This document shows positions 1 to 64,000 of a stretch of DNA of 64,000 bases, in pieces. A model generated the notes under the pieces. The model was not told the origin of the DNA. It ran no database searches and worked only from the letters and a program-made list of their open reading frames with translations. The position numbers were made by a program, and so were the translations under genes. Each line of letters begins with the position of its first letter. The first letter of the stretch is position 1. The stretch is from Trueperaceae bacterium (GTDB taxonomy: Bacteria > Deinococcota > Deinococci > Deinococcales > Trueperaceae). The stretch is from assembly GCA_965215565.1 (NCBI GenBank), contig CBDCDZ010000004.1:3776001-3840000 (forward strand). Direction: 5' to 3'.

Positions 1-607
1 TCTCGTCATCCTGACCGATAACTTCAGGCTGCGTGACTTCCGCTTCTTCGGTAGGCTCTTCGGGCTCCTCGGCGCGTGGCGCTAAGATGGCGACGAGCGT
101 GCGCTCGGGCTCGTCTAAAATTTCCGCTTCCGAGGGCAACATGTGGAGGATGTCCGAGATGTGAATGGCGTCGCCGATTTCCAGAGCGCTGACGTCCACT
201 TCCAAGTTGCTGGGAATGAGGCGCGGCAAGATGTTGATACGCACGTCGCGGCGCTGAACGTCCACCTGACCGCCCTGCTTCGCGCCCGCGGGCGTACCGA
301 CGAAGTCGATGACGACGGCCACCTCGACCACTTGACCCGCCGTGACCGCGTAGAAGTCCACGTGGATGGGCTCGCGGCGGCGCTTATTCATCTGCACGGC
401 GCGGACCAAGACGTCGTGGCTCTCGCCGTCAATCTCTAAGTCGATGATGTTCGAGGTGCCCTGCGAGCGAAACGCCTTGTCAAAGGCTCTCGTCTCTAAG
501 CTCACCGGAATGTTGGTCTCCTTGTTGTAGACCACGCCGGGCAAGTGTCCCGTTTTGCGAATGGCGTTCGCCTCACCGGGCGTGCGTTTCTCTGCGGTTA
601 ACTTCAT
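1..607 (-). CDS. rplY: 50S ribosomal protein L25/general stress protein Ctc (3' end runs off window)
   Basis: Manual translation from ATG at 607 gives MKLTAEKRTPGEANAIRKTGHLPGVVYNK...PIHVDFYAV..., with an acidic C-terminal tail. GGAGG RBS upstream. Absent from the ORF track because it is truncated. Confidence 0.93.
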   Translation of the reverse strand, partial: MKLTAEKRTPGEANAIRKTGHLPGVVYNKETNIPVSLETRAFDKAFRSQGTSNIIDLEIDGESHDVLVRAVQMNKRRREPIHVDFYAVTAGQVVEVAVVIDFVGTPAGAKQGGQVDVQRRDVRINILPRLIPSNLEVDVSALEIGDAIHISDILHMLPSEAEILDEPERTLVAILAPRAEEPEEPTEEAEVTQPEVIGQDDE

Positions 608-799
608 GGTTCCTCCTGGTGCCTTGATTTCGCTGTCTGGATGATGGTGTGACCGTTCGTCATATCAACGCGACATGCTCTAAATCTTTTAACGTTCGGC
701 TGCTAAGCGCAACCGTCAGCAACAAACCGAGATGATACCACTAAATGCCTCGAGCTTGTGAAAGCTGCTTCAGCGTCCGCCAGAGTTAATATGAATGCT

Positions 800-891
800 G
801 AGGTTGTATCACGCAGATATCATCTTAATAACGTGCGTACTCAGCAGACGCTCTTTTCACTAAGAGCGTTTCTAACCAGCTGACCTGTGCC
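800..891. repeat. Degenerate copy of TAGCAG-MITE family
   Basis: Reverse-complement similarity (cagatatcatc..., gagcgtttctaaccagctgacctg) to the copies at 19030 and 57762. Confidence 0.45.
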
Positions 892-915
892 CTGCTTTAG
901 CGGGTATACCTGCTT

Positions 916-1860
916 TCATGTCTGAAAAAGCTGACTCACCGAGTCGTTCTCGTGGACGTTGTGAATGGCTTTGGCTAAGAGCGGCGCGACCGAGAGCACC
1001 TTGATGCGCTCATGCTGCCCCTCGATGGGAACCGTGTCGGTGATGAACACTTCGCTGATGGCGTCGTGGCTGAGACGCTCTAAAGCGGGCGGCGTAAACA
1101 CGGGATGTGTCGCGACGACGCGCACGTCAGGCTCCGCGCCTAAATCTAAAAGTGCATCAACGGCTCGCGTAATCGTTCCGGCAGTTGAGATCATATCGTC
1201 CGCGATGATGGGGCGCTTGCCCTCCACCTCGCCGATGACGTGCGTCACGCTCGTCTCGGTGGGACTGCTGCGGCGCTTATACAAAATGGAAAGAGGTAAG
1301 CCTAAGTGGTTGGCGAGCCGCCGCGCTTCGGTAGCCCTGCCCACATCGGGCGAGACGACGACGCTGTCACTGAGGTCGAGCGTCTCCAAGTGACCACCCA
1401 AAATACCGAGCGCGGTCAGGTGGTCCACAGGCACGTCGAAAAAGCCTTGAACCTGTCCGGCGTGTAGGTCAACTGTGATGACCCGGTCAAACCCGGCGGT
1501 CTGCATGAGGTTGGCGACGAGCTTGCCCGTGATGGGCTCTCTCGCCTGCACCTTTTTGTCCTGCCGTGCGTAGCCGAAATACGGCACCACCGCGTTGATG
1601 CGCCACGCCGAAGCGCGGCGCAAGGCGTCCGCGAAGACGAGGAGTTCCATAAGGTTGTGGTTCACGGGCGAGCAGGTGGACTGGACGATGTAGCAGTCCG
1701 CGCCGCGCACCGACTCCTCGATCTGCACGCGGCTCTCGCTGTCAGGGAACTGTGAGACCCAGCCCTTGGAGAGTTCGCGCCCTAAATGCTTGGCGACGTT
1801 CGTCGCGAGTTCGGGCGTGGCGTTGCCGCAGAAGATTTTAACTTCGTCGCCGGTGTTCAT
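916..1860 (-). CDS. prs: Ribose-phosphate pyrophosphokinase
   Basis: VVPYFGYARQDKK, DLHAGQVQGFF, VVSPDVG and DDMISTAGT motifs. Start at MNTGDEV is more likely than the ORF-track start at 1890. Confidence 0.96.
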   Translation of the reverse strand: MNTGDEVKIFCGNATPELATNVAKHLGRELSKGWVSQFPDSESRVQIEESVRGADCYIVQSTCSPVNHNLMELLVFADALRRASAWRINAVVPYFGYARQDKKVQAREPITGKLVANLMQTAGFDRVITVDLHAGQVQGFFDVPVDHLTALGILGGHLETLDLSDSVVVSPDVGRATEARRLANHLGLPLSILYKRRSSPTETSVTHVIGEVEGKRPIIADDMISTAGTITRAVDALLDLGAEPDVRVVATHPVFTPPALERLSHDAISEVFITDTVPIEGQHERIKVLSVAPLLAKAIHNVHENDSVSQLFQT

Positions 1861-2239
1861 GACCTGACACTCATGACGCTGCCATGACACGCTTGGGGAG
1901 GACGGGACATACGCTATAAAACGGGGGGTGAAACAAGGGAAACCTCACTCAAATGTCGCTGCTCGAACATCATCTGTTGGGGCGTGGTGATTGGATTGTG
2001 GCAGGGCAAAACGCCGAAAATGCCAAGGGTGAGTATACACAGAAAAGCGCTCCTACGCAAAAGGTTTGAGGCAGATTATATCCGCAGCTAAGGTGCAAAG
2101 TCGCATACTTCACTTTGAGCCTTTGGCATTTCTTGGCTTGTCAGCCCGCCCTACTTCGTTTCAAAAACGCCCGTCCCTATTGCTATAACCCCAGGTGTTT
2201 TGCTATGCTACCTCTTCGGAGCGTTTGGTCTCATTAGTT

Positions 2240-2360
2240 TTACAATAAGCTGAGACGAACGGACGCAGATCTCAGTTCGAAGAACTAGCGGGATTTCATC
2301 TTTGAACGTGCACGTTGAACAGTATTCGGTAAGCTAAGAGCGTTTCTGACCAGATGATTG
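2240..2360. repeat. Degenerate copy of TAGCAG-MITE family
   Basis: taagagcgtttctgaccagatga matches the reverse complement of the MITE left-end block tcatctggtttgagacgctct. Confidence 0.4.
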
Positions 2361-2392
2361 CGCGAAGCTTTACGAAGTAACCTGCTGTTCAT

Positions 2393-2476
2393 GCCGAGGT
2401 GGCGGAACCGGTAGACGCGCTAGATTCAGGTTCTAGTCCTCGAGAGAGGGTGAGAGTTCAAGTCTCTTCCTCGGCA
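2393..2476 (+). tRNA. tRNA-Leu(CAG)
   Basis: Acceptor stem GCCGAGG/CCTCGGC. Anticodon arm CTAGA-TTCAGGT-TCTAG. Long variable arm and GTTCAAG T-loop. CCA not encoded. Confidence 0.95.
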
Positions 2477-2485
2477 TCACGTAAA

Positions 2486-2525
2486 GTCCCCGCATCATGA
2501 CCTCTTCACAGGTTGATGCGGGGAT
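2486..2525 (+). terminator. Hairpin downstream of tRNA-Leu
   Basis: TCCCCGCATCA...TGATGCGGGGA inverted repeat followed by T-rich bases. Confidence 0.6.
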
Positions 2526-2740
2526 TTCTCTATGGTTTTTTGCGCCTCGACCTCTTGCGCCAACTCATCCACTACGTCGCAGAAGTCTTACATCGCCGGA
2601 ACCGCTCTGAAAATGAGGAGTGCGCCGCTAAAAAGCTGCTCGCTGAGCGCCTGCTGCGACGCGGCTTTCTTGAGAACCTGCAAAGACGGGGGCATGTGGA
2701 CCTCCTGCCTTAGTTTACCTCAGCCGTATCTTTGCAACCT

Positions 2741-3100
2741 CTAGGTCCATACTCCCACAAATGTCCAAAAGGTCAGCGCCAGAAATAAAGAGGTGACGAG
2801 CGTGTATATAAGCGTCGAAAGTTGCCCGAGTTGCGGTTTCAACTCACGCCAACTGAACGCCAGAATAATGAGGCAAGCTAGAGGTGACAAAGACCCAAAT
2901 AACGACCCCACGACCTTTCGCCACACAGCGACCTCTCTATAGCCGAACTCAGCTATGACGGTGCTAAGGTGGCTGTTTAAGAGCAGCCCCGCCGTCATTA
3001 CGAATGGCGCGATGAGGCGGAGCCATAGGCGCTCTTCTCGAGTCCACGACTGGACATAGTAAAACAAGATAGCTCCGAAGAGAAAGAGCGACATGAGCAT
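2741..3100 (-). CDS. Small hypothetical membrane protein (about 4 TM)
   Basis: 119 aa with several hydrophobic segments. Confidence 0.55.
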   Translation of the reverse strand: MLMSLFLFGAILFYYVQSWTREERLWLRLIAPFVMTAGLLLNSHLSTVIAEFGYREVAVWRKVVGSLFGSLSPLACLIILAFSWRELKPQLGQLSTLIYTLVTSLFLALTFWTFVGVWT

Positions 3101-3253
3101 ACTGCTCTACTCTGGCGCTTGCGACACTTCTCTTCAGTGCAAAACTTTATTTCGCAAAGCCGCGCTGCGTTCGTTTAGAATTACCATAAAAAAGCCTGAG
3201 TCCACATATATAGACTCAGACTTTATAGAGAGCTGAGGGTAGGCTATACCCGT

Positions 3254-4858
3254 TTAATCCGTTGGCGCGGCTGCCTCTGAATTTTGATCAGGCAAGACCT
3301 CTTCCCTGAACTCCGTCTGCAAACCTTTGTAGAGACTGACGCAGATGAGCAAAACCACCACGGCGAAGGGCAAACCGAGCGTGATGGCGGCGGTCTGCAA
3401 GGCGGAGAGCCCGCCGCCGATAAGGAGCACCGCCGCCACCGTTCCCTCCGTCACCGCCCAGAAAATCCGCTGGGTTACGGGCGCGTCCTCTTTGCCGCCA
3501 GCGGTAATGCTGTCGATGACCAGCGAGCCCGAGTCCGACGAGGTGATAAAGAAGGTCATGACCAGCAGGATGCCTAAAAGCGAGGCGACGCGCCCGAAAG
3601 GAAGTTGGTCAAACATGACGAAAAGCGCTGTGGAGATATCCGCGTTGACCGCCCCGACGATATCGCCGACGCCGCCTAGCGCCTGAGAGAGCGCCGCGCC
3701 GCCGAAGGCGGAGAACCAGAAGAAGGAGACGATGCTCGGCACGATCAGGACGCCCAGCATGAACTGCTTGACGGTGCGCCCCTTCGAGACGCGGGCGATG
3801 AACATGCCCACGAAAGGCGACCAGGAAATCCACCACGCCCAGTAGAAGACCGTCCAGCTATTTTGCCAACTGCCGCCCTCGTACGCCTCGCCCCAGGTGC
3901 TCATAAAGGCTAAGTTCTGCAGGTAGAACCCCACGTTTTGAATGAACCCGTTGAGGATAAAGAGCGTCGGACCCGCAATCACCACAAACGCTAAGAGCAC
4001 CACGGCGATATTGATGTTCAGCTCGCTGAGCCGCCGGACGCCGCCATCTAACCCTGCGACAACAGAAAGCGTCGCGATGCCCGTGATGATCGCGATGAGG
4101 ATGACCTGCGTCGTGACCGAGTCAGGGATGCCGAAGAGATAGTTCATCCCTGCGTTGGCTTGCCCGACGCCTAAGCCGAGCGACGTCGCTAGACCGAAGA
4201 GCGTCGCTAGCACCGCCAAGGTGTCGATGACGTCGCCGGGCCAGCTATAGATGCGCTCCCCTAAGAGGGGATAAAAGGCTGAGCGCACGGTAAGAGGCAG
4301 CCCCCAGTTGTAGGCGAAGAAGGCGAGCGCCAACCCAACGACAGCGTAGATTGCCCACGCATGGATGCCCCAGTGAAAGAACGTGACCGCCGTCGCGACT
4401 TGCGCCGCGTCCGGTGTGCCTGCTTCGGCTAAGAAGGGCGGCGTAGAGAAGTGCAAGACGGGCTCCGCCACGCCGTAAAACATGATGCCGATGCCCATGC
4501 CCGCGCTAAAGAGCATGGCGAACCACGCCCACAGGGTGAATTCCGGCTTCGCGTCCTGCCCGCCGATGCGCACCTTTCCGAAGCGGCTGAACGCCAGAAA
4601 GAAGGCGAACAGAACAAAGATATTCGCCGCGACGATGAGCAGCCAGCCGAACTTGTTCGCGATAAAGGCTTGCATGGCGCTGAAGACGCTCGCCGCTTGG
4701 TCTTGATAGGCGAGCGTCAAAACGACCATGACGATGATGAGCGCGCTCGAGACGAAAAACACCGGGTTGTGCACGTCGAAGCCCGCGAACTGAACGTTAC
4801 TACTCCCTATATCGTGCTCAGCCTCTTTGCCGCTTTTGTTCCCCTTTTTTAACGCCAT
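3254..4858 (-). CDS. BCCT family (betaine/choline/carnitine) transporter
   Basis: WFAMLFSAGMGIG, HWGIHAWAIY and WTVFYWAWWISWSPFVGMFIARVSKGRT signatures. Confidence 0.95.
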   Translation of the reverse strand: MALKKGNKSGKEAEHDIGSSNVQFAGFDVHNPVFFVSSALIIVMVVLTLAYQDQAASVFSAMQAFIANKFGWLLIVAANIFVLFAFFLAFSRFGKVRIGGQDAKPEFTLWAWFAMLFSAGMGIGIMFYGVAEPVLHFSTPPFLAEAGTPDAAQVATAVTFFHWGIHAWAIYAVVGLALAFFAYNWGLPLTVRSAFYPLLGERIYSWPGDVIDTLAVLATLFGLATSLGLGVGQANAGMNYLFGIPDSVTTQVILIAIITGIATLSVVAGLDGGVRRLSELNINIAVVLLAFVVIAGPTLFILNGFIQNVGFYLQNLAFMSTWGEAYEGGSWQNSWTVFYWAWWISWSPFVGMFIARVSKGRTVKQFMLGVLIVPSIVSFFWFSAFGGAALSQALGGVGDIVGAVNADISTALFVMFDQLPFGRVASLLGILLVMTFFITSSDSGSLVIDSITAGGKEDAPVTQRIFWAVTEGTVAAVLLIGGGLSALQTAAITLGLPFAVVVLLICVSLYKGLQTEFREEVLPDQNSEAAAPTD

Positions 4859-5422
4859 ATCGTTCCTTTCCGCTGCTCCCCCAAGAGGTCAACGTGGAAC
4901 TCACCGCCCGCCGCTACGTTTTCGCTGCTGCGCCGTTAGGCTTATTTACACCTTGTGGATGACGCATTCATGACGCAGCCGCGCGGCGTAACAACTCTGC
5001 ATTTACCTATTTCACAAAGAAGACGCGATTTTCACGAAGAGAACATGGCGAATACGCTGCAAGCGAGTAGGTCACCGCGGAACGGATCAGAGTTCTATCC
5101 CACGCGCACGTCTCGAGGCTCGCTCTAGTTTTGGCGACTTAACCTTGTCTCGAGCCTTCAAACGAGTAAGCAACAGGTAGAGGTTGTGCGCAGTAGATAC
5201 GCGCAGCGTTGCGAGGCGGTGAATGACTTACAAGGAGTTATACCACACGCTCATATATCACCCAAAAACGCTCGGCTTGCGCGAGCCTCAGAAAAATGTC
5301 AGACGCGGCTGCCACGCTATGAACCACACCGTGAGAACAGCGGCGCGGAAGGTGTTTGCACTCTACGCCGGGCGCGGCGCTATTACCGCGTCCCCCTGGG
5401 AGGAGGGGCAACAGGTCAAGGT

Positions 5423-7219
5423 TCAATAGAGCGCTTTGTAAATCTCGTAGTCGAGGAGTACCGACTGCAGATATTCCCTCGGTTCGGCGCGGCCGATAAA
5501 GCGGTAGAACTCCGTTTTGTCGCCGCTTATAGGTGCGGACTCAAAGAGTCGCCCGATATAGCCTTGTCCGCCGTTGTAAGAGGGCACGACGCGCTCTAAG
5601 TCGCCGCCGAAGTAGTCCATGAGCCAGCGCAGGTAGAACGCGCCGTAGCGGATGTTGTCCTCGGGATCAAAAGGATCGCCGGGCGTTTCGCCGAGCAGTT
5701 CCGCCACCCAGTCCCAGGTAGGCGAGACGAACTGCATGAGTCCCTCTGCGCCCGTATGCGACACCGCCTTAGGATAGAAGCGCGACTCTTTGCGCATGAC
5801 CGCCCAGACGAGTTCGGGTTCGATCTCTCTAAGCGCAGCTTGTGCGTTCACAAGTGACGGATACGCCCTCGGATACGCCGCCCGCCAGGTGCGCAGGTCG
5901 CGGCTGCTGCGCCCCAAGTACGCTTCGGCGGCGCGGGCGCTCTGGCGGTACTCACCGAGGGCTTGAAGTTTTTCAGCAATCGTTACCGTTTCTGCTTCAC
6001 CTCTCGCGTCCCTAAGCGCAAAGCGCAGTTCGCCCACCGCCGCCTCTGGATCATGCGCTTCCATGAGCGCGTCGGCGAGCGCTAGAACAGGAGATTCAGC
6101 AGCGGGCAATGAAGAGGTCTGGGGCAGCTCGAGCCCCAAGCCCTCCTTCAATCCGAAGAAAGAAAAGGCAGGCAAAAGCGCTCTTGCGCGTTGAGCCGCC
6201 GCCTCATCGCCGTAACGCTCAGCCAGCACGAGCGCCCGGTACGCGGCGTCGTCGGCGTAGCTCGAGCCCATGCTCGCAAGTTCTAAGTAGATAGGGATGG
6301 TGTCTTCAGCGCGGCCTCGAGACTCGAGTAGGTCCGTCGCGCCCCACAGCCGCCGCGCCTCGCCCGTCTGCACAAAGAGGTCTACTGCCGCGTCTACGTC
6401 CCCTTCGCGCCGCGCCACGACGCCCCGCCCGTAGAGCGCGTCGCTGCCCGGCAAGTCGGCAAAGCGCGCGTCCGCCTCCTCATTGCGCCCGAGCGACAAG
6501 AGCGCCCAAGCCTCGCCGTAACGCGCTTCTAGGCTGCTTGGGGCCTCCTGCAACCAGCGCCCGTACGCCTCTAACGCCCGCTGATATTCACCTAGCGCGC
6601 GGTACGCGGGCGCTTCGATAGAAGGAACCGTGCGGCCTTCTAGCGCGGCTAGAGCGCGGCTGTACATCCTACTTCTGTAAGTAGATATTCGCTAACGTGC
6701 CAACGGGTCCGGCTCGAGTCTCTCGAGTCCAGCTACCGCAGCTCCTCCAAGAGGTAGCGCCTGCGCGTAGGCGTTGCTCGCTTCCTCTACGAACCCGGCT
6801 CGCTCAGCGGTCTGGGCACGCTCGAGCTGGAGCGCACGCGCCTCACCTCTCGCTAGCGGGTCAACCAGTTTGAGCCTAAAGGCGCGCCTGTAGTAGCCTG
6901 CGCGCTCGGCAGCAGGAAGATCGCTTCTAGCGAGCGTCAGGAGCACGCGGTAGGTCAAAAAGTCCTCGGCGTCTCGCGCTAAGAGCGCCCCGAGCACGTC
7001 CCTATCCTCTTGCTGCGCGGCGTCATAGAAACGCCTGTAGTCCTCTAGCGACGCAACGTTTTCGTTTCTAGCGTCCTCATAAGGATTGACGATGTCAGCG
7101 CTGACCTCGGGTACAGGAATCTCCCGAAACCCCCAAGGCTGGCTGAGGGCGATAAGCACTAAGCTCATTATGGTGAGGCTCAAGAGTAAGAGAAGTCGCT
7201 GCCGGGTTAGAAGTACCAC
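5423..7219 (-). pseudogene. TPR-containing soluble lytic transglycosylase (Slt-like), interrupted by an in-frame TAG at 6692-6694
   Basis: ORF 6692-7219 (N-terminal anchor) and ORF 5423-6667 (TPRs plus SLT domain: MRKES, GLMQF, SYNGG) are in the same frame, 8 codons apart. Confidence 0.75.
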
Positions 7220-7371
7220 ACCCTAGTCTACGGAGCCCCTGCGCCTCTATGTTAAGAAAGGCGACAAAATGTGAAATAGTTCAAACGGACGCTTTGCCCC
7301 GAGTTTCGCAGCCCCTTTGGTAGTCTTGTGTCTAGGGTGCTGGGGGGGTAAACTGTGATTCGTAGGTGCGT

Positions 7372-7445
7372 GGGCCCTTAGCTCAGTTGGTTAGAGCAGT
7401 CGACTCATAATCGATTGGTCGTGGGTTCAAGTCCCCCAGGGCCCA
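7372..7445 (+). tRNA. tRNA-Ile2(CAT), lysidine type (elongator Met not fully excluded)
   Basis: GGGCCCT/AGGGCCC acceptor stem and GTCGA-CTCATAA-TCGAT anticodon arm. The sequence resembles ileX-type tRNAs and lacks initiator features. Confidence 0.88.
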
Positions 7446-7523
7446 TCCCGAAAAAGCGCGTGACACACGCAAAAGGGGCGACCACCCCGAATGGGGTAGT
7501 CGCCCTAAATTCTGAATTACAGT

Positions 7524-7811
7524 TCAACTACAGCTACAAACTAGCGTCTGATACCCTTTACCCTTTTTACGCGCGAGGTTTCTGAGACGCCCCAACGTAT
7601 CCTCGTCCAGCCGCAGTGAAGTGCTCGTGCTCCGTTTGCAGACGGGGCGCGCGGGGAATTCCTGTGTAGCAGCTTCGTCCATAAGCTCCTCGCTTCAGAC
7701 GTGCGTGCTCCAAAAGTTATGCTCCTGACGTTCGTTCTTAAAAACGGGTAGGTCGTCCTTGCTATAAACGATGGTGAACCCGTCCTCGGTTTTTTCAGGT
7801 CGCTCTGCCAT
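7524..7811 (-). pseudogene. CopG/BrnA-like antitoxin pseudogene
   Basis: MAERPEK...HNFWSTHV*SEELMDE...STSLRLDEDTLGRLRNLARKKGKGYQTL. In-frame TGA at 7695-7697, and the C-terminus is truncated. Confidence 0.75.
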
Positions 7812-7869
7812 CGTAAAAGTATACACGGCGCTTAGAGGGCAGTTTAACAAGCAGATGCTAAACTGTCCC

Positions 7870-8085
7870 ATGCGCACTGTAAAAGCTCTCATCAACGAGC
7901 ACGGCAAAGTAGAACTTTTAGAGCCCCTCACGCTGAGTGAAGAGCGCCAAGCCCTCGTCACCATCCTCGACACGCCCACTCAAGAGCCGCGCCCCTTCGG
8001 GCTCTGCAAGGGCGAATTCAGCGTGCCAGATGACTTCGACGCGCCTCTACCTGACGACACTCTGGATGACTTCGAGCGTACGTGA
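7870..8085 (+). CDS. Orphan VapB/DUF2281-like antitoxin
   Basis: C-terminal PRPFGLCKGEFSVPDDFDAPLP motif typical of PIN-toxin antitoxins. TAAACT -10 box sits just upstream of ATG 7870. Confidence 0.7.
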   Translation: MRTVKALINEHGKVELLEPLTLSEERQALVTILDTPTQEPRPFGLCKGEFSVPDDFDAPLPDDTLDDFERT

Positions 8086-8093
8086 GGCTGCTT

Positions 8094-8498
8094 TTAGTTA
8101 CGCAAATTGATGACCTCAATATTTCCTCTGTACTTTGTCATGTCCCTGTCCACCGTGTAGAGCCGCGTCGCGCCCTTGCTCAGCACCGAGCTGAGGATGA
8201 GCGCGTCCGCCATGCTCAGTCCGTTTCCGTGCGCTAGACGAACCGCCTGGTCAACGATAGGGAGCGCCGTATCATCTAAGAACACCACGTCGTACAGCAG
8301 CGGTATATCGGTGGCTACCTGAAACGCGGCATTTTTGCTCAACATACCCTTCAAGCCGAGCTTCTTCAGCTCGTAAATGCAGACAACGCTTGTCACTAAC
8401 GCATGTTCGCCCTGCGCTGCCTCCTGGGTAAGCTGCCTAACAGTAGGATTCCGCAAGATGAATTCTACGAAGAACCCCGTATCACAGCCGATGGTCAC
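8094..8498 (-). CDS. vapC: PIN-domain toxin (VapC family)
   Basis: Acidic PIN residues in CDTG, YEL, MADALI and YTVDRD. 4-nt overlap with the upstream small gene. Confidence 0.85.
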   Translation of the reverse strand: MTIGCDTGFFVEFILRNPTVRQLTQEAAQGEHALVTSVVCIYELKKLGLKGMLSKNAAFQVATDIPLLYDVVFLDDTALPIVDQAVRLAHGNGLSMADALILSSVLSKGATRLYTVDRDMTKYRGNIEVINLRN

Positions 8499-8710
8499 GT
8501 GCGCTTCTGATCTGCTAGTCGCATACGTTCAAGCTCAGCCACGTACTCTTCGGATACCTCCGCGCCCTCGCTCGCCGCAACTATTCGCGAGAGTGCCGCC
8601 TGCCGCTGGCTTATTTTACTGCCTAAAAACTCCACGAAGTTCAGCACCTCTCGCTGACGCTCAGGGGGCAACTCGCGCAACCTCTCCAAAACTGCCTCTT
8701 CGACGCTCAT
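8495..8710 (-). CDS. DUF2281-like antitoxin
   Basis: LRELPPERQREVLNFVEFL motif. Translationally coupled to both neighbours. Confidence 0.8.
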   Translation of the reverse strand: MSVEEAVLERLRELPPERQREVLNFVEFLGSKISQRQAALSRIVAASEGAEVSEEYVAELERMRLADQKRT

Positions 8711-11700
8711 GACACACTCCCTTCTACAATCTTAACCTCTTCCTCCGTCAGCCCATAAAGCTCATACACCAGCGCGTCTATCCGCTCGCCCAGCGCCGCA
8801 ATCTCCCGCGTCACGCGCTCTAACTCCGAGCCCGCCGCACCCGCCTTCTGCTCATGCAGCCCCAACATCTCATCCACCATTTTTGTCATGCAGTCGTGCT
8901 GGTGTTTGTCGGTGGGGTTGGAGAGGTTGAGGGTGCGGATGGGGAGTTGTTCGACGTATTGGGTGAAGAAGCGGAGGTAGCCGCCGCGATAAACAGCGAA
9001 TGCGTTACTGTAGACGAACATCATAAGCGCCGAATTGATGAGGGCGAGAAGATATTTATCGTTGCTCGGAAAAAAGTAAGTGGTGTTGACGGAGTAAAAG
9101 TTACCGCAAGCATCTAGCGTAAAATTCCCTCGAGAACCGATGTCAGGGAAGATAATTTTAGATTTTTCAAAAAGGTTGTAGTAGTCGCAGGGTCTCAGCT
9201 CCCACCAAAACTGACCTTTATCCCCGCGCTTTCTTGCTCGTTCTTCAAAGGGTTTCAAATGTTCCGTGATTGCGGGGTATTGCTGCTGTAACCACGCCCA
9301 CTTATCGCTCGTCTCTCCTGAATTCGCGTTCGTCCAGCCATTTGGAAAGAGAATAAGGTGCTTATCGCTCTGCGGAGGCTGATACCTCTTCACATCCCGC
9401 CCCGCCAAAAACGGTTTAATCACCTCTTCGTTTTTCGGGTCTTCGGCGATGAGCTTGTCTCTGGTGGCTTGGTCGATGACGAAGGCTTCATTAAAACCTG
9501 TTTTGATACCGTAGTAGATTTTCCCGTCTACGTACCTCTCTAACGGCACGCCTGCTTTGTTTATCTTGTTCAAGACCTTTTGCGCGTCCTTGCTGGCTAA
9601 GGACCAGCCGCTACCGTCTAGCTCGGCTTGGGGTTGGGCGTAGGCACGCTGTTTGATGTAGCCGCGCAGGTCGTTGTAGGCTAACTCCTCCATCTTGACG
9701 ATGTTCACCTCTTGGCTGGGCTTGTCTCTGCTTACGAAGAGGATGCAGGGGTAGGTGGTGGCGCTTTCAAAGACGGGTAGGTCGCCGTAGTCGATGATGG
9801 TCATGAGGTCTTGCTTTTTGAGCCATTGGCGCAAGGGCTTGCCGTAGTTCGCCCGCATCCACTTGTTCGCGACGATGTAGGAGAAGACGCCTTTTCTCCT
9901 TAGCAGCTTGACGCCTAGCTCGATGAAGTAGACGAAGAGGTCTGCCGCGCCGTGATACGCCTCGTATTGGGCTTTGAGGTGCGGCTTGAGGTCGCCTAGC
10001 GCTTCTTGGCGGACGTAGGGCGGGTTGCCGATGACGATATCGAAGCCACCATCTCTGATAGCTCTGGGTTCAGCAAGGGGCTGAGCAAGGGGCTGAGCAA
10101 GGGGCTGAGTGGGGTGCTGAGCAAGGGGCTGAAGCCCCTTGTTGGTGGCGGTGGCGCTCTCTGGTGAGGTCAGCATGGATTCAACAAGGGGTTTCAACCC
10201 CTTGTTCTCAGGAAGGCGGTGCTTGTCTCTGTTGTGGGTCACGTAGTGCAAGGTGTTGTGAAGTTGCGCGTCCGTCGTGATCGCTTGCGCATGATACTTC
10301 TGCGCCCACAAATTGAGCGGGTCTGTAATGCCGCGTGCTTGCTTGAAGCGGTATGCGGATTTACCTTTGAGCTTGCGGACAATGTCGCTAAGCTCGTTAG
10401 GATCACACGTCAGGACCATATGAACGTGGTCTTGGCAGATGTTGTACGCCGACACCTTCAGGTCGTTTTCGGCGACGGTATCACGGATATAGCGTGTAAT
10501 CTCGACCTCTTGCGCTTCGTCTAGCAGAACGGGTTCACCGCGCTTGACACCGAACGTCACCATGCGTTCGCTCACGCGGCTGTTGTGCGCAACCCAAGTG
10601 ACATGATACGCCTGCAAAGTTTGTGGCGTGTGGATGTGCTGCCGGAAGACCTCACTAAAATGAACGCGGAAGTCGAAGTCCGCCTTTGCGCCGAAGTCTT
10701 GGGCAGACTTAAAGACGTTCGTGATGGTTTGGTCTATACGGGCGGAGAGGTCGCGCTTCTGCTTTTGGCGTGTCTCGCTGAAGTACGCCCGCTTGAGCTT
10801 TTCTAACTCGCGCATCTCGCTGTCGTCTAAGATGGCTCCTTCCAAACTCAGCACGGAGTTTCCTGCGACGATCTTATAGTCTAAGTTGGGCAGCGGCTCG
10901 ATGCCGTCGGCGTCGTCTTCGTCTACGACTAGCGAGAGCCAGAGGCGCAGCTTGGCGATGTCTACGGCGCTACGGTCGATGTCCACGCCGTAGATGCTCT
11001 CCTGGATGGCGCGGCGCTTGAGGGCGTAGGGGGTGCGCTCTTGTGGGTCTTTGAGGTGGGGCGTCAGCGCGGCGCGGGCGCGGACGATCTCGTTCATGAT
11101 GCCTACCGGAAACGCGCCGGAGCCGATGGCGGGGTCGCAGATTTTGATGTTGGCTAGAGCGTCGTCCACCTCTTGCGCGTGCTCGCGGACGCTTTCGGGC
11201 AGCCGGAAGGTGTACTTATCGGTCTCTTTGCCCTTTTTCATCACGCGGGTATCGTTTTCTACGGCTTGGTCGCCTAAGCGGATGAAGGTCTCTAGGTCCT
11301 CCTTGGGGACGCGCGGCTCGTAGACCTCTTCGGTGAGGGCGGCTTGGGTAGCTTGGGGTCGCCCAAAGAGGTCGTCCTGAACAGCTCCGACTATAGCAAA
11401 GGGCTTAAGCCCCTTGTTCAAGCGGGTGTCCAGAAAGCTCACTAGGCTCTCCTGACACATGTAGTGGACGATTTCGCGGGGCGTGTAGAACGCGCCTTTA
11501 GACTTGCGGTCTTCGACTTCCAAGAGGTTTTCAAAGACCTTACCGAGCATCTCGGGGTCTACGGCGACCTCTTTCTCCAAGGGTTCGTCTTCACGCACGG
11601 TGAAGTTGTACAAATCGAACACGTCCATGATGCGCTCGAAGGTCTTGTTTTGAAGCGGTATCGGCACGTTCACCCAGTCGTAGCCGCCGCTCGGCTCGAA

Positions 11701-12666
11701 GAGTCCGCCATTCAAAAAGGGGATTTTGCAGTCAAAGCGGCTGTAGAAGTTCTCGCTGCGCTCGAGGGCTAGGGCTTCGTAGAACAAGGGTTCTAAGATG
11801 TCGTCGAAAAAGTTGGTGTACGGCACGTAATCCTGCTTGTAGAGGCGGCGCAAGAAGTCCTTGGGTCCCGCGCCCCACGCTTCGCCGCGCTCCACGCCGA
11901 GCCAGCCCTTTTTCTGTAAGAAGTATAAGAAGACAACCTGACCCATGAGCCGTTTGGCGAAGTTGGCGGGGGTGAGGTCTTTGGTTTCGAACTCGGTCTG
12001 TATCTCTTGGTTGCGCTTTAAGAGAGCGTCTAGCTCCTCTTTGAGTTCCAGAAAGAGTGCTTTGTACTGCTTGAAGAACTCTGCCGTCACGCTCTCGATG
12101 TCGAAGGCGGCTTCTAAGGCGTTTAGCGTGACCGGAGCGTCCCTGCGCAGGATAGGTAAGAGCTGTTGCTGCGCGGTGTGGGTGCGCTCGCCTTCACCGA
12201 CCAGGAAGGAGTAGCGGCGAGCTGGGCTGAGTTCCTTGCTGGTTTTGCCCGTTTCGAAGTCGAGGCTGTACTCCATGCGCACCAGCGAGAAGCGCCAGTC
12301 GGGGGTGTCGTCGCTGTAGAAGGCGACCAGGGCGGCGTCGCGCTGAATGTCGCCGCGCCCCCGGTCTAAATACTTGGCGACGAAGTTGCGCTGAGTGGTG
12401 CGGGCGCGTTCTAGTTTGCTGTTGCCTTTGAGTTTCACCGCGAGGATGTCTATCTGGTTTTCCTCGGCGTCCGTGAATGAGCCGATGCGCTTGTACTGCG
12501 CGACGTGGTCTTTGTAGTCGTCCCAGATGTAGTTGCCGCTGAGGGCGCGGTCGTCCTTCTCGCCGAACTCCCTGAACACGTTGCGCACAAACGTCCTGAA
12601 ACGCGCCTCGTCGTAGGGCTGGTTGAAGGTCGCTTCGACTAATCTCTTTGCGGCTTGCTCGTTCAC
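8707..12666 (-). CDS. Eco57I/type IIG-like N6-adenine DNA methyltransferase with TaqI-like C-terminal specificity domain and an inserted HUH transposase domain
   Basis: PFLNGGLFE, GKVFENLL, GAFYTPRE, motif I DPAIGSGAF, motif IV GNPPY and C-terminal LVYELYGLTEEE. Confidence 0.9.
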   Translation of the reverse strand: MNEQAAKRLVEATFNQPYDEARFRTFVRNVFREFGEKDDRALSGNYIWDDYKDHVAQYKRIGSFTDAEENQIDILAVKLKGNSKLERARTTQRNFVAKYLDRGRGDIQRDAALVAFYSDDTPDWRFSLVRMEYSLDFETGKTSKELSPARRYSFLVGEGERTHTAQQQLLPILRRDAPVTLNALEAAFDIESVTAEFFKQYKALFLELKEELDALLKRNQEIQTEFETKDLTPANFAKRLMGQVVFLYFLQKKGWLGVERGEAWGAGPKDFLRRLYKQDYVPYTNFFDDILEPLFYEALALERSENFYSRFDCKIPFLNGGLFEPSGGYDWVNVPIPLQNKTFERIMDVFDLYNFTVREDEPLEKEVAVDPEMLGKVFENLLEVEDRKSKGAFYTPREIVHYMCQESLVSFLDTRLNKGLKPFAIVGAVQDDLFGRPQATQAALTEEVYEPRVPKEDLETFIRLGDQAVENDTRVMKKGKETDKYTFRLPESVREHAQEVDDALANIKICDPAIGSGAFPVGIMNEIVRARAALTPHLKDPQERTPYALKRRAIQESIYGVDIDRSAVDIAKLRLWLSLVVDEDDADGIEPLPNLDYKIVAGNSVLSLEGAILDDSEMRELEKLKRAYFSETRQKQKRDLSARIDQTITNVFKSAQDFGAKADFDFRVHFSEVFRQHIHTPQTLQAYHVTWVAHNSRVSERMVTFGVKRGEPVLLDEAQEVEITRYIRDTVAENDLKVSAYNICQDHVHMVLTCDPNELSDIVRKLKGKSAYRFKQARGITDPLNLWAQKYHAQAITTDAQLHNTLHYVTHNRDKHRLPENKGLKPLVESMLTSPESATATNKGLQPLAQHPTQPLAQPLAQPLAEPRAIRDGGFDIVIGNPPYVRQEALGDLKPHLKAQYEAYHGAADLFVYFIELGVKLLRRKGVFSYIVANKWMRANYGKPLRQWLKKQDLMTIIDYGDLPVFESATTYPCILFVSRDKPSQEVNIVKMEELAYNDLRGYIKQRAYAQPQAELDGSGWSLASKDAQKVLNKINKAGVPLERYVDGKIYYGIKTGFNEAFVIDQATRDKLIAEDPKNEEVIKPFLAGRDVKRYQPPQSDKHLILFPNGWTNANSGETSDKWAWLQQQYPAITEHLKPFEERARKRGDKGQFWWELRPCDYYNLFEKSKIIFPDIGSRGNFTLDACGNFYSVNTTYFFPSNDKYLLALINSALMMFVYSNAFAVYRGGYLRFFTQYVEQLPIRTLNLSNPTDKHQHDCMTKMVDEMLGLHEQKAGAAGSELERVTREIAALGERIDALVYELYGLTEEEVKIVEGSVS
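10054..10641 (-). mobile_element. In-frame Y1/HUH transposase domain (IS200/RAYT-like) inside the methyltransferase
   Basis: About 196 aa between FSEVFR and DGGFDIVIGNPPY. Contains YHVTW, HUH motif DHVHMV (10420-10428), LKGKSA, LWAQKY and catalytic-Tyr helix LHYVTHNRDKH. Confidence 0.85.
10072..10206. repeat. Two 24-bp REP-like palindromes plus tandem 12-bp half-sites
   Basis: AACAAGGGGTTTCAACCCCTTGTT (10183-10206), AGCAAGGGGCTGAAGCCCCTTGTT (10120-10143) and AGCAAGGGGCTG x3 (10072-10107). Confidence 0.92.
11395..11418. repeat. REP-like palindrome inside the methyltransferase ORF
   Basis: AGCAAAGGGCTTAAGCCCCTTGTT, read as NKGLKPFA. Confidence 0.88.
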
Positions 12667-12710
12667 GTTACGTTGTTACCTTTCTTGGCGAGGGGCTTGG
12701 CAGTGGCAGT

Positions 12711-12746
12711 AGCAAGGGGCTTAAGCCCCTTGTTGAGCCCCTTGTT
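12711..12746. repeat. Intergenic REP-like palindrome plus half-site
   Basis: AGCAAGGGGCTTAAGCCCCTTGTT-GAGCCCCTTGTT between the helicase and methyltransferase genes. Confidence 0.9.
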
Positions 12747-12753
12747 ACCTTGA

Positions 12754-15700
12754 CTACTCATTACCAACTAGATACTCAGACAGGATGACCTCACGCGGCA
12801 CGCTCTCGGTGTCGTCCTGGGCGGTTCTCACAAACGTGCTTTCGCCGATGTGCTGCTTCAACACGTTTAGGATAGTGAGCGGTTGATAGCCCGCTGCTTT
12901 GAGGTCGGACATGACGGTCTTGGTGGTGTTTTTGGCGACCGTGCCCGCCTCTAACGCCTGCCGCACCTCACCCAAATAGACTTCGTCGTCGTCGGTGAAG
13001 CCCTTGAAGCGGGTCACTTCTCGAGACTTCAACATGGTTCTCAGCTTGTTTTCGCTCGAGTGTCCCCCGCCACCTTTAGCGCCGCTCTTGGGCTCGGGCA
13101 AATCTTCGGTGAGCGTCAGCCGAAACGCATCGTCGTTCTTCGCTAAGAGGTCGTAGTACGCGGGGGGTATTTTGCGTCTCGGTTCGTCCGGCTTACACGC
13201 GAACAGCTCGGCAGCTTGGAAAAACTCGAGTTCGTAGTCTGACGCGCCGTCGCTCAGGAAGAACTTCTTGAGCCTGCCGCGCCGGAAAAAGGTGATGAGG
13301 GCGTCTCTATCTGCGCCCTCGACACCTAGAGGTCGATTAGGGAGTCGCTTTGCGCTCCGCGCTTTTTTAGGGAGGCGCTTGACCCGCTCGAACAGCTCGG
13401 GCTCCTTGTCGCGGACGTCCCTTAAAAGCTGCAAATACTGCAACTCGGAGCGCTCGTCCTCTTCCTGCTCTAAGCTCTCCTTGCTCGTTAGCGTCTGGTA
13501 GAGCCTATCGCCAAAGAGTGCGTGCGTGGTCACCTCTTCGTCATCGGTGAGGTATTTGGCGTCTTCGCCCAGCGTGTCGTGAAAGGCTTGAATCTTCGCC
13601 TTGATGTTGCCCTCTAAGCCTAGGTGCGCGTCGCTTTGGTCGGTAGGAAAGAAGTTGAAGACGTAAGCGGTCTCATGCGCCGCGCCGACGCGGTTGATGC
13701 GCCCGACGCGCTGCAACACGCGGGTGGGGTTCCAGGGCAGGTCGTAGTTGATAACGACGTTCGAGCGGTGTAGGTTGATACCTTCAGCGAGCACGTCGGT
13801 AGTTACAAGCACGCGGATGTCGTCTTTTTGCTCGCGTTGGTTCGGGTCGAAATTCGCTTTGATGAGGTCTCTAGCCACCGTAACGCCATGACTCACCCCT
13901 CTATGAATACCGCCCTGACTCGCGTAGAAGAACGCTTTGCCGGGCATCGCCTCTTCCAGGTGCGTGTAGAGGTATTCACCCGTTTCCTTCGACTCGGTGA
14001 AGACGATGAGCTTTTGCCCTTTGAGAAGAGGGTGGTGCGTGACCTCATGAAGGAATTGCTCCAACTTGGGGTCTGTCTCGACACGCTGCCACATCCGCTC
14101 GATGGAGCGCAGCACGAGGAGGTCGTTGTTGAGGCTCACCAGGAAGTCATCCTCGAAGTCGCCCGCCGCGTAACTCTGCACCTCGCCGTGCTCAGCCAGC
14201 TCGATAAGCCGCGCCTCGTCGTCGCTCTCCAAGAGGTCATACACATCAAACTTCTTGCTGATATAGACCGCGCCGCTCCGAAACATGCCGATGAAGCGCT
14301 CGTAAGACTCGGTAAAGCGCCGCACGGTCTTCTTGAAGGCGTAGAAACTGCTCTCTAAGCGCTTGACCAAAACGCCTTTCATGAAGCCCCGAACGTTATG
14401 CTGCGACTGCTGCTCCAAAACGCCGACTTCGTGCTTGAGGTAGAGGAGCGGCGCGTAGCGGGCGTACTGAAACTCTTTGAGGAGTGCGATGGTGTCGTCG
14501 AAGACCTGTCCGGTCGCCTCGTCAAACTGATAGACGATGCGCTCGGGCGCAGCCAATTCGGGGAAGCTCAGTCCTTGGCCTTCCAAGTCCTCGCTGAAGT
14601 AATTTTTGATCTCGGTGCGCGTTCGCCTCACCATGACGTGGTTCAAAACTTTGCTTCTCACCTGCGCGGACGCTTCATTGAGCGCCTGAATGTAGACTGG
14701 GTCGGACCTGTCCCCGTCCACGCTTTTACGTGTCGCCTCGAGCGCCAGCCGCAATTTGTCGAAGAAGCTCTGCAAGTTCTTCACGCCGGGGATGCTGCTC
14801 TTTTTGGCGGGTTGAAAAAGTTTAAGGAGCGCTAGAATGTCCCCCAACTTGTTGTTGAGGGGCGTTGCTGAGACTAAGATCACCTTTTTGCCCGCGCATA
14901 TCTTGTGCAGGGTCTCAAAGGACTGCGTCGCTTCGTTGCGGAAGCGGTGGGCTTCGTCGATAAGGACATAGTCGTACCTGGCCGCGCCCTCTCTAAGCAC
15001 GCGGTCTATCTGCCCTAGGGACTCGATACGGCACTGCGGCACGCCGAACTCGAAGAGGGTCGCCCGCCAATAGTCGGCCAAGACTGGGGGGCAGATGATG
15101 AGCTTGCGTCCGGGGAGTTGCTGCAACAAGAGCGCGGAAATAAAGGTTTTGCCCAAGCCCACCACATCGGCTAAGAAAACGCCGTTATACGCCTCGAGTA
15201 TCTTCTTCGCGGAGAGCACCGCCTGACGCTGATAAGCGAGTTCCATGAACCCTTCAGGCAGGTAAAAGTCAACGTCCTGGTCGATGTTGATGTCTTCTTT
15301 GAAATATTCGTATAAGAACTTGAGATAGATACCAAAGGGTGTAACGTTGTCGCTGAGCCAAGTCTTTGTTCTGAGCGTGTCGATGTAGGCTTCGGAGATG
15401 TCCACGCTTTCAGCCCATAGCTCTTCAAATTTGGCGAGGGCGTATTCGACATCTGGCGCGTCTTTAAGTTCGACATTGAATTCGCGCTGGGCGACGAGCC
15501 CGTTTTCAGAGAAGTTGCTCGAGCCCGTAATGACCCGTCCGAAGTCGCGGTCGTCCTCCCCAAAGCGGCTGATGTAGACCTTGGCGTGCATGTTTCGGTC
15601 CCGAAAAGCTCGCAGTTCCAACTTGCCTGACTGGATGAATTCGATGAACTTCCTTGCCGAAATCTCCATGTCCAGGTTGTCAGCGGACGCTTCCATCTCG

Positions 15701-16026
15701 CGCACCAGCGCGTCACTAAACTCAGCTTGGACCTGGTGATGAGAGGCGAAACCAAGCTCGCCTTGCTGAACCCCTCTTTGGGCGTCAAGTCGGGCGGTCT
15801 CTAACAGCGTGAAGGCGTTGCGGTCTACCGACAAACCCACCAAGATGCGCACCTTATCAACAGTCTCCAGGGACTCGTAAAGCCTACGAAAGCCGCTCGT
15901 CCTGAAATAGCCCACCAGTACGTCGAAGTACTGAACGTCGCGCAGCGTCCTTACGAAGCGGTCGTAGAGCGTCTCGTCCGGCTCGTTGGTGAAGAACTTT
16001 AGATCGTTTCGCGGTATCGTCTTCAC
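12754..16026 (-). CDS. PLD-nuclease/SNF2-like helicase fusion (restriction partner)
   Basis: PLD motif MHAKVY...GSSNFS, Walker A ADVVGLGKT, DEAH, SATP, EGINL and QRVGRINR. Confidence 0.9.
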   Translation of the reverse strand: MKTIPRNDLKFFTNEPDETLYDRFVRTLRDVQYFDVLVGYFRTSGFRRLYESLETVDKVRILVGLSVDRNAFTLLETARLDAQRGVQQGELGFASHHQVQAEFSDALVREMEASADNLDMEISARKFIEFIQSGKLELRAFRDRNMHAKVYISRFGEDDRDFGRVITGSSNFSENGLVAQREFNVELKDAPDVEYALAKFEELWAESVDISEAYIDTLRTKTWLSDNVTPFGIYLKFLYEYFKEDINIDQDVDFYLPEGFMELAYQRQAVLSAKKILEAYNGVFLADVVGLGKTFISALLLQQLPGRKLIICPPVLADYWRATLFEFGVPQCRIESLGQIDRVLREGAARYDYVLIDEAHRFRNEATQSFETLHKICAGKKVILVSATPLNNKLGDILALLKLFQPAKKSSIPGVKNLQSFFDKLRLALEATRKSVDGDRSDPVYIQALNEASAQVRSKVLNHVMVRRTRTEIKNYFSEDLEGQGLSFPELAAPERIVYQFDEATGQVFDDTIALLKEFQYARYAPLLYLKHEVGVLEQQSQHNVRGFMKGVLVKRLESSFYAFKKTVRRFTESYERFIGMFRSGAVYISKKFDVYDLLESDDEARLIELAEHGEVQSYAAGDFEDDFLVSLNNDLLVLRSIERMWQRVETDPKLEQFLHEVTHHPLLKGQKLIVFTESKETGEYLYTHLEEAMPGKAFFYASQGGIHRGVSHGVTVARDLIKANFDPNQREQKDDIRVLVTTDVLAEGINLHRSNVVINYDLPWNPTRVLQRVGRINRVGAAHETAYVFNFFPTDQSDAHLGLEGNIKAKIQAFHDTLGEDAKYLTDDEEVTTHALFGDRLYQTLTSKESLEQEEDERSELQYLQLLRDVRDKEPELFERVKRLPKKARSAKRLPNRPLGVEGADRDALITFFRRGRLKKFFLSDGASDYELEFFQAAELFACKPDEPRRKIPPAYYDLLAKNDDAFRLTLTEDLPEPKSGAKGGGGHSSENKLRTMLKSREVTRFKGFTDDDEVYLGEVRQALEAGTVAKNTTKTVMSDLKAAGYQPLTILNVLKQHIGESTFVRTAQDDTESVPREVILSEYLVGNE

Positions 16027-16646
16027 GGCGCTACATCCTGTCTGAGAGGTTTGAAGTTTGGCGGCAGCCCCGCGTTGTGCTCTCGACTAGAAGAGTGAAC
16101 ATGCGGCGTCCGTTGGACACGCCCCTAGTAGCGTCAGCATACTTTAGATTGACTTTTGACACGTTGCACGTAAAGTAACATGAGGCTCGCACAGTTAGTG
16201 TGAAAAGTTTCGTGCTTGCCCTCTTACGTGCCTTATCCGAGCAACGCGCTGAGCGGTATAGTGACGGGTAAGCGCTCCAAATAGGCGGGCGTGAGCGAGT
16301 TCATAGAGAAATGCGCAATGAAACGTAGAAACGTGGTATAAGCACCCTTCAAAGTACCACGCTTATTTTGGGGTGCACCCTGCTCTAGTAGGACAAAGCA
16401 AGAAACTTTCTTAACGTCTTGCGAAAAGAAAGCGAAGGGCTCGAATCTTTTTTAGGCTACCATGTTGTTGAGCATAGTTCTCCGAGAGTCTGCGTCTATA
16501 CGAGTTAAGAAGCAATGGGCTAGAGCTTGTGGGTAGAGAGAAACGCTCCCCATACTCCGAAAAACTCGTCATGATAAGTTGTGAACTCTGAATTCGGAGT
16601 CTGTGTGGAGGTGCGTCCTCGAGCCCCCACCCCGTATGATGGATTT

Positions 16647-17441
16647 ATGGAAATCTACACCGAAGCCAACCGCGCCAAGTGGAATAAGCAGGCGGATATC
16701 CACGCCAGAGTGACGCTCGAGGGTCTTTTAGAGCGGGTCAGTGCGCCGGACTTCAGCACCTTTGATGAGGTCGAGCGTGCTGTCTTTGAGAGGATAGGGC
16801 TGGAGGGCAAAGCGGTTGCCCAGCCGAGCTGCAACAACGGGCGTGAACTTATCTCGGTTAAAAAGGCGGGCGCGGGGCGCTGCGTCGGCTTCGACATCTC
16901 GGAGAAGTTCACCGAACAAGGTGAGCGGCTCGCCCAAGCGGGCGGCGTGGACATCGAATTCGTCAGGACGAGCGTCTACGATATCCCGCATGAGTACGAC
17001 GCTCAGTTTGACCTCGTCTACGTGACGATCGGCGCGCTCGGCTGGCTACCCGACATGGCGGCGTATTTCGAGGTGATCGCTCGGCTGCTCAAGCCCGGCG
17101 GAGACCTCTTTTTGTATGAGATGCACCCCATTTTGGACATGTTCGAACCCGAGAAGGGTTTAGAAGTCGTCACCTCGTACTTCACTACCGAGCCCGACGT
17201 CGCGGACGATGAGCCCGACTACTACGATCCGTCGCAGATCGTCGCCGGGACCTCTTACTGGTTTCACCACAAGCTCTCGGACATCATCGGGAACTGCTTG
17301 CGAAGCGGGCTCAACCTCACCTCGTTCGAGGAGTATCCGCACGACCTCTCGGAGGTGTATAGGTCCTTCGAGGCGTTCGGGGCGAAGCCGCCGCTGTCGT
17401 ACTCGCTCACGGCGCGAAAAGGGGCGCAGAAGAGGGTGTAG
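16647..17441 (+). CDS. Class I SAM-dependent methyltransferase
   Basis: CNNGRE, GFDIS, FDLVYVTIGALGWLPD and LKPGG motifs. TATGAT -10 box 6 nt before ATG 16647. Confidence 0.85.
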   Translation: MEIYTEANRAKWNKQADIHARVTLEGLLERVSAPDFSTFDEVERAVFERIGLEGKAVAQPSCNNGRELISVKKAGAGRCVGFDISEKFTEQGERLAQAGGVDIEFVRTSVYDIPHEYDAQFDLVYVTIGALGWLPDMAAYFEVIARLLKPGGDLFLYEMHPILDMFEPEKGLEVVTSYFTTEPDVADDEPDYYDPSQIVAGTSYWFHHKLSDIIGNCLRSGLNLTSFEEYPHDLSEVYRSFEAFGAKPPLSYSLTARKGAQKRV

Positions 17442-17451
17442 AGGAGAGAGG

Positions 17452-19017
17452 TTAGCGGCGCAGGCGCTTCGTCACTTGCGCCATCTCCGGTAGACCCAAA
17501 TGGAGACTAAAGAGAACGTAGAACCCGCCTAAAACGCTCACACCGACGGTAGCGCGCAGAAGGTAGTCGAACCAGCCTGAGGGCGGCGGAAGTTGTCCGA
17601 GCGCGAGCAGCGTGAGCCCCGCCGCCCCGAGCGCCGCGAGCCAGACGCGGCGCGCGTGGCTCAAGAGGTTGAATAGAGAGAACCGCTCGCGCCGCCACAC
17701 GTAAAAGGTGAGCACCGCGAGTTGCGTCCACTCGACGAGCACGGTAGACCAGCTCAGCCCTACGATGCCGTAGCGCGGCGCGAGTAGCGTGTAGAGCAGC
17801 GCGTTGAGCGAGATGAAGAGGACGCTGATGACGATGGGCGTCACTATCTCGCGGCGCACGTAAAAGGTGCGAATCAAGAGGTTGCGTAAGCCGATAGGGA
17901 AGACTGCCAAGCCCAAAGGCGCGAGTGCGGTGACAGAAAGGCTGAGCACTTGCGGGTTCATCCCGGCACCCGGATGAAACGCGGAGAGCCAGTTGAGCAC
18001 GCTCTGAACCGCAGGCGCGGCGAGGAAGCAGAGAATGAGCCCGGCGGGGACGGTCAAAAAGGTGATGAGGCGCAAGCCCTCTAGGAGCGTCTCAGAAAAC
18101 CTCTCCGGCTCCTCTTTGGCGTTCGCGGAGAGCCTCGAGTAATACGCCAGCGCCGGCGAGATGCTAAAGAGCCCAAGCGCTAAGCCTAAAAAGAGGTTCG
18201 CGTTTTCGAACGCCGTCACGCTGCCCCGGGGCAAGCCGCTCAGCACGTTCGTCGCGACTACGTTAAGAAATTGCCGCGCCCCCGTCGTAAAGGTGAAAGG
18301 AACCATCAAAACGAGGACGCCGCCCAGCGCCGGATGCCACCAGCGCCCGATGCGGGGCAAGAGGTTGTGTCTGACGAGCGCCGGGATTTGGAAGAGCAGT
18401 TGCGCCAAGCCGCCTAAGACGAACGCCACCGCGAGCGGCACCGCTTGACCCGGATAGAGGAGCATCAGCGCCGCCGTGACCACGTTGAGCGCCACCGGAG
18501 CCCAGGCGGGCGCGAAGAAACGCTCCTCAGCTTGGAGAATCCCCATCGCCAGCGCGGAGAAAGAGATGGCCGCTAGAAAAGGAAAAACAGTGCGCGTGAG
18601 CTTGAGCGTGAGCGCGTAATCCACGTTCGCGTTGTCTTGGAGGAGCAGCCCGACGATCCAAGGCGCAGCCCAGACCGCGAGCAGCACGAGCAGCGTGTTG
18701 ACGAGAAAGAGCAGGCTGAGCAGCGCGCCCGAAAGCCCCTTCGCGTCCTCCTCTTCCAAACCCTTATAGACGGGCACGAACGAGTTCGTCAGCGCGCCCT
18801 CGGCGAGCAGTTCGCGAAAGAGGTTGGGGACTTTCAGGGCGACGTTTAGGGCGTCTGTGACGGCGGGCGCGTAAAGCTGGTTGAAGAGCGCGGTGCGTAA
18901 AAGCCCCGTGACGCGGCTGCCGAGCGTGCCGCCCATGAGGATCAGCGCGCCCCTCGAGGCGCTCTGACGCGGCTCAGGGGCTTTCGGTACAGGGTTGGGC
19001 GTGAGTTGGCTCGACAA
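17452..19017 (-). CDS. murJ: Lipid II flippase MurJ
   Basis: SRVTGLLR and PNLFRELLAEGALTNSFVP motifs, polytopic membrane protein. Confidence 0.93.
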   Translation of the reverse strand: MSSQLTPNPVPKAPEPRQSASRGALILMGGTLGSRVTGLLRTALFNQLYAPAVTDALNVALKVPNLFRELLAEGALTNSFVPVYKGLEEEDAKGLSGALLSLLFLVNTLLVLLAVWAAPWIVGLLLQDNANVDYALTLKLTRTVFPFLAAISFSALAMGILQAEERFFAPAWAPVALNVVTAALMLLYPGQAVPLAVAFVLGGLAQLLFQIPALVRHNLLPRIGRWWHPALGGVLVLMVPFTFTTGARQFLNVVATNVLSGLPRGSVTAFENANLFLGLALGLFSISPALAYYSRLSANAKEEPERFSETLLEGLRLITFLTVPAGLILCFLAAPAVQSVLNWLSAFHPGAGMNPQVLSLSVTALAPLGLAVFPIGLRNLLIRTFYVRREIVTPIVISVLFISLNALLYTLLAPRYGIVGLSWSTVLVEWTQLAVLTFYVWRRERFSLFNLLSHARRVWLAALGAAGLTLLALGQLPPPSGWFDYLLRATVGVSVLGGFYVLFSLHLGLPEMAQVTKRLRR

Positions 19018-19029
19018 CGGACCTTCCTT

Positions 19030-19142
19030 TAGCAGGTATCATCTGGTTTGAGACGCTCTCACTTCAAGAAGCAGCGTCTAGCACGCACATTGTGAGATGA
19101 CACCTATAACATTTTGTCTCAGTATTAAGCGTGGAACTGCTA
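19030..19142. mobile_element. MITE-like element, short form
   Basis: TAGCAGGTATCATCTGGTTTGAGAC...CTCAGTATTAAGCGTGGAACTGCTA. The termini TAGCAG and CTGCTA are inverted. Confidence 0.7.
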
Positions 19143-19456
19143 CTTAATGACCTTCGCAGCAGCTCGGGGCGCACGCATTGTATCAGGACTGTGTGATGTT
19201 GGCAGAAGCAAGTTGGATGTTCTGGGATGTGAATTTAGCGGTCCGAGCCGCTGAGTTCGCGCTCTCATTGAGACCTTCGTTGTAAAGCTTAGCCCCAAAT
19301 CTCACTGACGATTTCGGGGTCAGATGGCGTAATCGCTTATGAAAACAGTGTAAGCAACTTTTGAAACATCGTGCATGTTTTTAGTAACGCTAAGTCTAAG
19401 AACTCCAAATTTTGCTTTCTCGTTCTGACATATTTTAATTGAACGTCTATTTGTAC

Positions 19457-19485
19457 TTGACACTTTGTAATTTAATTCATATCCT
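19457..19485 (+). promoter_or_regulatory. Sigma-70-type promoter of amtB-glnK
   Basis: TTGACA-17 nt-TATCCT. Confidence 0.65.
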
Positions 19486-19531
19486 AAGTATCAGGCTGCT
19501 CGCTTGAAGCAGCATTCCCCCGGAGGTAAAT

Positions 19532-20839
19532 ATGAAAAAATCCTACGTTTTCCTAGCACTCTCTTTATGCCTGCTCTCAGGCGGCGCGTTCGCGCAAGAG
19601 GGGGGTGACGCGGCAGCGGCGGGTGAGGTGGCGTTTGCCTTAGAGACCATCGCCATCCTCTTCTTCGCGGTTTTAGTCGCCTTTATGCAGCCCGGCTTCG
19701 CCCTCTTAGAAGCGGGTCTCATCGGCGCAAAAAACGTCATCAACATTTTCATGAAGAACTTCGCTGACTTCGCCGTAGCGGGTTTAGCGTTCTGGGCGGT
19801 CGGCTTCGGGCTCATGTACCGGAGCGACGGACAGATTTTTTGGGGTCTAAACGGCTACGAAACGGGCATGAACGTGCCCGTCGCGGCTGACTTCATCTTC
19901 CAGATGGTCTTCGCGGCGACGGCGGCAACCATCGTCTCGGGCGCGATCGCCGGACGGATGAAGTTCCCGGCGTATCTCGTCTTTACTGTGGCAATGACGG
20001 CGCTCATCTACCCCTTCTTGGGGTACTGGCAGTGGGGCGGCGGTTGGCTCTCGCAGATGGGCTTCGCGGACTTCGCGGGTTCTTCTGTCGTGCACGCGGT
20101 GGGCGGCTTCGCGGCGCTCGGCGGGGTGCTCGCCATCGGTCCGCGCGTCGGGCGCTACGCGGGCGGCAAGGTCAACGCGATGCCGGGGCACAACATGGCT
20201 CTGGCGGGTCTGGGCGTCTTCCTCCTCTGGATCGGTTGGTTCGGTTTTAACCCCGGCTCGCAGCTCGCCTACAGCTCACAAGCGGACGCCGAAGCGATTG
20301 CGAACATCTTCCTCAACACGAACCTAGCGGCGGCTGCGGGCGCAGTAGCGGCGATGTTCACCTCTTGGGCGCTGTTCAAAAAGCCCGACTTCTCCATGAC
20401 CATCAACGGCGTGTTGGCGGGTTTGGTGGGCATCACGGCTGGACCCGATGTCATCACGGGTCTCGCGGCGGTGCTCGTCGGCGCAATCGCAGGCGTGATC
20501 GTCGTCTTCAGCGTGCTGATGTTTGACCGTATTCGTATAGACGACCCCGTCGGCGCGATTTCGGTGCACGGCGTCTGCGGCATCTGGGGCACGCTCGCGG
20601 TGGGTATCTTCGGTGGCGGCAACTTAGGCGTGCAGGCAATCGGCACGCTTTCTTACGCGGCGGCGGCGTTTATTGCAGGCTTCGTCATCTTCTACTTGCT
20701 CAAAGTGACCATCGGCATTCGCGTGTCGCCGCAAGAGGAGATCACCGGACTCGACCTCGTCGAGCACGGCACGGAGGCTTACGCAGGTAAGGACACCGTC
20801 GGTGATTCGGTGGTTGTCACAGCGGCAGCGGGCGACTGA
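19532..20839 (+). CDS. amtB: Ammonium transporter
   Basis: FMQPGFALLEAG, DFAGSSVVH, WFGFNPGS and DDPVGAISVHG motifs. Confidence 0.96.
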   Translation: MKKSYVFLALSLCLLSGGAFAQEGGDAAAAGEVAFALETIAILFFAVLVAFMQPGFALLEAGLIGAKNVINIFMKNFADFAVAGLAFWAVGFGLMYRSDGQIFWGLNGYETGMNVPVAADFIFQMVFAATAATIVSGAIAGRMKFPAYLVFTVAMTALIYPFLGYWQWGGGWLSQMGFADFAGSSVVHAVGGFAALGGVLAIGPRVGRYAGGKVNAMPGHNMALAGLGVFLLWIGWFGFNPGSQLAYSSQADAEAIANIFLNTNLAAAAGAVAAMFTSWALFKKPDFSMTINGVLAGLVGITAGPDVITGLAAVLVGAIAGVIVVFSVLMFDRIRIDDPVGAISVHGVCGIWGTLAVGIFGGGNLGVQAIGTLSYAAAAFIAGFVIFYLLKVTIGIRVSPQEEITGLDLVEHGTEAYAGKDTVGDSVVVTAAAGD

Positions 20840-20858
20840 GGAAGACGAAAGGGCATAC

Positions 20859-21239
20859 ATGAAACTCATCACTGCAGTTATTCGCCCGAACAAACTAGCC
20901 GAGGTCAAAGAGGCGCTCTTCAAGGCGGGCGTGCGGGGTATCACCATCTCGCGCGTCAGCGGTCATGGTGGACAGGGAGGCGTCGTGGAGCAGTACCGGG
21001 GGAGCCAGTACGTCGTCGAATTCCACGACAAGGTCAAGCTCGAGATCGCCGTCAGTGAACCCTTTATCGACACGACGATCGACGCCATCGTCAAAGCCGC
21101 CCGCTCTGGCGAGGTTGGCGACGGCAAGATCTTCGTGCAGCCTTTAGAGCAAGTTGTGCGCATCCGCACGAACGAACGCGACGACGAGGCGCTGACGCCT
21201 GTTCAAACTGAGGAAAAGAAGGCGAAAGCGAAGCGTTAA
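20859..21239 (+). CDS. glnK: P-II nitrogen regulator
   Basis: MKLITAVIRPNKL, YRG T-loop and GEVGDGKIFV. Follows amtB. Confidence 0.93.
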   Translation: MKLITAVIRPNKLAEVKEALFKAGVRGITISRVSGHGGQGGVVEQYRGSQYVVEFHDKVKLEIAVSEPFIDTTIDAIVKAARSGEVGDGKIFVQPLEQVVRIRTNERDDEALTPVQTEEKKAKAKR

Positions 21240-21257
21240 AGTTTAGGATAAGTTCGA

Positions 21258-21287
21258 AGGGGCACCTCAGCGGTGCCCTCTTTTTTT
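21258..21287. terminator. Intrinsic terminator after glnK
   Basis: GGGCACC-TCAGC-GGTGCCC hairpin followed by a T tract. Confidence 0.75.
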
Positions 21288-22758
21288 AGCATACCTTTTG
21301 AAAGAGTGCGCCAGAACGCGCCAGGAGGTCTACATCCAACGTTTCCTCCTGCACCGTAAAGGTCTCATTATTCAAGAGGTCTTGGTAGCTTCCGTCCGGC
21401 AACGCCAACTGCGTCACTTTCACGCCATTACCTACATTGAGAAATCCGACGAAAGTTTCACCCTCCAACCTCTTCGTATAGACGTAGAGGTCCTCTGAGA
21501 CGTGCAGGGTTTCAAATTCTCCGCGCCTTAAAGCTGGATGCTCGAGCCTCAATTTGATAAGACGTTTGGTATAGTCCAGCAGTTCCTCATTCCAAGATTC
21601 TTTATCTTCCCAGGGCATTCCCTGGCGGCACTCGGGGTCGTGCCCGCCTGTTAGCCCTAGCTCATCGCCGTAATACAAGCAGGGCGCACCGGGAAAGGTC
21701 ATCTGGAAGAGGAGCGCCGTGCGGTACGCCGCTTCGTCGCCGTTCACCACTGTGAGCGCCCTCGGCGTGTCGTGGCTGCCCAAGAGGTTGAGTTGCACCT
21801 CGGTGATTTCTGGGCGGTGAGCGTGTAGCAAAGTTTCGACGGCGGCAGCGAACGAGGTCGCGTCCAGCTTAGGGATATGCTGGTAGCCGCACCGCGCAAT
21901 CTCCTTTTCATTCAAAGAGCCGGCTGTAAAGCCGAACGCTGCTCGAGTAAAGGGATAGTTCATCACCGCGTCGAACTGGTCGCCCTTCAACCAGTGACTC
22001 GCGTCGTCCCAAATTTCGCCGACGATGTAGCACTCGGGGTTCACCTCGCGGCAGCGGCGGCGGAACTCCCGCCAGAAGGCGTCGTCGCCGATTTCATTGG
22101 GCACATCCAAACGCCAGCCGTCGACGCCGAACTCGAGCCAATACGTCCCTACGTCCCACAAAAAGTCGCGCACCGCAGGGGTGTCGGTGTTGAATTTAGG
22201 CAGGGCGGGCAGCCCCCACCAGGCGTCGTAGCCGAGCCTGTCGCCGTCTTCGCCGCTATACGCCTTGAGGGGCAATTCGCGGATGTTGAACCAATCCAAG
22301 TACGCGCTGTGCGGACCGTTCTCCAAGATGTCGTTAAACTGAAAAAAGCCGCGGCTGGCGTGATTGAAGACCCCGTCCAACACAATCTTCAGCCCGCGCT
22401 CGTGACACGCATCGACGAGTTCTCGTAGCGCAGCGTTACCGCCCAACATCGGGTCAACTTGATAATAATCGTGCGTGTGGTAGCGGTGGTTCGAGGCGGA
22501 CTGGAAAACGGGGTTGAAGTAGAGCGCAGTGATGCCCAAGTCCTGCAAGTAGTCGAGGTGCTCCACCACACCCAAGAGGTCACCGCCCTTGTAGCCGTAG
22601 ACGGTGGGGGGACCCTCCCAGGTTTCTAAATTGCTCGCTTTGCGTACACGCTCGCTCTTGGCGAAGCGGTCAGGGAAAATCTGGTAGAAGACGGCGTCGC
22701 GGACCCATTCGGGGGTGGTGGTGTCGGGTAGATTGTCGGCGGAAGAGGTAGAAGACAT
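21286..22758 (-). CDS. GH13 neopullulanase/cyclomaltodextrinase
   Basis: FYQIFPDRFA, DGVFNH, DGWRLDVP, GEIW and LLGSHDT. Start at MSSTSS, 7 nt after TAAGAT. Confidence 0.92.
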   Translation of the reverse strand: MSSTSSADNLPDTTTPEWVRDAVFYQIFPDRFAKSERVRKASNLETWEGPPTVYGYKGGDLLGVVEHLDYLQDLGITALYFNPVFQSASNHRYHTHDYYQVDPMLGGNAALRELVDACHERGLKIVLDGVFNHASRGFFQFNDILENGPHSAYLDWFNIRELPLKAYSGEDGDRLGYDAWWGLPALPKFNTDTPAVRDFLWDVGTYWLEFGVDGWRLDVPNEIGDDAFWREFRRRCREVNPECYIVGEIWDDASHWLKGDQFDAVMNYPFTRAAFGFTAGSLNEKEIARCGYQHIPKLDATSFAAAVETLLHAHRPEITEVQLNLLGSHDTPRALTVVNGDEAAYRTALLFQMTFPGAPCLYYGDELGLTGGHDPECRQGMPWEDKESWNEELLDYTKRLIKLRLEHPALRRGEFETLHVSEDLYVYTKRLEGETFVGFLNVGNGVKVTQLALPDGSYQDLLNNETFTVQEETLDVDLLARSGALFQKVC

Positions 22759-22854
22759 GCCCACCATCTTAAAATGAGGTGAGCCGCGCGAATTGTGCAG
22801 GTAACTTCTTCTTACGGTGAGGTGCGGAAGAGGTTTTGGCTGTAAAGTGTACGC

Positions 22855-23040
22855 ATGGCACATCGTAAAGGTCCGAAACCCGTCAAGTATGGAGAAGAGG
22901 TCTCGCTCGAGACCTCTTCTCCCGAATATGGTCCCACGTCACCTCTTGTCACCGAGGATAAAGACGTGCTTTCGGGCAACTGGACTTGGGTCGCGGACGA
23001 AGACGGTCAGTTGCACTTCAGTGCTCAAGGTGAGCCCTAA
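22855..23040 (+). CDS. Small hypothetical protein, 61 aa, leaderless
   Basis: TAAAGT (22843-22848) is 6 nt before the ATG. The ORF fills the gap between two minus-strand genes. Confidence 0.6.
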   Translation: MAHRKGPKPVKYGEEVSLETSSPEYGPTSPLVTEDKDVLSGNWTWVADEDGQLHFSAQGEP

Positions 23041-24344
23041 CCCGCCGGGATCACCAATACCATTCCCGGAATAAGCGCATCGGGGTCGTCTAACACATAA
23101 CTGTTCGCGTCCACGATGTCCGTCCAGCGGCTCCCGCTCTGATAGAAAAGGTCGGCGATGCCGGAGAGAAAATCGCCGGAGCGCACGGTGTAAGTTGCCT
23201 GTGCGCCGCTCAAGCGGGCGACGGCGCGTTGCGCGTCCAAGAGGCGTTGCTGCGCCGCCTCGACTTCGCTGCGCCGCGCCTCATCCACGAGGCTTAGGTT
23301 CGGCGTTTCTTGCCGCATGGTGACGTACATCTCAGCCGCCTCGGACGCGCTCGCTCGCGCCTGTTCTAACTGGTCCGCTTGCGGCGCTAAGCTCTCCTCT
23401 AAGCTCTGCTCTTGATTCAGGGCCGCGTTGAGCCGACTTAGAAGCTGGTCGCGCTCATTTTGCGCGCTCTCTAGCTGCTGGCTGAGCTGCTCGCTGCCAC
23501 TCGTCGCTTCGCTGAGCTGCTCGGAGAGATCAGCTTGTTCGGCTTGTACGCTCTCGAGCTGGCTTTGAAGCGCCTCCCTCTCTGCCTGTGACGTTTGACC
23601 CTCTTCGGTGAGCGCTGCTAGTTGCTCCTCCAATGAAGAGACCTGGCTCTGCGCCTCTTCCAACGTGCTGCTCAGCTCTTGATTCTGCGTCTGCGCCGCT
23701 TCTAAATCTTGGGCAAGCTGTTCATTCTCCGCGCCGAGGTTGCTGCGCTGCTGCTCGAGGGTCTGCTGTTCGCCCTGGGCTTGCTCCAGTTGCGCCCGCA
23801 CCTCTTCCAGAGTGCTATTAAGCTCTTGGTTCTGCGCCTGCGCGCTCTCTAGCTGCTGGGTCAGCGTATCGCGTTCGGTACCCAAGGCGTCGGAGCGCTG
23901 CGTCTGCGTCCCGAGGTTTTCGCGCAGCTCGTCACGCTCCGCTTGCAGACTGCTCACCTCTTGCCCGAGCGACTGCAGTTCGACTTGGGCCGCGACGAAC
24001 GCCTCTTGGAAGTTGCTGAGCCGCGCCGCTAAAGCCTGATTCTCTTCGCGTAAAGACGCTTCCAGGGACGACTGCGCCGCCTGCGCCTCACCTGACGGTG
24101 CGTCCTCTTGCTGCGTTCCTTGCGCCTCTTGCGCTTCTTGTCCCTCTTGCAAGGCGGCGAGCTGCGCCTGCACATCTTCGCGCAGCGCAGTGACGTCGTC
24201 ACGCAGGGCGTTACTGACCTCGAGCCCGGCGAGCGCTTCTTGTAACTGGGTGAGAAGGTCCTCTACCTGCGTGCTACCGCTCTGCGAAGCACCTGTAGAC
24301 GAGAGAGTGAGGACGCAGATAAGGGCTAAGACAGACTTCTTCAA
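23037..24344 (-). CDS. Secreted coiled-coil protein with C-terminal LysM domain
   Basis: Signal peptide, long Q/E/A-rich heptads and YTVRSGDFLSGIA...LIPGMVLVIP. Confidence 0.85.
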   Translation of the reverse strand: MKKSVLALICVLTLSSTGASQSGSTQVEDLLTQLQEALAGLEVSNALRDDVTALREDVQAQLAALQEGQEAQEAQGTQQEDAPSGEAQAAQSSLEASLREENQALAARLSNFQEAFVAAQVELQSLGQEVSSLQAERDELRENLGTQTQRSDALGTERDTLTQQLESAQAQNQELNSTLEEVRAQLEQAQGEQQTLEQQRSNLGAENEQLAQDLEAAQTQNQELSSTLEEAQSQVSSLEEQLAALTEEGQTSQAEREALQSQLESVQAEQADLSEQLSEATSGSEQLSQQLESAQNERDQLLSRLNAALNQEQSLEESLAPQADQLEQARASASEAAEMYVTMRQETPNLSLVDEARRSEVEAAQQRLLDAQRAVARLSGAQATYTVRSGDFLSGIADLFYQSGSRWTDIVDANSYVLDDPDALIPGMVLVIPAG

Positions 24345-24757
24345 GACGTAACCTCCGAGGTTTTGGAAGATTTTGGAGCCAGCGCCAAAGGGCTGGGCTC
24401 GAGGAAGGGTTGGACCTCCATTGTACCGAGTTTAAGAGGGCAACGCCATCACAGTTTCAGCGCGCGTTTATAAAGGCGTTAAAGCTCCAGTCGCTCTCAT
24501 GAGCGTCCGATGTGTTCGCGTGAAGAAAAACTCGTGAAGGTGTTCTTTTGCAGTTCATTAAAGCTCTTCCAGACGTTCCTCGCTCTCTCAGCCTGACCTC
24601 ACAAACCGGTTCATTAAGCGTTGAGGTTGGCTTAATGTGTGACTTTGCGTACTATTCTTTAGGGGTCGGCGCTTGCTAAGGTGCGCGCATCCACCTCACT
24701 GTGCAATGCGTTACTTCCTCTTTGTGGATCAATCTACACCGCGTTTGGGAGAGCACT

Positions 24758-27262
24758 ATGATACGTTACCGTTTCGTTCTACTACTCGTTCTTGGCTTCG
24801 CTGTCGCTGCTTGCGACATGCGAGGCTCTCCCAGCGTGGTGGAGAGCCCCAACATCACCAGCTTCGAGGCGTCCGAACTCGGCGCGGACGGCAGCGCTAC
24901 CTTGTCCTGGAGGGTGGAAAATGCCGCCACGTTGTCCATCGATCAAGGCGTCGGCGACGTCACCGGGCAGAGCAGCGCCTCTGTCTCGCCCACGCGGACG
25001 ACCACCTACACCTTGCGCGCGGTCAATAGCGAGGGTCAAGCTGAGGCGAGGGCGACCGTCACGGTTGAGGGCACGACGCCCGCCCCAAACCCAGGTGAGG
25101 ACACCGCCGCGCCCTCGGGCAGCTTCGGCGTGTCAGAGGACGCTGACCCGCCCTTCCGCAACGATTCGGGCAGCAGGATCGAGGATGCGGGCGACAACCG
25201 CATCGTCAAGGTGGAGCCGGGGGGAACCTTCTACGCCCGAGTCGCTTACGAGGACCCTAGCGGCGTCACGGACGTGGAGGTCAACCTCGTCAATAGCAGT
25301 CCAGACGGTGTAGCAGGCACGCTCAGTCCGTCGCAGCAGTTTTTCACTCTGGGGGAACCTACCGGAACGTGCGACCTCTCGAGCGACCCTGTGACCGTCA
25401 TCTGCATCTATCCCATCACCGTGGCAGAGGACGCGGTGAATATTGGCGAGTTGGACGGCGCAGGGAGCGAGTTCGCCTACGTCTTCCGCACAAAGGTTAC
25501 GGACGCGGCGGGCAACCAGTCCGATGAGGCGATACGCGGCTATGTCGTCGTCACGGGCGACGCGACGCCCGCGCCGCCGGAAGAGGATAACGGAGCGCCT
25601 ACGGCTGACTTCACCGCCGAGCAAGAAGGCAGCCTCAGCGTGAGGTTCAGCGCTGCGCCCTCGTCCGACCCCGACGGCGACCCGCTCTCGTATGCCTGGG
25701 ACTTCGGCGACGGGAGTGCGGGCTCGAGCCGCGACTTCACCAAAACCTACCGCGACGCGGGCAGCTACGAGGTTACCCTTACAGTCTCCGACGGCAAAGG
25801 CGGCGAGGACACCGTGGCCGAGACGGTGAGCGTCGAAGCGGCGGAGCCTGAACCCCTTCCGAGAGGCAACATCGTCGTCACGTCCACTTCGGGCGCAGCC
25901 TCCTTAGAGGACGAATGCACCCTGCGAGCGGCGATCACGGCGGCGAATACCGACGCGGCTGTCGGCGGTTGCCCGGCGGGAAGCGGCGCGGACACCATCG
26001 TTCTGGCTGAAGGCGCGACCTACGCCTCGAGCGAGGCGGACAACGGGACGGGCGACGACATGAGCGCCCTGCCGCGCATTACCAGCGAGATAAGCCTCGA
26101 GGGTAACGGCGCGACGGTGGAGCGTTCTGGTGCCGAAGACACTCCCCCCTTCCGCCTGTTCTACGTCGCCGAGGCGGGCACCTTGACCTTGGAAAACGTA
26201 ACCGTTCGTGGCGGCGAACTCATCGACACGTCCCACAGTCAAGCACCTGGCGTCGTCGGCCCGAGCTTTCTCAACCTCGGCAGCCTCACCCTGACGAACG
26301 TGATTATAAGCGACGGCTACATTGAAGGGGCGTCGAACGGCGTGGCGGTGCACAACTTGGGAACGCTCAGGCTCGAGCGAAGCACCGCCGAAAATCACTC
26401 CGCGAACGACCCCTACGGCGACAATAGCGCCCTCTACAACGCAGGCGAGGCGACGCTCGTGGATACGCTTGTGCGCAACCCTTCCGAGGGGAGCATCATC
26501 GGCGCTATCTACAACGCGGCGGCGGGCACGCTCGACGTTCAGAGGAGCACGGTGACACGCTTTCTCAACTTCGAAACCTTTGCTGGCGTCGAGAACGACG
26601 GCGAAGCTACGCTCACCGACAGCACCATCTTCGACAATTCCGGCGATAAAAGTAATGCCGGCGTCCTCAATAGAGGCACAATGACGATTCAGCGCAGCCT
26701 CATCGCGGACAACAGCGGCTTCGATTCGGGTCAAGGGGGTATCTTTAATAGCGGCACCCTGACCCTGCTCAACTCAACCCTGAGCAACAACAGCGCCGAC
26801 TTCGGGGCGATAGTCGGCAACACCGGCAGGGTGGATATCCGCTACAGCACCATCAAAGACAACGTCACGGGCACCTTTTTCTCCGATTCTGAAGATGAAC
26901 CCGTACACGTCATCGAGAATGCAGGCACGCTCACGCTGCACGCGAGCATCATAGAGAACGGCGACGGAGACACGCTGCTCAACTGCACAGGCTCTGGCAC
27001 GTTCATTTCAGAGGGGTACAACGCAGCGAGCGACGGGTCTTGTGACTTGGACAGCGACACTGACAACCTCGCCGACTTTGGTTTGGGCTTGGCTCCTCTA
27101 CGCGACAACGGCGGAGAAACCCTGACGCACGCGCTTCCTAACGGCACGTTCTTACTCGACGCTGTCCCCGCTGACGCTTGCGAGGTCCAGACCGACCAGC
27201 GCGGCGTGAGCCGTCCGCAAGGCGAGGCGTGCGACATCGGCGCGTTTGAGTTGGAGCAGTAG
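24758..27262 (+). CDS. Surface lipoprotein with Ig-like, PKD, CSLREA-like and beta-helix/choice-of-anchor Q regions
   Basis: Lipobox VAAC, YAWDFGDG, CTLRAAITAAN and terminal DQRGVSRPQGEACDIGAFE. Confidence 0.82.
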   Translation: MIRYRFVLLLVLGFAVAACDMRGSPSVVESPNITSFEASELGADGSATLSWRVENAATLSIDQGVGDVTGQSSASVSPTRTTTYTLRAVNSEGQAEARATVTVEGTTPAPNPGEDTAAPSGSFGVSEDADPPFRNDSGSRIEDAGDNRIVKVEPGGTFYARVAYEDPSGVTDVEVNLVNSSPDGVAGTLSPSQQFFTLGEPTGTCDLSSDPVTVICIYPITVAEDAVNIGELDGAGSEFAYVFRTKVTDAAGNQSDEAIRGYVVVTGDATPAPPEEDNGAPTADFTAEQEGSLSVRFSAAPSSDPDGDPLSYAWDFGDGSAGSSRDFTKTYRDAGSYEVTLTVSDGKGGEDTVAETVSVEAAEPEPLPRGNIVVTSTSGAASLEDECTLRAAITAANTDAAVGGCPAGSGADTIVLAEGATYASSEADNGTGDDMSALPRITSEISLEGNGATVERSGAEDTPPFRLFYVAEAGTLTLENVTVRGGELIDTSHSQAPGVVGPSFLNLGSLTLTNVIISDGYIEGASNGVAVHNLGTLRLERSTAENHSANDPYGDNSALYNAGEATLVDTLVRNPSEGSIIGAIYNAAAGTLDVQRSTVTRFLNFETFAGVENDGEATLTDSTIFDNSGDKSNAGVLNRGTMTIQRSLIADNSGFDSGQGGIFNSGTLTLLNSTLSNNSADFGAIVGNTGRVDIRYSTIKDNVTGTFFSDSEDEPVHVIENAGTLTLHASIIENGDGDTLLNCTGSGTFISEGYNAASDGSCDLDSDTDNLADFGLGLAPLRDNGGETLTHALPNGTFLLDAVPADACEVQTDQRGVSRPQGEACDIGAFELEQ

Positions 27263-27268
27263 CGCCTA

Positions 27269-27294
27269 AGGGCTATCCCCGCAGGGATAGCCCA
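27269..27294. terminator. Hairpin between the two lipoprotein genes
   Basis: GGGCTATCCC-CGCA-GGGATAGCCC. Confidence 0.55.
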
Positions 27295-27488
27295 CCCAAA
27301 AAAACCTCAACCGAAAACTCAAAGCGCTCGGGTGCCGCGTTCAGCACCTCACCACCGGGCGCTTATGGCCCCTTATTGCTGCACGAACCACTTCGTACGT
27401 AAACCGTGAAAGGGGGTGATGCCCATGTAGCGCGCGTGATGCCCTGGGAGAGCGTACACGAAACCTACTCGAAAGAAAGAGGAAAACC

Positions 27489-30110
27489 ATGAAAAAAATC
27501 CATTCTATCTTCTATTGGGGCGTTCCCCTACTGCTCCTGCTAGCCGCGTGCGGCGAGGACGCCGCACCGACAATCCGTAGTGGCGACACTGCGGAGGTGC
27601 GCGTAGCTTCGAACTTGGGCGCGGACACGGCGGCTACAGCGGAGGTGCTTAGCGTGCAAGGCGTCCCTGTTGACCCAGAAACGGGCGAGTCGGGTGTGGC
27701 GAAAGCGGTGCTCGAGGTCTACGACACCCCCACAGGCGAACAACTCTTCTTCAGAGGCGGACAGATTGTGAGTGAAGCCGAAGGGGAAGCGGTGACCTTT
27801 ACGCCGGAGGAAGGGGGCGTCGCCCTCGCCTTGCCCCCCGGCAACTACAGCTTCTTCTTGTCCGCGTTCGACGACCGCGAACCCGCCAACGAACTCGCCT
27901 TCGGTCTCTCTGAAAACGTTGAAGTCGGGGACGCGGACGTCCAAGTCTCCATCTTCTTGGGCAGCTTTTTAGGGGACGTAACCCTCCGCGTGCCCGAGTC
28001 GGTCGAGTCTAACGCTATCTTCGACGCCTTTTTAGAGGTGTCCCCGCCCGGCAGACCCGACCTGCGCGTGCCTGAAGGCGATTACGCTGTGGTTTACGAC
28101 GCTTTCGGGCCGAGCCAGATACTTTCAGAAAGTCAGCTCGGCGCAAGAGTCGCGGCGGGTTGCGACGACGTTCGGATCGTCGCGCGCACGAGAAGGGTTG
28201 GACCTCGCGCCAAAGCACGCTTCGAGACCAACGCGACAGTCCCGGTCAGCGGTGGAGCGTGCGGAGACGGCTCGGGCGTCGGCGCAGACCTCATCCTGCC
28301 CTTCGTCGCCATCACGAGCCCCGGCGAAGGCGCAAACGTGGACGCTGAGTTTACCCTCATAGGCGACGTGAACGACCAGCAGAGCGGCGTCGACCGCGTC
28401 GAGGTCTACGAGGGCACGGTCCTCTTAGGCGAAGCCGACATCGACACGAATGAGATGCGCTGGAGCTTCGACGTCTCTCTAGAGAAGGGCGCTTACACCT
28501 TGACGGCTGTTGCCTTTGACAACGCGGGCAATACCAGCCGAGAAGAGGTCCGTGTCACGGTTAAAGAGGGCGACGGGAGTACGGGCGGTGAACCCTGCGT
28601 CAACCCGGTAGAGATTCCCGATGAAAACTTGAGAGAGAGGCTGAATCAGGCACTAGGGCGGTCAGACGACGCCGAGCTGACGTGTGAAAACTTGGCTGAG
28701 CTAACCGAGTTGAGGCTTCAAAATCTCGACGGATTAGAGGCGGACAACGTCGTAACGCGCTTAGAAGGACTTCAGTACGCCGTAAATCTGGAACGTTTAG
28801 AGCTTTTTACGCGCACCTTTCGTTCTTATGACCCTTATGAAGACCTAGAGGTCATCTCGAGCCTTAAAAAGCTGACCTACTTCGAAACGGATCAGAGCGT
28901 TCAAGACCTCTCTTTTCTAGCTGGTGCGGTGAGCCTCGAGACGCTTATCCTGACCTCGCGGTTTACGCAGGGTTCTCCCAACGAATATACCGACCTTGCT
29001 CCATTGGCAAACCTCACAAACCTCCGAGTTCTTGATCTCGGTTCCGTACCCGAAGGAGCCCTCGCTGATATCACGCCCCTTGCGGACCTTACGGCGTTAG
29101 AAGACCTCGACCTTAGTAATAACAGCGTCAGCGACCTCACGTCCCTCGTCGCGAATGAAGGGCTAGGACAGGGCGACACCGTCAATGTGGCGGGCAATCC
29201 CCTCGAGACCTGCCCCGGTTCTGAGGATAGGCGGAACATAGACGCGCTCCTTAGACGCGGCGTCGAGGTGGTGTTTAGCGAGCCTACCGACTGTCAACCT
29301 GATGGTGGTGAGCAAGCGTGCACCGACCCCGTGGAGATTCCTGACAAAAATCTGAGGAACATCATCAGGGGAGCCTTAGACCTTTCAGACGACGCCGAGC
29401 TGACCTGTGAGGCTCTAGCTGAGCTGACCGAGCTGTTCATCGGCTACACCGACGGACCCGACGCAGAGTCCTTTAACGTCAGCAACTTAGAGGGGCTGCA
29501 ATACGCCGTCAACTTAGAGCGCCTAGAGCTTCGGCTCAACACCTTTCGTGGCTCATCGCCTATAGATGACCTTTCTCCCTTGGCAGGTTTAGAAAACCTC
29601 ACTTACCTCAAAGTCGACAAGGAGAGTTTAGAAGACATCTCTTTTGTAGCTGAGCTAACCGCTTTGGAAGAACTCGATCTCACCCCGCTTCAAAGCGGCA
29701 GAATCGAGGACATTTCACCCTTGGCTAACCTCGTCAACTTAGAGCGGCTCTACCTCAGCCGCAACTCGTTCATCCGAGACATCACACCCCTCGCCAACCT
29801 CACGGAGCTAGACATCCTCTTCCTCGACGGTAACGCAGTTCGCGACATCACGCCCTTGGAGGATTTGACGGACTTGGACGTGCTCGTCTTGGACGTCAAC
29901 GAGATAGCCGACCTCAGCCCGCTGCTAGAAAATGAAGGGCTGGGCGAGGGCGACGATACAATTAGCCTCAGCTCAAACTGCTTCGACCCCGCAGACCCCG
30001 ACGTGCTAGCGGTTGTCCGGCAACTCGAGGCGCGCAACCCCAATCAAATGAACGTGACCTACGACGAGTTCAGTTCGCCTAGCGAGAGCGACTGCTCTTA
30101 CTTGGAGTAG
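27489..30110 (+). CDS. Lipoprotein with Ig-like domain and two internalin-like LRR modules
   Basis: Lipobox LAAC, AVAFDNAGN, twice-repeated VEIPDxNLR...LTCExLAELTEL cap, and DITPLANLT repeats. Confidence 0.85.
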   Translation: MKKIHSIFYWGVPLLLLLAACGEDAAPTIRSGDTAEVRVASNLGADTAATAEVLSVQGVPVDPETGESGVAKAVLEVYDTPTGEQLFFRGGQIVSEAEGEAVTFTPEEGGVALALPPGNYSFFLSAFDDREPANELAFGLSENVEVGDADVQVSIFLGSFLGDVTLRVPESVESNAIFDAFLEVSPPGRPDLRVPEGDYAVVYDAFGPSQILSESQLGARVAAGCDDVRIVARTRRVGPRAKARFETNATVPVSGGACGDGSGVGADLILPFVAITSPGEGANVDAEFTLIGDVNDQQSGVDRVEVYEGTVLLGEADIDTNEMRWSFDVSLEKGAYTLTAVAFDNAGNTSREEVRVTVKEGDGSTGGEPCVNPVEIPDENLRERLNQALGRSDDAELTCENLAELTELRLQNLDGLEADNVVTRLEGLQYAVNLERLELFTRTFRSYDPYEDLEVISSLKKLTYFETDQSVQDLSFLAGAVSLETLILTSRFTQGSPNEYTDLAPLANLTNLRVLDLGSVPEGALADITPLADLTALEDLDLSNNSVSDLTSLVANEGLGQGDTVNVAGNPLETCPGSEDRRNIDALLRRGVEVVFSEPTDCQPDGGEQACTDPVEIPDKNLRNIIRGALDLSDDAELTCEALAELTELFIGYTDGPDAESFNVSNLEGLQYAVNLERLELRLNTFRGSSPIDDLSPLAGLENLTYLKVDKESLEDISFVAELTALEELDLTPLQSGRIEDISPLANLVNLERLYLSRNSFIRDITPLANLTELDILFLDGNAVRDITPLEDLTDLDVLVLDVNEIADLSPLLENEGLGEGDDTISLSSNCFDPADPDVLAVVRQLEARNPNQMNVTYDEFSSPSESDCSYLE

Positions 30111-30136
30111 CGTCATCTTGAAGCGCAGCGCCTAGC

Positions 30137-30178
30137 ATAAGGCTCGAGACCTCTTCGCGAAGAGGTCTCGAGCCTTAT
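30137..30178. terminator. Perfect 42-bp palindrome / terminator
   Basis: ATAAGGCTCGAGACCTCTTCG-CGAAGAGGTCTCGAGCCTTAT. Confidence 0.75.
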
Positions 30179-30216
30179 TTAACTTTTCTTATCTCGAGCT
30201 AAAGGTAGCATACGGC

Positions 30217-30972
30217 ATGGACGATATCGGCAAACGCGGAAACAACCGAGGCTACGGAAAAAAACCTGAAAAACAGTACGTCATCGACGCCCTAGCCGGC
30301 GAATCCTGGCGGCTCTTTCGCATCATGGGTGAGTTCGTGCAAGGCTTCGAAGACATGAGCGACGTGGATAGAGCCGTCACCATCTTCGGCTCGGCGCGGC
30401 TCAAGGTAGACCACCCTTACTACGAACAAGCGGAGCGCTTAGCTAAAAAACTCGCCGCATGCGACTACACCGTCATCACAGGTGGCGGCCCCGGCATCAT
30501 GGAAGCAGGTAATAAGGGCGCATATGAAGCGAAAGGGCGCTCCATCGGTCTAAACATCGACTTACCCTTTGAGCAAGGCGCGAACCCCTACTTGACCGAC
30601 GAACTGAACTTCCGCTACTTCTTCATTCGCAAGGTGATGCTCGTCAAGTACTCCACCGCCTTCGTCGTCTTTCCCGGCGGCTTCGGCACCATAGACGAGC
30701 TGTTCGAATCCTTGACCCTCATCCAGACCAAAAAGATCAAACCCTTTCCCATCTACTTAGTCGGGAAAGAGTTCTGGGGTGGGCTTTTGGCTTGGCTCGA
30801 GGACACCCTCTTAGAGATGGGCACGATTGCGCCCAAAGACATGCACCTCTTCAAAGTGGTGGACAAGGTCGAGTCGATTCCCGAAGAGATTGACGACTAT
30901 TACGAGAGCTTGGAGCATGGGGGGTTTGAGGTGCCGAGTGACGTGAATGAGGTTGTGGAGACGGAGGGGTAG
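30217..30972 (+). CDS. LOG family (TIGR00730-type) Rossmann-fold protein
   Basis: ITGGGPGIMEAGN, FFIRKVML and PGGFGTIDE. Confidence 0.9.
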   Translation: MDDIGKRGNNRGYGKKPEKQYVIDALAGESWRLFRIMGEFVQGFEDMSDVDRAVTIFGSARLKVDHPYYEQAERLAKKLAACDYTVITGGGPGIMEAGNKGAYEAKGRSIGLNIDLPFEQGANPYLTDELNFRYFFIRKVMLVKYSTAFVVFPGGFGTIDELFESLTLIQTKKIKPFPIYLVGKEFWGGLLAWLEDTLLEMGTIAPKDMHLFKVVDKVESIPEEIDDYYESLEHGGFEVPSDVNEVVETEG

Positions 30973-31038
30973 GAGCGAGTGGCATAAGCAAGGTTTAGAA
31001 AGGGTCAGATAAGCAGTCCGACCCTCAAATTCAATTCG

Positions 31039-31590
31039 CTAAAATCCACCTAGTGAAAAAATAGCGACGAGGGCCGGTGTGCCTATGATGACCGCGACAA
31101 TAAATGACGCAAAAAATGCCTTGAGTACGGTGAACTGGTGCGCTTCTGCCACGGCTCGCCAGTGAACCGTCCACGTCCAAATAGACATAACTACTAAAAA
31201 AGCAAAGAGAATATAAGCGATTTCCGCAAACTGTAAAGCGTTGCCAAGGACCGTCAAGCTAAGGAGGATGACGCGCCATTGAAGCGTTGGCAGGTAGTAG
31301 CCCCATATGGTTGCAGTTCTCATTGCCTCTCCTGTGCCTTGACCGCCGAACCAACTTCCTACCCAGCGCAGTAAGAAAGCGTAAACATAGAGGATGATAA
31401 ACGCCATGATTGGACCAACAATGATACCGATGGGTCCACTTCGTAATCCGATTACAACGCCCGCAATAAGCATAATAGGGATGGCGTGTTTTCCTGAATC
31501 AGTATTCAAGAGGTCGCGAATAATGGCTCTTGGCTGCGTCCAAATCTCGAGCCAGCGATTGTTGATAGAAGGTTGAGCGGATTGTTGCAC
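31039..31590 (-). CDS. Yip1 family membrane protein
   Basis: IWTQPR, WVGSWFGGQG and AEAHQF; about 5 TM segments. Confidence 0.75.
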   Translation of the reverse strand: MQQSAQPSINNRWLEIWTQPRAIIRDLLNTDSGKHAIPIMLIAGVVIGLRSGPIGIIVGPIMAFIILYVYAFLLRWVGSWFGGQGTGEAMRTATIWGYYLPTLQWRVILLSLTVLGNALQFAEIAYILFAFLVVMSIWTWTVHWRAVAEAHQFTVLKAFFASFIVAVIIGTPALVAIFSLGGF

Positions 31591-31691
31591 GGTAACGTCT
31601 CCTAAAGATTTGACCTCTTGGCATCTTAGGGAGTTGCGCCGCGCCGCCTCGTAAAATTTTCAATACGGCTGCGAAAGGTGTGAAGAAAAGG

Positions 31692-32333
31692 TTAAACCAA
31701 GCCCTGCTCGAGCCCCTTCAACACCGCCCGCGTCCGGTCTCTCACGCCGAACTTGGACAAGACCGAAGAGACGTGATTTTTTACGGTTCCCTCGGAAACG
31801 CTCAAGGCTTGCGCGATGTCGCGGTTCGAGTAGCCGCCCGCCATGAGCCGCAGCACTTCGCGCTCGCGTTCGGTCAAGGGATCGGGTGTGTCTAAACTTG
31901 GATAGTCGTTATCAAGGTGGCTGAGCCCGCGCAAGATGCGCTCTGTTACAGCGGGTTGAATCAAGGTTTTGCCCTCATGTAAGGTGTGCACCGCGTTCAC
32001 AAGCTGTTCTAAAGACACGTCTTTCAAGAGGTAGCCCTTCGCGCCGAGTTTGAGCCCTTCTAAAACGAGCGCGTCGTCATCGAAGGTGGTGAGAATAAGG
32101 ACGGGCGGCGCGTACTCGGCGCTGCGCAGACCTCTTAATACGCCTAACCCGTCCAGCACAGGCATTCGCAAATCTAAAAGAACGACATCGGGTTTTGTCT
32201 GGGCGATGACCTCTAAACCCTCTTCACCGTCGGAAGCTTCGGCAATCACTTCGGTGTCGTCGGCGAGTTCTAAAAGGCTTTTAATCCCTTGCCGTACGAG
32301 CGTTTGGTCGTCCACCAAACAAACGCGAATCAT
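31692..32333 (-). CDS. NarL/LuxR family response regulator
   Basis: LVDDQ, DLRMP and LTEREREVLRLMAGGYSN...TVKNHV. Confidence 0.95.
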   Translation of the reverse strand: MIRVCLVDDQTLVRQGIKSLLELADDTEVIAEASDGEEGLEVIAQTKPDVVLLDLRMPVLDGLGVLRGLRSAEYAPPVLILTTFDDDALVLEGLKLGAKGYLLKDVSLEQLVNAVHTLHEGKTLIQPAVTERILRGLSHLDNDYPSLDTPDPLTEREREVLRLMAGGYSNRDIAQALSVSEGTVKNHVSSVLSKFGVRDRTRAVLKGLEQGLV

Positions 32334-33475
32334 GCGGGTAACGTGGCGCGTAGGGCGAAACCCTCGCCGGGGGAAGAGGTCAGCGAGAGGTCGCCGCCGA
32401 GTGAGACGAGCCGCTCTCTCATCCCGCTCAGCCCGTTGCCTGCCGTGACCTCTTTCGCGCCGCGTCCGTCGTCATGGGCGCTGATTTCGATGCCACTTGG
32501 GGTGTGGTGAAGCTCGAGCCACAAGTTCTCCGCTTGCGCGTGTTTGAGGGTATTCGTGATGACCTCTTGCACGCAGCGCACGATGACCTGGGCGCGGTGG
32601 GGGTCGTCTAGGTCTAAGTCTCGAGGTGCGTCCAGATGAATCTTCAAGCTAGGAATGTCGTGGGTGAGCATTTCCAGCGCCGCAGAGAGGTCGAGCGCGG
32701 TGTCCTCTCGCAAGGTGCTGACCGTCTCGCGCACGTCGCTCAAGAGAAGTTTCGTCAAGGATTGTGCTTTCTGCACGTGCTCCAACGGCTTTCCCTCGGA
32801 GACGTGCGAGGCAACCTCTAAGTTCAGACTCAGCGCGGTGAGGTGGTGCCCCATGAGGTCGTGGAGGTCGCGGGCGATTCTCACGCGCTCAGCCGTCCGG
32901 CTGCTCTCCGCTAAGAGGGCTTGCGTGGCGCGGAGTTCGGCGTTGACCTGGGCGAGTTCTTCGCGCGCTTTCGCTTCGCTGAGCGCGGTGTAAGAGGTAA
33001 AAAGGGCGAATATCTGAAAGCTCAAGTAGATGCCTGCGTTGAAAATCAGCTCAACGGCAGTCCATTCAACGCTGAATGCGTGGATAAGCGTGGCGACGGC
33101 GCTCTGTAAAAGGACGAGGCTCACCGCCAAGCGGAGCGAGCCGAGCCAAGCGTACTGTGAGGCGAGGATGACTAAGAGTACGCTAGCGAGGTCGAAGGGG
33201 ATGAGCGCGAGCGCGACTAAGGTGGCGAACAGTTGCACGCCGATAAGCGCCCAGAGTTGACGTTTGGAGTGAACTTGGTCCCCCGCGCGGCTGACCTGCC
33301 AGAAAGCTGCGCCGAATGTGAAAAAGGCGAGCAGCCAGATGAGGTAACGCGCCTCTAAGAGGTGCGCGGGCTCCTGCGCGATGTCGGCAAAAATAGGCAA
33401 ACCTGCCACGAGCCAAGTCGCGAGACCTGCTAGGCAGAGAAACCAGTCGCTGGTAAGCGTGTCTTTCAACTTCAC
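32330..33475 (-). CDS. Membrane sensor histidine kinase (HisKA_3, DesK-like)
   Basis: ERVRIARDLHDLMGH, QEVITNTLKHA, DDGRG and GLSGMRERL. Start uncertain (ORF track gives 33556). Confidence 0.92.
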   Translation of the reverse strand: MKLKDTLTSDWFLCLAGLATWLVAGLPIFADIAQEPAHLLEARYLIWLLAFFTFGAAFWQVSRAGDQVHSKRQLWALIGVQLFATLVALALIPFDLASVLLVILASQYAWLGSLRLAVSLVLLQSAVATLIHAFSVEWTAVELIFNAGIYLSFQIFALFTSYTALSEAKAREELAQVNAELRATQALLAESSRTAERVRIARDLHDLMGHHLTALSLNLEVASHVSEGKPLEHVQKAQSLTKLLLSDVRETVSTLREDTALDLSAALEMLTHDIPSLKIHLDAPRDLDLDDPHRAQVIVRCVQEVITNTLKHAQAENLWLELHHTPSGIEISAHDDGRGAKEVTAGNGLSGMRERLVSLGGDLSLTSSPGEGFALRATLPA

Positions 33476-33507
33476 AAGTCTACTCGTTTCACCTCTCGGG
33501 TGCCCCT

Positions 33508-33553
33508 GCCGAAAGTCACGCCCTTTGCTGAGCTGTAGGGATGACCTCTTGCA
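33508..33553. promoter_or_regulatory. Candidate NarL-family response regulator boxes
   Basis: TGCCGAAAGTCA and TGACCTCTTGCA (TGAC-N4-GTCA-like) in the divergent intergenic region. Confidence 0.35.
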
Positions 33554-33631
33554 CATGCGCGTAGGAGGGGAGAGGGGCTAGGCTCGAGTCACACCGAGAG
33601 AGCACCGAAGTTCTTTCGAGGAGGTGAGGCC

Positions 33632-34393
33632 ATGCTCGTTCAAATTATGCTCATGCAAGCTGAGTTCGTTCAAACCGCGCTCGTCATCACGCACATTTTA
33701 GCCGGAACCACCGCGCTCGTCGTCGCGCCCGTGGCGATGGCGGTGCGCAAAGGAGGCAAAGCGCACAAGAGGTGGGGCTGGGTCTTCTTCTGGGCGATGT
33801 TTGTGATCTTCGTGAGCGCGGTTGCGCTCCTCGCCTTTCGTCCGAACGTCTTCCTCTTTATCATCTCGATTCTGAGCTTCTACGCGGTCTTTTCGGGCAC
33901 GCGCTCACTGCGGCGCAAGCGTCCAGAAAGAGGTCAGCAAGCAACCTGGCTCGACTGGTTCGGTGCGGTGGTTGCGCTTCTCGCTGGTCTTTCTTTCGTC
34001 CTCTGGGGCGCGCTGCCGCTGATTGGGCTCGCCTCGAGCAACGTCCCCGTCAGCTTTTCCGTCCTGGGCATCGCCTTCGGCGCGTTTCTCGCGCAGATGG
34101 CGCGAACGGACCTGCGCAGCTTCGTCACCACGCCAAAAGACCGCAACTGGTGGTGGTTCTATCACATGGACCGGATGCTGAGCGGCTACCTCGCGGCGGT
34201 GACGGCGTTCATGGTGCAGAACGTGGGACCGCGCTTGCCGGAGAGCCTCGAGTGGACCGTCTGGGCGCTGCCGGGTGTGGTTGGCGGCATCTTCGTCGGG
34301 CAGTGGATAGGCTACTACAAGCGCAAGTTTGCGGCGCACGCTTCTAAAGTGGAGCGTGTTGCGGCTCCGTTGGCAGTTCCGAAGGAGCAGTGA
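33632..34393 (+). CDS. DUF2306-like membrane protein, likely target of the two-component system
   Basis: HILAG...KGGKAHKRWG and HMDRMLSGYLAAVTAF. Divergent from the TCS. Confidence 0.75.
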   Translation: MLVQIMLMQAEFVQTALVITHILAGTTALVVAPVAMAVRKGGKAHKRWGWVFFWAMFVIFVSAVALLAFRPNVFLFIISILSFYAVFSGTRSLRRKRPERGQQATWLDWFGAVVALLAGLSFVLWGALPLIGLASSNVPVSFSVLGIAFGAFLAQMARTDLRSFVTTPKDRNWWWFYHMDRMLSGYLAAVTAFMVQNVGPRLPESLEWTVWALPGVVGGIFVGQWIGYYKRKFAAHASKVERVAAPLAVPKEQ

Positions 34394-34523
34394 CGATGAA
34401 TCGTAAGGTCTGACCTGGGGCTCGAGTTCTTCCCCTGTCGAGTACGAAAGTTGACAGAATAGAGAAAAATAGGGAAAAGAGGTGAGCTTCAAGCTCACCC
34501 CTTGAACAGTTGACTTAGAAGGA

Positions 34524-34970
34524 TTAGGCGACGAACTCGAGCTTCAAAGAGGTCTCGTCTACCTCGCGCTCTTCGGTCGCGCAGATGAGCCGCGCGTCCT
34601 CGCTGTAGAGCCCACGCATCATCTGAATGATGCTCTCTAAAGAGGTCGCGGTGCGCGTCAGAAATTCGCCGTTGATGTAGACCTCTTTATTCATGGCGTT
34701 CTCCGCTTGTGAGGCGCGAAAGGAGGCATTGAGTTGGGCGCGAGCTTGCTCGGCGCGCGAGACCGTCTCGTCGAGTTCTCTATGGATGCGCATAAACGAG
34801 ATGACCTTTTCGCGCTGCTCGGGGGTCATGAACTTCGCGGAGCGCGAGCCGGTGAGGTGCTCTAAAAGTCCTTGGTATTGGTTAGGCGCAAGCTCCAACT
34901 CGTCGCGCAGGGCGTGAATCGTTTGGAGCTGTCCGACGTAATAGGGGTAGTCGGGAGAGGTCTTTTCCAT
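34524..34970 (-). CDS. Hypothetical protein with GemA/Mu gp16 (DUF1018)-like N-terminus
   Basis: IHALRDELELAPNQYQGLLEHLTGSRSAKFMTPEQREKVISFM. TAAACT 6 nt before the ATG. Confidence 0.6.
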   Translation of the reverse strand: MEKTSPDYPYYVGQLQTIHALRDELELAPNQYQGLLEHLTGSRSAKFMTPEQREKVISFMRIHRELDETVSRAEQARAQLNASFRASQAENAMNKEVYINGEFLTRTATSLESIIQMMRGLYSEDARLICATEEREVDETSLKLEFVA

Positions 34971-35037
34971 GTCCCTAGTTTAGCATAAAATACCTTAAAT
35001 AATAAGGTAATAGGCGACGTCAAAAAGGGTATGTTGG

Positions 35038-35247
35038 GGCGTCGGTCCTTGGACGGCGCACATGGTTTTGATGTTCAGCTTAGGGCGTCTGAACGTCTGG
35101 CCGACGGGCGACTTGGGCGTGGTCAAGGTGGCTGAGCAACGCTACGGGGCGAAAGGGCGGGTGGAACTGGACGCGCTCGGCGAACGCTTCGCTCCCTACC
35201 AGAGCGTCGCCGTCTGGTATTTTTGGCAGTTCACATTGGCACGCTAG
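35038..35247 (+). pseudogene. C-terminal fragment of AlkA-type DNA-3-methyladenine glycosylase
   Basis: HhH-GPD motif GVGPWTAHMVLMFSLGRLNVWPTGDLGV...APYQSVAVWYFW. The N-terminal half is absent. Confidence 0.75.
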
Positions 35248-35322
35248 AGGCGCGCGCTTGCGCTATGATGAGAGGAGAGTAAAGGCTTGGAAAGTGGAAG
35301 GGTTGAGGCGAAGGAGTAAACT

Positions 35323-36444
35323 GTGAGTATCGTGCGTAAAGGTGTTCCCGTCTTCTTCGTTATGCTGGCGGCTTTGAGTTTAGGTATCGTCGTGCTGTGG
35401 CAGCTTGGATTTTTAGGCGGGGACGCGCTGAGCTTTCAGTCGCCCGAAGAGGTGGCGACGGCGGAGCTTTTTGAGGCGATCGAGGCAGGGGATTTGCCAG
35501 ACGTCAGAGCAAGCCTAGAGGCAGGTGCGAACCTGAACGCAGTCGAAGAGGAGATGACGCCGCTGATGCTCGCCGCGAGAGCGGGCAACCTAGGTATCCT
35601 CACCGAACTGCTGCAACGCGGCGCGGAGGTCAATGTAACAATGAGCACCGGGCTGACGCCGCTCATGTTCGCCCTCAGAGACAGCGACATCCCCGCGACG
35701 GCGATCACGCTCCTCAACGCGGGCGCGGACCCCACGCTGACCGATAGCGAAGGGCGCACCGCGCTCGACTACGCCACCGAAAACGGCGTGATGCGGCGTT
35801 CGGGGCTCTATATCTTGCTCGAGGACCTCGTCAGCCGCCCCTTCAACCCGGCGTGGCCGAGCGCGTTCATCTCGCCCGTGCCGGGTGCAACCTTCAGCTC
35901 GCGCGCGCCGCACCTTCCGGGCGCGCGGCGGGCGTACCGCAACGGCTACCACGAAGGCTTCGACTTCTACAACGGCGTGGTGAGCGTGCCCATCACCTAC
36001 GGCACGCCCGTCGTGGCGACGGCGGACGGCGTGGTGGTGCGCGCAGATCACGACTACAGCGAACTCACGCCGCAAGAACTCCAAGCTCTGCTAGACGACG
36101 CGGCGGCGCGTCTCGCAACGCCGCAAGAGACGCTCGACAAGCTGCGCGGACGCCAGGTCTGGCTCTCGCACCCCGGCGGTTTCGTCTCGCGCTACGCGCA
36201 CCTCTCGGATATTCCCGCTGACTTAGAGGTTGGGCAAGTCGTGGTGCAAGGTCAAACCGTGGGCTTCGCGGGCAACTCGGGCACGTCTGAAGGTGTAGCC
36301 GGGACGCAGGACGACGCGCACCCTCACTACGAGCTGTGGCGCGGCGACGAGACGTATTTGGGTGAGGGCTTAGAGCCCGACGGGATTTACCCGCTCGTCG
36401 CGCAGGTCTTTGGAGAGCGGGCGCTGCCGCCCTTTCGGGAGTGA
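35323..36444 (+). CDS. Membrane-anchored ankyrin-repeat + M23 peptidase
   Basis: TPLMLAA, TPLMFA and TALDYA ankyrins; HEGFDF, YAHLS and HPHYE zinc ligands. Confidence 0.88.
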   Translation: MSIVRKGVPVFFVMLAALSLGIVVLWQLGFLGGDALSFQSPEEVATAELFEAIEAGDLPDVRASLEAGANLNAVEEEMTPLMLAARAGNLGILTELLQRGAEVNVTMSTGLTPLMFALRDSDIPATAITLLNAGADPTLTDSEGRTALDYATENGVMRRSGLYILLEDLVSRPFNPAWPSAFISPVPGATFSSRAPHLPGARRAYRNGYHEGFDFYNGVVSVPITYGTPVVATADGVVVRADHDYSELTPQELQALLDDAAARLATPQETLDKLRGRQVWLSHPGGFVSRYAHLSDIPADLEVGQVVVQGQTVGFAGNSGTSEGVAGTQDDAHPHYELWRGDETYLGEGLEPDGIYPLVAQVFGERALPPFRE

Positions 36445-36501
36445 CGTCAGCGGATTACTCTAATTGCGCGGTTTAGGGATGAAGATTGAGAGGTGTGAAC
36501 G

Positions 36502-37197
36502 ATGTTCGCCAAGACCGCGCGCTATTATGACCTTATCTATAGCTTCAAGGACTACACCGCAGAAGTCGCTAAAATTTCAGCGCTCATCCAGAAAGAGCAT
36601 CCTATAGCTCAGACTATCTTAGATGTGGCGTGCGGTACGGCTGAACACGCGGCGCTACTCAGCGAGAGATTCCAAGTTGATGGGATTGACTTAGAGCCCC
36701 TCTTCGTTGAATTGGCTAGAGAAAAAGTCCCTTCAGGTGAGTTCTGGCTGGCGGATATGCGCGACTTCAACCTGCCGAGACGCTATGACGTGATTCAATG
36801 CCTATTTAGCTCTATTGGCTACCTGCCAGATGAGGCAAGCGTCGTGGCTGCGCTAGAGAGGTTCAAGGCACACCTCAACCCTGGCGGCGTTATCTTCGTC
36901 GAACCCTGGATAACGCCCGAGGCTTGGCAAAGCGGACATATAAGCATGGTCACGGCTGAAACACCCGATGTCAAACTCTGCCGAATGAGCGTAACGGAGC
37001 GGCAGGGTCGGCGTTCTCTTCTCAATTTTCATTACCTCATTGCGACGCGAGAAGGCGTGGAGCATCCGACAGAACTGCACGAACTCACCCTCTATACAAA
37101 AAAGGAGATGCTTTCGTGTTTTGCCGGGGCGGGTTTAAAGGTGGACTACGATGAAGCAGGACTTTTCGGACGAGGTTTGTACATAGCTCGCGAATGA
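36502..37197 (+). CDS. Class I SAM-dependent methyltransferase
   Basis: LDVACGTAEH, DMRDF and CLFSSIGY. Confidence 0.88.
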   Translation: MFAKTARYYDLIYSFKDYTAEVAKISALIQKEHPIAQTILDVACGTAEHAALLSERFQVDGIDLEPLFVELAREKVPSGEFWLADMRDFNLPRRYDVIQCLFSSIGYLPDEASVVAALERFKAHLNPGGVIFVEPWITPEAWQSGHISMVTAETPDVKLCRMSVTERQGRRSLLNFHYLIATREGVEHPTELHELTLYTKKEMLSCFAGAGLKVDYDEAGLFGRGLYIARE

Positions 37198-37214
37198 CTT
37201 TTCCTGCGTTACTC

Positions 37215-37399
37215 TAGCAGTTCCAAGACATACTGAGACAGATGAGCGCTTTCCGTAGGCTTCCGCCAAAGGCGGGAGACGGAAGTTTTGGCAACGCCAA
37301 AGGCATCATCATCGAATGTGCGTGCTAGTTAGGCACTTTTCGCAAAGCGAAACGTCGTTTCATCTAGTGAGCGTGTCTCAAACCAGATGATACCTGCTA
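37215..37399. mobile_element. MITE-like element, long form, reverse orientation
   Basis: TAGCAGTTCCAAGACATACTGAG...CTCAAACCAGATGATACCTGCTA. Closely matches the copies at 41709 and 58872. Confidence 0.8.
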
Positions 37400-37520
37400 C
37401 TCCTATTCATCCCATCGAATCTGCTAATAAGGTGGCGCGAACCGCTTCCAAAATAATTGCTGCTCTGTGTAATCCTTTTTCATCTTTATAAAGTACACCA
37501 CACCGAGTCACCTCATCCCT

Positions 37521-40340
37521 ATGGCAGAATCGGGTGTGGCGAAGACACCGTGGTTGGAGCTGTTAGAACCTCTGCGCGAACACCTCTCCGGGAGTGACCA
37601 CCGGGGGCAGCGCGGCTCCTTGCGTTGGCTCGGCGCAGCGCTTTCGGAGCGCGGCGGGCGGGCGAATACGGTGCGCAACATTTTGTATAAAGATTTGGGC
37701 TCGGCGGTGGAGAAAGCGCGGCTCTTCGAACTCTTGAGCGAGTTGTATGAAGAGGTGGGTTTAGAGCCGCCCAGTCTACCCGAAGACCTCACGGCGGCGC
37801 GGGCGAAGCGGGCGCTCGGGCGCGACAAGCGCGTGATTTTTGCGCGGTTCACGCGCGAGTTGACCGAAGGGCTCCCGCAGTTCGTCGTTGTGGGCGGACC
37901 TGCGACGGGTAAGGGCGTGCTCTTGGAGCAGGTGCGCAAGGCGCACCCGGAGAGCCTATTCGTCAATCTGGCGCAAGACATTGTGCCCGCGCTCGCACTA
38001 CTTATGGCGGAGATTGGACAGGCTGAACCACTCGAGGCGCTCGTGGCGCAGCTTTCACCCGCGCAACCTTTCGCGGTGCAAGCGGCGCGGCAGCGTGAGG
38101 TGCTCGAGCTTGTGAGAAAGGGACTCAACGAACGCGGCAAACCCCTCTTGCTCCGCGCTGAGAAGGACGCGACGCTGAGCGCGCTGCCGCTACGTGATGG
38201 GGAGGGGCGCGAAGTAGCGCTCTCGGCGTGGTTGGAGCCACTCTTGACCTCTTTAGACATTCCTTACCTCATCGCTTGCTCCGCCGCGCCGCCGACGCTC
38301 CCCTATCAAACGCTGCGTCCGCCGAGCCGCGAGGAGGCGCGGCGTTACGTGCAGGAGCGGCTGCCCGGCATCGCGCCTGAAACGCTGGAGGAACTCCTCA
38401 ACCAGGCGGGGCGCAACTACGGGGAGCTGTCGCGGCTCAGTTTGCTCGAGCTGAGCCGCGCCGGGGGCGACGATGAGGCGCTGCTGCGTGACCCGCGCTT
38501 AGGTCCAACCCTGCGCGTCCTCGCTGCGCTCTCACCCGCCGCCGACCCTAGCATTCCCATACCTCTTTTAGAAGCCGCCCTGGGACGCCCCCTCAGCGCG
38601 CTCAAACAGGCTGAACATGCGCTCTTGGAAAACGCTGGCGAGGGCGTGGTGCGACCCGCGCTAAGAGGTCTCCTGCCCGAAGATGAAGCGCAGACCGACG
38701 TGCACGCGCTGGCGCTGCGCTACTACCTGGACGCGCCGGGCTGGTCGGTCTTCCGCACGCTCTACCACGCCGAACGCGCGGGCGACACTGCGGTGCTCAC
38801 CGAGATGTTGAGTGACGATCCCTCGCGCTTGGCGCTGCTGCCGAACCTCTGGGCGAAAGCAGCCGACTGGCCGCAAGCGGTGAGAGAGCAGCTCGCCCTC
38901 GTGGTCGTGCGTTACCGCGCTGTACTGGGTGACTACCTCCACCCCGAAGCGCAGGCGGCGCTCGGGCTGCTCGCGACTTCCGAGACGCTAGAAACGAGCG
39001 CCTGGGCGCGGGTCAAGATGGCGGAGGCGCAGATTGACGCGGGGCGTTTCGAAGCGGCGGTGCCGCTGATGGCGGACCTGCCGCCCTTAAACGACGAAGC
39101 GCAAGCCGAAGCCCACCTCGTTCACGCGGCGCTGTCGCGTTGGCGCGGCGCGTACGGTGCGGCGGAGGAAGCGGTGCGCTCGGCGCTCAGCCTAACGGTT
39201 CCGCCCCTCTTAAAAGACCGCGTGCAGCTCTGGCACGGGCTCGTCGCCAAGGACGCGGGGCGCTTTGAGGAGGCGCTAGGGAGTCTGGGTCAGGTTGCGC
39301 ACAATCCGCTCTTGGCGGGCCGCGCCCGCTACCAGGAGGGCGAGTTGCTGACGCGGCTCGGTCAGCCCGAGGCGGGCGCGCAGCGTATCGAGGTGGCGCT
39401 CACGCTCCTGCAGGGCGCGTCCCAAGAGGAGCGGACGAGGGTCAAGGCGCGGCTCGGCACGGCGCTGCGCAAGCTCGGGCGCGACGACGAGGCGGCTGAG
39501 CAGTTCGGGCAGGCTTTAGCGGGTGCGCCCGACGCTTTTAGCCGCGCCCGTATCGCCTCAGAGTGGTCGGTGCTGGAGGTTGCTAGGGGTCGCTCCTGGG
39601 AAGCGCTGCGCCTAGTCAGTGAGGCGGAGGCGACATTTAGAGCGTCCCCCCACCGCCCGGAGGAGGCGCGCTACCGTCACCAGCGCACGCGCCACCGGCT
39701 CGCGCTCGCCTACTGGACCATGCAGACAGGCGAACCCTACCGCCCACCTTTTCGCGGACGGCGCGGCGAAGAGAACCGCGTGACTAAGGTGCAGAAGTAC
39801 CTCTGTCCCCTCTTCAGCGAAGTCGCGCCGCAAGCCCGCCGCAGCGACCGCTACGCCGCGCTCACTTTAGATATCGCGACGACGCTCGCGCTTTCGCTTG
39901 CGCCCGAAGAGGCGCTGCCGCTCCTCGCGTCCGCCGAGGCGCTACCGACGTACTTGCAGCTCAAACTCCGCCTCATCACAGCAGAGGTGCATCTGCGCGC
40001 AGGCGACGCGCCCGCCGCCGCCACTTCGCTCGCCGCCGCGCGCGACTTACCCCCCGATCCTGGGTTGACCGCCTGGAAGGGGTGCTTGGACGCTGAACTC
40101 CTGCTCGCCCTGGACCAGAGCGCCGCCGCCTCCAGAGTTATAAGTGACCTGCTCACCCTCCCCGCCCCCTTTCGTGCTCAGCTCGGGCGCGTCTGGGGGC
40201 GCGTCCTCTGCGAGCGTGGTGCGGGCAGCCTCGCCGCGCAGTGGTTGACAGAGGCGGACCCTCTAGCGCTTCCTGACGCGCTCGCGCTACGCTTTTTCGG
40301 GCTCGAGCCGTTCAAGGCTGAAACGGCTGCACGTCCATGA
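37521..40340 (+). CDS. Large P-loop NTPase + TPR protein
   Basis: Walker A-like VVVGGPATGKG followed by alanine/leucine-rich TPR-like helices. Confidence 0.75.
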   Translation: MAESGVAKTPWLELLEPLREHLSGSDHRGQRGSLRWLGAALSERGGRANTVRNILYKDLGSAVEKARLFELLSELYEEVGLEPPSLPEDLTAARAKRALGRDKRVIFARFTRELTEGLPQFVVVGGPATGKGVLLEQVRKAHPESLFVNLAQDIVPALALLMAEIGQAEPLEALVAQLSPAQPFAVQAARQREVLELVRKGLNERGKPLLLRAEKDATLSALPLRDGEGREVALSAWLEPLLTSLDIPYLIACSAAPPTLPYQTLRPPSREEARRYVQERLPGIAPETLEELLNQAGRNYGELSRLSLLELSRAGGDDEALLRDPRLGPTLRVLAALSPAADPSIPIPLLEAALGRPLSALKQAEHALLENAGEGVVRPALRGLLPEDEAQTDVHALALRYYLDAPGWSVFRTLYHAERAGDTAVLTEMLSDDPSRLALLPNLWAKAADWPQAVREQLALVVVRYRAVLGDYLHPEAQAALGLLATSETLETSAWARVKMAEAQIDAGRFEAAVPLMADLPPLNDEAQAEAHLVHAALSRWRGAYGAAEEAVRSALSLTVPPLLKDRVQLWHGLVAKDAGRFEEALGSLGQVAHNPLLAGRARYQEGELLTRLGQPEAGAQRIEVALTLLQGASQEERTRVKARLGTALRKLGRDDEAAEQFGQALAGAPDAFSRARIASEWSVLEVARGRSWEALRLVSEAEATFRASPHRPEEARYRHQRTRHRLALAYWTMQTGEPYRPPFRGRRGEENRVTKVQKYLCPLFSEVAPQARRSDRYAALTLDIATTLALSLAPEEALPLLASAEALPTYLQLKLRLITAEVHLRAGDAPAAATSLAAARDLPPDPGLTAWKGCLDAELLLALDQSAAASRVISDLLTLPAPFRAQLGRVWGRVLCERGAGSLAAQWLTEADPLALPDALALRFFGLEPFKAETAARP

Positions 40341-41394
40341 TGAGCGATCTGTCGATCTCGCTGGGTGACGTCGCGCCGCAGAGTGCCATCGAGAGGTCGA
40401 TTTCGCTGCGGAGCATGTCCAAGACGCGCGCCACGCCCGCCTGACCCTCCGCCGCGAGCCCCCATAAGATGGGACGCCCGATGGCCACAGCTTTCGCACC
40501 TAAGGTGAGCGCTTTGAGTACGTCCGTGCCGCGCCGCACGCCGCCGTCCATAATGATGTCCACACGCCCATCCACCTTGTCGACAATTTCAGCGAGCACA
40601 TCCACCGACGCAGGCGCGGTGTCGAGTTGCCTGCCGCCGTGGTTCGAGACAACGACGCCCGCCGCGCCGTGCTCGACGGCGAGTGCGGCGTCTTCCGCGT
40701 TCAAAATCCCTTTGACGAGCACCGGCAAGTCCGTGATGCCCACCAGCCACTCCAAATCCTTCCAAGAGAGCGTTTGGTCAAAAAGAGAGGACACATAAGC
40801 CGCCAGCCCTGAGCCTTCCGACTCTGGAAAATCTTCCGCCCCCACCACGTTTTTGATGCGCAGCCCGTCGGGAAGCTGGAAGTTGTTCTTGACGTCACGC
40901 TCGCGCACGCCCCAGACCTGTCCGTCTACGGTTAAGACGATGGCTCTGTAACCTGCCGCTTCCGCGCGGCGCACGAGGTTCTTGGTCTCGCCGCGGTCTT
41001 TGTAGACGTAGAGCTGAAACCACATCGGCCCCGTCGCCGCCTCCGCTACCTCTTCGATGGATGAGGTCGAGAGCGTGCTCAGCATCATCGCCGTACCCGC
41101 CTCGCCCGCCGCCCGCGCCACCGCAACTTCACCTTCGGGGTGCGCCATGCGGTGAAAGGCGGTAGGCGCAACCAGCACGGGCATTGAAACTTTCTGCCCC
41201 AGTACCGTCGTGCTGAGGTCACGTTCGCTGATGTCACGCAGCACGCGGTTTTTGAGCCGGTAACGGTCGAACGCGCGGACGTTGTCGCGCAACGTCACCT
41301 CGTCGTCGGAGCCGCCTACGTAGTAGTCGAAGGCCATCTGCGAGAGGTTTTCCTTAGCTGCCGCCTCGTACTCGTGGAGGTTAAGGGGTTTCAT
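40312..41394 (-). CDS. FMN-dependent alpha-hydroxy acid oxidase (glycolate/lactate oxidase family)
   Basis: WFQLY, SNHGGRQLD and DGGVRRGTDVLKAL. Confidence 0.95.
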   Translation of the reverse strand: MKPLNLHEYEAAAKENLSQMAFDYYVGGSDDEVTLRDNVRAFDRYRLKNRVLRDISERDLSTTVLGQKVSMPVLVAPTAFHRMAHPEGEVAVARAAGEAGTAMMLSTLSTSSIEEVAEAATGPMWFQLYVYKDRGETKNLVRRAEAAGYRAIVLTVDGQVWGVRERDVKNNFQLPDGLRIKNVVGAEDFPESEGSGLAAYVSSLFDQTLSWKDLEWLVGITDLPVLVKGILNAEDAALAVEHGAAGVVVSNHGGRQLDTAPASVDVLAEIVDKVDGRVDIIMDGGVRRGTDVLKALTLGAKAVAIGRPILWGLAAEGQAGVARVLDMLRSEIDLSMALCGATSPSEIDRSLIMDVQPFQP

Positions 41395-41577
41395 GGAAGC
41401 TCCTTTCGTCCGGGTAGGACGCCGCGATATCTGAAGTGAGGCTTTATTCTTTCATATAGCCGCGCTGTGTACGGGGTTGCTGCGCGCATTTGGAACACGG
41501 AAAGGGAAGAGGTCCGGGCAAGAGTAACCAACCTCTTGTTCATTATTCCAACCCAAGCCACGAGAGAACGCTGTTTC

Positions 41578-41667
41578 GTAGGAGCCAAACCTGCCTCTAC
41601 GACACGTCACATTTTCCCGTAGCTGAATGCAGCGCTGGCGTAGGGGCAATTCATAAATTGCCCCTAC
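41578..41667. repeat. GTAG-type REP palindromes
   Basis: GTAGGGGCAATTCATAAATTGCCCCTAC (41640-41667) and degenerate GTAGGAGCC...GCCTCTAC (41578-41600). Confidence 0.7.
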
Positions 41668-41708
41668 ACGTTCCGGTATCTATCTATAGCAGGTCTCAGC
41701 CTTTAGGC

Positions 41709-41870
41709 TAGCTGGACCTCATCTGGTTTGAAACACTCTTACTGTCCGAAGCGACGTTTGACACGCACATTTGGTGATGATGTCTTTGGCGTTGCCAAAA
41801 CTTCCGTCTCCGCCTTTGGCGGAAGCCTACGGAAAGCGCTCATCTGTCTCAGTATGTTTTGGAACTGTTA
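41709..41870. mobile_element. MITE-like element, long form
   Basis: CTCATCTGGTTTGAAACACTC...CTCAGTATGTTTTGGAACTGTTA. An extra left end TAGCAGGTCTCA lies at 41687. Confidence 0.8.
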
Positions 41871-41944
41871 CTAGAATTTTGTACGAATACCAAAGAAAAA
41901 CCCGCTCTTACGCAGAGCGGGTCCATACTTTACGAGGCGGTTGC

Positions 41945-42736
41945 TTATCCGAACAGCTTCCACCAAGGCTTCTTCTGGGTGGCTTCTTCGAGTTCCGCTT
42001 TGAGCCCGTCAATTTGACCTTTGGCTTTCTCTAAAAGACCACGCTGACGCCCAATTTCGGCTTTGGCTTTCTCTAACTTCGCCTTGACTTTGTCACTCTC
42101 TTCCTTGAGTGCGCCCTGGTTCGAGGCGGCGGACTTGGCCTTCTCTAGCTCGCTCTTGAGCCCGCTCTGCTCGCTCTGAAGTTTGTTGACTTGGCTCTCT
42201 AGCTGCGACTTCTCGCTCTGTAGGGTTGAGACCTGCCCGGCGACTTGGCTCTGCTGCGCTTGGGCGTTTTTGAGGCTCTGCACCTCTGCTTTGAGGCGCT
42301 CGATTTCGTTGAGGGCGGCTTGGTACTCAGCGCTACTGATGCCGCTGCTAGGCGCACTGGCGGGTGCGCTAGAAATGGGTGCGGGTGCAGGCGTCGGCTC
42401 GTCTAACGTAACCGCGTCGAGGAGCGCGTCGCTCGGCGCGTCGGGCGCGTCGCCCCAGGAGATTTCCTCGTTGGCTCCGGAGGGGGCTTCGCTGCTCGCT
42501 TGTTCCGCTTCGAACGCTTTGACGTCCTCTTCGGGCCACGCCTCCATGCCTTCGGGGGTGGGCTCGGCGGTGGGGTTGACGGACTCTTCGCCTGCCATCA
42601 CTTTGGCGAGGTAGGTCAAAACGTCTTTCTCGACGACGCTGCCTTCGGGTCCGGTGCCTTGCAGAGCACGCCAGTTGACGTTGTTCTCCTCGGCAAGCTG
42701 TTTGGCTAGGGGGGCAATCGTAGGTTCGCTCATCAC
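41945..42736 (-). CDS. E3-binding (PSBD) domain + acidic linker + coiled-coil protein
   Basis: IAPLAKQLAEENNVNWRALQGTGPEGSVVEKDV and C-terminal KKPWWKLFG. Confidence 0.8.
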   Translation of the reverse strand: MMSEPTIAPLAKQLAEENNVNWRALQGTGPEGSVVEKDVLTYLAKVMAGEESVNPTAEPTPEGMEAWPEEDVKAFEAEQASSEAPSGANEEISWGDAPDAPSDALLDAVTLDEPTPAPAPISSAPASAPSSGISSAEYQAALNEIERLKAEVQSLKNAQAQQSQVAGQVSTLQSEKSQLESQVNKLQSEQSGLKSELEKAKSAASNQGALKEESDKVKAKLEKAKAEIGRQRGLLEKAKGQIDGLKAELEEATQKKPWWKLFG

Positions 42737-43063
42737 GCTTTACTATTCTCTGCAAGAGGTGCGAGGTGCTATCTAATTTCTAACATCTGCACATTTCACG
42801 TCCCATAAGGTGATTCGGAACACAAAGAGGTTCTTCGAGGATGTGGTGCGTTTATAGCGCTACGAAAGATAAGCGTATATCCGAAGCGAATAGGTGGAGC
42901 ACCTGTGCAGCGGTGCCCGGCTCGTCCGACAGTCCCTCATCTGAGGTCACCTCGAGTCCTTACACAAAATTGCGTTGTCGTAAAACTCGCTCAACGCTGT
43001 AGACACGGTTCAGCAAAAGCAGTACCTTTGAACGAACCTTATAGGAGAAGAGGAGGGATCGGT

Positions 43064-44413
43064 ATGGGTACTGTTGCGCTTATCGCGGTTGCCGTGTCGG
43101 GAATTGCCATCTTGCTGGTGCTGGTTGCGGTGGTGAAGCTCGAGGCGTTTGTCAGCCTTATCTTGACAAGTATGATCGTCGCCCTGTTAGCGGGTATTCC
43201 GCTGACTGAGATTATCGGCGCGATCGAAGATGGGATGGGCGGCACGCTCGGCGCGATCGCCATCATCATCGGCTTCGGTGCGATGTTCGGCGAGATGCTG
43301 CGCGTGTCGGGGGGAACGCGGCAACTCGCCACCACGCTCGTGGACAGCTTCGGTGAGGCGTGGGCTCCTTGGGCGATGGGGCTCACGGGCTTTTTGGTCT
43401 CGATTTCGGTCTTTTTCGATGTCGGACTTATCGTGCTCTTACCTCTCGCTTACAGCCTGACACAGCGCTCAGGGCGCTCGCTTCTCTACTACGCGCTGCC
43501 CCTCGCCGCCGGGCTCGCCGCCACGCACGGCTACATCCCGCCGACACCCGGACCCACCGCGATTGCCGCCGAGCTGAATGTGGATTTGGGCTGGGTCATC
43601 CTTTTTGGCATTATCGCGGGCGTGCCTGCGCTCGGGTTAGGCGGCATCGTCTTTAGCCGCTTTATCGCGGAGCGTATCCACGTGCCCGTACCAGAAAACG
43701 TGCGCGAAGAGGAAGAAGAGTCGGCGGAGAACCCTAACCCGCCGAGTTTCGGGCTTATCATCTCGCTGATTCTCTTTCCGCTCGTGCTCATCTTGATAGG
43801 AACGCTGACGGGTGTGGCGCTACCGGAAGGGTCGGCGGTGCGCAACTTCTTCGCCTTTGCCGGGCATCCCTTCACGGCGCTGCTCCTCGCGTCTATCCTC
43901 GTCTTCTACGTCCTCGGCGTGCGGCGCGGTCGCTCGATGGAAGAGGTTCAAAAGATTGCGACGAAGTCTTTGGAGCCTGTCGCTTTGGTTCTTCTTGTCA
44001 CAGGTGCAGGCGGCGTCTTCGGTAATGTGCTGCAGCAGAGCGGCGTCGGCGAAGCCATCGCCAACCTCATGTCCGGCTCGGGCTTGCCGCCTATTCTACT
44101 CGCCTTTTTGATCGCCACGATGGTGCGCGTGGCGCAGGGTTCAGCGACCGTTTCGATGGTCACAGCGGCGGGGCTGGTTGCGCCCGCCATTCAGCAGCAA
44201 GGGTTGTCTGCGCCCGCTGTGGGGCTGATCGCGATTGCGATTGCGTCTGGCGCAACCGTCCTAAGTCACGTGAACGACTCGGGATTTTGGCTTGTCAACC
44301 GCTTTTTGGACATGTCGGTGGCGGACACGCTCAAGTCGTGGACGGTGTCGGTGACGATCGTCGGCGTCACAGGTTTCTTGGTGGTGTTCGTGCTGAGCTT
44401 TTTCATTCAGTAG
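43064..44413 (+). CDS. GntP family (gluconate:H+) permease
   Basis: PPTPGP, RVAQGSATV and SHVNDSGFW. Start at MGTVAL after GGAGG. Confidence 0.93.
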   Translation: MGTVALIAVAVSGIAILLVLVAVVKLEAFVSLILTSMIVALLAGIPLTEIIGAIEDGMGGTLGAIAIIIGFGAMFGEMLRVSGGTRQLATTLVDSFGEAWAPWAMGLTGFLVSISVFFDVGLIVLLPLAYSLTQRSGRSLLYYALPLAAGLAATHGYIPPTPGPTAIAAELNVDLGWVILFGIIAGVPALGLGGIVFSRFIAERIHVPVPENVREEEEESAENPNPPSFGLIISLILFPLVLILIGTLTGVALPEGSAVRNFFAFAGHPFTALLLASILVFYVLGVRRGRSMEEVQKIATKSLEPVALVLLVTGAGGVFGNVLQQSGVGEAIANLMSGSGLPPILLAFLIATMVRVAQGSATVSMVTAAGLVAPAIQQQGLSAPAVGLIAIAIASGATVLSHVNDSGFWLVNRFLDMSVADTLKSWTVSVTIVGVTGFLVVFVLSFFIQ

Positions 44414-44603
44414 GCGTGATTCGAAGGGTAGTCTCGGTAATTTTCAGGTTGCCCTTCACCAAAACGAACGACTTATACAGAATTGCGCGGTTTACTTATC
44501 CTTACTGAGAGGGTTTTAACTTACCATCCGTGACGGGCACGGCGTAGTTTGCAAAACTACGCCGTGCAACCTCGTACTACAATGAGGTGCTAAAGGAGAC
44601 ATC

Positions 44604-45263
44604 TTGCACCTCTATCTGATTCGTCACGCTCAAAGTTACGTCAACTTGCCCGACTGGGCGGAAGGCAACAAGGACGCCGCCCTCACCGAGTTGGGCCGCG
44701 AACAAGCTAGCGCCTTAGCCCGCAGGTTCTCGCAAGAGGTCACACGTGTGGACGCCCTCTACGCGAGCGACATGATGCGGGCTAAAGAAACCGCCGAAAC
44801 CTTAGCCGCGCCCTACGGACTTTTGCCCATCTTCGATAGCCATCTGCGAGAGGTCGGCAACAACCGCCGCGATCACACGCCCTATCCTGTAGACGAGTTG
44901 CCGAAGCACTACGCTGAGTTTTGGGGCAGTTCACGCCCTTTCAGCGCCCTCATGCCGGGTGCGGAGGCGGGCGAGTCGTGGATGCACGCGCGGATGCGAG
45001 TCGGGCAGTTTTTAGAAACCCTCGTTGAGAAGCACTACCGGGCCTCGGACGAAAAGCCAGAGGGCGACACGGTCATCGCGGTCTGTCACGGCGGCGTCAT
45101 CGAGGCGGCTGTCAGCCACGTCTTTAATATCGGGCACCGCCAGCACTGCGAGGTGTGGTCACACAATACCGGGGTGACGCGGCTCGAGTACGTCAACCAC
45201 CCGGACCGCGAACCTTGGCGGCTGCGCTACTTGAACCGCATTGACCATCTTGCGGCAATTTAG
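44604..45263 (+). CDS. Histidine phosphatase family protein
   Basis: LIRHAQS, RAKETA, LREVG and VCHGG. Confidence 0.9.
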   Translation: MHLYLIRHAQSYVNLPDWAEGNKDAALTELGREQASALARRFSQEVTRVDALYASDMMRAKETAETLAAPYGLLPIFDSHLREVGNNRRDHTPYPVDELPKHYAEFWGSSRPFSALMPGAEAGESWMHARMRVGQFLETLVEKHYRASDEKPEGDTVIAVCHGGVIEAAVSHVFNIGHRQHCEVWSHNTGVTRLEYVNHPDREPWRLRYLNRIDHLAAI

Positions 45264-45395
45264 TCTGATGTTCTCAAATTAGAAATTGGCCCTCAGACGG
45301 CGTTTTGTTCGGGTTAGCTCGAGCCTATCGGAAGACAAAGATAAACCCCCTCGAGAATGAGGGGGTTAAACATGTGCTGAATTTAGGGCTCGAGC

Positions 45396-46679
45396 CTAGT
45401 GAAACTGCTCCGCTTCCGTCGAGCCAACCAGCGCCGCCGTAGACGCCTTACCACTCGTTGCAACATTCAACACCTTGTCAAAGTACCCCGTCCCCGACTC
45501 GCGCTGGTGTTTGGTCGCGGTGTACCCATCCGCTTCGCGGGCGAACTCCTCCTCTTGCAGCGCAACGTACGCGCTCATGCCGTTCTCCGCGTAGCCCTTC
45601 GCCAGCTCAAAGGTGCGCAGGTTGATGGTGTGCCAGCCCGCCAAGGTGATGAACTGGAACTTGTAGCCCATTTTTCCCAACTCGCGCTGGAACTTCGCAA
45701 TCGTCTCGTCGTCCAGGTGCTTTTTCCAGTTAAACGACGGCGAGCAGTTGTAGGCGAGCATCTGGTCGGGGTACTCGGCGTGGATGGCTTCGGCAAACTC
45801 CCGCGCCTCGTCCAAGTCTGGCGTGGAGGTCTCCATCCACAAGAGGTCAACGTAGGGTGCATACTCGAGCGAGCGCTTGATGCACGCTTCGATACCCGGT
45901 TTGACGTAGAAGTAGCCCTCCGGCGTGCGTTCGCCCGTCAAAAACTCGTGGTCGCGCTCGTCCACGTCGCTGGTCATAAGCGTGGCGGCGTGCGCGTCGG
46001 TGCGGGCGACGAGCATGGTGGGCACGTCGCACACGTCGGCGGCTAGACGTGCGGCGGCGAGGGTGCGCAAGAAGGTGGAGGTGGGAACCAAGACCTTACC
46101 GCCCAAGTGCCCGCACTTCTTCTCGGACGCAAGCTGGTCTTCAAAGTGAACGCCCGCCGCGCCTGCCTCGATCATGCCTTTCATCAGTTCAAAAGCGTTG
46201 AGCGGTCCGCCGAAACCCGCTTCCGCGTCTGCCACAATCGGCGCGTACCAATGGAGGTCGTCGTTCACACCGTCCAACTTGCTGATTTGATCCGCGCGGG
46301 TCAGCGCGTTGTTGATGCGTTTCACGACAGCGGGCACGCTGTTTGCGGGGTAGAGGCTCTGGTCAGGGTAGGTCTGCCCGGCTAAATTCATATCGCCCGC
46401 AACCTGCCAGCCCGAGAGGTAGATGGCTTGGAGCCCAGCGCGGACCATCTGCACGGCTTGTGTGCCCGTGAGTGCGCCGAAGGTATTCACGTAGTCTTCG
46501 CTGTGCAAGAGGTCCCAAAGTCGCTCTGCGCCGTGGCGAGCGAGCGAGTGCTCGATGTGAACGGAGGGGCGGAGTTGCATGACCTCTTCGGCGCTGTAGT
46601 CGCGCTTGACGCCTTTCCAGCGGGGGTCGGTATCCCAGAGGTTTTTGAGGTCTTGCGCGTTTTGCGTTACGTTGCTCAT
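45396..46679 (-). CDS. aceA: Isocitrate lyase
   Basis: [15 protein letters not shown] and [11 protein letters not shown]. Confidence 0.97.
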
Positions 46680-46905
46680 GTTGTCTCCTTTATGAGTGAG
46701 TTTACTTTGAAAGTACACAGGTTTTGAGTACGGTTGTCACGCGGTGTTGCTAAGCGGTGTCATTAAGCAGGCGGGGGATGCCTTCGTTTGATGTAGCGCA
46801 TTGGGAACCTACCTTTTAAGGATCAGAGACACAAAACAGCCCAGCGTCTCGAGTCGAATAGAAATTCGGACGAAAAAAGCGTCGGAAGTTTGAGAGATTT
46901 GGGCT

Positions 46906-46953
46906 GCCTGACCTCTTTATTTAACGGAGGAGATTTAACGGAAGAGGTCAGGC
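46906..46953. terminator. Hairpin downstream of aceB
   Basis: GCCTGACCTCTT...AAGAGGTCAGGC, 12-bp arms. Confidence 0.55.
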
Positions 46954-46966
46954 TCGAGTCAAAAAA

Positions 46967-48535
46967 TCAATCTAAGTAGTCATATGCCTTCAATGTCAAG
47001 AACGTGCGGAAGTGGTCGCTCTTGACGAGGTCGTCTAAAATCTCAGCGGCATTTTGGAGGTGGTCGCCTTCCAACTTCTCCAACTCCTCTTTCTTCACGC
47101 GGTCATAGAGGTCCACGCTCATGGTTTCGCCACTCTCCAGCGTCGCCCCGTGATGGAGCCACTGCCAGAGCTGTGCCCGACTGATTTCGGCGGTGGCCGC
47201 GTCCTCCATGAGGTTGAAAATCGCCGCCGCGCCCGTCCCCGAGAGCCAAGCGTTGATGTACTGGAGCGCTACACTCACGTTCTGCCGAACGCCCGCCTCG
47301 CTGATAGATGCACCCTCAATATTTGTATTGATGAGGTCTTTCGCACTTACCGACACCTCATCGCGTTGCCGCTCGACTTGGTTGGGCTTGTCCCCTAAGA
47401 CCGCGTCGAACTGCTCTTTCGCGGTAGGAATCAAGCCGGGATGCGCCACCCACGTGCCGTCGCAGCCTGCCTCGGCTTCGCGCTTTTTATCTTCGGCAAC
47501 TTTAGAGAGCGCGTTCTCCGTCACCTCGGGGTCGTCGCGGCTCGGGATGAACGCCGCCATGCCGCCAATCGCGTGAGCGCCACGCTTGTGGCAAGTTTTG
47601 ATCAGCAGTTCGGTGTAGGCGTGCATGAAAGGGACGGTCATGGTGACTTGACCTCTGTCGGGCAGGGTCATGTCCTCACGCTGGTGAAACGTCTTGATGA
47701 ACGAGAAGATGTAGTCCCAGCGTCCCGCGTTGAACCCCGAGATGTGTTCGCGCAGCTCAAACAAAATCTCTTCCATCTGATACGAGGCGTGAATTGTCTC
47801 GATGAGGACGGTGGCGCGGACGCTACCTCTCGGAATGCCGAGTTCGTCTTGGGTGAAGTTCATCACGTCGTTCCAGAGGCGGGCTTCTTGGTAGTGCTCC
47901 AACTTCGGTAGATAAAAGTACGGTCCCGTCCCTCTGTTTAACCTCTCTTGCGCGTTGTGAAACATGTAGAGCCCGAAGTCAAAGAGGCTCGCGGAGATGG
48001 GCTCGCCGTCCACTTCGTGGTGCTTTTCGACTAAATGCCAACCTCTTGGACGCACTAAAAGGGTGGCGATGTCGTCCTCGAGTTCATAGGTTTTGCCGCG
48101 CTCCTCATCCTCGAGTCGAAGCGTCTTGCGCACCGCTTCCTTAAGGTTTTGCTGCCCCACCACGACGTTTTCCCACGTAGGGGAGAGGGCGTCCTCTAAG
48201 TCCGCCATGAAGACGTTCGCCTTCGAGTTGAGCGCGTTGATGGTCATCTTGCGCTCGGCGGGTCCGGTGATTTCCACGCGGCGGTTTTGCAAATCGTCGG
48301 GGCAAGGGGCGACCTGCCAGTCCCCTTCGCGCACCTCTTTGGTCTCCTCTAAAAAGTCCGGCATTTCGCCATTATTAAAGGCTTCCTGCCGCTTCTCGCG
48401 CTCGCTCAAAAGTTCCTTGCGGCGTCCGTTGAACTCGCGGTGGAGCTTCTCTAAGAATGCGACGGCTTCGTCGGTCAGAATTTGCTGTTTGATCTCGTTA
48501 AATTGATTGTCGGTCTCGGCTGTAGCTTGCGCCAT
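46967..48535 (-). CDS. aceB: Malate synthase A
   Basis: [26 protein letters not shown] and [17 protein letters not shown]. Confidence 0.97.
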
Positions 48536-48769
48536 GAGCCCTCCCTCATTGAGTGGGTTGCTTTACACTAGGTCAAGTATGCCTCACGCAGCAAGTGTAA
48601 AGTGCGTGTAGTTGGGAGGTGTGTACACGTAAGAGGTGGTGTAGGAATGGTGTGGGTACACCGTTTTGGGCTCGAGTCAGTTTACTTCGTGCTCAGTGCA
48701 GAATGGATGTGTTGACTGAGTAAAGCGGTTTAGCAGTATAAAGTTTTGGTGGGTCAGTGTTGCTATAGA

Positions 48770-49048
48770 CTAAGCACTTTTGGGTAGCACGACAACCTCA
48801 TTGGGTTCTATAAGCGCCGTTTCACGAATAGCGTTCCAGTCAATAACGGCGACCCAAATGTTCTCATCGGTAGAGAAGTGGACGCGCCCGTCCACCTCGA
48901 GGTCTTCGCTGTAGAGCGTGAGATAAAGCCCCTCTTCTAGTGCAATACGCTGCTCGGAGAGGTCTTGCACCGTGCCGACGCAATTGAGCCGCAAACGTCT
49001 CTGTGCGTCAGCGCTGTGAAAGTCGGCGTAGATACGTGGCGTGTTCAT
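48770..49048 (-). CDS. Small hypothetical protein
   Basis: 92 aa with GAG RBS and protein-like composition (PRIYADFH...WVAVIDW). Confidence 0.6.
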   Translation of the reverse strand: MNTPRIYADFHSADAQRRLRLNCVGTVQDLSEQRIALEEGLYLTLYSEDLEVDGRVHFSTDENIWVAVIDWNAIRETALIEPNEVVVLPKSA

Positions 49049-49097
49049 AACTCTAAAAATTGCCTCTTAGAAATCATAAATCATCAGGACGTAAAGT

Positions 49098-49292
49098 TCA
49101 CGCCTTACCCGCGCGATGCTCTGCTAAGGCTTCCTCAGCGAGTTCGGCAAGCAAATCTTGTGATTCGTAAAAAAGTTTGTTCCGGCGCTTTTCCGAAGCA
49201 AGCTCGGCCAAGAGAAGTTCAGCGAGTGCATCTTGTTCGCGCTCCGGTAGCTGTGAGGCTTTGGCGAAGGCTTGCTCGAGGAGCATCGTCAT
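49098..49292 (-). CDS. Putative addiction-module antitoxin-like protein
   Basis: LLEQAFAKASQLPEREQDALA...EALAEHRAGK. TAAACT -10 box upstream. Confidence 0.6.
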   Translation of the reverse strand: MTMLLEQAFAKASQLPEREQDALAELLLAELASEKRRNKLFYESQDLLAELAEEALAEHRAGKA

Positions 49293-49480
49293 AGACTGTA
49301 GTTTACAGTAAAACGGTTCGGTTTGGCTTTGCTATAGTCGAACTTATATTCGGCTCGAAGCTCGTCGTTATCAGAGGGTAGGGTCTTCGTAGTCCTTTCT
49401 CTCATTCCGAGTCGCTTTCCGGGCGCTAATAATACGGACCAAGTTTGAGTGTTCGGTAAAGCTCACTAGGAGCAAAAACT

Positions 49481-50464
49481 TTACTTGTCATCTTTTTCTT
49501 TTCGAGATACTGATCCGCGTAGCTTTGCTACCTCTTCGTAATTTTCGAACACGTCGGACCCGCCAAAGTACCTTCTTATCCCGCGTGACAGTAGATGAAA
49601 AGTCATCGGGTCCACTCCAAGTTCTTCAAGTGGAAACCCGCTCTCCAACACCTCCATAGCTCTCACTAAGTGTAAATTTGCTCGCTTTACTTCTAATGGG
49701 CTACCAGTTTGTGCGGCTTTGTAAACACTTACGCCGAGTTCATATAAGAAAGGAAGCTCTTCTCTAAAAGCGCTGACAGCTACTAATAGGCTAACGGGGT
49801 CGCCTGGTTTTTCTCCAAGCATCGAAGTCAAATCAGCGTAAATTCTATTTTGAAACCTCTTCTTTTTTCTAGTAGTTTGGGGCGTTTCATCAGCAATTTC
49901 TCTAAAGCGTGAATCTAAGGAGCGTACGCTAGCTACAAGTTCTTCTAATACTTCAGCTTGCGATCTAATATGCTTTGCCGTTCTCGATGAATCGGGTATA
50001 GCTCGAATGGTTTTTTCAAAATCAGGCCATAAAGCTTCGAAAAGTTGTCCTGCGCGTCCTTCAGGTACAGAATGCTCTCCAACTTTATTTATTGAGCTAA
50101 CTATCTCGCTTAAACCTTTCTTCTCTACCTTCTTCGCTTGAAACTGGGCAAGAGGTCCCGTAATATCTCTAAAATCTAGATCGAGGAGCAAAGGTATAAC
50201 CTTGCTTCCCTCCATTGATTTGGCTAATGCGCCTGCTTCGAATAGTACCCAAGAAGAGTTGACGTTTTCGCGAGTTGTGCAAACGATGCCGAAATTAGAT
50301 AGTTCTAACTCCTTTGCAACTTCTTCAGCCCAGCGATCACCTGCACTAATATCGGCTTCAGATAACCAAGGCTCTACGTAGTGTAATACGAGAGGTAACC
50401 AATCATGCAACGCTTTAGCAAGTTCCTGGCTGCGTTCTCCGCTCCAACTAATAAAAACCTTCAT
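49481..50464 (-). CDS. TIR domain protein
   Basis: MKVFISWSG, DISAGDRW and WVLFEAGA with catalytic Glu. Lower GC than flanks. Confidence 0.88.
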   Translation of the reverse strand: MKVFISWSGERSQELAKALHDWLPLVLHYVEPWLSEADISAGDRWAEEVAKELELSNFGIVCTTRENVNSSWVLFEAGALAKSMEGSKVIPLLLDLDFRDITGPLAQFQAKKVEKKGLSEIVSSINKVGEHSVPEGRAGQLFEALWPDFEKTIRAIPDSSRTAKHIRSQAEVLEELVASVRSLDSRFREIADETPQTTRKKKRFQNRIYADLTSMLGEKPGDPVSLLVAVSAFREELPFLYELGVSVYKAAQTGSPLEVKRANLHLVRAMEVLESGFPLEELGVDPMTFHLLSRGIRRYFGGSDVFENYEEVAKLRGSVSRKEKDDK

Positions 50465-50539
50465 ATAAAACGCATTTTACAAACTCTTCTATAATATGTG
50501 TGCGAGCTAAGTTGCACGATACGCTCTACTGCGTGAAGT

Positions 50540-51826
<1,287 letters not shown>

Positions 51827-51836
51827 AAGTTTCTCC

Positions 51837-51869
51837 AAAAAAGAAAAATCCCCGAGGATGTCCTCGAGG
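51837..51869 (-). terminator. Attenuator terminator in the aspS leader
   Basis: CCTCGAGG-ACAT-CCTCGGGG followed by ATTTTTCTTTTTT, just before the aspS RBS. Confidence 0.8.
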
Positions 51870-51891
51870 TCTAAAAGCATCGTTGTGACGC

Positions 51892-51942
51892 TTACGCTCC
51901 GATGCACCTGTCATCATTATTGAGTAGCGGAGCGCGTTTCAT
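51892..51942 (-). CDS. Leader peptide MKRAPLLNNDDRCIGA (Asn/Asp attenuator)
   Basis: ATG is 8 nt after the -10 box. Tandem AAT AAT GAT GAC codons lie upstream of the Asp/Asn synthetase. Confidence 0.8.
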   Translation of the reverse strand: MKRAPLLNNDDRCIGA

Positions 51943-51950
51943 TGCTGGGT

Positions 51951-51979
51951 ATCGTAACAGGGTGAGCATAAGATGTCAA
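51951..51979 (-). promoter_or_regulatory. Promoter of the aspS leader
   Basis: TTGACA-17 nt-TACGAT with extended TGn. Confidence 0.8.
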
Positions 51980-52000
51980 CGTAAAAAGCTCCCAGCGGCG

Positions 52001-52498
52001 TTACTTTATAGTACCCAAGCTCAATAGAGAAGAGGTGCTGTCAAAAGGAGGCGTGGCTGAACGCGCCATCCCTTTAAGTTCCTTCAAACCTGCCAAAGCA
52101 GCTCCGCGAACCTCTGAACTGAAGCCCCTAGCCGCAAACTCCTCCTCATCGAGCGTGACGATGTGCATTCTATCCGCCGACACGAAGAGGTCGAGTTCTA
52201 AATCTTCGGAATAAATGGTGTCATGCTTAATGCTTGCAGGTTTCGTCACGTTGCAGTACCAGCCTTTTAACTGGCCTCTTGCACTGCGAATCTCGAAGAT
52301 GTTGAACCACTTATCGGTGTAGTAGTGTTCGTAAAAATGATCCCCTGGCTCAAACGTCATGTAGCCCAAGTCGAGCGCGTCCCGCTCCCACCGCGCGTGG
52401 ATAAGCAGGTGATTCGGCTCGCGCAATAGTTCGAAACCCTGATAGGTGATCTCGGTGCCTTTGCCCGGTTTGAGTAGTTTGACGGTGTAAGGATTCAT
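52001..52498 (-). CDS. DUF402 domain protein
   Basis: WFNIFE, GWYCNV and EDLELDL. Confidence 0.85.
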   Translation of the reverse strand: MNPYTVKLLKPGKGTEITYQGFELLREPNHLLIHARWERDALDLGYMTFEPGDHFYEHYYTDKWFNIFEIRSARGQLKGWYCNVTKPASIKHDTIYSEDLELDLFVSADRMHIVTLDEEEFAARGFSSEVRGAALAGLKELKGMARSATPPFDSTSSLLSLGTIK

Positions 52499-53208
52499 GG
52501 AACACGTGTAAAACGTGCTGGGTTTCGCGACGTTCGCATTGGTACGTCGTCTAAGAGGTTGAGTGTTGCGGCGAAGTCAATATCATCTTCATAGCCCAAA
52601 TTTTGCAGAACGGCAGCGTGGTGAGCACCTAATAGACCGCTCAATATGTCAGGGATTTGCTCCAAGTTTCCTAGCGCAGCCTGACAAGCATACGTAATAT
52701 CAAGAGTTGAATCTAGCTCGAGCAATTCCTTAACAAGAGAACCCGCTCCCAAAACATCATCGAAAGAGGTTTCTCCGTTCGTTCCCGCACAGATGAGGGT
52801 GATATTTTCTTGGGCAACTTCGAGCACCCTCTCTGCTACCGCTCTCGCACTGACAATTGCACCTAAAAAGACATGCTCAATGTCCGAGGTTGTTTCGACT
52901 GCTTTGGAGCCATTTGACGTACATAAAACAGCTTTTTGACCTCTTAGGGATTGGGTGTACTCGAGCGGCGAATTCCCCCCGTCGAAGCCCCCCACCTTCT
53001 CCCCACCTCTTTCGCCTAGAAGGAGTGAGCCCGTTTGAGCCGCCAGACCTCTCGCGTCCTCGACTTCTGCAACGACGAAAAGCTCTGCTAAGCTCTTTGA
53101 AAAGAGGAGGCTCGAGGTGGTCGTCATCCGCAAGATGTCAATTATCACCGCTGTATCGGGTTTGTTGGAATACGTGCTGCTCGGTAAAAACTGAACGTCT
53201 AGGGTCAC
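52495..53208 (-). CDS. 2-phosphosulfolactate phosphatase family (ComB-like)
   Basis: IIDILRMTT, GERGG, GNSP and TSNGS. Confidence 0.88.
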   Translation of the reverse strand: MTLDVQFLPSSTYSNKPDTAVIIDILRMTTTSSLLFSKSLAELFVVAEVEDARGLAAQTGSLLLGERGGEKVGGFDGGNSPLEYTQSLRGQKAVLCTSNGSKAVETTSDIEHVFLGAIVSARAVAERVLEVAQENITLICAGTNGETSFDDVLGAGSLVKELLELDSTLDITYACQAALGNLEQIPDILSGLLGAHHAAVLQNLGYEDDIDFAATLNLLDDVPMRTSRNPARFTRVP

Positions 53209-53328
53209 ACTGGCTTATACCACGCGCCCACCTTTTGCTGCCTTTTGTTAATGTGCAGCGTAATTTGGTATTCTCGATGTCATGGAACGTTCGTCCGACG
53301 CTAAGAACATGACCACGAAAGGGTAGCC

Positions 53329-53628
53329 ATGATTAAAAAGCAACAAGTCAAAAGCCGCAACGTCTGCAAAGTCACCTTCGAACTGCCCGCCGACTTCGAA
53401 GCGGACGCCGTTCACCTCGTCGCGGATTTTACCGATTGGCAAGAGGTTCCTTTTGACAAGCAGAAAAGTGGTAAGTGGAAGCTGGTGCAAGAGGTGGAAC
53501 CCGGCAAAGACTACCAGTTCCGCTACCGCGCCCTCCATAACGACCACGACCACTACTTCAACGACCCCGACGCGGATAGCACTGTGCAGAATGACCAGGG
53601 GACGGAGAATGCGGTGATTAGCTGCTAG
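53329..53628 (+). CDS. Isoamylase early-set / CBM48-like domain protein
   Basis: CKVTFELP, VADFTDW and YQFRY...NDPDAD. Confidence 0.85.
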   Translation: MIKKQQVKSRNVCKVTFELPADFEADAVHLVADFTDWQEVPFDKQKSGKWKLVQEVEPGKDYQFRYRALHNDHDHYFNDPDADSTVQNDQGTENAVISC

Positions 53629-53632
53629 ATAG

Positions 53633-53669
53633 GAGAGGTCCGCAACGTTCGTAAAGTTGCGGACCTCTC
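53633..53669. terminator. Bidirectional hairpin between convergent genes
   Basis: GAGAGGTCCGCAAC...GTTGCGGACCTCTC. Confidence 0.65.
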
Positions 53670-53687
53670 GAGAGTTGGGACTTAAAC

Positions 53688-54005
53688 CTAGTCGCTGAAG
53701 CGAAAAGGGTCAACTGGAATACAAGCGTCTTCCAAGCACACCCAGATGTAGTAGTGGTCCACCTCTGCGCCGCTCACATCGGTAATGCTTTCATGCGTTC
53801 CCTCCTGCAAGTCGAACGCTAGCTCGCCGATCAAAGCAGCAGGAAGAATTGAGGTGGCGTCTTCGGTGACCTCACCTTTTATCATGATGTAAACGTCATC
53901 TTCTGGACGGTATTCCATCGTCTCTACTGCGACATCTTCTTCGCAGCCGAGAAGCGCGAATAGAACGAGGATAAAGGCTAAACTTCTGTAGGTTGTAATT
54001 TTCAT
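53688..54005 (-). CDS. Small lipoprotein ending in IPVDPFRFSD
   Basis: GGAGG RBS and lipobox LLG-C; 105 aa. Confidence 0.8.
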   Translation of the reverse strand: MKITTYRSLAFILVLFALLGCEEDVAVETMEYRPEDDVYIMIKGEVTEDATSILPAALIGELAFDLQEGTHESITDVSGAEVDHYYIWVCLEDACIPVDPFRFSD

Positions 54006-54060
54006 CTGTTCCTCCCTTGAACGAGACGAGATGTTGAGCACCTTTGAGCACGGTTGTGTA

Positions 54061-54990
54061 TTAGGGTTTCATCGCGCTCACCACCTCGAGAAACGCTTGG
54101 AGAATCTCGCTCGGGTAATGCCGACCTGCGAAGCGCGTGAGTTCAGCGATAGCTTCGTCGTGGTTCAGTGCGCGGCGGTAAGGGCGGTTGCTTGTCATCG
54201 CGTCGTAAGCGTCAGCGATTGCTACGATATAAGCTTCGGTAAGTATTTCTTCTCCAGATAAACCGTAGGGATAACCGCTCCCGTCGAGCCTCTCGTGATG
54301 CTGCTCGATGATGGGTCCAGCCTCTTTCATAAAGGTTCGTTCAACCATCTCTCGACCGAAGGTAGGGTGCTTTTTGATAATATCCCATTCCAAAGGTGTG
54401 AGGGCGGAAGGCTTATTGAGTATCTCTACAGGTACATCTACTTTTCCTACATCGTGTAGATAAGCACCATAATCGAGATAGTGGAGGCGATGATGAGGTA
54501 GTCCTAGTACTTTGCCTGCTTCGTAAGAGAGTACCTTCAAGCGACCACAATGGTTCGCTGTGTAACCGTCTTTCTGCTCGACCTCAACGGCGAGTTGCCT
54601 CAGCTCATGTAGTTCGCTGCTGATATGGTGAAAGAAAGGGTACGACGTGAGATATAAAAACTCGACGCTTGTCTCCGTAGTGAAAATGACGGGTTGCTCT
54701 AAATCTTCAGCGATGAGGTAGTCGCCAGAGTTTATTCTTAGTGGTCCTGTAGGCAAGTCACACCGCAACATACCTTTCAGAATGAAGTAAATTTCAGTTA
54801 CCTTGTTATCCTCAGCGGGCGTAAGTGTAATTCGCTTGCCGACTTTCATGGTTGTTCTTACTAGTTCGGCTGTAAGGCGGGTAGATAGAAGGTGAATTTC
54901 GCCCGTATTGGAGCGAGTGACCTCGAGGCTCTCCCCCTGCCGCTTCACACTCAAGCCTTTGGGTAGCGCAGGGATTTTTTCATCGGGCAT
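54061..54990 (-). CDS. HD-GYP cyclic-dinucleotide phosphodiesterase with N-terminal cupin-like sensor domain
   Basis: HDVGK, HHERLDGSGYP and RPYR; N-terminal EIYFILKG...SGDYL. Start uncertain (ORF track gives 55071). Confidence 0.9.
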   Translation of the reverse strand: MPDEKIPALPKGLSVKRQGESLEVTRSNTGEIHLLSTRLTAELVRTTMKVGKRITLTPAEDNKVTEIYFILKGMLRCDLPTGPLRINSGDYLIAEDLEQPVIFTTETSVEFLYLTSYPFFHHISSELHELRQLAVEVEQKDGYTANHCGRLKVLSYEAGKVLGLPHHRLHYLDYGAYLHDVGKVDVPVEILNKPSALTPLEWDIIKKHPTFGREMVERTFMKEAGPIIEQHHERLDGSGYPYGLSGEEILTEAYIVAIADAYDAMTSNRPYRRALNHDEAIAELTRFAGRHYPSEILQAFLEVVSAMKP

Positions 54991-55277
54991 AGAGAAACTA
55001 TACACACCTTTTGGGAATGTGATAGAAAAATGTGAAGTTGTACGTGTAGTTAGCGCGGTTGACCTCAACATCTCTTATCCCCTGAATAAATCTGTGTGGA
55101 TTTCGCGCAGAGAGTGATGATAAGAACGTGTTGCGCAGTCCTATGTTAAGGAATTCACCCTTTTAGAGATATGGAAAATTTAACACCTGTTTTCCCTGGA
55201 CTTCGGCGCGTTTTGCAAGTTAAGGTCATAACTGAAGTGACATTTTGCACTTCAGTAAGTTTGGAGAGGAGATAGAG

Positions 55278-55403
55278 GTGAAAACATTGCGAGTTTTAGT
55301 GGTTCTATTAACGCTTAGCGGTTTTGGCATGGTGCTGGCGGCGGAGTCGAACCCGCAGAGCGACGATACACCTGTGACGAATCCTTTTCGTTTTGACAAC
55401 TGA
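55278..55403 (+). CDS. 41-aa secreted peptide precursor ending in PVTNPFRFDN (not in ORF track)
   Basis: GAGGAG RBS and GTG start; MKTLRVLVVLLTLSGFGMVLAAESNPQSDDTPVTNPFRFDN. Has its own terminator. Confidence 0.8.
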   Translation: MKTLRVLVVLLTLSGFGMVLAAESNPQSDDTPVTNPFRFDN

Positions 55404-55421
55404 AAGCTGGCTTCAATAACG

Positions 55422-55453
55422 AAAGAGCGCACCTCAGCGGGTGCGCCCTTTTT
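55422..55453. terminator. Intrinsic terminator after the peptide gene
   Basis: GCGCACC-TCAGCG-GGTGCGC followed by CCTTTTT. Confidence 0.75.
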
Positions 55454-55478
55454 ACTTTCAAGCGGTTGAGTCAGGACT

Positions 55479-57728
55479 TTAGAACGTCAATACCTCTTCA
55501 TGCGAGCGTAAGCCGTCGGAGAAGGTTAGGTTTAAGGTGTTGCTCCGCGTTTCTAAAACAACCTCACCACTCTCGTCCATTGCTAAGACATTGCCTTGAG
55601 CGTCGCGAACGATCACGGCGTTGTAGGCGCTAACGTCCCAGGTGAGGGTTACTTTGCCGTTTGCGCGCTTCACTTCGGTCTTCTGCGCGGACTGCGTGCG
55701 GAGCGTCATGCCTTGCTCGGCGAGGACGTTGCCGCTACGCTCGACGCGCAGGCTTACGAGGTCACGCGCCTCACCTTCGCTGAGGGGCACGGCGAGGTTG
55801 AAACCGGAGAAGCTGTCAGTAAGGATGTCCGCTACGCTCTGGGTGCTGAAGGGCACATTGAAGAGGGTGCGTCCGGCGCTGTCCGTACCGATGAGGGTGT
55901 AAGGACCGGGTGTCGGGGTGTCGGCGGCAGCCTTTGCTCTAAAGACGGGGTTGAGCGTCACCGCGCCGCGCTCGACGCTGCCGCTCACGATGAGAGCGTT
56001 TTGAGGCAGGCTCTGGCTCCCTAAAGCTTGACTTTGAATGTTGTAGGCGTGGTTCTGGCGGTGCTCTAAGATGCCGTCGTAGGTGTAGTCGCTGATCCAG
56101 GCGGGGTTGCAGTAACCCATGATGTCGGCGTGGCCGCTCGGCGCTTTGAGGGTCTGCGTGCTCTTATCGAAGCCCCACACGCCGATCTGGCCCTCATCGT
56201 GCGGGTAGTGCTTGTCGCCGCTAACTTTGCAGGGCGCGTGGCTGCGGTTCCAGTTGTGACCTAGCTCGTGCGCCATGACCTTGCTGCGGCTTCCCGCTCT
56301 GTTCCAACCCACCGAGACGGGCTTGCCACCTACCCAGCCTACCCCCGCAATGCCGCTGCTGTAGCCGGGGGCCACCACGCCGTAGTAGAGGTCCGTGCTG
56401 CCGTCCATTGCGCGCAAATTCGTGAGTTGCGATAAGAGCGTGTTCCAGCCCCTATCGTTTCTCGCCTCTAGCGTGCCGCTAAAGGTGTAAGGCTCGTGGA
56501 CCGTGACGTTGATCTTGCTGAGCGGGTACATCAAGCGGGTCTGCTGCAAGAGGTCGTCTTGCGCTGCCTGGTCGAGCGTGGGCGCGCTGCCCCCGTAGCT
56601 TACAGGCACGAGCGTGAGGTTGAGCGTGGGCGCTTGCGTGACGCTGAGGGCGACGAAGCCCGAGGCGGGGTAGCGGTTGTTCGCTTCGTCGCGCTCAGCG
56701 ACTTCGTTGTCCGGGTCGATCTCCACCGCAACCCTGAGACCGGGGGTGATGAGCGCTTCGTCCAACATGGCGTTAAAGGTGCTGCCGAGGTCACCCTCGT
56801 CCGTTTGAGTGGGGACGCTCGCGGGACTGGAGAGGTCGAGGTGCCCTTCGACTTGACCGTTTTTGTAGTGAAGGCGCACGGTGACCTCTTGACTGTTGAG
56901 CTGATTCGCGCGGACAAAGGCGCGAACCAAACCTTCGCGCTCAGCGACGAGGGCGCGGCGCTCGTGGGGAGGGCGGTGCGAGTCCGCCGCTGGCACCGCC
57001 TGGTTGATGTAAAAGCGCTCGAACTTGAGGTCTAGGGTGGCGGCGTTTTCCACATCGCAGTCGCGAACAACCGTGAGGGTTGTGTCCGCGCCGCTACCGC
57101 TGATGCTCAGCTCGGCGCGCTCACGCTTGGGCTCGGTGCAGGGGCTGACGCTCAGCTCGAGCGTGTCGCTCTCGCCCGCGCCTAACGTTCCCGAGGCGCG
57201 CGCCGGGATGAGCCAGTCTTGACTGCTCGAGAGGGTGTAGTCGCTGCTCATCTGTCCGCTATTGCTGAGCGTGACGCTGCGCGTGACCGCTCGGCTGCTC
57301 ACGCTCTCCTGTCCGCTGACGGTTAGGGTGTGGGCGCTCAGCCACCACACGGGTCCTTCGTTCACGCCGCAGGCGAGGGTCATCGGAATGACTACGGTGG
57401 GGGTGGTTGCGCCGTCCGAGGTGACGGTGAGATCGCTTTGGAGCGTGCCCGCGTCGCACTGCGCGCTGACCTCTAAGGTGCGCGCTTGGTTGGCGTCTAA
57501 ACGCCCTTTGTGTGGGGTGACGCTGACGCGCGCGTCGCTGCTCTTAACTTCGAAGGTGAGGGGCGCGCCGCCCTCGTTGGCGAGGCGCAAGGTGGTGCCG
57601 GCGCTCGAGCTTGCCACAACTGGCTCAGCGAGCTTCGCTTCGATCACCTGGTTGTCCGCGCCGCCGCACGCGGCGAGCAGCGAGACGCAGAAAAATCCCA
57701 AAATGTGTAGAACGGTACGTGCGTGCAT
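55479..57728 (-). CDS. Lipoprotein zinc metallopeptidase (M66-like) with BACON/Ig-like domains
   Basis: Lipobox LAAC, AHELGHNWNRSHAPC and DIMGYC Met-turn. Confidence 0.85.
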   Translation of the reverse strand: MHARTVLHILGFFCVSLLAACGGADNQVIEAKLAEPVVASSSAGTTLRLANEGGAPLTFEVKSSDARVSVTPHKGRLDANQARTLEVSAQCDAGTLQSDLTVTSDGATTPTVVIPMTLACGVNEGPVWWLSAHTLTVSGQESVSSRAVTRSVTLSNSGQMSSDYTLSSSQDWLIPARASGTLGAGESDTLELSVSPCTEPKRERAELSISGSGADTTLTVVRDCDVENAATLDLKFERFYINQAVPAADSHRPPHERRALVAEREGLVRAFVRANQLNSQEVTVRLHYKNGQVEGHLDLSSPASVPTQTDEGDLGSTFNAMLDEALITPGLRVAVEIDPDNEVAERDEANNRYPASGFVALSVTQAPTLNLTLVPVSYGGSAPTLDQAAQDDLLQQTRLMYPLSKINVTVHEPYTFSGTLEARNDRGWNTLLSQLTNLRAMDGSTDLYYGVVAPGYSSGIAGVGWVGGKPVSVGWNRAGSRSKVMAHELGHNWNRSHAPCKVSGDKHYPHDEGQIGVWGFDKSTQTLKAPSGHADIMGYCNPAWISDYTYDGILEHRQNHAYNIQSQALGSQSLPQNALIVSGSVERGAVTLNPVFRAKAAADTPTPGPYTLIGTDSAGRTLFNVPFSTQSVADILTDSFSGFNLAVPLSEGEARDLVSLRVERSGNVLAEQGMTLRTQSAQKTEVKRANGKVTLTWDVSAYNAVIVRDAQGNVLAMDESGEVVLETRSNTLNLTFSDGLRSHEEVLTF

Positions 57729-57761
57729 AAGCCCTCCCGGATACTGCTGTGGGAGGGCGTG

Positions 57762-57855
57762 TAGCAGGTCTCATCTGGTCTGAACCAGTCTCAGCAGATG
57801 AAGTGCTGTCTAACGCGCACTTGATGGTGATGATATCTGCGTGATTCAAGCTCAG
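57762..57855. mobile_element. Partial MITE-like element
   Basis: TAGCAGGTCTCATCTGGTCTGAA left end plus conserved gcgcac...gtgatgat block. Confidence 0.6.
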
Positions 57856-57878
57856 TTACAGAGAACCGCTGTAACCCG

Positions 57879-57950
57879 TCCCGTCGGTTGCACCACTGGC
57901 TCCACTCATCCCAGGTGCCCAGATACGGAATGAGTTTCATCGCTACGGAA
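57879..57950 (-). ncRNA. c-di-GMP-II riboswitch
   Basis: Minus strand reads GTAGCGATGAA-ACTCATTCC-GTATCTGGGCACCT-GGGATGAGT-GGAGCCAGTGGTGCAACCGAC. It has a 9-bp stem, a GCAC/GTGC pseudoknot and the conserved TGAA, GGGCAC and GTGCAACC blocks. Confidence 0.85.
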
Positions 57951-58229
57951 ACTTTCTATAGGTATTAAAGCAGATGCGCCCCGAGGGGGTTGTGAAGTCC
58001 TTACGCCGTCAGGAACGAGTTAAAATTGTCATGTTGGGAACTAGACCAAGGTATCGTATGGATTCTGGTTGAAGCCACGACAAAAGGCATTCGCATTTTT
58101 CCGTCGTTTGCAAAAAGAGCGAGATTTCGTAACGGCGTCTCGTGCGGTGACTGTTAGAAGGTCATGCAACCGCTGCAGAACTTTGAACGCGCTCTACAAC
58201 CACTATACTTTAAGAGGTTCAGGTGAATG

Positions 58230-58748
58230 CTAAAACAGCACCTTGGACCAGTTCAGGTCATCCAGCGGGTGAAACACGTCCACATACTCCAAGAGCACGC
58301 CCGCTGACTGGTTGCGAAACATCGCGCACTCCACGTGTTTGCCTTTGCGCTTGATGGCTTCAACGAGCTGCACGTAGTCGCCGTCGCCGCTGACGATGAG
58401 CGCGACGTCGTAGGCGTCCTCGTAGGCGAGCGCCAAAGATTCAACGGCGATAGCGACGTCGATGCCTTTTTCTACGAGCGAACCGTCGTGGCGGCGGTGC
58501 AGGCGTCCTAAACGCACCGTGACGTAGGGGATGCGCCGGAGCGACTCGAAAAAGCGCTGCTGCCCTTCGCGCAGATCGCTCTCGTAATCGTCGGTTAGGG
58601 GCGCGTTGTAGTAGTAGATGCGCACCAAGTCTCGCTCGGCGAGAAGCTGCTGGACGAAGATTTGCAAATTGACCCTGGTGTTGGAGAGGTTCTCTCTCAT
58701 GCCGTTATACAGGTTGCTGCCGTCGATAAAGATAGCGACTCGTCGCAA
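58230..58748 (-). CDS. NYN domain (LabA/DUF88) protein
   Basis: IFIDGSNL, EKGIDV and VSGDGDY. Confidence 0.92.
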   Translation of the reverse strand: MRRVAIFIDGSNLYNGMRENLSNTRVNLQIFVQQLLAERDLVRIYYYNAPLTDDYESDLREGQQRFFESLRRIPYVTVRLGRLHRRHDGSLVEKGIDVAIAVESLALAYEDAYDVALIVSGDGDYVQLVEAIKRKGKHVECAMFRNQSAGVLLEYVDVFHPLDDLNWSKVLF

Positions 58749-58814
58749 AATACACCTCTTGATTTGAAATTCGTACCAATAAAAATTGTGATGCTGCTAA
58801 TAGTGTACTACAAG

Positions 58815-59020
58815 TAGCAGGTTACTTCGTATAGCTTCGCTCAATCAAAGTCTGTCTCACTCCGTTCGGAGCTGGTTTGAAACACTCTTACTGTCCGAAG
58901 CGACGTTTAACACGCGCATTCGGTGATGATGCTTTTGGCGTTGCCAAAACTTCCGTCTCCCGCCTTTGGCGGAAGCCTACGGAAAGCGCTCATCTGTTTC
59001 AGTATGTTTTGGAACTGCTA
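58815..59020. mobile_element. MITE-like element, long form with insertion near left end
   Basis: TAGCAGGT at 58815. 58872-59020 is nearly identical to 41723-41870 and ends GGAACTGCTA. Confidence 0.8.
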
Positions 59021-59143
59021 AAGAAACGACGAGAATTGCAGGTTCGTCGGTTCATCTCGTAAAGGTGAGCTTAACGGGCAAAGCGCCTGCTAGATATTCA
59101 TGACCTACACCCCGGACTCAGCAACCTCTCTTAGGCGCGCCGA

Positions 59144-59947
59144 TCAGCTCAGTTCCGGCTCCCCCATGCGGTGATGATCGAGCTTGACGGCGACGGTGAG
59201 GAGCAATTCCTGCACGGGCGCGTGCAGCGTGTAAGCCTCTTTGGGTAAGGGCGGGCTGTCTTTGACGAACTCGTAGTGCGCGTCAGGATCGCTTTCGGCA
59301 GCAAGAAAGCTCGAGATGAGCGCCGCTTCGCCCGACAGGTTGCCGAAGCGGGCGTGGACGAGTCGACCTTCATCGAGGACGAGGGTGGCGTTGGTTAGGC
59401 CTAAGCGCAAGAGGAGCGTGCCCGAGTTTTTCTTCTGCGTGAGCGAGGTGACGAGATCGAAGAGGGTGAGCACTTCGAACGAGCCCGACGCCTTGGCGCT
59501 TGGCAGCTGGTCAGGGCGTCCCGAGGCGCGTAGAGGCGTGTTGATTAGGGTCTGCTCCCTCGAGTCCTGCCGCGTGTCGCGCAGCTTACCGCTGCCTACC
59601 ATCAGCTTAAAAGCGGCGCGCAGCACCTCTTCGGGCGGCGCGTAGGTATGGAGCGCGGCGCTGAGCGGCGAGGTGAGCTTGTCTTTCGCCGCGGAGTCGA
59701 GCAGGATAAAGGCGGTTTGCCGAAACTTAGCGTCGCGGCGGATGAAGGCGTGAAAGTCGGTTCCTTTCATCGTGCCGACTTTCGCCGCGCAGATGAGCAG
59801 TTCCGGGTTGAAACGCGCCAACATCTCCGTCGCGGAAAACGCATCGGGTAAGACGTGCATGTCGAGCTTGTCGCCGAAGCGCGCGTAGAAGCGTTCGCCT
59901 AGAGCGCGCCCTTGCTGACGCTCCGCGATGAGGGCTAGAACGCGCAT
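59144..59947 (-). CDS. Degenerate receiver + DUF4388 (PATAN-like) domain protein
   Basis: SGSFEVLTLFDLV...SGTLLL...EGRLVHARFGNLSGEAAL. Confidence 0.75.
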   Translation of the reverse strand: MRVLALIAERQQGRALGERFYARFGDKLDMHVLPDAFSATEMLARFNPELLICAAKVGTMKGTDFHAFIRRDAKFRQTAFILLDSAAKDKLTSPLSAALHTYAPPEEVLRAAFKLMVGSGKLRDTRQDSREQTLINTPLRASGRPDQLPSAKASGSFEVLTLFDLVTSLTQKKNSGTLLLRLGLTNATLVLDEGRLVHARFGNLSGEAALISSFLAAESDPDAHYEFVKDSPPLPKEAYTLHAPVQELLLTVAVKLDHHRMGEPELS

Positions 59948-59951
59948 GAAA

Positions 59952-60086
59952 TAGCAGGTATCAGAGTCGTTCTCGCCAAGGCTCGGAACTGGTCAGGAAC
60001 ACGCTCACTGCAAAAAACACTGCTCAGCACGCACGTTTTAAGGTGATAGCTGCGGTGTTTTGTTTCAGTATATTCTGCGAGTGCTA
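59952..60086. mobile_element. Degenerate MITE-like element
   Basis: TAGCAGGTATCA...agcacgcac...tgtttcagtat...GTGCTA. Confidence 0.55.
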
Positions 60087-60224
60087 GAAAGTCACTGGGT
60101 AAGATCATAATACTAAGGCTCATTGTGCTCGAGACGCGCCCACAGCACTGCGATAACTTTCACTTGTCGGGGCGTGAGCGAAGCCCGAGAGGACTCATTC
60201 GCTCGGCAGCTAAGCCTGTTCGCG

Positions 60225-60953
60225 CTACTCCCAAACTTCCAAGTGCTCGAGCTTGTCCACGTCTGCGCCGAGGGCTGCGTCCTGGCTTAGGTAAGCGCGC
60301 ACGTCCATCTTTAGAATCTCGCTGATGCGTCCCTCTAACGCAGCGACTGAGAGCCTCCCTGCAAGGAGGCTGAGCGCAAAGCGGACGCCGACGAGCTTCG
60401 CTAAGCTGAGCGGATTTTTACGCCCTTCGTAAGCGCGCTCTACGAAGGGCAGCAGGGTGGGCAAGATACGCGGCTCTAAGAGGACGGCGTTACCGCCCGT
60501 AAACGCGCCCTCTCTAAGGTTCGCGTAGGTGCGTTTTTGCCCCGGAAACTGGCGCTCGGCTACCTCTTTAGGGATGACGGGGTACACGGCGGCGGCCGGG
60601 GGCGCGTCCCGGATAAAGGTGTCTACCGTCTGCGCTGTGAGCCAGGGTAAGTCAGCGGAGACGGCGAGTACGCGCGCCGGGTCCAGCGTTTGAGCGGCGC
60701 CCAGCCCTGCACGAAGACTCGCCGTCAAACTCTCGCCCGAGTCCAGCGTTCGCGTTGCTAAAGCGCGTATATCGGGCGTCGCGCTGCCTACATAAATAGA
60801 AGCCGAGACCGCGACACTTTCTCTCAGCGCCTCCAAAACGTAGATAGCCATCGGTTTGCCGCCGATAGGGACGAGCGCTTTCGCGGCGACGCCCATCTTT
60901 CGGGCGAGCGGGTCAGCGCGGTCTGAGCCGCCGAGAACAACGGCAACGATCAT
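60225..60953 (-). CDS. MobA-like NTP transferase
   Basis: AVVLGG, KALVPIGGKPM, ADLP and DVDK. Confidence 0.85.
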   Translation of the reverse strand: MIVAVVLGGSDRADPLARKMGVAAKALVPIGGKPMAIYVLEALRESVAVSASIYVGSATPDIRALATRTLDSGESLTASLRAGLGAAQTLDPARVLAVSADLPWLTAQTVDTFIRDAPPAAAVYPVIPKEVAERQFPGQKRTYANLREGAFTGGNAVLLEPRILPTLLPFVERAYEGRKNPLSLAKLVGVRFALSLLAGRLSVAALEGRISEILKMDVRAYLSQDAALGADVDKLEHLEVWE

Positions 60954-60968
60954 AGGTCAACCCTATCA

Positions 60969-61235
60969 CTACGCGCCTAATTTAAGCATAAGAGGCAAGG
61001 TTGCGGGCAAGCTCGCCCCGTCGAGCTGCGAGGCGGAGTCTGGATAGCCCGTGAAGTAGAGAAAGAACGAGACCGCCCCGACGACGAGGCTGACAAAGGT
61101 GAAAATAAGGCTGCCAGCGCGGTTTAAGTCCGCCTGTTCGGTGGGGCTTTGCGCTCGTTTGTGCCGTGCGCGGGTGAACCAGAGTAGACCGAGTGCGGAC
61201 CCGGCGAGCGAGATGATACCTAAGATGAGTAGCAT
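60969..61235 (-). CDS. Small membrane protein
   Basis: Two hydrophobic segments and GGAGG RBS. Confidence 0.55.
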   Translation of the reverse strand: MLLILGIISLAGSALGLLWFTRARHKRAQSPTEQADLNRAGSLIFTFVSLVVGAVSFFLYFTGYPDSASQLDGASLPATLPLMLKLGA

Positions 61236-61337
61236 AGAGCCTCCCTGCCTCTATTATCCGCGTCTCGCCGCCTAAATTTTGTGACGGAGGCTGAGTTGAA
61301 CTTCAAAAACCTCTTGCCGCAACGCTCTACCGTCCGC

Positions 61338-62600
61338 TCAGAGCAGGAGCACGATTCGCAGATCGTTGACGTTCGTGTTCGTCGCGCCCGTTTCTAAAAG
61401 CGCACCTTGCGCCCCAAAAAAGCTGTAGCTGTCGTGCGCGCCCAGAGCCTCCCTCGCGTCTTTTTGCTCTCCCCGGAGAAGCCCCGGTGTGACGAACACG
61501 CCCGCGTTGTCCTCGCTGCCGTCGATTCCGTCCGTGTCCGCGGCTAGAGCGTAGACCTCTTCCAAGCCGTCAAGCTCTAGGGCCAGCGAGAGTGCGAACT
61601 CGCTGTTGCGTCCACCCTTGCCCGCGCCGCCTTCGCCAACTGAGACCGTCGTTTCGCCGCCGCTGATGAGTGCGCATGGTCGCCCAAAAGGTTGCGCGTG
61701 GTGCGCGACTTGCCTGGCGAGCGCCGCGTGCACCTTCGCCACCTCTTTCGCTTCGCCCTCGACTGTGCTGCTCAAGATATGCGCACTGATCCCCTCGTCT
61801 CTAAAGAAGTCCGCAACCGCCTCCAAGCTCTTCTGGTTGCTCGCGATCACCGTGTTCGTGACGCGCCTAAAGATATCCGAGCCGGGTTTGGGCGTCTCCG
61901 TTATCTCGCCCCGGACGCCCCGCTCGAGATGTTGCCGCGCATCTGGCGCGTCGATCTCGTAGTGCGTCAGAATCCTCAGCGCGTCCCTAAACGTTGTCGG
62001 GTCGGGGCTCGTCGGACCCGAGGCGATGCTGGAGATGTCGTCGCCCACCACGTCCGAGAGGATGAAGCTGTGCACCCTAGCGGGCGCAGCGGCTAGGGCG
62101 AGTTGGCCCCCTTTGACCGAGGAGAGGTGTTTGCGCACGGCGTTCATCTCCTGGATCGTTGCGCCCGAACGCAAGAGGTCGCGGGTCAGCGCAGCCTTTT
62201 GTTCCAACGTCACCCCGTTAGGCGCGGTGAGGAGCGCCGAGCCGCCGCCGGAGAGGAGGCAGATGACGGTGTCATCTGCCGTGAGGTCCTCTAGCCGTTC
62301 TATAGTGCGCCGCGTCGCCTCATACCCCGCCTCGCCTGGCACAGGGTGAGACGCCTCCACGACGTTGATGCGCCCTGTCGGGAGCTTGTGTCCGTAGCGC
62401 GTGATGACCAAACCCTCTAAGCGCCCCGACGGGTAATGCGCTTCCACCACCTGCGCCATCGCCGACGCCGCTTTGCCTGCGCCGACGACCACTAGGCGTC
62501 CCGTTGGCAGCTCGGGGAGATGCTGCGGAAGGGTCAGCGAGGGATGCGCGGCGTCTACCGCTCGGTCAAAGGCGGCGCGCAGCAGCTCGAGCGCCCTCAA
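61338..62600 (-). CDS. Glycerate 2-kinase (MOFRL/TtuD family)
   Basis: GAGKAA, SGGGSAL, SDVVGDD, GGETTV, GGRNSE and TNTNVND. Likely TTG start just after the ligA stop. Confidence 0.92.
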   Translation of the reverse strand: MRALELLRAAFDRAVDAAHPSLTLPQHLPELPTGRLVVVGAGKAASAMAQVVEAHYPSGRLEGLVITRYGHKLPTGRINVVEASHPVPGEAGYEATRRTIERLEDLTADDTVICLLSGGGSALLTAPNGVTLEQKAALTRDLLRSGATIQEMNAVRKHLSSVKGGQLALAAAPARVHSFILSDVVGDDISSIASGPTSPDPTTFRDALRILTHYEIDAPDARQHLERGVRGEITETPKPGSDIFRRVTNTVIASNQKSLEAVADFFRDEGISAHILSSTVEGEAKEVAKVHAALARQVAHHAQPFGRPCALISGGETTVSVGEGGAGKGGRNSEFALSLALELDGLEEVYALAADTDGIDGSEDNAGVFVTPGLLRGEQKDAREALGAHDSYSFFGAQGALLETGATNTNVNDLRIVLLL

Positions 62601-62604
62601 GGCC

Positions 62605-64000
<1,396 letters not shown>

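Follow-up and report, generated by a model that had tools for sequence, protein, structure and literature searches.

Genomic context of the methyltransferase gene

Examination of the window, that is, the whole 64,000-nucleotide stretch of DNA analyzed, revealed a reverse-strand gene encoding a protein of 1319 residues, for which the best PADLOC model was REase_MTase_IIG (2.2e-269). In this protein, an N-terminal domain is followed by a gamma-class N6-adenine methyltransferase and a TaqI-like specificity domain, with Pfam matching Eco57I, N6_Mtase and TaqI_C, including both profiles named for this purpose in the original prediction made from the same DNA. Because methyltransferase motifs I and IV are intact and the specificity domain is part of the same chain, the gene is considered here as Type IIG-like. 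When the N-terminal domain was assessed as a PD-(D/E)xK nuclease, D73 was found to be conserved in 98% of 95 aligned rows, and no conservation of the E-x-K portion was seen. Restriction may instead be provided by the adjoining gene, predicted to encode a PLD-nuclease/Snf2 helicase and likely the defense-locus partner of the methylase gene; the same helicase and methylase pair, with neither insert nor hairpins, is found in genome G005. The methylase locus adjoins tRNA-Met. Searches of PLSDB plasmids (at 1e-10) returned no match, and the locus was not found in the viral contigs searched. The features of the region are listed in Table 1.

Table 1. Features of the methyltransferase locus (positions within the window)
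Feature	Position	Strand	Description
End of island	7371..8710	.	tRNA-Met (7371-7448); small antitoxin-like ORFs; PIN toxin (8094-8498); PIN partner (8495-8710)
Type IIG-like RM gene	8707..12666	-	1319 aa, single open frame; assigned by PADLOC, Pfam and fold match to CamA
Swappable module	8950..10854	-	Lies between VAGNS and QLPIRT (both conserved), aa ~605-1240; comprises the helical connector, the Y1 insert, motifs IV-VIII and the specificity domain
Methyltransferase motif IV, NPPY	10015..10026	-	Intact
In-frame insert	10054..10641	-	aa 676-871; preceded by FSEVF (aa 670-674), followed by GGFDIVIGNPPY (aa 873-884); no stop
Disordered tail of insert	10060..10143	.	Second hairpin at 10122-10141 (C-G variant, read NKGLQPLA), then 12-nt half-hairpin repeats (AQPL, three times); pLDDT <50
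Folded Y1/HUH core	10153..10614	-	aa ~685-838; HUH residues H747/H749 at 10420-10431 (DHVH); W787; catalytic Y808 at 10243-10245
Hairpin CAAGGGGTTGAAACCCCTTG	10185..10204	.	Read NKGLKPLV, last helix of Y1 domain; fold z -4.05, 0 of 200 shuffles
Methyltransferase motif I, DPAIGSG	11116..11136	-	Intact
Third hairpin	11380..11418	.	Single-mismatch hairpin at 11397-11416, read in frame as NKGLKPF; weak folding on its own, z -1.45
Fourth hairpin and half-copies	12713..12746	.	Gap between helicase and methylase genes
PLD-nuclease/Snf2 helicase gene	12754..16026	-	HKD+Snf2 model, 1e-55

A Y1/HUH domain inserted in frame ahead of motif IV

The original prediction described some 196 residues that interrupt the methylase between FSEVF and GGFDIVIGNPPY, next to motif IV and with neither stop nor frameshift, and this was borne out, with the insert being found just ahead of motif IV (NPPY) in a single open frame of 1319 codons in which the methylase reading is kept. 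Alignment to insert-free homologs, as had been proposed, defined the junctions: 198 residues separate the flanking motifs here, as compared to mostly two or three in empty relatives (e.g., FSEVF-HEK-GGFD) and seven in G005. The insert was correctly recognized as a Y1/HUH domain. The motifs YHVTW, DHVH, WAQKY and LHYVTHNRDKH are all present, and Pfam Y1_Tnp (PF01797), for which the cut-off is 23, matched aa 707-811 at 49.4 bits in the full-length protein and reached 53.5 bits with the insert alone; this is the only PF01797 match in the genome. The narrower assignment to the IS200 or RAYT type held less well, since the insert, although a member of the Y1/HUH superfamily, fell below the cut-offs of both curated models (RAYT NF047646, 58.2 against 80; IS200 NF033573, 50.9 against 55). 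The predicted lack of intein character likewise stood: no intein family in Pfam matched the 1319-residue protein up to an E value of 0.1, and the insert begins with RQH and ends with AIRD rather than with the Cys/Ser and His-Asn termini of inteins.

The in-frame Y1/HUH insert is real. Two unitigs assembled from raw reads (X1, covering 9841-11475, and X2, covering 9841-10963), both from one sample that is possibly the source sample, cross both junctions with no differences. In X3 record 21, a contig obtained in a different study, the corresponding interval measures about 716 nt, as against about 220 expected for an empty allele, and 52 independent database proteins share the same layout. Although short repeats on the 3' side of the insert might have favored an artefact of assembly or annotation, the chance that such an artefact explains the fusion is practically nil given these observations, and the assembly chimera that the original prediction had named as a possible refutation was, on these data, rejected.

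In the structural check that had been suggested, modeling left both folds intact. In a model of aa 490-1060 of the fused protein (77 alignment rows), mean pLDDT was 85, with values below 50 limited to a short linker and aa 840-871. The methylase fold aligned across the insert to CamA (7lni; Z 25.2, 283 residues aligned, rmsd 2.9), and the 50 best Foldseek matches of the fused model were all methylases. The insert portion of this model resembled ISHp608 TnpA (2vhg, Z 11.9) and TnpA-REP (4er8, Z 11.4). When modeled alone, the insert reached a pLDDT of 96, with 2vhg (Z 11.7), 2ec2 (Z 10.9) and 4er8 (Z 9.7) as the three closest folds; the best PDB sequence matches were to IS200/IS605 TnpA (E 6e-7). 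In this single-chain model, alignment to monomeric 4er8 spans residues 7-155 and includes the Tyr helix, whereas alignment to the IS200-type 2vhg and 2ec2 ends at residue 125. As TnpA-REP is a monomer and IS200 TnpA a helix-swapped dimer, according to the portion of PMC3479197 available, a self-contained (cis) active site in the fused Y1 domain is plausible at the level of the model. His, His, Lys, Tyr, Asn and His residues, including H747, H749 and Y808, are invariant across 75 rows of the Y1 alignment, while among 113 fused rows the HuH motif is intact in 111 and the Tyr in 112.

The estimate of dN/dS called for in the original prediction pointed to purifying selection on the Y1 core, with values of 0.015-0.08 for the cleanest comparisons. 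Among L025, L068, L069 and L070, five pairs of fused genes that were free of saturation yielded 0.015-0.074, and comparison with L067 yielded 0.08, at a dS of 1.8 that is near saturation. The L075/L077 pair gave a value of 0.28. Many pairs in the L078-L086 clade reached 0.5-1.0, values confounded by repeat expansions inside the measured segment.

Distribution of fused, empty and free-standing relatives

A search with aa 670-880 among 1226 candidate proteins of 725-2309 residues yielded 52 matches, every one of which contains PF01797 and methylase domains. In 50 of these 52 fused relatives, the Y1 domain lies directly before GGFD..NPP, with the other two ending ahead of the motif. The fusion is rare among the closest backbones, with PF01797 found in only three of the best 120 matches to the upstream backbone. 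Database names of the fused proteins range from 'RayT' to 'N-6 DNA methylase', and both domains appear in automated annotations.

In a library clustered at 50% identity, 476 clusters matched the Y1 core at an E value of 0.001. The best 150 of these comprise 89 short proteins lacking RM motifs, 57 proteins with RM motifs and four others, namely, two of Eco57I type, one Type ISP and one ending in GGFD. As such, all 61 long or RM-motif-bearing representatives among the best 150 are of RM type, with no other fusion partner being seen. Roughly half of the Y1 family would thus be free-standing, although fragments of broken fusions may be among the short proteins. In L020, a free-standing Y1 gene lies between two NADH-dehydrogenase-like genes with one hairpin on each side; the free-standing Y1 gene of L073 is similarly flanked. 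When the fused or short label was mapped onto a FastTree of 200 Y1 cores (113 fused and 87 short; 148 columns), 27 changes were counted, at least nine of them forced by starred branches, relative to 65 in shuffles.

Hairpins at the locus and across the genome

The original prediction noted neither the cognate hairpins at the locus nor the swappable module carrying the insert. The REP-like palindrome CAAGGGGTTGAAACCCCTTG is present in 99 chromosomal copies (allowing up to two mismatches) and in none of the reversed and complemented controls. Four hairpins are found at the locus: two in the insert, one further upstream in the same gene and one before the gene. Such a four-copy stretch, 2.7 kb in length, occurs at this locus only in the genome. 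The loop variant of the hairpin in the last Y1 helix is the commonest in the genome (65 of 99), and of the four C-G variants in the genome, three are no more than 2.6 kb away from the Y1 domain. Hairpin repeats also make up the disordered tail of the insert, corresponding to aa 840-871. The third hairpin replaces about 12 codons with no change in length, and at these codons the 10 closest backbones compared retain the ancestral sequence. In G014, the TTTAAA loop found inside the fused Y1 of that genome appears in all eight of its hairpins. The empty RM loci L021 and L060 have no hairpin in 14 kb each. Because only five of the 99 copies bear a GTAG/GTGG foot, the hairpin of this genome is an atypical REP.

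About 80 of the 99 hairpins lie inside a 116-bp element with GGTAGTGG ends. Target duplications of 8-9 bp flank 15 of the 36 elements in which both ends are present, as compared to none of 1260 control pairings, and three IS1 copies in the genome have the same ends and the same 8-bp duplication. These 116-bp elements, which share only 68-88% identity with their nearest neighbors, are IS1 MITEs carrying the hairpin as cargo. Both congeners contain 116-bp elements and 33-35 hairpins, with no PF01797 match in either; 16 of 20 congener MITE sites have syntenic flanks, five being common to this genome and 11 not. The idea that the fused Y1 domain spread the 99 hairpins was rejected accordingly, and the high copy number, being largely the product of IS1-MITE spread, offers no evidence for the fused enzyme. 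Across the family, this Y1 is found in three of 128 genomes, all three with the hairpin, which occurs in 13 of the 128 overall, counts in which kin are not independent. That no such Y1 was found in 10 of these 13 hairpin-bearing genomes, both congeners among them, indicates that the hairpins reflect past rather than present activity.

The insert is carried by an exchangeable module

Comparison with the database protein P0055 revealed 97-99% identity before the module, 26-43% within it and 93% after it, P0055 having in place of aa 605-1240 another module that contains no Y1. Moreover, G005 (empty) and P0003 (filled) have a central module in common, with 67-86% identity over aa 600-1160 outside the insert. 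Together with the breakpoints defined by P0055, this indicates that aa ~605-1240 are exchanged as a unit and that alleles sharing a module type can differ in having or lacking the insert. No hairpin was seen at either module border.

Over aa 1-604, P0055 differs at 28 positions, 14 of which fall in aa 415-436, the patch that corresponds to the 11397 hairpin; outside this patch, the two proteins are 2% different. Since P0055 is near-identical and lacks the hairpin encoded by aa 418-429, this upstream hairpin is recent. The patch, young and found in the filled allele only, is the best hint of recent Y1 activity. Host recombination from another allele could also have delivered the aa 418-429 hairpin.

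On a tree of the backbone, filled alleles are scattered, with five changes needed for five filled alleles among 35 empty ones (those members of P0055-P0090 that were parsed, plus G005, out of 117 empty matches), no fewer than in shuffles. Grouping of the filled alleles as one clade was rejected (p-AU 1.7e-62; 2.6e-7 for the four closest). In those fused proteins that contain every segment (67 of 113), the identity of the insert was correlated with that of the upstream segments (rho 0.50 and 0.44) and not with that of the downstream segments (-0.06 and 0.0). The insert thus tracks the upstream backbone, suggesting that it mostly stays put. Some fused pairs of 89-95% upstream identity contain inserts that are only 36-46% alike. 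Of the pairs with near-identical inserts, 34 of 86 present unrelated sequence after NPPY. When upstream identity is at least 90%, the sequence after NPPY is less than 50% identical in 437 of 465 empty pairs and in 37 of 93 filled pairs, although such pairs are not independent.

Possible explanations for the fused domain

The original prediction left two possibilities, namely, a selfish element at a neutral site or a domesticated nuclease. The evidence leans toward the former, given that only three of the 120 closest backbones contain the domain, that a 98%-identical allele does without it and that free-standing, hairpin-flanked forms exist. On balance, the sequences somewhat favor an active, semi-selfish RAYT-like element residing in a tolerant loop of a methyltransferase. 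According to this reading, a gene for a RAYT-like Y1/HUH nuclease, together with its own hairpin, would have settled in a surface loop just before motif IV, where it forms an additional domain that is not spliced out. The domain would be translated with the methylase and would act as a monomer, as does Escherichia coli TnpA-REP in the available part of PMC3479197. As judged from the chemistry of the family, it would bind the hairpin in single-stranded DNA, nick via a phosphotyrosine and rejoin the strand. Hairpin copies would occasionally be planted nearby, with only those that preserve the frame surviving within the gene, as the 11397 patch and the 12-nt repeats suggest. The free-standing forms are consistent with Y1 rarely moving itself. 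It would spread mainly as a passenger of RM-module swaps, through homologous recombination at GNS, motif IV and QLPIR, and of island transfer. The RM gene would thus offer Y1 expression, shelter from deletion and transport, with the host enzyme tolerating rather than needing the domain. Counting against this reading are the presence of hairpins in genomes in which no such Y1 was found, the spread of hairpins by IS1 MITEs, the tendency of the insert to stay put and the confinement of the long relatives, within the best 150, to RM genes, which would also fit a function for the RM system.

Such a function is the essence of domestication, whereby Y1 would add hairpin or single-strand nicking or trapping to defense, or else serve the host through the hairpins. 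This is a serious alternative that is nonetheless rather unlikely. The restriction of the long partners to RM-type proteins, nearly all at one site, is what it would lead one to expect, as are strong purifying selection, a single copy per genome and an N-terminal domain in which D73 is conserved and no clear D-ExK nuclease motif is found; Bertels 2017 moreover argues, in the portion of PMC5581495 available, that RAYTs must benefit their host. Yet an accessory of value to defense sits poorly with so rare and patchy a distribution (three of 120 closest backbones, three of 128 family genomes), with a 98%-identical allele that does without it, with the 89 short non-RM proteins among the best 150 representatives, with hairpins that lie in the host's own DNA and with a Y1 tail overwritten by repeats. 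Less probable again is Y1 as the engine of specificity swapping, with nicks at hairpins triggering exchange of motif IV and the specificity module. While Y1 does have a breakpoint on either side (at aa ~604 and at motif IV) and near-identical inserts can precede unrelated sequence, as described above for 34 of 86 pairs, swapping is the rule in the absence of Y1 and is no commoner in filled alleles. Indeed, neither module border has a hairpin, and exchange of specificity domains by recombination at conserved flanks is known to proceed with no such enzyme, according to the available text of PMC3077401. The proposal that Y1 drives specificity swapping is, therefore, not supported. Slightly more improbable still is an inert passenger, an old insertion retained since misfolding or a frameshift would kill the methylase. 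In favor of this are the scores below both curated cut-offs, the lowering of dN/dS by fold constraint alone and the persistence of hairpin families without the enzyme, but almost every fused row, at identities of 30-60%, retains the catalytic His, His and Tyr, and the recent hairpin patch is found in the filled allele only.

The reading of a semi-selfish element in a tolerant loop can also be extended to a bolder version, which is possible, if doubtful. Here, the proteins bearing the HNSRxSxRM motif would form a distinct Y1 subfamily that is a splice-free, protein-level parasite of RM methylases, that is, an active single-strand nuclease homing into the loop before motif IV via hairpin-directed nicking and strand transfer, writing hairpins by same-length replacement and using RM shuffling as transport. 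If true, RAYT-like enzymes would have a third means of persisting, beside transposition and domestication, and the insert would be the first HUH-based analog of an intein or homing endonuclease. More generally, the arrangement would offer hairpin nucleases a way to persist and spread without breaking the host gene. In gamma-class methylases, the loop preceding motif IV can take up an entire domain of 150 residues, a point of relevance to annotation and to the engineering of methylase fusions. Finally, nearly isogenic alleles with and without the insert occur in nature, the hairpin is defined and the catalytic residues number three, so that the question of selfish versus useful is directly testable.

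Comparison with known systems

Of the known systems, RAYT/TnpA-REP proteins (REPtron, 4ER8; class 2 in the part of PMC6006769 available) share with the fused domain the Y1/HUH fold, a single copy, a conserved Trp and Y-x-x-x-N, as well as cognate palindromes both beside the gene and dispersed (four at the locus and 99 genome-wide). The single-chain model would place the Tyr helix in the cis position. Subclass 2.4 also includes hairpins in frame inside the gene; in the available text of Quentin 2018 (PMC6006769), in-frame REPs are given only for subclass 2.4 and some subclass 2.7 and 2.8 genes. The present domain differs in being nested in frame inside another enzyme, in reading YVTHNR (family consensus YIxxNRxKH) where that text gives Y-x-x-x-NP, in having its own N-terminal HNSRxSxRM motif and not reaching the NF047646 cut-off, and in being associated with a short perfect hairpin that has a GTAG/GTGG foot in only 5 of 99 copies. 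IS200/IS605 TnpA (subclass 1.1; 2XM3 and 2VHG) is similar in terms of DHVH, of the best PDB sequence matches and of the hairpin-flanked free-standing form. By contrast, the domain considered here lacks Y-x-x-x-Q (YVTHN), is found in one copy rather than in several near-identical ones, scores below the NF033573 cut-off and is fused; no tnpB was seen beside it.

Inteins and in-frame homing endonucleases are selfish nucleases that lie beside a conserved catalytic motif and present patchy filled and empty alleles. The Y1 insert is also found beside a catalytic motif, with a similarly patchy distribution, but has neither splicing domain nor intein termini and belongs to single-strand HUH chemistry. 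There is no sign here that Y1 cuts the empty allele.

Why RAYTs are retained is described as an open question in the accessible portion of PMC5581495, self-copying being rare and host benefit unproven. In that portion of Bertels 2017, the words 'fusion' and 'fused' do not appear, while Quentin 2018, as far as its available text goes, discarded long fusion proteins and used neither 'methyl' nor 'restriction' in the main text. In the literature searched, which included few subscription papers, no description of a Y1-methylase fusion was found.

Type IIG/Eco57I-like RM enzymes (cf. the available part of Furuta 2011, PMC3077401) likewise combine a gamma-class methylase with a TaqI-like specificity domain and swap modules at conserved flanks. 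Here, however, the swapped module carries a whole foreign nuclease domain, exchange takes place within the methylase fold, at GNS and motif IV, and the N-terminal nuclease motif has no clear form. The present locus adds a near-isogenic empty allele with exact module borders and a recent in-gene hairpin, together with two controls that dispose of the readings in which the fused Y1 spread the hairpins across the genome or drives module swapping.

Mobilization of the REP-like hairpin

The REP-like hairpin of the Y1 family is amplified by a DDE element, namely, an IS1-derived MITE of 116 bp that carries the hairpin mid-element and is flanked by 8-bp target duplications (see table for the coordinates of this and other features). 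Both congeners also contain the 116-bp element; none was found in G005, a relative with an empty RM allele, or in G018. Another dispersed repeat, of approximately 111 bp, gives more than 50 matches in the G000 chromosome (C4), with one copy sitting inside an IS1-derived MITE at C4:1041300.

A solo hairpin at G000:C4:3942095 is orthologous to L099. The G000 copy is the C-G variant, found elsewhere only at the RM locus, whereas the G001 copy is the T-A variant, a difference that can be read either as compensatory change or as conversion.

Features of the G000 chromosome, the window and locus L059
Feature	Location
IS1-derived MITE	G000:C4, ~80 sites, e.g., 2062147-2062262
IS1 copies	G000:C4, near 1550513, 2115309, 3439056
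Constant RM 3' end and possible cassette array	window 7844-8945; L059 9486-10545
PLD-nuclease/Snf2 helicase gene	window 12754-16026
Second Type IIG-like gene (L060)	G000:C4:1473292-1477338
~111-bp dispersed repeat	L059 8437-8547

Surroundings and relatives of the RM gene

The RM 3' end looks like the integration place of a cassette array. In G001, orphan 77-aa fragments corresponding to the constant 3' end (from the QLPIRT motif onward) are interleaved with toxin-antitoxin-like genes, and in contigs from X3, the data of another study, and X4, position 8932 is joined to 7844 in the same manner.

The G000 gene at L060, without Y1 and without hairpin, differs from the window RM gene in its N-terminal half but shares the region from motif IV onward (72% nucleotide identity across a 660-nt stretch and 84% at the 3' end), and is possibly its in-genome swap partner.

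The methylase is paired with the PLD-nuclease/Snf2 helicase gene in both the window and G005; in P0003, a filled allele, it is instead fused to an Snf2 helicase. A clear nuclease motif is absent from the methylase N-terminal domain in the window.

Among P0203, P0218, P0259 and P0272 are short proteins, possibly deletion products, whose Y1 domain leads straight into an RM-like C-terminal tail, and one protein that joins Y1 with a Type ISP specificity domain. Finally, G014 encodes, separately from its fused Y1, an ordinary subclass 2.4-like RAYT (L094; NHLH, WQ, YIQNNP).

Follow-up and report, generated by a model that had tools for sequence, protein, structure and literature searches.

A cupin-HD-GYP enzyme gene flanked by genes for two predicted exported products with near-identical tails: a candidate peptide signal in two bacterial phyla

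A cupin-HD-GYP gene flanked by the genes for a 41-aa propeptide and a 105-aa lipoprotein, the DP protein, forms a three-gene cassette that is real, conserved and apparently undescribed, and comparison of its sequences suggests that the exported tail is likely a peptide signal controlling a cytoplasmic HD-GYP enzyme in two distant bacterial groups. Directly established here are the genes themselves, their linkage in two phyla, the predicted folds and motifs, an Asp-Pro followed by a variable tail, and repeats of six residues; from these we infer export, release of a hexapeptide, Opp/Dpp import, binding in a metal-free barrel and the sign of the resulting effect. The cassette lies in a window of 64,000 nucleotides, the whole stretch of DNA that was analysed, and its features are collected in Table 1.

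Table 1. Coordinates of the cassette features in the window
Feature	Position	Strand	Remarks
DP protein gene	53688..54005	-	105-aa lipoprotein, ATG start, lipobox LLG-C21, end IPVDPFRFSD
Asp-Pro and C-terminal hexapeptide PFRFSD, candidate ligand	53691..53711	-	from sequence; low-confidence coil in the model; tail length and variability
Shine-Dalgarno GGAGG of the DP gene	54011..54015	-	from sequence
cupin-HD-GYP gene	54061..55071	-	336 aa from the first ATG; probably 309 aa from ATG 54990
HD-GYP phosphodiesterase domain	54112..54573	-	HD, H, HHE, GYP, D and RxY residues intact
N-terminal cupin barrel	54637..54978	-	without metal-binding histidines; invariant E42, E66 (309-aa numbering)
Shine-Dalgarno AGGAG of the peptide gene	55267..55271	+	six bases 5' of GTG
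Peptide gene	55278..55403	+	GTG start, TGA stop, 41 codons; Sec-type propeptide (predicted); divergent from the HD-GYP gene
Hexapeptide PFRFDN, Asn before it, candidate ligand	55383..55400	+	from sequence
Intrinsic-terminator-like hairpin	55427..55456	+	between the peptide gene and a convergent 749-aa gene; probably shared

The cassette and its enzyme

A preliminary description of this DNA had proposed both the peptide ORF, with its ribosome-binding site and its PVTNPFRFDN end, and the lipoprotein ending IPVDPFRFSD downstream of the HD-GYP gene, and both stand as proposed (Table 1). The peptide runs from a basic and hydrophobic N-terminus through a polar stretch to its C-terminal tail; its Sec export is predicted from a basic start, a hydrophobic core and an AxA-like end, that is, by the crude rule (K/R, hydrophobic stretch, AxA) behind all signal-peptide calls here, with VLA|A as the predicted cut. 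The hairpin that had been taken for the peptide's own terminator was discarded as evidence for the ORF, because it sits between convergent genes and is retained in two congeners in which that ORF is destroyed. Contigs from two public runs, representing at most one sample, show zero sequence differences at the locus.

The shared end of the two exported products, likewise part of the earlier proposal, is confined to this locus: when the 302,323 six-frame segments of the 4.49-Mb genome were scanned for [DN]PFRF followed by zero to six residues at the segment end, a motif picked post hoc, the only two matches were the peptide and the DP lipoprotein on either side of the cupin-HD-GYP gene. The hexapeptides PFRFDN and PFRFSD differ at two positions, and the Asn-Pro of the peptide stands at the place that matches the Asp-Pro of the DP protein. 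In support of a hexapeptide signal, a genome of another genus (G005) combines a DP protein ending PFRFNE with a neighbouring propeptide in which PVTNPFRFS occurs twice in tandem; against it, both congeners have intact enzyme and DP genes but a destroyed peptide ORF.

On the DP side, a stand-alone gene for a CBM48 domain (99 aa, window 53329-53628, + strand) is convergent with the DP gene, and both congeners retain it. On the peptide side, the convergent gene (window 55479-57728, - strand) encodes a 749-aa lipoprotein that has BACON/Ig domains and an HExxH metallopeptidase of the M66/M12-like type. Ahead of the latter lies a c-di-GMP-II riboswitch (window 57873-57956, - strand; 65 bits, above the cut-off), and by these riboswitch and domain matches a putatively c-di-GMP-controlled exported protease adjoins the cassette. 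We considered this metalloprotease as a processing enzyme and set it aside; it adjoins the cassette within this genus only.

The enzyme probably starts at position 54990, because four close homologues measure 308-310 aa, and its sequence has no transmembrane stretch (maximum 19-residue hydropathy of 0.9), so that any signal must reach the cytoplasm. HD-GYP domains are described by the motifs HD, H, HHE, GYP, D and RxY, and these residues are invariant across 39 aligned members; the domain here matches Pfam HD_5 (E 1.7e-31), and its profile matches 5z7c and 4mcw with E below 1e-46. Its substrate is predicted to be a cyclic dinucleotide, most likely c-di-GMP, and the genome encodes 33 GGDEF domains. 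For the cupin, Pfam returned no match in the protein encoded at 54061-55071; Cupin_2 is matched by 10 of 25 aligned N-terminal domains of the family. The AlphaFold2 model (pLDDT 90) consists of an all-beta domain, a long helix and the HD-GYP domain, with Foldseek matching the cupin part to TM1459 and ectoine synthase (E about 1e-6) and the HD-GYP part resembling PmGH and DvhD. The model thus confirms the N-terminal domain as a predicted cupin double-stranded beta-helix barrel, and the two-domain composition given in the preliminary description is upheld. Cupin metalloenzymes bind their metal through His-x-His...Glu and His motifs; the barrel lacks this signature, with no conserved histidine among the aligned members and with E42 and E66 as the only invariant polar residues.

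Linkage in the source genome, the family and Bacillaceae

The source genome holds five full-length cupin-HD-GYP paralogues, four of which have a small signal-peptide ORF within 1.2 kb, as compared with none of the six other HD-GYP genes and with 17 of 1276 similar-size ORFs (1.3%) as background on the main contig, where such small ORFs number 27 altogether; this linkage favours the hexapeptide signal. The linked peptides are 41-43 aa long and end in KFRVNC, KYRVNR, IFRVNR, GFKISN (twice in tandem) and PFRFDN. At the fifth paralogue the peptide gene lies 2.9 kb off, past a divergent 811-aa ORF. In the clade of this paralogue (L111, L117-L119) the peptide gene is again found past a divergent ORF, of 765-873 aa, and its tail falls outside the hexamer pattern; it may belong with that larger ORF.

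The family surveyed, likely Trueperaceae, comprises 128 genomes, 34 of which match the cupin profile, as against only two weak matches in 181 genomes from other families of the phylum; a scan of a genome collection with one cupin query returned only two close relatives. The preliminary description tied the enzyme to flanking exported peptides at one locus, and the flanks of its homologues bear this out on a wider scale: a predicted exported partner (DP, small peptide or both) is present at 44 of 53 single-cupin HD-GYP loci, in a tally made by hand from which four fragmentary profile matches were excluded, and the linkage recurs in a second phylum. A DP gene lies directly downstream at 25 of the 53 loci, and 19 have only a peptide of 41-65 aa, predicted to be exported. 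The remaining nine lack a partner within 1.2 kb, which counts against a hexapeptide signal; four of them have a distant peptide, three are beside a Dpp/Opp-like operon and two (one truncated) have nothing. These three genes (L112-L114) lie 1-2 kb from the ABC transporter operon, named from the appearance of its sequence. Also on the negative side, no partner was seen at six tandem-cupin loci, several of them on short contigs; this subtype (L055, L057-L060, L070) encodes proteins of about 410-430 aa where complete.

DP genes occur in 28 of the 128 genomes, one copy each, and their placement speaks for the hexapeptide signal: 25 lie directly behind a cupin-HD-GYP gene, two follow an HD-GYP tail with which the contig begins, and one lies at a contig end. 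Three of the 25 DP loci also carry a small exported ORF, which leaves DP as the only partner at 22; one has DP fused to the enzyme frame, and at another the enzyme gene has an internal stop. The fused frame (L047:2481-3551, - strand) reads through cupin-HD-GYP and DP domain for 356 aa, with D-R in place of D-P, and comes from a genome that is 70% complete, so that it would be either a real fusion or an assembly error. At least three peptide-only genomes (G019, G025, G071) have no DP gene that we could find. On a quick receptor tree, the DP label requires seven changes and the peptide-only label nine, of which at least two and three, respectively, are forced by strong branches; the partner types are interleaved, and DP and peptide-only partners have therefore replaced each other more than once. 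Kin share partner labels, however, and the tree is thus no test of co-evolution.

We give almost no credence to the explanation that the peptide ORF is a random frame and the shared motif a coincidence: the absence of the ORF from two congeners and the post hoc choice of motif are what such chance would predict, but the motif is unique genome-wide, a two-copy relative exists in another genus, and small exported ORFs are enriched throughout the family.

The same linkage appears in Bacillaceae. Metagenomes searched with nothing but the DP alignment yielded 11 loci; at 10 of these the DP gene directly follows an HD-GYP gene (nine full cupin-HD-GYP, one clipped by a contig end), again in favour of the hexapeptide signal. 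One DP gene (L095), its start missing, has no HD-GYP neighbour and points the other way. Members of the metagenome DP clusters are named Neobacillus, Niallia and Cytobacillus, and all Bacillota counts rest on these 10 loci and two plasmid records. A Pontibacillus record has the enzyme gene followed by a 48-aa signal-peptide ORF that ends PVTLFN, close to the Bacillaceae DP tail PVPLYN. The exported neighbour in a Peptoclostridium record, 112 aa long and ending in IDP plus four residues, was aligned with the DP family by eye; at E 0.26 the homology is not significant, and we treat it as a lead only. No match was found in phage records, and a scan of viral contigs returned one weak match of 34 residues.

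Exported partners and their tails

The DP family consists of predicted exported proteins of about 100 aa (105 aa here, 93-107 aa in most relatives) with conserved positions D37, Q67-E68, H84, Y86, W88 and D99-P100, followed by a variable five-residue tail; the core is conserved across the family and the tail varied. Its members are annotated as 'hypothetical' or mislabelled '8-amino-7-oxononanoate synthase', and no Pfam, NCBIfam or PDB match was found. A profile search gathered 78 clusters at 50% identity, of which 76 keep the Asp-Pro near the end and two lack it, a count to be read with the profile's own preference for Asp-Pro in mind. Among 63 close homologues, 56 have exactly five residues after the Asp-Pro, as do 55 of the 78 clusters, which supports a hexapeptide unit; tails of other lengths (4-13 residues) in 21 of the 78 clusters detract from it. 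The DP model is extended, lacks a compact fold (pTM 0.58) and shows the tail as coil after a beta-hairpin (block pLDDT 62). Fold searches with it gave a best Z of 3.2 among 48,161 chains and no Foldseek match at E 0.001, and a search of the ESM Atlas with the DP domain returned nothing above 0.77.

The preliminary description cast the free peptide as the signal and the lipoprotein tail as a tethered version of it or a decoy. Although the tails do differ at two positions and both genes stand together at three loci, the proposal that the lipoprotein is a tethered decoy or antagonist fares poorly, and we hold it very improbable: 22 of the 25 DP loci have no other partner, the congeners have lost the free peptide, and a lipobox is present in only seven of 23 family neighbours and, by pattern, in two of 78 clusters. 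The lipobox is clade-specific, and most members have an ordinary signal peptide. Since the free peptide has disappeared from two congeners and the majority of members are not lipoproteins, we regard DP as the core partner; our best reading of these comparisons is that the DP protein would be the conserved source of the signal at the locus and the free peptide an additional, non-essential source of an almost identical signal.

PFRF itself, put forward earlier as the signature of the system, does not extend to the family, whose tails include FSYNY, INFSR, FRVNR, FKISN and PVILF. Several propeptides contain exact repeats of six residues (GFKISN twice, NGFTVT twice, KGAIAT about seven times), in keeping with hexapeptide signals, and a cut at D|P would release a hexapeptide, the same unit. 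Further support comes from an F or Y at the second hexamer position at 17 of 19 peptide-only loci (counted by hand) and from orthologous peptide genes, in which changes are mostly silent or outside the tail (silent/replacement codons 8/3, 14/10, 13/14, 7/23, 10/10 and 5/0). Peptides ending AHASVR, GAIATK and NQTTSR do not fit, and the VTNPFRF coding pattern is a real gene in only two of 128 genomes; a further match in G122 lies antisense inside a long ORF and was rejected as chance. Tails match within a locus in 4 of 38 cases, a rate that does not stand out from the cross-locus control (93 of 1310), which likewise argues against the hexapeptide signal. Three of the same-locus matches are meaningful; those in G000 and G005 represent one clade, and that in G150 is internal, weak and absent from its relative G151.

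Upstream of the peptide genes, c-di-GMP-II-type riboswitches were found at four of 20 loci scanned, a point in favour, and none was detected ahead of the peptide gene at 55278-55403, a point against. In a related observation, three c-di-GMP-II riboswitch aptamers, two in tandem, lie within 1.4 kb at G000:C4:2483145-2484498.

The DP domain, with its 80 folded residues and conserved positions, could equally act intact. In such a scheme the exported products would be co-regulated outputs: the DP protein would have a function at the cell surface that involves its tail, perhaps in an oligomer or as part of the matrix, and the peptides would be mimics of that tail under c-di-GMP control. A conserved core of its own and an extended, non-compact model (pTM 0.58) are what one would expect of an oligomer subunit, and the riboswitches do place some peptide genes under c-di-GMP control. 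Still, 19 loci have a peptide with no DP gene beside it, G019, G025 and G071 are without any DP gene found, the tail is the variable part and follows the receptor clade, and hexamer repeats in tandem are in line with the release of a free peptide; we accordingly rate this alternative as rather unlikely.

Proposed route of the signal and comparison with known systems

On balance, we lean slightly towards a scheme in which hexapeptides from the exported products are released, re-imported and bound by the cupin, tuning cyclic-dinucleotide hydrolysis. The propeptide and the DP protein, both ending in near-identical hexapeptides, would be exported and would lose this hexapeptide once outside the cytoplasm. 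In the DP protein the simplest site for this cut would be D|P, where the protein may cleave itself; in the 41-aa peptide it would be N|P. The hexapeptide would then return through an Opp/Dpp transporter (the genome encodes six Opp/Dpp-type binding proteins) and bind the metal-free cupin barrel of the neighbouring cytoplasmic HD-GYP enzyme, changing the hydrolysis of a cyclic dinucleotide, most likely c-di-GMP; at some loci, riboswitches would close a feedback loop. A complex prediction with two cupin copies and the last 30 propeptide residues scored 0.01 and counts neither for nor against this scheme; the chain used there still included some signal-peptide sequence and did not correspond to the mature hexamer.

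The enzyme could instead monitor secretion, and not cell density, if the tail of an unexported precursor bound the cupin in the cytoplasm and Sec export removed that precursor. The cytoplasmic enzyme and the C-terminal tail, predicted to be flexible, would suit this mode of action, as would the lack of a dedicated protease or importer gene conserved beside the cassette. Multi-copy precursors and the fixed Asp-Pro distance nevertheless point to processing, three partner-less enzymes adjoin a Dpp/Opp-like operon, and the variety of tails within a single genome hints at separate channels, all of which makes secretion monitoring improbable in our view.

Returning to released and re-imported hexapeptides, a bolder version, offered only tentatively and with more doubt than belief, would see here a peptide communication family unrelated to RRNPP, in which hexapeptides form a code read by a metal-free cupin that in turn controls a c-di-GMP phosphodiesterase. 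Its original source would be an exported domain that cuts itself at Asp-Pro and frees its last six residues, Phr-like propeptides would have replaced that domain several times, and up to five channels per genome would operate in Trueperaceae and in culturable Bacillaceae.

The closest parallels are the RRNPP(A) systems (Rap-Phr, NprR-NprX, PlcR-PapR, AimR-AimP), of which Rap-Phr is the model for the layout; they share with the cassette a small propeptide, predicted here to be of Sec type, adjoining a cytoplasmic protein of 250-500 aa, a short variable C-terminal peptide and multi-copy precursors. PMC10075063 gives their criteria as a propeptide of 10-100 aa, Sec export, a TPR receptor of 250-500 aa and adjacent genes, and PMC9765709 reports multi-copy propeptides as common for AimR, NprR, Rap and PlcR, along with some predicted SPII-exported propeptides on mobile elements. 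Here, the propeptide has 41 aa, the receptor candidate 309-336 aa, and both partners are direct neighbours (44 of 53 loci in the family), which gives agreement on three of five criteria, with Sec export plausible. The cupin-HD-GYP protein, however, has no TPR family match in Pfam and its model leaves no room for a TPR array, and because of this the cassette is no RRNPP member. It further differs in that the candidate sensor is a cupin barrel without TPRs, a cyclic-dinucleotide phosphodiesterase provides the output, where RRNPP(A) receptors bind DNA or inhibit response regulators, a folded Asp-Pro domain of about 100 aa is the main precursor, and the cassette is found in Deinococcota as well as Bacillota.

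Among HD-GYP enzymes with N-terminal sensors (PmGH 4mcw, PA4781 4r8z, DvhD 9rbz/9rc0, V-cGAP3 5z7c), the intact metal ligands, the GYP motif and a sensor joined by a long helix are shared, but none of these structures matched the cupin part of the enzyme. Their sensors, which we take to be GAF, REC and PAS domains (the title of 9rc0 names PAS), are to our knowledge not known to read a cognate peptide; V-cGAP3 also illustrates that an HD-GYP substrate can be cGAMP. As regards the presumed release point, Rhs proteins are self-processing and FlhB and RsgI are cleaved at Asn-Pro. FrpC is reported to carry a self-processing module of the Asp-Pro type (PMC7846742). What the DP protein shares with such proteins is that Asp-Pro (or Asn-Pro) is conserved where release is predicted, which we regard as analogy only. 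No profile or fold match to Asp-Pro self-processing modules was found, though homology may exist; in contrast to them, the piece released here would be a hexapeptide. In titles and abstract openings, with subscription papers and supplements outside the search, no cupin-HD-GYP protein with a peptide partner is described, and 'HD-GYP' and 'cupin' are absent from the main texts of PMC10075063 and PMC9765709.

If the tails are ligands, peptide-based cell-to-cell signalling would be linked directly to c-di-GMP turnover through a receptor fold invisible to TPR-based detectors, cytoplasmic peptide sensing would extend to Deinococcota, and a family of at least 78 sequence clusters would gain a likely role. 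With candidate ligands of six residues and adjacent accessions in cultured species (Neobacillus cucumis WP_251571157.1 and WP_251571158.1), the claim is open to a test with synthetic peptides.

Small signal-peptide ORFs also occur elsewhere in other settings. Those at G000:C4:971776-971874, 2808488-2808586 and 2853565-2853747 have good ribosome sites, no cupin-HD-GYP gene within 1.2 kb and, at one of the three, GGDMT/GGMMT repeats. At a further locus outside the window (L120, G000:C4:1212104-1216240), an HD-GYP protein of 676 aa is accompanied by a subtilase (Pfam S8) and by a divergent signal-peptide ORF of 42 aa; the N-terminal part of the subtilase carries tandem GRSNVWAG repeats and the 42-aa ORF ends in the same motif, so that one motif again recurs in both a free peptide and a larger neighbour.
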